Below are positions 1 to 25,622 of a stretch of 25,622 bases of DNA, piece by piece. The DNA is from a virus (Duplodnaviria; Caudoviricetes). The notes beneath the pieces were generated by a model, which had not been told where the DNA came from, did not search any database, and saw nothing but the letters and a program-made list of their open reading frames with translations. Within the stretch, counting starts at the first letter, position 1; each line of letters begins with the position of its first letter. The DNA lies in the IMG/VR virus record IMGVR_UViG_3300008117_000365, positions 1 through 25,622 of that record; one strand, written 5' to 3'. A program made the position numbers and the translations under genes.

Positions 1-1
1 T

Positions 2-1849
2 TGGTTTCTTACAACTCCTGATAGAAAGTACATCTCTGATCCTACAGGTAGAGCTCAGGGGGCTTATGCCGCTGGTACAGTACAGGTTATGGAACTTTCA
101 GAAATCATTGAAAGCATACCAGACCTTACTAAAGAAGAAATAGACCATCTAAGAAGTTCTCTCCAAGACTATGGACTTATTAACGTCCGTGAATCCAATC
201 TAGGTAATCCTAATGCTGTTCCTGGTATTGACTCAGTTACCTATGATACATTTGATCCACTGGTTCTTCAAACTCGTATGATTATCGAGAGTGAAATGAA
301 GGAGAACAATGATGGTCTTAAAGACTTCTTAGGTCTAACGTCAAATGTTAGTTCATTCGGTTATAAGTATGTTGTTGTTCGCTGCTACTGGTTAAGTAAG
401 AAGAAGATTGGTAAACTCATCTATATTGATGAGCTTGGTAATGAGCAATCAGTATTGGTAGATGAGAACTATAAGTCTGGCACTATGCCAACACAGCAAT
501 CTCTAGAATGGGGATGGATTAACCAGTGGTATCAGGGAATCAAGATTGGTCCAGATATCTACCACGTTAAACCATTCAAACTTCTAAACTACTGTCCTAT
601 CATAGGTATCACATACGAGGTGAAGAATACAGAGGCAAAGAGTCTAGTTGACTTGATGAAGCCTTTCCAGGTGTTATATAATGTATGTATGAACCAGCTT
701 TACAAGCTTCTTGAGAAGGAAGTGGGTAAGGTGTATTTGACATCCATCAGACACATTCCTGTTCCTAAGGATGGTGATGCTCAAGATGCATTGGACATCT
801 GGGAAATGGAAGCTAGAAACAGAGGTGTTGTCTTTATTGATGATAGCCCTGAGAACCTAAAATCCCCAAGCTCATTCAACCAGTTTAGGGATATTGACCT
901 TACACGTACACAAGAGATACAGTCTCGTTATACATTAGCTCAGCAACTTAAGAATGAGTGTTGGGAACTAGTAGGTATGAGTAGGCAGCGTATGGGATCT
1001 ATTACAGCTAGTGAATCTGCTACAGGTGTAAATACAGCTGTGTCACAATCTTATGCTCAAACAGAGCCTTGGTTTGTGGCTCATGAATATGTTATGGGTC
1101 AGCTCTATCAAGCAATTATAGATGCTGCTCTGTATGTAGAATCTAAGAAGCCTCAGTCCACTCTTAGTTATATTACTAGCGAAGGTGAGTCAGCATTTGT
1201 ATCTGTAAATGGATCAGACTTAAGATTCCGTGACCTGAAGGTATTCTTGACAAATCGTCCTGAGGATACACAAATGTTTAATGAACTGCGTCAATTGGCT
1301 CAACCTTTGATGCAGAATGGTGGATCATTGTACGATGTGATTGAGCTGTACAGCACTAAGTCTATGAGAGCTATGAAGAAGGTGTTCAAAGATTTACGTG
1401 ATAAGCAAGAGGCTATGGAACAGCAGAAGCTTCAGATTCAGCAACAGCAAGTTGAACAACAAGGTCAGATTGCTCAGGCTCAACTTCAACAAGCTCAGAT
1501 ACAGAAAGAACAAGATATAGCTAATCAGAATTATCAGAACGAACTTGATCGTATCAACAAGAAAGAGATTGCTTTGATTGCTGCTGAGGCAAAGAACATG
1601 GGTCCTCTATCTGATGTAGACAAAACTGGTACTCCTGATGTATTGGAAATCAGTAAGTTAAATGCAGAACAAGAAAGAACTACTAGAGACTACCAGGCAA
1701 AGATGGCTGACCTTAATACCAAGAACAGACTGGCTGCTGAAAAGATTGCTCTCGAAAGGGAGAAGTTACAAGTGGATCGTGAGAATCAGAAGAACGATCT
1801 AGCTATCGCTAAAGAGAATGCTAAAGGTCGTGCTAAAAAACCTAAATAA
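2..1849 (+). CDS. Portal protein, crAss-like (5'-truncated by the window edge)
   Basis: The frame is open from position 2 (WFLTTPDRKY...) into the 89..1849 ORF. It has portal-like motifs (SLVDLMKPFQVLYN, ELVGMSRQRMG...SATG), a long Q/E/K-rich C-terminal coiled-coil barrel, and lies upstream of the scaffold-like and capsid genes as in Crassvirales. Confidence 0.85.
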   Translation, partial: WFLTTPDRKYISDPTGRAQGAYAAGTVQVMELSEIIESIPDLTKEEIDHLRSSLQDYGLINVRESNLGNPNAVPGIDSVTYDTFDPLVLQTRMIIESEMKENNDGLKDFLGLTSNVSSFGYKYVVVRCYWLSKKKIGKLIYIDELGNEQSVLVDENYKSGTMPTQQSLEWGWINQWYQGIKIGPDIYHVKPFKLLNYCPIIGITYEVKNTEAKSLVDLMKPFQVLYNVCMNQLYKLLEKEVGKVYLTSIRHIPVPKDGDAQDALDIWEMEARNRGVVFIDDSPENLKSPSSFNQFRDIDLTRTQEIQSRYTLAQQLKNECWELVGMSRQRMGSITASESATGVNTAVSQSYAQTEPWFVAHEYVMGQLYQAIIDAALYVESKKPQSTLSYITSEGESAFVSVNGSDLRFRDLKVFLTNRPEDTQMFNELRQLAQPLMQNGGSLYDVIELYSTKSMRAMKKVFKDLRDKQEAMEQQKLQIQQQQVEQQGQIAQAQLQQAQIQKEQDIANQNYQNELDRINKKEIALIAAEAKNMGPLSDVDKTGTPDVLEISKLNAEQERTTRDYQAKMADLNTKNRLAAEKIALEREKLQVDRENQKNDLAIAKENAKGRAKKPK

Positions 1850-2240
1850 TGTTTGATAAACTAATAGATATAATAGTTGAATGGTTTAATTACCTTACTC
1901 CTGCAGTGATTATTCCCAACTATGAACAGGCAGTTCTATTAAGAAGTGGGCATTTTAGGAAGGTATTGGGCCCAGGATTTCATTTAAAACATTTCTATTA
2001 GAGGTGTTTGATGCTCAGGATGCTCTTGCTGATATGACCCAGTCTATCATTAAGAATATTGTAATATCATCCTCGTTAGAACAATGTATTGATCCTGAAA
2101 TGGACAACCTTTTGACTAAGAAGGTTAGGGTGGAAGCTAAGAAGTGGGGAGTTGAGATTCAACAAGTTACACTTACAGACATTGCTCCAATTCGTAGCTT
2201 CAGAATAATAAACGACACGGTTATAAACAAACTTGATTAG
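1849..2240 (+). pseudogene. SPFH/band-7 (stomatin-like) gene interrupted by a frame break and apparent internal deletion
   Basis: An ATG at 1849 overlaps the portal stop (TAATG) and reads MFDKLIDIIVEWFNYLTPAVIIPNYEQAVLLRSGHFRKVLGPGFHLK, a typical SPFH N-terminus, then stops at 1999-2001. The C-terminal part (TFLLEVFDAQDALADMTQSII...KWGVEIQQVTLTDI) is in the -1 frame, ending at 2240. Confidence 0.75.
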
Positions 2241-2298
2241 ATTAAAAAATATTAATGCTATATTATCTGTGAAAACCACTGATATACTGTATTAACTC

Positions 2299-2329
2299 TT
2301 TGCTATTCAATACGTTTTATCTACTTTTA
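2299..2329 (+). promoter_or_regulatory. Bacteroidota sigma-A-type promoter upstream of the scaffold/capsid genes
   Basis: TTTG (2299-2302), a 19 nt spacer, then TACTTTTA (2322-2329). One mismatch to the TTTG-N19-21-TAnnTTTG consensus; intergenic. Confidence 0.6.
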
Positions 2330-2360
2330 CGTTTCATAAACCAAGAAAAATAAACTACAT

Positions 2361-3641
2361 ATGGCTGAGAACCTTGATATGCCATCATTTGGCAACTTTA
2401 GTATTGAGAATACTATGGAAATGGGTGCTGGAAATGCAGAACTTCTTAATGACCTTATGTCTCCTGAAACATCTACAGGTAGTCCTGATGATATTCAGAA
2501 GATTGTAAAAGAAGTAGAACCTGCCACTCCAGATCCAAAACCTGATGTTCCAAAAGGTAAGGAGATTGTTCCAAAAGAAGATGGTAAAGAACCTAGCGGT
2601 CAAGACCTGATTTCTAGCTTCCTAGGAGATAATTCTAGTGAAGAGGAAGAGGATGCAGAAGATGTTGATCCTCAACCAGTTAAGAAGAAAGCTCCTGCTG
2701 CAGACAAACCTGCTGCTGAAGAAACTGAATCTGAAGAAGAAGAAGGAGATGAACAAGTGAGTCAATTCACTGCACTTTCTCGTGACCTATTTAAACTAGG
2801 TGTTTTTTCTAAAGATGAAGATGAAGAAGATATAGACATCTCAACTCCTGAACAATTCTTGGAACGCTTCCAAGAGGAAAAGAAGAAAGGAGCTATAGAG
2901 GTGGTGAACAACTTCATTGGTCAATTTGGTGAAGATTATCAACAAGCGTTCGAGGCTATATTCGTAAAAGGCGTTAATCCAAAAGAATATTTTGGTGCAT
3001 ATAATAACGTAGTGAGCTTTTCTGACATGGATCTCTCACAAGAGAATAACCAAGTGTCAGTAATTAAACAAGCTCTAGCTGATCAGGGATTTGAGCCTGA
3101 AGACATCGATACAGAGGTTGAAAGACTCAAGAACTATGGCGATCTGGAAAGTGTAGCGACAAAGCACCACAAAGTGCTTGTTAAGAAGGAAGCCCAGAAA
3201 CTTGCCCAAATGGAGCAAAAGGCTGAGCAAGAGCTACAACAGAAACAAGCTATTAAGAATCAGTATATTAATAATGTTCAACAAGTCCTACAGGACAAGT
3301 TGAAATCAAAGGAGTTTGACGGAATACCCATCAACCCTAAGTTGGCAAATGAACTACAAGACTTCCTGCTGGTAGATAAATACAAAACAGCATCAGGAGA
3401 AACTCTCACAGACTTTGATAAGACCATCTTAGAGTTGAAAAGACCTGAAAACCATGCAACTAAAGTAAAGGTTGCACTGCTATTAAAGATCCTAGAAAAA
3501 GATCCTACATTATCTACCATCCAAAAAACAGGCGTTACAAAGAAATCTAACGAGCTGTTTGGGGAAGTAGCTAGACAGGTAACTAAGACTAAATCTAGCG
3601 GTGGCTCTCAGCCTTCTAAACAAAATTCATGGTTTTTATAA
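2361..3641 (+). CDS. Acidic conserved crAss-like protein upstream of the capsid gene, putative scaffolding protein
   Basis: 426 aa with a very D/E-rich, probably disordered N-half and a helical C-half. Sits between portal and major capsid genes and has an A-rich leader. Confidence 0.65.
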   Translation: MAENLDMPSFGNFSIENTMEMGAGNAELLNDLMSPETSTGSPDDIQKIVKEVEPATPDPKPDVPKGKEIVPKEDGKEPSGQDLISSFLGDNSSEEEEDAEDVDPQPVKKKAPAADKPAAEETESEEEEGDEQVSQFTALSRDLFKLGVFSKDEDEEDIDISTPEQFLERFQEEKKKGAIEVVNNFIGQFGEDYQQAFEAIFVKGVNPKEYFGAYNNVVSFSDMDLSQENNQVSVIKQALADQGFEPEDIDTEVERLKNYGDLESVATKHHKVLVKKEAQKLAQMEQKAEQELQQKQAIKNQYINNVQQVLQDKLKSKEFDGIPINPKLANELQDFLLVDKYKTASGETLTDFDKTILELKRPENHATKVKVALLLKILEKDPTLSTIQKTGVTKKSNELFGEVARQVTKTKSSGGSQPSKQNSWFL

Positions 3642-3669
3642 TTTTTTCATAAACACAAAAGAATAAAAA

Positions 3670-5140
3670 ATGGCAATTCAAACAATCCCAGGTCTAACTG
3701 GCTTTACGTATGCTCGTGTCGCTTCTATGGACAAGCGTGCTGTAGGTAAGCTGACTGATGCTAACCACCTGGAGAGCTTACATGATCAACAAAAGCACGC
3801 CTTATTACATTGATAATAATAGCGATGCTTGGAAATGGCAAGTAGCTGTTCCGTACAAATTCCCTAAAATCATTGATGTTCCAACTGCCACTCAAGAGTT
3901 GCAGAAGCCTGGTATCGATGGTCAAGAGTTCCAACTGGTACTTGACACAAATGAGTTCTCTAAGAACGCTATCATTTCTGTAGGTTCTCGTCAGTATGGT
4001 CCTCGTTTCTACGTTATTAAGGATCCAGTTCCTTGGAACATGGGCTTCCTTTATAGCTTCACTTTGGTTAGTGATAACCCAACTGTAGATTTCGTTAGCT
4101 CTACTTTCTTACAAGTAGGTATCGAACTTGAGTTGGTTGATGCTGCAATTGGTGAATTCGATCAAGATTTGTTAGGTCTTCCTCGTTTGGGTGAGCAAAT
4201 CACAATGTTTGAATCTTTAGGTTCTGCATATGGTTTTGAGCACAAAATCACTGAGTGGGCTGATGACAAAATGATGCGTGATTCTGCTGGTCGTCCTTTG
4301 GATATCCTAGTATATGCACCTCAGCGTCGTAACCAACTTCCTTTAACTCGTAATGATGTTAAATGGGAGCCATTTATTGAATTCTGGATGCGTAAGTCTA
4401 TGCTTGAGTTGAAAGTTAAGCGTATGATTTGGAGCAAGCCTGGTACTGTTAAGACTAACGGATCTAAGCAAGAGTTGAAGCGTACTTCAGCTGGTGTTTA
4501 CCACCGTATGCGTAACAACGGTAACCTTGTACAGTATAACCGTGGTGAGTTCACTGCGAACTTAATCCGTGCTGTCTTTGGTGATCTGTTCTATCGTCGT
4601 GTGGATGTTAAAGATCGTCGTGTTAAAATGTACACTAACGAAGCAGGTTTTGACGTGTTCCAACAAGCTTTGAAGACAGACGCTTTGAACAGTGGTCTTA
4701 CCTTCATGGCTGATAGCGGAAACCGTTACATGCAAGGAGAAGGACAACACATCACTTATAACTTTGCATTCGATGCAATGGTTACACGTGAAACAGGTCG
4801 TGTTGAACTTATTCACTTGAAAGAACTTGACCTTCCACAATCTAACCTAGAATTTGGACAGAACAAGAAGTCTACACCTGTATTCATGGTGTTCGACGTA
4901 TCTCCAATGTCTGATGGTTCTATGGTTAATAACATCCGTGAAGTTCGTATGAAGGGTGCACCTTCTATGACTTGGGGATATATCGATGGAACTCGCCACC
5001 ACTTAGGCTTTGCTAAGTCTCAGGGTATGAGCTCTGCGAACAAATTCCCAGGATATGAAATCTGGATGAAGGATCGTTGTGATGTATTCATTGAGGACTT
5101 GTCTCGTACAGTGTTGATCGAAGAGATCCCACAATTCTAA
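3670..5140 (+). CDS. Major capsid protein (crAss-like) with a frame break near 3778-3781
   Basis: Likely true start is the ATG at 3670 after GAATAAAAA (MAIQTIPGLTGFTYARVASMDKRAVGKLTDANHLES), whose frame closes at 3811-3813. The body (MINKSTPYYID...IEEIPQF) is in the +1 frame to 5140. Both parts show high-expression codon bias (CGT, GGT, GCT, AAC). The ending EIWMKDRCDVFIEDLSRT and the synteny fit a crAss-type capsid protein. Confidence 0.85.
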
Positions 5141-5283
5141 TAAGAATACAGCAAGAGCTGTTCTTATAATCTACCGAGGAGAGAATGCCCCCCACTTCAA
5201 TGTGGGGGAGCTCTTCTCAACTCTACAGAGTGTTGAATTGGGGTGTCTCCCAATTGCAGGTCCCTTCGGTGGGAATCACTCTG
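5140..5283 (+). ncRNA. GC-rich structured intergenic RNA element (two hairpins plus a three-way junction)
   Basis: Stems seen directly: 5140-5152/5157-5167; GAGGAGAG 5176-5183/CTCTTCTC 5211-5218 enclosing CCCCCAC/GTGGGGG; CAGAGTG 5226-5232/CACTCTG 5277-5283 enclosing AATTGGG/CCCAATT and TCCC/GGGA. No U-tract follows any of them. Confidence 0.55.
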
Positions 5284-5311
5284 CAAACAAAACCAAATAA
5301 ATAAACTACAT

Positions 5312-6280
5312 ATGGGTAAGTTAGGTAAAATCTCAACACTTAAGAAAGAGTATAACAACTCTCAACTTCAAACAATGCAAGGTGGTCTTTCACTTAAAGG
5401 CTTAACACGTATTCCTGGTACTGGTGTATTCAAGTATCCTTATAAAGAACTTGATGGTCAGTATAGGACAGGACTTGATCCAAACGCTGCTTACATTCGC
5501 AGAATCTCTGATCCTCTTGAGAGAGAAATGGAGATTGAGCGTGTAACAGCTCTAAGAGAAAGATTACAAGTTGCTCTTGGTGATGTTAACTTAGGTCCTC
5601 GTTCTAGTTTCTGGAACTATGGATTATCAACATCTACAGATGATACATTGCATGTACAGCCTGTAAAATTACTTGATGGTGATAACTTTTTCGATCTTTC
5701 TATTCCTTTTCAGGAATTAGCATTCTCTTGGTTACGTGTTCATCCAACAATTGCAAGCTCTTATCAGGCTTGGGAGCGTGGTGAATATCCTGCTGATACA
5801 CAATTCTATGTAGCAGACGAAGAGATTGAAAATGCTGTTTTGTTCAAGAAGAAACAAATGATTAACAAAGCTATTGTTAAGTTTGACAGCATGACTCCTG
5901 AAAGAAAAAGAAAAGTGGCACGTCTGTTGGGATTACCTGTAACTGATGATACTAAAGAGGAAGCAGTTTACAACCTTGTAGATAATGTCCTCAAACAAAC
6001 CGAGTTTAAAAACGGTAAGTATCAGGGACTTAATCCTGTTGAAGTGTTCACACGCTTTGCAGACATGAAGGATAACTTACTCCATATCAAAGACTTAGTG
6101 AAACAAGCTCTTACACATTCTATATACAGATCTAAACCTAATGGTAAGGTGTATGAGGGTGAGTTTGAAGTAGCTAAAGATGAAGATGATTTAATTAAAA
6201 TGCTTGCTGACGATGATAATCAGGACATGCTTCTGACTCTCGAAGGTAAGTTGAAAACTAAGAAATTAGCTGCAGTATGA
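5312..6280 (+). CDS. Conserved crAss-like protein downstream of the capsid gene, function unknown
   Basis: Start reassigned from GTG 5243 (inside the structured RNA) to ATG 5312, which has the same AAATAAACTACAT-ATGG context as the 2361 gene. Its position matches the conserved gene after the capsid gene in Crassvirales. Confidence 0.7.
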   Translation: MGKLGKISTLKKEYNNSQLQTMQGGLSLKGLTRIPGTGVFKYPYKELDGQYRTGLDPNAAYIRRISDPLEREMEIERVTALRERLQVALGDVNLGPRSSFWNYGLSTSTDDTLHVQPVKLLDGDNFFDLSIPFQELAFSWLRVHPTIASSYQAWERGEYPADTQFYVADEEIENAVLFKKKQMINKAIVKFDSMTPERKRKVARLLGLPVTDDTKEEAVYNLVDNVLKQTEFKNGKYQGLNPVEVFTRFADMKDNLLHIKDLVKQALTHSIYRSKPNGKVYEGEFEVAKDEDDLIKMLADDDNQDMLLTLEGKLKTKKLAAV

Positions 6281-7008
6281 TACCAGTAGATAGTTTATTG
6301 TATAAGATAGACCAGAAACTAAATAAACTATCGACTAATATACATCAGCAGATAAACTTAGAAGATAAGATTTTAGCTCTTAATGAAGCTCAAATCAAGC
6401 TGATAAAACAAAAGGTTGATGGTTTTAGTGTGGTAAGTGGAATGGGACTCGATGCTTTTAAGAAGCGTTATGAGGACCTCCAAAGTTTGGTTGTTACCTA
6501 CAATCATCAGCCTCTTGACTTAACACTCAAGAATGCTGAACTAAATCAATGGTTTGCTAATCTGCACCTTCTTAATCCTAAGTATATGTTCTATATTGAT
6601 AGTTATATACTTGCTGACAAAGGAGTGTGTAAGGATAGAAAGATCTGGATTAACAGAGACTTGGCTAAACATGGTGACTTACAGTTCATCCTGAATAACG
6701 ATCACTACAAGCCTTCCTTTGAATATCAAGAGACTTTCAACTTCCTCTCGACAGATGAAATATCTATCTTCACAGATGGTACCTTCACTCCGAGTAAGAT
6801 ATATATGTCTTATATGAGATATCCAGTGTACATAAATGCAGAAGGATATGTTATGTTAGACGGACAACCATCTTATAATCAAGATTGCGAACTTGAACTC
6901 TATCTAGAGGACGAACTATTAGATTTAACAGTACAGAATCTGGCAATGTACACAGAGAACGCTGCTGCTGTTCAAAGTGCACAGTTTAGAATACAGACAA
7001 ACGAATAA
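6277..7008 (+). CDS. Tail ring / head-tail connector-type structural protein
   Basis: 243 aa with an ATGA overlap. N-terminal LNEAQIKLIK helix and C-terminal Y.RYP...CEL...L.DELLDLTV pattern resemble crAss ring proteins. Confidence 0.65.
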   Translation: MIPVDSLLYKIDQKLNKLSTNIHQQINLEDKILALNEAQIKLIKQKVDGFSVVSGMGLDAFKKRYEDLQSLVVTYNHQPLDLTLKNAELNQWFANLHLLNPKYMFYIDSYILADKGVCKDRKIWINRDLAKHGDLQFILNNDHYKPSFEYQETFNFLSTDEISIFTDGTFTPSKIYMSYMRYPVYINAEGYVMLDGQPSYNQDCELELYLEDELLDLTVQNLAMYTENAAAVQSAQFRIQTNE

Positions 7009-7037
7009 ATTTTTTCAATCACCTAAAATAAAACAAA

Positions 7038-8207
7038 ATGGCTGATTTTTCATTAACTACGCTCTTCGTAGTACCAGTAGGGCAAACTGCGCTCCCTAGC
7101 TCTGGATCTACGCAAGACTTAACTCCTGGCCAAGTTGGTATTTTCAAAAATGATTATGCCGTGGCTACAGCTGTAAACATCGCAGCTGCTCCTTACTTTT
7201 ATGTTGCGCAGGGCCGTACAAACACTTATCTGCAAGGCTCTAAGCGTTCTGATAAGATTAAAGGTTGTCCTTCAGGTGCTGGTTGCAATAGCAACGTAAC
7301 TGAGTGGTATAAAGTGAATGGTTGTCCTACACCTGTAACTCAAATTACAGATGTAACAAACTTTAACGTACAGTGTGGTGATGTTATCACTGTAACTTTA
7401 CGTGCTCACTCTAGCTACTTAGACACTCTGTATTTCAACGGTTTTACACGTTCAGTAACTGTAAACGCACCTTGTTGCGATTGTGGTGGAGATCCTTGCT
7501 CTATCGTTGATATCCCTGCATTGATTGATGATATCATCTATCATTTCTTATTGCAAGCTCCTGGTAACAACCCTGACAACATCACCTTCTCTGATTTCTA
7601 TCAGTTCCAAAGAATTGGTAACGACCAAAACGCTTTCTTGCGTATCACTGGTAAGCCTCTTACCAAATATGGTCAGCCTTGTGATGTTGCAGCATTTCCT
7701 TTCGAGTATGACCGTATGTGGTTCCGTACATTCGTGTACAGTGGACCTGCAACAACTGCTGACTTCATTGTAGCAGATGCTTGTAACATTGTAGCTGATG
7801 CTACCGTTGTACAGCGTTCTTCTTATGCAGTGGGTACTTCTGCTGAGATTGCTCAGTTGGAGAAAAACTTCTACAGCTACCAAGCTGGTTACCTGAAGCA
7901 TTTGTACAGAATGAATGGTTACAACGAGAACTTTGAAAGCTGGGTATCTGATGGTACTACCTACGATACTTACTACATCAAGTTCAATGAGTATGACAAG
8001 TCTGCATATCAGTGGGGTGACTACATTTATGAAGATGCAACTGTAATCATTGCTGTTGCAAGCGGTAGTGCTGCTGCAACTGCTATCGAGGCTGTTCTTG
8101 TTGCTGGTTTGGGTCCTGTAGCTGGTGATAACTCTTGTATCACAACTACATCCACTACAACTACTGTATGGCCTTCTACTACTACTACATCAACTTTGAT
8201 TCCGTAA
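7038..8207 (+). CDS. Abundant virion protein, probable auxiliary capsid (decoration) protein, with C-terminal Thr tail
   Basis: 389 aa with the same strong codon bias as the capsid gene. Contains an RSDKI motif near the N-terminus, is followed by a strong hairpin, and occupies the position of crAss auxiliary capsid genes. Confidence 0.6.
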   Translation: MADFSLTTLFVVPVGQTALPSSGSTQDLTPGQVGIFKNDYAVATAVNIAAAPYFYVAQGRTNTYLQGSKRSDKIKGCPSGAGCNSNVTEWYKVNGCPTPVTQITDVTNFNVQCGDVITVTLRAHSSYLDTLYFNGFTRSVTVNAPCCDCGGDPCSIVDIPALIDDIIYHFLLQAPGNNPDNITFSDFYQFQRIGNDQNAFLRITGKPLTKYGQPCDVAAFPFEYDRMWFRTFVYSGPATTADFIVADACNIVADATVVQRSSYAVGTSAEIAQLEKNFYSYQAGYLKHLYRMNGYNENFESWVSDGTTYDTYYIKFNEYDKSAYQWGDYIYEDATVIIAVASGSAAATAIEAVLVAGLGPVAGDNSCITTTSTTTTVWPSTTTTSTLIP

Positions 8208-8234
8208 TAGTAGGATAAACCTAGATTATAAACC

Positions 8235-8283
8235 TAAGCCAGAGGTGAGAGGATTCAAACTCAATCCTCTGGCTTATTTATTT
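8235..8283 (+). terminator. Hairpin, probable partial intrinsic terminator
   Basis: 11-bp stem TAAGCCAGAGG (8235-8245)/CCTCTGGCTTA (8266-8276), followed by TTTATTT. Confidence 0.6.
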
Positions 8284-8291
8284 AAAACAAC

Positions 8292-8855
8292 ATGGCAGAT
8301 TTAAAATTAGACATATTAGTAATTCCTACGTATAATACACTTACACTAGGTGTTGCTGATGCATCTATCTACCCTACAAACCCTCCTGTTGTTTCTGGAG
8401 CCACTATTGAGATTAATGTCCCTAACTTTGGAGTGGTTGTTAAACCATTCAATGTTAATGACTTTAACATATTCACTTCTTCAAACTTAGGTATCACTGC
8501 ACCAGGTGTGGATCAACCACTTCCTGATGGTGTATACTACCTGAAATATTCTGTAGCACCTGCATATTTAAACTTTGTAGAAAAGTCAATCATGCGTGTT
8601 GAAAGATTACAAGAGAAGTTTGACGGAGCATTTATGAAGCTTGATATGATGGAATGTGATAGAGCTATTAAAACACAAGCAAAGGTGGATTTAACTTCTA
8701 TCTATTTCTTCATCCAAGGATCAATAGCTGCTGCAAACAATTGTGCTACACAGGAAGCTATGAAACTATACAATCAGGCAGATATAATGCTTGATAACTT
8801 CCTGAAGAATAATTGTGGTTGCTCTGGAAATAACTACGTTATAAACTTCTATTAA
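8292..8855 (+). CDS. Virion structural protein, possibly tail hub type
   Basis: 187 aa with a beta-rich N-half (LPDGVYYLKY) and a helical C-half ending in NCGC. Lies between the auxiliary-capsid-like gene and the fibre genes. Confidence 0.5.
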   Translation: MADLKLDILVIPTYNTLTLGVADASIYPTNPPVVSGATIEINVPNFGVVVKPFNVNDFNIFTSSNLGITAPGVDQPLPDGVYYLKYSVAPAYLNFVEKSIMRVERLQEKFDGAFMKLDMMECDRAIKTQAKVDLTSIYFFIQGSIAAANNCATQEAMKLYNQADIMLDNFLKNNCGCSGNNYVINFY

Positions 8856-8856
8856 T

Positions 8857-9009
8857 ATGGCAAAATGTAGAAACTGCGGAGCTAATGTTGGCTGCGGATG
8901 TCAATTGATAAATGGTCTTTGTGCAGCATGTAACGGTGCTGTAAAACAAGGAAGAAAAATTATAAGAAATGTTATCACCCAGGCTTACAAATTGTCCAGA
9001 ATGCGCTAA
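8857..9009 (+). CDS. Small Cys-rich protein (50 aa), absent from the ORF track
   Basis: The ATG lies 1 nt after the upstream stop. Translation: MAKCRNCGANVGCGCQLINGLCAACNGAVKQGRKIIRNVITQAYKLSRMR, with a CxxC-x5-CGC-x6-CxxC pattern. It fills an otherwise empty gap. Confidence 0.7.
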   Translation: MAKCRNCGANVGCGCQLINGLCAACNGAVKQGRKIIRNVITQAYKLSRMR

Positions 9010-9235
9010 CATTCCTTCTCTGATTGCAGAGATAGATTGTAAGCTCGCTGATCTGGCTAGTAATTTGTACAACAATGTTGTATTTATGTTAAACCAACCT
9101 GTTCCTGGTGGAACAATGTTGGACCTCCTAAACTATAGGAGGATTCTTGTTTATAAATATTGCAATCCTAATTATAATGCTGAGTTCACTGTGAACATGA
9201 TTGCCAGCAGAGTTAAAATTTTAAAATTTAGATAA
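8969..9235 (+). CDS. Small hypothetical virion-module protein with N-terminal CxxC
   Basis: 88 aa helical ORF abutting the next gene (TAA-ATG). Confidence 0.6.
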   Translation: MLSPRLTNCPECANIPSLIAEIDCKLADLASNLYNNVVFMLNQPVPGGTMLDLLNYRRILVYKYCNPNYNAEFTVNMIASRVKILKFR

Positions 9236-10366
9236 ATGGCTTGTTCTAATTGCTATAATGGATGCACGGAGATTATATCTGATCAATGTGTCAAGTATAC
9301 AGGAGTAGATGTTCCAGTTTTGGGAATTCAAACAGGAGACTCCCTGTCATATGTTGAACAAGCATTGATTGGATTTCTCACTTCTACATTAGATGGTACA
9401 GGTATCAAACTAGTTATTGATCCTGATATCATATGTGAGATTATAAATAAAAACTTGGTAGAGTGTGAAGACCTTACACTGGTTAATGTAATTAATGCCC
9501 TGATAAAAGCCGTTTGTGAACTAGACACAAGAGTTACTGCTCTTGAGGATGATTTTGCTGCATTAGAAGGACCCTACACAATAGGATGTCTTACTGGTGT
9601 AACATCAACCTCTGGAACACATGCTATTTTACAGGCTACTATTACAAAACTTTGTAGTGTAGAGGTTGCTCTCAATGCTCTTGCTTTAAATGTTAGTACC
9701 AACTATGTAAAGCTTGCAGATCTTAATTCACTTATTGCTTCTTACCTTGCTAGTGTAGGAACTACCACTAAATACTACAATCGTATGGTTCCATACGCTG
9801 TTGTAGAATATTATGGTCCCCTTGTAGGTAACTTTGATGTATCAGGTGCTGGACTAGGTGACTGGGAGAAAATCTATTTATGTAACGGTAATAATGGTAC
9901 ACCTGACAAAAGAGGACGTGTTCCTGTAGGTGCTACAACTGGCATGGGTGGTGGAGCTCTAAACCCTGCTGTTGATCCTGCGGTTGCTGGTAATCCTGCT
10001 TATGCTTTGTTAGGAACTGCTGGTTCAAACACTGTAACTCTTAGCCCTACACAGATTCCTGCTCACTCTCACTCAGCTACAGCTACTGTAGTTGATAACC
10101 ATTATCATTTTGTAGCAGCTAGCGATAGCACTGGTAGTTGTGACATTATAACATCAACTGATCCAGTTGCAAGAGCAGGAAGTTGTGGAACAAATCCAGC
10201 TTATGAACTTAGAAAAAGTGGTGAAACTACAGCAACTCTTGGTAAATCAAGCGGAGCTCAAGGTACAATTGATGTATCTGTAGCAATAGGCTCTACAGGA
10301 GGTGGATTAGCTCACTCTAACTATCAACCTGGTCTTGGTTGTTACTACATTATGTATATCCCTTAA
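9236..10366 (+). CDS. Tail fibre with phage tail-collar domain and HxH-containing tip
   Basis: Collar motif YLCNGNNGTPDKRGRVPVG, then GSNTVTL...IPAHSH...HYH...TGGGLAHSNYQP...YIM as in short-fibre/collar-domain proteins. The N-half is Cys-rich with coiled-coil segments. Confidence 0.8.
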   Translation: MACSNCYNGCTEIISDQCVKYTGVDVPVLGIQTGDSLSYVEQALIGFLTSTLDGTGIKLVIDPDIICEIINKNLVECEDLTLVNVINALIKAVCELDTRVTALEDDFAALEGPYTIGCLTGVTSTSGTHAILQATITKLCSVEVALNALALNVSTNYVKLADLNSLIASYLASVGTTTKYYNRMVPYAVVEYYGPLVGNFDVSGAGLGDWEKIYLCNGNNGTPDKRGRVPVGATTGMGGGALNPAVDPAVAGNPAYALLGTAGSNTVTLSPTQIPAHSHSATATVVDNHYHFVAASDSTGSCDIITSTDPVARAGSCGTNPAYELRKSGETTATLGKSSGAQGTIDVSVAIGSTGGGLAHSNYQPGLGCYYIMYIP

Positions 10367-10384
10367 TAGCTTAAACTCTCTATA

Positions 10385-11032
10385 ATGCAATTCACTCCTC
10401 CACAATATTGTAGCCCTTGTCAAGATCCCTGCCAATCAAAGGTTGTGGGGTCTGATCAAGTTGGTTATACTGGACCAAATCTTCCTTGTACTAATGTACA
10501 GACATGTGATTCGTTGAGTGTGGCTCTTCAAAAGATTGATGAGCAAATCTGTGATTTAAAAAGTACTGTTATTTCTTTACAGAACCAAATTAATGCTTTA
10601 ACTACTACAACAAGTACATCTTCTACTACTACTACTAGCACAACGACTGTAACTCCTCCTACAACAACCACCACAACAACGTTAGCAGAGAGCTATCCTG
10701 TAACTGTTTATTTAGCTGTTAATGGATTAGTTCCATCACCTGTTACAATATGGTATGACACTGGAAGTGGGTGGCAAACTTGGAATATTTCTCCAGGTAA
10801 TTATCCAAGTTATATACCATCAACAACTTTCACTATAGCTGCTGGAGGCACATTTATATTTGGTATTAGAAACTTTTCAAATCAAGACTTGTTGTTTGGT
10901 CAAGGACAAGTGTCAGGAGATTTCACTTCTAAATGTGGTATATCAAATCCAGTATCACAAGTAATTAATGGTGTAACTAGTATATATGCAAATCTACAAA
11001 TACAAGATAATGCATATGTACTTTGTCCATAA
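10385..11032 (+). CDS. Fibre/appendage-like protein: Cys-rich anchor, coiled coil, Thr stalk, beta-rich C-terminal domain
   Basis: The N-terminus is paralogous to that of 9236 (SDQ-V.YTG...QT.DSLS). Thr tract at about 10601-10682. Confidence 0.6.
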   Translation: MQFTPPQYCSPCQDPCQSKVVGSDQVGYTGPNLPCTNVQTCDSLSVALQKIDEQICDLKSTVISLQNQINALTTTTSTSSTTTTSTTTVTPPTTTTTTTLAESYPVTVYLAVNGLVPSPVTIWYDTGSGWQTWNISPGNYPSYIPSTTFTIAAGGTFIFGIRNFSNQDLLFGQGQVSGDFTSKCGISNPVSQVINGVTSIYANLQIQDNAYVLCP

Positions 11033-11067
11033 TATTAAAAAGCTCTGTTTGTTGGTTTTCAGGGCTT

Positions 11068-11103
11068 CTCCTGGGGGTTTTTACCCCTGGGAGTTTTTTA
11101 TTT
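11068..11103 (+). terminator. Rho-independent terminator ending the head/fibre block
   Basis: Stem-loop CTCCTGGGGGT-TTTT-ACCCCTGGGAG followed by TTTTTTATTT. Confidence 0.85.
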
Positions 11104-11104
11104 A

Positions 11105-11180
11105 TAACAAGTTTAGTTAGAATAGATAACTAGAAAGGTTAAAATAATTTGGAAAATATCAAAACTCTTTCGTATCTTTA
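11105..11180 (+). promoter_or_regulatory. Bacteroidota-type promoter with two upstream TAAC-N7-GTTA inverted-repeat boxes
   Basis: Boxes at 11105-11119 and 11127-11141. TTTG at 11148-11151, a 21 nt spacer, then TATCTTTA at 11173-11180. Confidence 0.7.
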
Positions 11181-11208
11181 CTGCAATTTTAACTAAATTA
11201 AATCGTAA

Positions 11209-12459
11209 ATGCCTGAAAATCAATCCCTTCTGCACCAGCTGGAGCAGATGCTTCACTGGAAAAAGAGCAAAAAGTTCTATGCAGAGAAACTAAACATTAC
11301 AGAGGATGAGGTTGATTCGTTGATAAGAGAGTTAAGGAATTCAGAAAGTATAAGAAATGAGGCAGAAACTGCCAGCTATATTGGAGAACTAGAAGATGCA
11401 ATTGTAAGGTTTTCCGAGGATGTGGAAAAGGGAACAGGTGAGATAGTCTTTAATAGTAAAGAAGAGATCAAAGATTTAGACGATTTAATTGAGAAGTGTA
11501 AGATTGATACAGACAAGTGGGAAATAACTAAATACGTACAAAACTACTGGGGGAATGCTGACCAGCCTCATTATCAAGTGAAGGCTTGGCTTGGTAAAAA
11601 GAAAGGAGAACAGGTATTCCAAGACTCCTTTATAGAGTTCCTCAGTTCATACACTCCTGCTTCTCAGGAGATAATGTCTCCAAAACTACATCCAAGCAAG
11701 TCTAATGCTGCTCTTGTTATTAACAAACAGGATGCGCATTACAATAAGATTGATGTAGATGGAGATAACAACATTAAAGAAAGATTTGCTAGAATGGCTT
11801 ACAGGACTGAAACAATCCTTGCACAAGCTGCTTTAGCAAATAACTTAGATAAGATTGTATACATTATTGGATCAGATGAATTCAATAGTGAGTTTACAGG
11901 AACTACAACCAAAGGCACTCCACAACAGAATATTGGAGGTTACCATGAGTCATTCAAATCAATATGCGATCATGAGGTTCTTATGATTTCATTGCTACTC
12001 AACTACACAAGTAATGTGGATGTGATATATGTAGCTGGTAATCACGATGAATATGTAGGATGGCACATGATAAATTGGCTGCAAACCTACTTTAGATATA
12101 TCCCTGGAGTGACATTTGATTGTTCTCCTAAGTATAGGAAGTACGTAAGTTATGGAGTTACAGCTATGATGTTTAATCATGGTGATGCTATCAAACCTGC
12201 TAAACTTGCTGGTATATTCCCAATGGAATATAAAGATAATTGGTCTGACCATGAAGTGTTTTACATATTCACAGGTGATAAGCACCATGAATTGAGTCAA
12301 GACTTTAACGGAATTAAATTTTACCAAATCCCTGCATTCTCAAATGCAAAGAGTGGGTGGGATGAGAAGAATGGATACACGTGCGCGAGAGGTGAGGTAA
12401 CTGCGTTTCTCATTGATGAGCTCTATGGGATGACGAACATATTCAAACAATATTTATAA
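11209..12459 (+). CDS. Calcineurin-like metallophosphoesterase with N-terminal HTH-like segment
   Basis: Ordered motifs QDAH, GSDEFN, AGNHDE, NHGD, TGDKHH. The N-terminal KKFYAEKLNITEDEVDSL resembles a helix-turn-helix. Confidence 0.8.
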   Translation: MPENQSLLHQLEQMLHWKKSKKFYAEKLNITEDEVDSLIRELRNSESIRNEAETASYIGELEDAIVRFSEDVEKGTGEIVFNSKEEIKDLDDLIEKCKIDTDKWEITKYVQNYWGNADQPHYQVKAWLGKKKGEQVFQDSFIEFLSSYTPASQEIMSPKLHPSKSNAALVINKQDAHYNKIDVDGDNNIKERFARMAYRTETILAQAALANNLDKIVYIIGSDEFNSEFTGTTTKGTPQQNIGGYHESFKSICDHEVLMISLLLNYTSNVDVIYVAGNHDEYVGWHMINWLQTYFRYIPGVTFDCSPKYRKYVSYGVTAMMFNHGDAIKPAKLAGIFPMEYKDNWSDHEVFYIFTGDKHHELSQDFNGIKFYQIPAFSNAKSGWDEKNGYTCARGEVTAFLIDELYGMTNIFKQYL

Positions 12460-13187
12460 TGTCTACTTTTAGGAAATTAGTTTCAGATGTACGCTCTATG
12501 CATAAACTGTTGTCAACTGATAATTTGATAACAGATAGAGCTGTTATGTCTGAGATTAAGAACAATGCCTTCCTTTTGATTAAACGTGAGACTAATCTGA
12601 GGAAGCTTTGGGCTACTGACACAGTATTCACTACCATCCCTTGTTTAGAGATGGTAGAGGTTCCTATTTCTGAATGCTGTGATTATGTCGATCCTTGTTC
12701 TGTAGCTAGAACTAAACTCAAGCTCCCTCGCATCACTGAAGGTAACTATCAGTATGTTATCCAGGGTGTTTACTCAATCAATGCGATGAGTGGACAAGGA
12801 AAGAAACTAAAAGAAATAACCATCAATCGATACATTAACTTGCTTAAGCTTCCTATCATTAAGAAGGAAGAATACTACTGGATTTCTAATGGATATCTTT
12901 ATGTAAACAATCCACTTCTCAAAGCTATCAGACTTGTTGCTTTGTTCGAGGAGGATGTTCCTAATTCCATTATGTATCCAGAGTGTGGTTGTGGTACTCC
13001 AGAATATACAACAGAACAACTTTGCAAGAACCCTCTTGACAATGAGTCTCCTGTTCCTGGTTACCTAGAGAAGCAAGTCCTCGAGCTAACTTCCCAGAAG
13101 TTACTATCCACCTACTTCAAATTGAAGACAGACATCACAAGTGATGGAGTTGATGGTCAAGCACCAAACGCTCCAAACCTTAGATGA
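12459..13187 (+). CDS. Tail ring-type structural protein
   Basis: 242 aa with TAATG coupling. Contains IPCLEMVEV...C and YYWISNGYLY patterns and lies before the IHF-like gene as in crAss tail modules. Confidence 0.6.
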   Translation: MSTFRKLVSDVRSMHKLLSTDNLITDRAVMSEIKNNAFLLIKRETNLRKLWATDTVFTTIPCLEMVEVPISECCDYVDPCSVARTKLKLPRITEGNYQYVIQGVYSINAMSGQGKKLKEITINRYINLLKLPIIKKEEYYWISNGYLYVNNPLLKAIRLVALFEEDVPNSIMYPECGCGTPEYTTEQLCKNPLDNESPVPGYLEKQVLELTSQKLLSTYFKLKTDITSDGVDGQAPNAPNLR

Positions 13188-13188
13188 G

Positions 13189-13665
13189 ATGAGAATTAAG
13201 ATAGACTGGAGAAGCGCAAGTAAAGAAAACTACAGCAATTTTTGCAAGAAGAATCCTTCTATCAAACTTACGTTTGACGAGTGGAGGAACATCATTTACA
13301 CCTACAATGAGGCTTTCAAAGAATACATCCTGGAGACAGGAGAAAGAGCAAAGCTTCCATATGGGTTTGGTGAGTTCTCCATTAATAAAAAGAAACGTAG
13401 AAAGATGAAAGGAGTGGATGGTAAAGAGTTTGTCAATCTTCCTATTGATTGGAAAAAGACAAGAGAGAAAGGTAAGCGTATCTACAACTTTAATTTTCAT
13501 ACAGAAGGATACTTCTTTGGATGGATGTGGTTTAAAGATACAGCAAGGTTTAGACACTCAGGACTCTGGTACTTCAAACCATCTAGAAACACATCAAGAT
13601 TGCTGTCACACTATATCAAAACCAGTGATACATATCAGCATATTTATCATGAATGGAAAAAGTAA
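13189..13665 (+). CDS. IHF/HU-like DNA-binding protein (crAss type)
   Basis: Basic protein with HU-like motifs ETGERAKLPYGFGEFSINKKK and FKPSR, plus the crAss-type insert IDWKKT...NFHTEGY. Start moved to the ATG at 13189, just after the upstream stop. Confidence 0.75.
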   Translation: MRIKIDWRSASKENYSNFCKKNPSIKLTFDEWRNIIYTYNEAFKEYILETGERAKLPYGFGEFSINKKKRRKMKGVDGKEFVNLPIDWKKTREKGKRIYNFNFHTEGYFFGWMWFKDTARFRHSGLWYFKPSRNTSRLLSHYIKTSDTYQHIYHEWKK

Positions 13666-13670
13666 AATAG

Positions 13671-14645
13671 ATGTCATACTATTACAAATATAACTTCATC
13701 TCCCCTGAGATTGTCTATTCCACTGTAAAGGAAGAGTTTAAAAGCTACTTCGATACAGGAGCTATTGATGATCTTATGTTCCCTACCTACCTAGAGAAAT
13801 GCTTACTTAAGCTAGGTAGAGCTACGTATGTGATTCAGGAGGAAGTACTTTACATTAGTGACTATGAAGCAAGGCTCCCAGACAACTTCTATGCTGTCCG
13901 TGAGGCTTGGTTATGTACAGCTGTAAATGGTTTTCCTTATCAACAGGCTAACTCATTCTACTCACAAGCTGCTACAGCCACAACAATCCAGGTGAGCCCC
14001 ATCACATATGGTGGACCATCTTGTCCTAGTCCTTGCTGTGGTAACGTAGGGTGTGATGGATCTTGTATGCCTGAGATTATACAAACAGTGTACAAGACTA
14101 ATAATCAGGCTCCTGTTCTCTACCAAAGAGAGTATTTATTAAAACCTGGTAACATCTCTGCAAGAAGAAACTGTGGAGTAGAATATACAAATAACTGGGA
14201 GTTCTATGCACAAGCTCCTCCTCTCAATGAGTTCACTCCTGGTTCTGCTGGATATGACTCATTTGATATTAGAGATAATAAGTTTGTTACAAACTTCCGT
14301 AATGGTATTGTGCATTTAATTTTCTATGCTACGGAATATGATCAGGTGGGTAACCAAATGATCCCCAATAACTTCCGTGTTAGGGAATATATAGAGGCTT
14401 TCATCAAGTACAAGATGATGGAAACTCTCACCAACCAGACCAATGATGAGACCTTTAATCAGCTCCAACAGAAGCTTGCATATTACAAGCAACAGGCTGA
14501 GGAAGCATTCATCATGGCTGATATTGAGATTAAGAAACAAGATCCTTGGGCTAAACAGCGTAGGATTAAGAATGACCTGAACAGATTTAATATGTATGAA
14601 CTTCCTAACCGTACTAACAGATATGGTTGGAGACGCAATAATTAA
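13671..14645 (+). CDS. Tail tubular / ring protein with a Cys-rich insertion
   Basis: 324 aa between the IHF-like and muzzle genes. Contains ARLPDNF and FVTNFRNGIVHLIFYA...IP patterns typical of tubular/ring proteins. Confidence 0.6.
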   Translation: MSYYYKYNFISPEIVYSTVKEEFKSYFDTGAIDDLMFPTYLEKCLLKLGRATYVIQEEVLYISDYEARLPDNFYAVREAWLCTAVNGFPYQQANSFYSQAATATTIQVSPITYGGPSCPSPCCGNVGCDGSCMPEIIQTVYKTNNQAPVLYQREYLLKPGNISARRNCGVEYTNNWEFYAQAPPLNEFTPGSAGYDSFDIRDNKFVTNFRNGIVHLIFYATEYDQVGNQMIPNNFRVREYIEAFIKYKMMETLTNQTNDETFNQLQQKLAYYKQQAEEAFIMADIEIKKQDPWAKQRRIKNDLNRFNMYELPNRTNRYGWRRNN

Positions 14646-14650
14646 TACTA

Positions 14651-17600
14651 ATGGCTGAACAAGAACAAGGTAACGTTAGACAAGAGTATAATAATGCCAC
14701 CACTGGTCTTAATATGGACCAGACAGTTAATCAGATTCCGAAAGGTAAGCTGACATATGCATTGAATGCTGTTGTTGAAAACTTTGATGCTAATTCTGTA
14801 AACTATCAGAATGAGCCTGGGAATGAGCCTTGCGTTTCATTCCCTTCTGGCTTTGTATTGGTTGGTACACATTTCATCCAGGAGAGAAACAAACATATAT
14901 TCTTCATCACTAACCCTGAAACAGGTGGTAGTCAGATTGGATATATGGAGAATAACGATTGTATATACCGTGTACTTGTAAATGCTCCTTGTCTTAACTT
15001 TAATGTTAACTATCCCATCCTCAAGGCAGCACACAAGATAACCAACTGCACTACAGAAATCTATTGGACAGATGGTTACAATCCTAGAAGATACTTAGAT
15101 ATTGATGACATTCCAAAGATATTAAAGTCTGGTACTCCTTTCTGTAATCCAGAGTATACAGATGATGTAGACTGTAATCAGTTAAAGCTACAGCCTAATT
15201 TTAAGATTCCTCAATTAGAAGTGGTTGATGTTACTAGCACAGGTAATCTGATTGCTGGTACATACCAGTTTGCTATCCAATACTCTGATCCTCAGGGTAA
15301 TCCTTACACTTCCTACTACTCTGTTACCAATCCCACTCCTATTGCTGATGAGTTCATAACATCTGTGAACTTTAACTATCCTGTTGGTAAATCCATCATC
15401 CTTAATATAAGCAACTTAGAGGATACAGGACTATATCAGTATTTCAACTTAGCAGTGATTAGAACTGTTAATGCTATCACTTCTGTTGAACTTGTAGGCA
15501 CTTATTATATTGATAATGTCCAGAAGCAAATCACATACACTGGTCAGAACGTAACACAAATACGTCTAACTGTTGATGATATATTTGAGAAATTCCCTTA
15601 CTATGATATTGCACAAGACTTAACAAATGTGCAGGACATTCTTGTTTGGGATAACTTAACATCAATTGATCGTATTAACTACCAAAGCATTGCTAATCAA
15701 ATCAATCTGTTATGGGAGAGCTGGAGAATACCAGCTAATGAAAACTATGCAGATGAGTTGAACGCAACCAATCTCAGAGGATATTTGAGAGATGAGGTTT
15801 ATGCTTTTGAGATAGTATTTTTGCTTAGAAATGGTAAGCAAACTGATGGTTTCCATATTCCTGGTAGAATTAAAGGCCCTTCAGAAACATTACAACCAGA
15901 CGTACCAGACACTAACCCAGACTTTATAGGCAATCCTGATTACGCATCTGGAGGAATAGGATATAGTCCTTATTGGAAAATCTATAACACAGGATCTGTA
16001 ATTGGTACAAGTCCTGGTTACTCTCCTGCTCCTGAATACAAAGGTCCTTATCAATATGGCCAGTTTGGTTATTGGGAATCAACAGACACCTATCCATGTA
16101 ATGTAGATGTATGGGGTGATCTTGCTGGTCAACCTATTAGACACCATAAGTTTCCTGACATTAATATCAGTCCTGCGTATGAGTCTAAGATATTCTTAGG
16201 CCCTAATACAATGGTTCAGGGTAATGATGCTGTATTTCCTATTGGTGTGCAGATAGATGTACAACAAGTTAGTGCGCTAATTCAAGCATCTAATTTAACA
16301 CAAGAACAAAAGGATGAGATTGTAGCATTTAAGATTATTCGTGCAGACCGTGGTACTAATAAGTCTATTGTAGCAAAGGGCATTCTTAGAAATGTTAATA
16401 CATACGAAAGAGAGAAGCAAACCTACTTCTATCCTAACTATCCTTATAATGATCTTAACCAAGATCCGTTCCTTAATTCTACAAATAATGCTTGGAGTCA
16501 GATATGTGATGGTTATAATGTAATAATTACTGTATTAGGTCCTGATCCAAATGGTGGTCCTGACTTTGCTGAGGTACAATACACAGATTGTAACACTAAC
16601 AAACAGGGCACACAAAAGTATTATTCCATAGGTACATTCCCACTTTGCTCTACCAGCAAACCTGTTATACTTGCTCCTGCAGAAGGAAAAACTGGACTTT
16701 CTACATATGAAGAGTGGACAGTAACAATATGTCCTCCTACATTCCTAAAAGCTGGAGGAAGAATTGAGTGGGATGATATATATGAAGGAATATCTCAAAC
16801 ATGGGTTAATGGTTGGCCAAGTGTAGACACTTTAACTCTTTCTGTAGTTCCTGGAACAGGTGGACCTGTAGCAATAGAAAATCCTGAAAATATTTGCATC
16901 ACTGGACCTGTACTTGTCACTGGAAAAAATTGTAAGATTCAGAATCCACAACCTGGATTTACAGAAAAATACAGACAGATATTTAACTCTCCTGAAACAT
17001 CTTTTGGACAACCATTCCTAGGTGATATTCTGAAGCTTGAGAGTGTAATGTTTGGTGGAGGTAAGGCTCACTTCGTTGAGGTGAGAAATAATGCTAAGTA
17101 TAGACTTTTAACTAAAGAAGCTCAAGAAGATGCTCTTAATAGTTCTAATGAGTTAGGTAAGCTCACTTCGCCATTTAGTGCATCAGCAATGTTTGCTGCA
17201 TATCAAGCGTATTTAACCATATACGTAAATGGTATTACTAGAAAGAACTATGCTTATTCTTTCAACTCTGTGGCTGATTATAACTATGGAGTGGGAGTTC
17301 CTGATAATCAGGGAATTAAACAACGTACTCTTGATATTGCTAGATATTTAATACCTGGTGTACAGAATGTTGGTGATATACATAACATCAACAACTTCCA
17401 AAGAGAATCATCTGTTTATTTGAGAACTGATATAGGTAAACAAGCTCTTCCGTTCCCAGATCAGAGTCCTAACATGTTATCTGGAATTGTTCCTATTGTT
17501 ACAGATAAATCAAGATTCACTATATCAGAGGCAGGAAATTGTGATGTTCCTGCTAAGGAAGAAGATATATCTGTAGTGTCTTATTATGCTTCTCTTAAGA

Positions 17601-19738
17601 ATGTGTTTGTAAATCAATATGGACAAATCTATTCTTATGACACTGTAGATACTGGATTCCAAGCATTTGTGGATGCTGACACTCCTCAGATACAAACTGT
17701 ATTTGGTGGTGATACATTTATCAGCAGATTTACATTTAAGACCAAGCTTCCATTCTTCATTGATAATCGTGTTAATGCTCCAGATGATAGTGACATATTC
17801 TATGATGAGATAGGTAACATAGCTTATCCGAAATACTGGCATTCAGCTCGTTCTATTTTAAGTAACTACACAAGTGGTGGTGGTTTGCTCACTAACATTA
17901 TTTCCTACAAAGCTCACGAGTTTGATTGTCCAAATAGTCAATTACCTGCACCTCCAGCTGAAAATCCTAATAGAACTTTCTATGATGGATATTTCTACAT
18001 GTTTGCTTATGGTATTCCCAACTTCTATTGTGAAAGTTCTTATAATGTAGATTTACGTCAGGCGTTCAATAATAGAGAAGGAGACTACTGGCCTCATGTA
18101 AGTACAGGTATTCCTGATGACTGGGTACAAGAAAGCTTTGTTCCTATTGCTCAGGATAACACTTATTACTATAATGTTACATTCTCTAAACAGAACAGGG
18201 AGAACACCTTCACTCACCTGCCTATAGATTGGGACAAACCTTGTTACACCTACTATCCATTCAGGGCTATTTATTCTGATGCTCAGAACATAGATGCTGA
18301 TAACAGGGTCAATAGCTGGTTAATCTACAGATCAATATCTTATTTTGACTTCCCTCAGAACTATGGAGACTTAATCTCTTTAGATGGTATTCAGAACAGA
18401 GCTGTGTTAGCTAGATTTGAGAACAAGACGTTGATGTACAACAACTTGTTGACAATCGATACTAGCAATCCTCAAGCTGCTTATGTTGGTAATCCTATGC
18501 TCTTCAGAGGAGCTCCTCCAATTGATTTTGCTGAAACTGATTTGGGGTATGTAGGAACCCAGCACAAGATGCTTCTGAAGATTCCACAAGGACAGGTAAC
18601 TATTGATGCTAAACGTGGTCAAGTTTTCTTAATCACTGGTACACAAGCTGTGGATCTATCAGGATTTGGTTCAGGACTTAATAGGTTCTTTACAGACCAT
18701 CTAGCATTTGAAATCTTACGTTACTTCCCAGATGTACCTGTAGACAACCATTATAACGGTATTGGTTTACATGGTGTATATGATAGCAAGTATGATAGAG
18801 TATTAATAACTAAGCTTGACTACATCCCTAAGAGCAGTGATGTTAAATGGGATGCTGTAAATAGAGAGTTCTATGTAGAAGAGGTGTATCCTCAAAATGG
18901 TCCTACAACAACTAGCACCACTACACTAGCTGGTACTACAACAAGTACCACTACTAATCCAGGAACTTTCACTACCACTACAACTATTCGTCCTATAGTT
19001 ACACGTAAGGTGGTGTATGTTACAGATCTAGAATACTTCTGTAATAAGAGCTGGACTGTGTCATTTAACTTCAACACTAAGAGCTGGATAAGTTTCCACA
19101 CCTATTTCCCTAACTGGTACATTGGTGAGAACAACTTCTTCTACTCTGGTATTAATGGATGTTGCGAAGATCTTGATGCTATTGTTGGTACACTTGGACC
19201 TATTCCAACTACCACCACTACATCTAGCACATCTACAACATCTACAAGTTCTACAACAACTACCACTACAACAAAGAGTTGTAACTTAGAAGGATCTGCT
19301 GTAGAGAAAAGTTGTAATCTTGGAGGATCAGCAATAGTGATTGGACCAACTCCACCTCCTCCTTGTACAAGGCCTTCAAGTTTAATAAATGATGTATTCT
19401 TTACAGGATACGATATTATATCTCCACCATCTAATGTTGTTTCTACAGGAAGCTTAATAGCTGCATGTAATGCTGTGGTATATTTGAATGCAAACATTAT
19501 AGATGGAGTTTATGTAAACGTTATACCTACATTCCTAACCATCCAATATCAAGGACTTTATGTTGGATCTAAGGTGTTTGTAGCAAATGGTACAAATAAT
19601 TGTGCAACCATCCCTGACGGCTGGTACTTTACAGGAGCTTCTCAGTCAGTGAACACAGTGTTCCAAGTGGTGGGTGGACTAATTGTATTTATTACTAACT
19701 GTAGTACAACTACCACAACAACAACTTCTGCACCTTAA
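14651..19738 (+). CDS. Muzzle / tail stabilisation protein (P22 gp10-like), main N-terminal part with Thr-linked extra domain
   Basis: 1695 aa with N-terminal GLNMD...YALNA, IYWTDGYNPRRY, GYLRDEVYAF, FGGDTFI and late GVYDSKYDRVLIT / WISFHTYFP motifs of this family. Confidence 0.75.
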   Translation: MAEQEQGNVRQEYNNATTGLNMDQTVNQIPKGKLTYALNAVVENFDANSVNYQNEPGNEPCVSFPSGFVLVGTHFIQERNKHIFFITNPETGGSQIGYMENNDCIYRVLVNAPCLNFNVNYPILKAAHKITNCTTEIYWTDGYNPRRYLDIDDIPKILKSGTPFCNPEYTDDVDCNQLKLQPNFKIPQLEVVDVTSTGNLIAGTYQFAIQYSDPQGNPYTSYYSVTNPTPIADEFITSVNFNYPVGKSIILNISNLEDTGLYQYFNLAVIRTVNAITSVELVGTYYIDNVQKQITYTGQNVTQIRLTVDDIFEKFPYYDIAQDLTNVQDILVWDNLTSIDRINYQSIANQINLLWESWRIPANENYADELNATNLRGYLRDEVYAFEIVFLLRNGKQTDGFHIPGRIKGPSETLQPDVPDTNPDFIGNPDYASGGIGYSPYWKIYNTGSVIGTSPGYSPAPEYKGPYQYGQFGYWESTDTYPCNVDVWGDLAGQPIRHHKFPDINISPAYESKIFLGPNTMVQGNDAVFPIGVQIDVQQVSALIQASNLTQEQKDEIVAFKIIRADRGTNKSIVAKGILRNVNTYEREKQTYFYPNYPYNDLNQDPFLNSTNNAWSQICDGYNVIITVLGPDPNGGPDFAEVQYTDCNTNKQGTQKYYSIGTFPLCSTSKPVILAPAEGKTGLSTYEEWTVTICPPTFLKAGGRIEWDDIYEGISQTWVNGWPSVDTLTLSVVPGTGGPVAIENPENICITGPVLVTGKNCKIQNPQPGFTEKYRQIFNSPETSFGQPFLGDILKLESVMFGGGKAHFVEVRNNAKYRLLTKEAQEDALNSSNELGKLTSPFSASAMFAAYQAYLTIYVNGITRKNYAYSFNSVADYNYGVGVPDNQGIKQRTLDIARYLIPGVQNVGDIHNINNFQRESSVYLRTDIGKQALPFPDQSPNMLSGIVPIVTDKSRFTISEAGNCDVPAKEEDISVVSYYASLKNVFVNQYGQIYSYDTVDTGFQAFVDADTPQIQTVFGGDTFISRFTFKTKLPFFIDNRVNAPDDSDIFYDEIGNIAYPKYWHSARSILSNYTSGGGLLTNIISYKAHEFDCPNSQLPAPPAENPNRTFYDGYFYMFAYGIPNFYCESSYNVDLRQAFNNREGDYWPHVSTGIPDDWVQESFVPIAQDNTYYYNVTFSKQNRENTFTHLPIDWDKPCYTYYPFRAIYSDAQNIDADNRVNSWLIYRSISYFDFPQNYGDLISLDGIQNRAVLARFENKTLMYNNLLTIDTSNPQAAYVGNPMLFRGAPPIDFAETDLGYVGTQHKMLLKIPQGQVTIDAKRGQVFLITGTQAVDLSGFGSGLNRFFTDHLAFEILRYFPDVPVDNHYNGIGLHGVYDSKYDRVLITKLDYIPKSSDVKWDAVNREFYVEEVYPQNGPTTTSTTTLAGTTTSTTTNPGTFTTTTTIRPIVTRKVVYVTDLEYFCNKSWTVSFNFNTKSWISFHTYFPNWYIGENNFFYSGINGCCEDLDAIVGTLGPIPTTTTTSSTSTTSTSSTTTTTTTKSCNLEGSAVEKSCNLGGSAIVIGPTPPPPCTRPSSLINDVFFTGYDIISPPSNVVSTGSLIAACNAVVYLNANIIDGVYVNVIPTFLTIQYQGLYVGSKVFVANGTNNCATIPDGWYFTGASQSVNTVFQVVGGLIVFITNCSTTTTTTTSAP

Positions 19739-19750
19739 CACAATATAACA

Positions 19751-20359
19751 ATGACAGTATTAATAACATTAACAACAGCTGGAACGGATACAGGTCCTTT
19801 TGATCTCTACTCAAATGTAGATGGTTATGTTTCAGCATTTGAAACAGGAGTGTCTAAAGCAGCTCTTGTAGCTGGTTATTCTTCTTCACTTGTGCCTAAT
19901 GGTACAACAATCATAAGAGTAAAGTCTACAGGCACTTGTTTAAACTATATAGACATTATAGTAGTTACAACAACTACAACCACTACTACAATTGTACCAC
20001 CACCTACAACAACTACTACAACAACTATTTTTGGAGATACATTCTTTATCACAAACGGTAGTACAAATAGTACGATAAATAACATTACAGTTTCAGCAGC
20101 TTCTTTCTACTTCCTCAATACAGGATCATTGCCTGTAGGACCTAGTCAAACTGCTTCAGGTACTCATTCTGCATTAGTTTCAGCTAATATTGATGTAGAT
20201 GTTACTCAGTCTCTTGGTAATGCATGTCTTACACTTTATGTAAATACAATAGCTGTTGCACAGCAGAATGTAGGTTCAACAGGGGTTTACACCTTCACTG
20301 GAATAACCTTTGGAACAACTGATTTAGTAGAGTTTGAGATTGTAGATGGAACTTGTTAA
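19751..20359 (+). CDS. Two-domain Thr-stalk appendage protein inserted in the muzzle locus
   Basis: N-terminal domain of about 70 aa paralogous to the N-terminus of 20370. Thr tract at about 19966-20027, then a beta-rich C-domain. Confidence 0.6.
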   Translation: MTVLITLTTAGTDTGPFDLYSNVDGYVSAFETGVSKAALVAGYSSSLVPNGTTIIRVKSTGTCLNYIDIIVVTTTTTTTTIVPPPTTTTTTTIFGDTFFITNGSTNSTINNITVSAASFYFLNTGSLPVGPSQTASGTHSALVSANIDVDVTQSLGNACLTLYVNTIAVAQQNVGSTGVYTFTGITFGTTDLVEFEIVDGTC

Positions 20360-20369
20360 ATAAATAAGA

Positions 20370-21236
20370 ATGGCTAAAACAATCGTCATAAAGTTAACTT
20401 CCTCAGGACCTACAGCGGGCCCTTTTACAATCACTGATGAATTTGGTAACATTCTGGCAACAGGTGTTACCAAAGATCAGTTGATTGAAGGGGTGAGTTA
20501 TAGTGTTGCTGATAATGTTACTATGGTGACTTTGGAATCCACTGGTAAATGTAAAAGCAAGAAAACATTCCCTGTTGGTGTTACAAATCCAGTTGATTTA
20601 GCATCCGCAGAATACACACAGGTGAGAACAGCTTGTCTCTGGAGACACCTGAAGAACCCAGTGATATACAACTACTTCTATGGAAACATAGAACAATACA
20701 TCATTGAGTATCCTTTTGCTTATCAGTATCAGGATGAGATTCTTCAGAGTGTACAAGATTACACCAAAGCATACAAGTACTTCCCTGATCCAGATGGTGT
20801 GTCTGATGACAACCGCAAGATAGAAACTGATGATGCTTGGTTTAATAAGGCTGTAGTGTACAATGGTCAACAGTCTTCTGGTATACTTGAACTGGTTCCT
20901 AAACCAATCAACAACCTAAAGGAGTATTTGAAGTATCCTATATACAACACTGATAGTAAGACAATTACATTCACCAAGAGTGATAACTTCTATCAGTATA
21001 ACACATTCTGGTCATTGGTTAAGTATAAGCAGGAACCTCTGTTCGTGCGCACGTGCGAGGGTCTGTCTATAGATAAGTTAGTAAACCAAGCAAATATGGA
21101 TTATGGTAAGAGATCCTTTAAGAAGGAACCTCTGCGTGCTAAAGAATTGAAGGTGAGACACATCCTAGATAATAGATATGATGCGCATCTGGTTAGCCAG
21201 TTCATTATTACACCAGCTCAAATCTCTTACAAATAA
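20370..21236 (+). CDS. Probable C-terminal part of the muzzle protein fused to an extra N-terminal domain
   Basis: After the paralogous N-domain comes LWRHLKNPVIYNYFYGNIEQYIIEYPF...FNKAVVYNGQQSSG...LRAK, the kind of segment expected to follow the WISFHTYFP motif in unsplit muzzle proteins (recalled family pattern, not searched). Confidence 0.6.
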   Translation: MAKTIVIKLTSSGPTAGPFTITDEFGNILATGVTKDQLIEGVSYSVADNVTMVTLESTGKCKSKKTFPVGVTNPVDLASAEYTQVRTACLWRHLKNPVIYNYFYGNIEQYIIEYPFAYQYQDEILQSVQDYTKAYKYFPDPDGVSDDNRKIETDDAWFNKAVVYNGQQSSGILELVPKPINNLKEYLKYPIYNTDSKTITFTKSDNFYQYNTFWSLVKYKQEPLFVRTCEGLSIDKLVNQANMDYGKRSFKKEPLRAKELKVRHILDNRYDAHLVSQFIITPAQISYK

Positions 21237-22087
21237 TGGCAAAGAAGCTTACATCCACAAAAGCAAGAAAGATATTGCACGACAAAGAAGTGCATGGGCA
21301 ACCTTTGACTGACAAACAGCGCAGGTTCTTTGGTGCTATTGCTGGAGGAGCTAAGCCTTACAAAGCTGAATCTGGAGGATGGTTAGATAAGTATGATGCT
21401 CCTAAAGCACAGAACGGTATAGAGGGAACAATGGGTGGATTGACAGATAAAGGATTTAATTACAACGGTGCATGGGGTGGCCCATCTATGCAAACTGGTG
21501 GTAACATTCAGCCTGCTATGGCTGGGGCTAATCAAACTGTTCCTATGGCTCAATTAGGAGACAGTGTTAAACCTATCACCATGCAACTAGCAATGGGAGG
21601 ATCTATTCCTGGTGCTGTAGGGTTCACGTACGCACGTACAGTTGGAGCTGCTCCATCCAACGGACCATATGCTAAGAAGACAAAAGCTTCTGCACAGAAT
21701 GGTATGGAAATGAAATACTATCAGCAAGGGCTAGACTTCAAACCTAAGACTATTAGTCAGGATGGTAGTGAGATTCCTGTAGATCCTATGGGATATTGGA
21801 ACCCTGAGAATGTAGGTAACCCAGTAATCATCCCATCTAACATCATCACTATGGAGGGTGTAGATCAACCTCTCCTTGGTATATCTGATGAAGGAGATGT
21901 CCAATACATGGAACCAGGAGAAGACTATGAGTTTGAAGGAGAATATGTAACAGAATATCCTGTGGCTAAGAAGGGTATAAGTGTGAATAATGCTGATGCT
22001 CAACCTATTAAAAAGTTAGACCAATTACTTAACTTTACGAACTATAACAAACCAACCAAGGGCGGCTGGTTAGATAAATATAACTAA
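21236..22087 (+). CDS. Putative internal virion (cargo) protein with repeated AQxG/xxGG motifs
   Basis: 283 aa with TAATG coupling. GGWLDKY occurs twice and there are many KAQNG/MQTGG-like motifs. Located after the muzzle, where crAss cargo genes lie. Confidence 0.5.
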   Translation: MAKKLTSTKARKILHDKEVHGQPLTDKQRRFFGAIAGGAKPYKAESGGWLDKYDAPKAQNGIEGTMGGLTDKGFNYNGAWGGPSMQTGGNIQPAMAGANQTVPMAQLGDSVKPITMQLAMGGSIPGAVGFTYARTVGAAPSNGPYAKKTKASAQNGMEMKYYQQGLDFKPKTISQDGSEIPVDPMGYWNPENVGNPVIIPSNIITMEGVDQPLLGISDEGDVQYMEPGEDYEFEGEYVTEYPVAKKGISVNNADAQPIKKLDQLLNFTNYNKPTKGGWLDKYN

Positions 22088-22088
22088 T

Positions 22089-25000
22089 ATGAAAAAAGAA
22101 ATCCTAAAAATCGCTGGTGTTAAGTCTGAAAAGGAATTCTACAAAAAGTTTCCTGATGAGGCATCCTTCATGGCTAAACATGGAAAAGCTTTTAAGAAGG
22201 CCCAGATAGGTGCATATATTGGTGGAGAACAAGGTGCTGGTTTTCAACCAGTTGGCTTCAAAGATGTATATGATGAGGCTGATTATGCTATTACAGGCTC
22301 TACAGAAGATATCCGCAGAGAAGAAGCTTACAGACAAGCTGAGATTGCTGCTGCCCAACAAGCTGCTCAAGGTGGTGGAGGTAGAGGTTTTGGTAATATT
22401 GGAAGTACACTTGTGCAAGCTGGAGAAGCATTTGCTAAATCAGGTGCGTTTGCTAAGAAAGGTAAGAACATAAAGAAAGGACAAGGTGGGTTATACACTC
22501 CTCCTGGAACTCCTATAAGTTTACCACAGCCTCCTGGTATGAATTATGCTTGGGCAAACGTCAGTCAACAACCTGTTCCTATGCCTCCCCAGAGTGCAAT
22601 GTATCCTATGCAAACACAAGGTGCATCTTTTGCACCAACTAGTGGTGGTATAGATGTTGAGGTAAAAAAAGGAGATTGGATGCAACAAATAGGTAAGTAT
22701 GCTCCAGGAGTTGGTAAAATTTTTCAAGCAGTTCAACAGTTAAAAGATGAGAAAGAAGCTCTTCAAAGAGCTAGACAAGCAGAAGGTGTTAGTGATATTG
22801 CTTTAGAAGCTGCTAGAATCCGTCCTGAACAAACAGAACGCAAATATCTACGTCCTGAACAAATCACAAATACAGGAGAAGAGTTCTTCCCTATATATGG
22901 TGTAGGTACAAATGTGCTTGCTAGAGATGGTAAGATGGTAGGTGGAATCCCTGGTGAAATAGCTAACACGTTCGCTCCTAATACATTATACGATGATTTA
23001 GGATATGAGCCTTTAAATGATAGTGAGCGTTATAAGCAGTTCTACTATGGTGGTAGAACACACAAAGCTCAGAATGGTGACTGGTTACAGGGTGAAGGTA
23101 TTTATGACTTTGCTTCTGCTGGTGGTGGAGATCTTGCTAGCAATCTTATCACTAGTATTGGTGGTGAAAATGCTGGTGGTAATCTAGGTGGTAGTATTGG
23201 TGGAACTATAGGATCAGCATTTGGTCCTGCTGGTAAAATGATTGGTCAAGTAGGTGGACAATTGATTGGTGCTGCTTTAGATAGAAAACCTCAAAAGATT
23301 AAAAAAGCTAGAAAAGCTACACAAAGAAACATTCAATCAATGGCTTTACAACAGGGTATTCCTGGTGCACAAGCTCAATATACATCATTCATGAAGGATG
23401 GTGGAATGACAACATCTCCTTATGAGTGGGTAAGTCATACATGGCAACCACAGGTTATAACAACCTTTGGAGAGCATAAGGTGAAAGATCTTTTAAAACC
23501 TCCTGCTGATGCAGATATGCTCAGAGCTGGTGGTCATTTAAAAGCCTATACACCTCCTAGTGCAGCAGCTATGTCTACAGAAAGACCTATGATGCAAATG
23601 GGCGGTGAGCTTGAAACACACTGGGGTGGATATGCAGAACCTATGTCCTACAATCCCTACCTACCAGATGGTGGTGAGACCATTATGTTCAGAGGTCAAT
23701 CCCACGATGAATCTGATGGAAGAGGTAACACTGGTATTGGAATCACCTATGGTGACAATCCTGTAGAAGTGGAAAGAGGTGAACCAGCTATCAAAATGCA
23801 AGATGGTGGCACTCCTGGAGACTCTAGCCTTGTAGTGTTTGGCAACCTCAAGATACCTAAGTCTTACCTGCCATTCCTTGGACCAGAAGCAAAAGATAAG
23901 AAGTTTAAAACATTTGTAGCTGACATTTCTAAGAAAGAAAACACACAGACAAAAGCAGTTGATAGAGAACTACAAATGCTTGATCAACTGGAAGTTAGCT
24001 CACCTATTGATAAGATAACACAAAACGCATTGTCACACAGTATAGAAGGAAGAAATAGCAAACTCAAAGACTTTGCTAACAAGAAGATAAAAGCTGCCTC
24101 TCTGCAGAACGCTATTAATGATACAGCTGAAGAGATGGGGCTAGTAGCTGATGATTTAGCTAAGGGTAAGGTGAAGATAAACAAGGAAGCATTTAAAGAA
24201 GCTGCTAAGTTTGGTAAGATGATTAAAGCCCAGGGTGGTGCTGTCACTCCTCCTGTAAGCACTAAGGAAAAGGTGGCTGAAATCATGGCTTTGTATAACA
24301 GAGCTAAAGAAGTGAATGCTCAAAGTCCAGGTAAAAAGAATCCTTTTATACTAGAACTTCAGAAGAAATACCATGAATATTTCCCTGAAGTGGCTAAAAA
24401 AATTATTCTTAATGCTGGAGAAGTTACACGAAAAGCAAAAGGTAGAGGTATTAAATCTATAGCACAACTTGAAAAACTTCCTATAGAAACAATCCTTGAT
24501 ACAAATCTTGATGAATCTCCACCTGAGACTCCTCCTGTAGAAACTCCTACTAAAGAACCTCCCACTACAGTACAAACAACTACTGTTCAAACTACAATAC
24601 CTATTATTCCTTACAAAACGAATACGTTTGTAGATATACTTAGTCAGGCTCTTCCATATATAAGACCTACAGACATGGAAGAACTTGATCCTAATCAGTT
24701 GACAGGTGAGATGTATGCATTGGCTACCAATCAGTTAGAGCCTGTACAAGCTCAAACTATACAGCCTGTGCTTTCTGTTCCTTATGATATTTCCTATCAG
24801 GATATATTGAATGAGAACGAGGCTGCTTACAGATCACAACAAAGACTTGTAGGTTACAATCCTTCTCTCCAAGGTCAGCTGAGTGCACAGAAATATGCTG
24901 CTAATCAGAAGGTATTAGCTGAACAGTTCCGTGCTAATCAGGCTATGAAGGATCAGGTGTACAGAGATAATAGGAACATCCTTAACCAATATGGCCTCCA

Positions 25001-25541
25001 GAATCTAGCTATTCTTGATAGGCAATATGAAAGACAAGCAGCAGCTAAGTCTAAAACTAAGGCTACAACACAGGCTGCCTTGAATTCTATTAGTGATAAA
25101 TATCTGCGTAACCAATTGGAAAACAGGACTTTAGCTACATATGAGAACCTGTACAACTATCGTTATGATCCTAGGTTTAGAGCTATAAACATGAATGCTC
25201 CTTTCCAACCTAGAATACCTACAGTGTATATAGGACCTGATGGAAAGCAATATCAATCAGTTCCTGTTTTAGATGATAAGGGTAATGTCATAAGCTATCA
25301 ACAACAAGCTGTAGGTAGTTCCACAACTGCTCCTGCTGTTACACAAGCTCCTGTAAAGAATACTGTACCTGCTGCAGCTCCTTCTGCAGCACCAGTTCCT
25401 ATGATGGTTCTTCCAAGTCAAATGAAAGAGCAGCCTGATCCATTTAAAGAGGAAATAGAAATTACAGGGAAAAAAGGTGTTAAAGTGGACAAAAAGAAGA
25501 AGTTGAACAGTACTATTGTGAAAGCTTTTAAAAATCTCTAA
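22089..25541 (+). CDS. Large putative cargo/ejection protein with glycine zipper
   Basis: 1150 aa. Contains a glycine-zipper segment (GGNLGGSIGGTIGSAFGPAGKMIGQVGGQLIG), a GQSHDE...VEVERGE motif and Q/A-rich helical regions. Confidence 0.6.
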   Translation: MKKEILKIAGVKSEKEFYKKFPDEASFMAKHGKAFKKAQIGAYIGGEQGAGFQPVGFKDVYDEADYAITGSTEDIRREEAYRQAEIAAAQQAAQGGGGRGFGNIGSTLVQAGEAFAKSGAFAKKGKNIKKGQGGLYTPPGTPISLPQPPGMNYAWANVSQQPVPMPPQSAMYPMQTQGASFAPTSGGIDVEVKKGDWMQQIGKYAPGVGKIFQAVQQLKDEKEALQRARQAEGVSDIALEAARIRPEQTERKYLRPEQITNTGEEFFPIYGVGTNVLARDGKMVGGIPGEIANTFAPNTLYDDLGYEPLNDSERYKQFYYGGRTHKAQNGDWLQGEGIYDFASAGGGDLASNLITSIGGENAGGNLGGSIGGTIGSAFGPAGKMIGQVGGQLIGAALDRKPQKIKKARKATQRNIQSMALQQGIPGAQAQYTSFMKDGGMTTSPYEWVSHTWQPQVITTFGEHKVKDLLKPPADADMLRAGGHLKAYTPPSAAAMSTERPMMQMGGELETHWGGYAEPMSYNPYLPDGGETIMFRGQSHDESDGRGNTGIGITYGDNPVEVERGEPAIKMQDGGTPGDSSLVVFGNLKIPKSYLPFLGPEAKDKKFKTFVADISKKENTQTKAVDRELQMLDQLEVSSPIDKITQNALSHSIEGRNSKLKDFANKKIKAASLQNAINDTAEEMGLVADDLAKGKVKINKEAFKEAAKFGKMIKAQGGAVTPPVSTKEKVAEIMALYNRAKEVNAQSPGKKNPFILELQKKYHEYFPEVAKKIILNAGEVTRKAKGRGIKSIAQLEKLPIETILDTNLDESPPETPPVETPTKEPPTTVQTTTVQTTIPIIPYKTNTFVDILSQALPYIRPTDMEELDPNQLTGEMYALATNQLEPVQAQTIQPVLSVPYDISYQDILNENEAAYRSQQRLVGYNPSLQGQLSAQKYAANQKVLAEQFRANQAMKDQVYRDNRNILNQYGLQNLAILDRQYERQAAAKSKTKATTQAALNSISDKYLRNQLENRTLATYENLYNYRYDPRFRAINMNAPFQPRIPTVYIGPDGKQYQSVPVLDDKGNVISYQQQAVGSSTTAPAVTQAPVKNTVPAAAPSAAPVPMMVLPSQMKEQPDPFKEEIEITGKKGVKVDKKKKLNSTIVKAFKNL

Positions 25542-25613
25542 TCAATTCAGTTATAGCGATTTACCAAAAATTGTTATAGCTCTTGGAAAATTTAATTATT
25601 CATATTACATTTG
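25539..25613 (+). promoter_or_regulatory. Bacteroidota-type promoter for the next gene (outside the window) with two upstream TA(A/C)(T/C)-N7-GTTA boxes
   Basis: CTTG at 25582-25585, a 20 nt spacer, then TACATTTG at 25606-25613 (exact -7 consensus). Boxes at 25539-25553 and 25562-25576; GTTATAGC is directly repeated at 23 bp. Confidence 0.7.
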
Positions 25614-25622
25614 CTAACTTAA

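Follow-up and report, generated by a model that had tools for sequence, protein, structure and literature searches.

A crAss-like muzzle encoded by two genes

The window, a 25,622-nucleotide stretch of DNA from a tailed phage (IMG/VR record IMGVR_UViG_3300008117_000365), carries a crAss-like muzzle gene in two pieces. By profile alignment, the gene was shown to be cut at a short turn, such that 14651 (N chain) and 20370 (C chain) cover the unsplit muzzle without overlap. The optional gene 19751 lies between them (Table 1; genes are named by their first position).

Table 1. Features of the two-gene muzzle and its surroundings.
Feature	Coordinates	Strand	Length or basis
Fibre-cluster gene with Thr stalk, and slot before exonuclease	10385..11208	+	context
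Muzzle N chain, 14651	14651..19738	+	1695 aa; stop TAA
Thr-rich insertion in a loop, in frame, approximately residues 1415-1447	18893..18991	+	sequence
Final conserved strands of the muzzle ahead of the break, W1479-G1500	19085..19150	+	motif distance in single-chain homologues
Putative clasp peptide with C1504, C1505	19151..19195	+	Cys co-occurrence; likely partner of linker C89 and H domain C61 of 20370
Thr/Ser stalk	19208..19273	+	sequence
Two C-x-L-x-G-x-A repeats, spacing 11 residues	19280..19342	+	possible docking sites of free H proteins
Variable Cys-containing tail module	19367..19702	+	112 aa; without Pfam match
Terminal Thr tract and TAA	19703..19738	+	sequence
Optional gene 19751	19751..20359	+	202 aa
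H domain of 19751 (C63)	19751..19966	+	AlphaFold2 pLDDT 95; six-strand beta-sandwich, short helix
Thr stalk and exchangeable distal domain of 19751	19967..20359	+	distal domain 109 aa; Pfam below cut-off only (SpaA-like, E 0.11)
Muzzle C chain, 20370	20370..21236	+	288 aa
H domain (C61) and linker (C89) of 20370	20370..20639	+	paralogy; heads form one clade
Muzzle C-terminal 198 residues	20640..21236	+	last propeller strand; putative ring-joining part

The 14651 protein scored 122.4 bits against the Pfam crAss_MUZ family (PF25731; curated cut-off 27) and matched the start of phrog_15100 as well as phrog 37948. Upstream, PF23898, PF25702 and PF24228 delineate a portal-capsid-ring module of crAss type, with the muzzle gene following R2 and R1. 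The 20370 protein matched the end of the muzzle family in PHROGs only, where its residues 89-286 aligned with positions 1589-1781 of the 1783 in phrog_15100 (E 1.8e-9); its C part shares 42-77% identity with the ends of 120 longer muzzles. On three cultured or complete single-chain muzzles, the N profile ended at 1457, 1761 and 2061 and the C profile began at 1448, 1766 and 2065. The full family sequence, from start to end, requires both genes: 14651 up to the turn and residues 89-288 of 20370 after it. The first-pass annotation had read 20370 as resuming muzzle-like sequence and had proposed two complementing chains; the phrog_15100 match bears out the former and the consecutive coverage supports the latter.

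In 103 of the 120 single-chain homologues, the last conserved stretch leads to a W-x-H strand with 27-40 residues between the two motifs. None of the junctions that could be parsed by script (17 of 120 could not) held the H domain described below, nor did a search of the 120 longer homologues (505-2000 aa) yield a single chain with an in-frame H domain. The break maps weakly to approximately residues 1234-1236 of the 1371-residue crAss001 muzzle gp44, the collinear stretch being non-significant. It probably lies in the C-terminal propeller part, adjacent to the ring-joining domain and away from the distal tip formed by the crass domain. A profile of single-chain relatives aligned with 7qok at E 1e-10, with significance confined to residues 9-394 and later stretches weak; PDB sequence searches with H, 14651 or 20370 alone returned no match.

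The cut is heritable and common to the clade

Both stop codons at the break are TAA, with spacers of 12 nt (14651/19751) and 10 nt (19751/20370). Among the nearest loci the muzzle was split in all 79 that were evaluable, with C chains of 287-300 residues, and the cut is therefore heritable and clade-wide. The split might instead be an artefact, a decaying gene, or a cut reversed via readthrough, frameshifting or splicing; consistent with this, 19751 is in frame with 14651 over the TAA and 12 nt in this genome. Stop reassignment is known in some crAss-like phages (TAG, TGA). Against this alternative, contigs from two independent DNA runs (X8 and X10) span both stop codons with zero indels. The frame offset at 83 direct junctions is random (19/31/33) and TAA is the stop at 79 of them. 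The C chain is also conserved (77-100% across 80 loci), and a contig from an RNA library, possibly not a transcript, is collinear across 19746-20409. Readthrough does not undo the muzzle cut, and the alternative as a whole is largely refuted and most improbable. The RNA-library contigs cover the stretch partially (16 and 11 of 30 bins), which has no bearing on expression level, and a promoter and terminator scan of the stretch gave hits at chance level only.

The first-pass annotation had the muzzle split around an inserted 19751. Among 119 unique gene pairs, the break contained no gene in 82, an H gene in 30 and another gene in 7, the variability among relatives that the same annotation anticipated. 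The insertion itself was not upheld: the split is clade-wide, the gene is optional, and the fibre cluster is home to 60 of the 80 closest H genes. Since an H gene occupies the break in only 30 of the 119 pairs and the family resides mostly in the fibre cluster, 19751 did not cause the split. The usual home of the free H gene in relatives is the slot before the exonuclease, which is empty in this genome. For the free H genes at the break, a single clade was not rejected (p-AU 0.70), which lends no support to several separate relocations.

Both genes after the break begin with an H domain

Both 19751 and 20370 begin with the same 70-residue beta-sandwich, which we term the H domain. Paralogy of the two heads had been called clear. 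It is real, but moderate: an own-genome search aligned residues 2-65 at 38% identity (E 3.9e-8) and Smith-Waterman alignment of the heads scored 100 (maximum of 53 in 2000 shuffles), whereas two-sequence BLASTP produced no alignment. At E<1e-3, cross-profiles recovered 63 of the 69 heads from muzzle C chains and 101 of the 118 from free H genes, and the muzzle-C heads form a single clade (SH-aLRT 99). In 149 of the 150 best matches, the domain starts within residues 1-8. The head of the C chain is fixed at approximately 89 residues.

Comparison of the H model with FN3 and Ig-like domains gave Z-scores of up to 5.9 (rmsd 2.2-2.9); those with FN3 were middling, at 5.0-5.5 (rmsd 2.4-2.9, 64-69 residues aligned). 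The FN3 alignments begin at about residue 14-20 of the six-stranded model, from strand B onwards and past strand A. By fold only, H resembles an FN3 domain minus strand A, a likeness that at Z 5-6 may reflect no more than a common arrangement. No sequence relation of H to FN3 or to the outgroup sockets was detected by hhalign (probability at most 2%), nor to 105 Bacteroidota FN3 repeats (0.2%) or the PF00041 profile. Pfam held no match for H, Foldseek found none in the PDB at E<=0.001, and cultured phage records contained none to H or to the window DNA. Atlas searches led from H to unnamed viral clusters only and from the distal domain of 19751 to nothing usable. A resemblance of H to type IX secretion C-terminal domains was discounted, its Z of 4.8-5.1 being no better than that of other sandwiches.

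Cysteines on the two chains co-occur across the break

Beyond G1500, 14651 carries in order a Cys-Cys motif, a Thr/Ser tract, two repeats, a 112-residue domain and a Thr tract. The exit from family-like sequence had been noted at first pass and was located here after W1479-G1500. The proposal that the new C-terminus bears variable Thr-linked modules was borne out by comparison of segments, the 112-residue module recurring in 23 muzzle-tail segments among the 393 compared.

We examined cysteine co-occurrence in 119 unique gene pairs out of 191 loci. C1504 of 14651 and C89 of 20370 were both present in 75 pairs and both absent in 44; C1505 and C61 were both present in 116 and both absent in 3; no pair was discordant in either case. 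The three loci without C1505 are exactly those without C61, and the substituting residues differ. In the first set, C89 alone tracked C1504 perfectly among 919 other columns. Additionally, the nested single-chain P0001 retains the equivalents of C1504 and C89, while P0006 and P0014 have neither. Because both pairs co-occur without exception, the Cys peptide of 14651 is likely the partner of the H domain on the other chain. It is quite probable that C1504-C89 and C1505-C61 form inter-chain disulfides, with the peptide after G1500 lying along H, probably in place of a strand A that H seems to lack. Inter-subunit disulfides in the crAss001 tail provide a precedent (PMC10172136).

Alternatively, H could be a complete, self-standing display or oligomerisation domain, with the chains joined by propeller complementation, the cysteines reflecting descent and the repeats cross-linking neighbouring tails. 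H does fold alone (pLDDT 95), and independent cysteine changes are few: the starred branches force just 2 changes per pair (sign tests p 0.5), and a single clade for the three losses of C1505-C61 was not rejected (p-AU 0.93). The second cut of three-chain relatives works without an H domain, and the repeats are unstructured in the L188 model. However, two cysteine pairs without a discordant case exceed the other clade-marking columns (phi at most 0.89), all split C chains seen retain H, and H is N-terminal in nearly all carriers. We regard a self-standing H as improbable and retain the Cys peptide as its likely partner.

Possible docking of the 19751 protein on tail repeats

The first-pass annotation suggested that the shared N-domain docks the free 19751 protein onto the tail tip, as a putative modular adhesin platform. 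Docking through this domain is kept as a candidate, with two corrections: the break is probably not at the tip, and the partner would be peptides of the 14651 tail, not the H domain of 20370, because covariation indicates the Cys peptide of 14651. We tentatively propose, at somewhat less than even confidence, that 19751 docks likewise on the C-x-L-x-G-x-A repeats, with a Thr stalk presenting the distal domain at the side of the muzzle. The Cys and Gly of the repeats are invariant in 23 of 23 rows of alignment A4, rows that were picked by that pattern. Among 56 genomes, strict repeats and a free H gene occurred together in 28, repeats only in 1, an H gene only in 15 and neither in 12. After correction for phylogeny, the association was no longer significant: approximately 3 pairs changed the same way and 0 the opposite way (median p 0.25, several tree rows being poorly anchored). 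In L188, where repeats precede H in one chain, they were modelled as disordered (pLDDT <50, a weak result as almost no alignment rows cover them). A predicted complex of 19751 H with a 34-residue repeat peptide scored 0.19 against a mark of 0.32; the controls were unfolded, and the result is evidence neither way.

The two-chain muzzle might be clasped as proposed and 19751 nonetheless be a fibre-cluster appendage that moved to the break, probably via recombination between Thr-codon tracts, and binds to fibres or hubs rather than to the muzzle. The fibre-cluster location of most close H genes fits this account, as does the identity of the window's 19751 domain to fibre-cluster copies (88-89%, against 56-70% to several other break copies). 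It is also consistent with the 15 of 56 genomes that have a free H gene and no strict tail repeat, the entry of unrelated genes into the break, and C-x-F-x-G motifs in fibre proteins of 8 loci, all with at least 2 H genes. Conversely, the window's own fibre gene, 10385, lacks such a motif while its muzzle tail has two, and a free H gene is present in 28 of the 29 genomes whose muzzle tails have strict repeats (uncorrected). We consider docking on fibres or hubs alone unlikely.

Proposed assembly and evolution of the split muzzle

In the proposed mechanism, two chains cut at a short turn likely refold as a single muzzle subunit. The Cys peptide of 14651 would bind the H domain of 20370, with two predicted inter-chain disulfides locking both, and the 19751 protein would clip via its own H domain onto similar peptides further along the 14651 tail. 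On a single occasion, in the clade ancestor, an H socket from the fibre cluster would have become the new N-terminus of the C chain, with free H genes remaining optional. This combination of refolding, clasp and docking we hold to be rather probable. The 198 C-terminal residues would very probably supply in trans what the propeller and ring-joining part lack, by analogy with the split nozzle of phage A1002.

A second cut, at the Thr-rich loop, divides the muzzle into three chains in 12 related loci that do not form one clade (p-AU 1e-6). These cut sites have no H domain, so the clasp is dispensable for fission. Re-fusion of the muzzle among relatives is likely. In relatives with a single-chain muzzle, the slot before the exonuclease contains a true FN3 domain. 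In L200 and L205 this domain is intact, whereas in L190, L193 and L207 it is divided over two genes, with strand A separated from strand B. A wider scheme is conceivable, if on balance doubtful: a virion-wide, disulfide-locked plug-and-socket derived from split FN3, whose socket clasps the fissioned muzzle and whose Thr-stalk plugs load exchangeable sockets on muzzle and fibres, within a cycle of Thr insertion, fission and re-fusion.

Discussion

The window muzzle shares its family (PF25731) and gene position after ring protein R1 with crAss001 gp44 (PDB 7qok, 7qol, 8ckb). The gp44 muzzle comprises a seven-blade propeller, two Ig domains, a crass fold and a ring-joining domain, in a hexamer gating the tail channel; the window muzzle was compared with it by sequence. 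Unlike the muzzle here, gp44 is one chain; its length varies through crass and IG2 insertions, and the available portions of PMC10172136 mention no split, Thr stalks or H.

A close parallel is the nozzle of Pseudomonas phage A1002, split into gp42 (nozzle-base) and gp39 (nozzle-rope) (PMC13730344, section 9). As described in the available sections of that account, two genes likewise carry consecutive, non-overlapping nozzle parts, the second completing propeller and platform (here at sequence level). An N-terminal extension that includes an Ig-like domain was added to the C-terminal part, resembling the H head, and the new end is a docking line for accessory proteins via beta-sheet addition. 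A1002 belongs to another phage group, however, and its C-part bears a long rope that binds 11 fibre dimers (PMC13730344). In the window, it is the N chain that has the long variable tail, and the short head of the C chain is no rope; furthermore, cysteines likely form the clasp, and a large clade shares the split, with likely re-fusions and a second cut. In Tuc2009 BppU-BppA, an optional accessory protein with a binding module has an Ig-like domain whose beta-sheet is completed by a short C-terminal extension of another virion protein (PMC4742702). That joint, in a siphophage baseplate, is a beta-hairpin seen in a crystal structure, with no disulfide mentioned in the available text, whereas ours is predicted.

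In secreted proteins of Bacteroidota, FN3 repeats (PF00041, alongside PF18962) have cysteines where strand A begins and within the F-G loop. The split FN3 form in fibre genes of single-chain-muzzle relatives occupies the same pre-exonuclease slot, its sockets beginning at strand B. H differs in an extra helix, and homology to FN3 would rest on fold, slot and Cys position. In the main texts of open-access papers, we found no account of a split crAss muzzle, of the H domain or of phage joints built from a split FN3.

The C part was matched by 2737 proteins of 158-504 residues (fragments included), and the H domain comprises 2077 clusters at 50% identity. The muzzle, an essential and conserved gatekeeper of crAss-like virions, has so far been described as a single chain; a large freshwater clade of crAss-like phages, with Bacteroidota as the presumed hosts, builds it from two, sometimes three, and 288-residue genes annotated as hypothetical are muzzle parts. 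The loci range from a short loop through a Thr insertion in frame to fission, a natural series in which steps recur and are likely also reversed, and fission of a propeller gene is therefore testable. The cysteine pairs give the exact residues to test. If the clasp is real, it would constitute a small natural covalent peptide-socket pair and reveal two sites on a phage tail that are permissive for display.

The muzzle gene is split in two

The 25.6-kb window carries a crAss-type structural module of portal, major capsid (PF23898) and ring proteins R2 and R1 (PF25702 and PF24228), followed by the muzzle N chain, 14651, which scores 122 bits against the crAss_MUZ profile. The sequence confirms the three ORFs and the tail structure around the break that the first-pass annotation gave; both stop codons there are TAA, and contigs from DNA runs X8 and X10 bridge the two without indels. 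Its expectation of consecutive coverage was borne out: in Lbo-JY46, Fpv3 and csAssE-Sib, whose muzzles are single chains, the N-chain profile and then the C-chain profile cover the protein in succession, and 20370, the C chain, does resume muzzle sequence, its residues 89 to 286 matching the end of phrog_15100 (positions 1589-1781 of 1783). All 79 evaluable loci among the nearest relatives, picked by C-chain likeness, carry the split, with C chains of 287 to 300 aa and N-chain tails reaching 51 to 880 aa from the pre-break motif. Among 83 direct junctions, frame offsets of 0, 1 and 2 number 19, 31 and 33, and 79 have a TAA stop, which excludes readthrough as the rule. The muzzle split is real.

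In 103 of 120 longer homologues, 27 to 40 residues separate the pre-break motif from W-x-H (17 were unparsed); the break site in single-chain homologues is therefore a turn of about five residues. A profile built from 48 single-chain relatives matched gp44 (7qok, E 1e-10), and a weak collinear stretch maps the break near gp44 1234-1236. Judged by the domain order in the accessible part of PMC10172136, the break probably sits late in the propeller near the ring-joining domain, such that appendages would exit the muzzle laterally and not at the distal crass domain.

In phage A1002, cryo-EM has established that one nozzle is completed by two genes (PMC13730344). A two-gene nozzle is thus already known, but a split crAss muzzle is apparently undescribed in the literature searched. 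As far as their accessible text goes, the review PMC10136315 presents the muzzle as one protein, and work describing Ig-like adhesins of gut crAss-like phages (bioRxiv 10.64898/2026.02.02.702849) makes no mention of the split-muzzle/H system.

Half or more of the window's sequence words are present in 18 of 24 listed runs, chiefly freshwater metagenomes spanning 13 studies (6 rows possibly being the window's own source). Bacteroidota are the putative host, as inferred from phage order; one protein of the single-chain-muzzle relative P0427/L207 is named from Chitinophaga sp. YR573, a clue for the wider group only. The exonuclease-like gene inside the tail module is constant in position in most relatives and missing in a few (L193, L211, L212). 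The gene 3' of the C chain varies from ~240 to >1700 aa across relatives and is sometimes fused with the 22089 homologue.

Coordinates of features in the window and in relatives (L, loci)
Feature	Location
Muzzle N chain, 1695 aa	14651-19738
Thr loop (second cut site)	18893-18991
Optional gene at break, 202 aa	19751-20359
Muzzle C chain, 288 aa	20370-21236
Gene 3' of C chain	21236-22087
Exonuclease-like gene (phrog_704)	11209-12459
Virion genes with Thr tracts	7038-8207; 10385-11032; 8969 homologues
C chain with repeats before H	L188:14497-15426
H proteins with motif behind H	L167:4588-6090; L172:5032-6231
Fibre protein, whole FN3	L200:5822-7651; L205:1351-3171
FN3 split over neighbouring genes	L190:3595-6328; L193:4728-7808; L207:5361-7779
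415-aa gene in second break	L227:16567-17814
Second cut	L043, L217, L227, L228, L230, L231, L235, L238, L239, L244, L251, L278

The H domain and a probable cysteine clasp

The N-terminal (H) domains of 20370 and of 19751, the gene at the break, are paralogous as proposed (38% over residues 2-65, E 3.9e-8). Plain BLASTP did not detect this likeness; the Smith-Waterman score of the two heads is 100 against a maximum of 53 in 2000 shuffles, and cross-profiles recover 63/69 and 101/118 N-terminal domains. In the AlphaFold2 model (pLDDT 95) the domain is a sandwich of six strands plus a single helix. It aligns to Ig-like domains, FN3 among them, with middling scores (Z up to 5.9, rmsd 2.2-2.9); in FN3 chains the alignments begin at about residue 14-20, hence without strand A. 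The H profile finds 2077 clusters, starting at residue 1-8 in 149 of the best 150; five NIOZ-UU157 virus proteins match well, one of them 287 aa long. The fibre cluster of L179-L189 contains four consecutive H genes, two of them bare domains of 74-78 aa, and one type lacks the conserved Cys.

Cysteine co-occurrence was scored in 119 unique gene pairs from 191 loci. C1504 (N chain) and C89 (C-chain linker) occur together in 75 of these and are jointly missing from the other 44; for C1505 and C61 (H domain), 116 pairs have both and three (L212, L215, L256) have neither. Neither comparison has a discordant pair. In an initial set of 69 pairs with 920 columns, just one column besides C1504 itself tracked it perfectly, and that was C89. 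Counting against this, starred tree branches force just 2 changes per Cys pair (sign tests, p 0.5), and for the C1505-C61 losses in three loci one common origin was not rejected. The co-occurrence points to C1504-C89 and C1505-C61 as two likely inter-chain disulfides. With both bonds, the peptide after G1500 would likely rest on the H domain of the other chain. Inter-subunit disulfides stabilise the crAss001 tail (PMC10172136, accessible part), and in Tuc2009 the Ig-like domain of an accessory protein has been shown to be completed by a strand (PMC4742702, likewise).

By analogy, split FN3 domains of fibre genes in single-chain-muzzle relatives may serve as a model for this joint. In L190, L193 and L207 the fibre protein stops once strand A is complete and its downstream neighbour begins at strand B, with one Cys on either side of the cut; in L200 and L205, a whole Cys-bearing FN3 lies within one fibre protein. 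Secreted Bacteroidota proteins carry FN3 repeats to which the outgroup socket is related (probability 98%). This socket sits in the same gene slot as free H genes but shows no sequence relation to H, so descent of H from a split FN3 is offered as a hypothesis.

The conserved Cys is kept in 165/172 free H domains, and the C-x-L-x-G-x-A repeats of the muzzle tail look like the putative clasp peptide in its one-Cys form. Strict repeats and a free H gene occur together in 28 cases, repeats only in 1, H only in 15 and neither in 12 (Fisher p 3e-4); with phylogeny, ~3 independent pairs agree and 0 disagree (p 0.25), some tree rows being badly anchored. In L188, two repeats of this type stand ahead of H within the C chain, with FN3-like spacing; the model left these repeats disordered. 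Docking of 19751 on the muzzle is conceivable, its chances falling a little short of even. In L167 and L172, H proteins bear a C-x-L-x-G motif directly after the H domain, an arrangement that would permit chains.

Probable re-fusion and a second cut

A quick tree built on the 200-residue C core (97 rows) places every one of the 33 split rows in one set together with 7 single-chain rows (SH-aLRT 95). Nested among the split rows are the single-chain muzzles P0001, P0006/P0014 and those of the P0002 group, starred branches forcing 3 changes. Recombination or chimeric assembly may have produced this nesting; the lengthened linkers of P0001, P0006 and P0014 are compatible with re-fusion scars. The simplest reading is one origin of the split, and these nested muzzles are likely re-fusions.

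The Thr loop, in frame in the window, coincides with a gene boundary in 12 loci, so that the muzzle there has three chains; the new start lacks an H domain. Once, in L227, a 415-aa gene lies between the pieces; it has a G-D-S-G-S motif, looks protease-like by eye and has no Pfam match. Seven representative three-chain rows do not form one clade (p-AU 1e-6): the second cut arose or spread more than once. Median loop length is 51 residues in the 11 single-chain sequences and 60 in the 108 split ones; of the latter, 28 bear a Thr tract. Loop lengths, Thr tracts and second cut together show a route from loop through Thr insertion to fission.

Gene content at the break

Gene content at the break is variable, as anticipated. 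In the first-pass annotation the muzzle appeared split around an inserted gene; 19751 does lie there, but it is optional, 82 of 119 unique pairs having no gene at the break, 30 an H gene and 7 another. Several other virion genes also carry Thr tracts, some followed by variable Cys-rich heads and some not, in single-chain-muzzle relatives too. The fibre cluster, located before the exonuclease, contains 60 of the 80 closest H genes; the other 20 are at the break. Free H genes were found in 54/64 split versus 0/17 single-chain loci (L190-L302, fibre cluster in view; some contigs fetched twice), and muzzle tails, H genes and fibre genes share distal modules, 13/84 module clusters being present on at least two kinds of carrier. 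The optional break gene, the fibre-cluster H genes and the common modules thus make 19751 an optional member of a clade-wide kit of anchor, Thr stalk and variable head.
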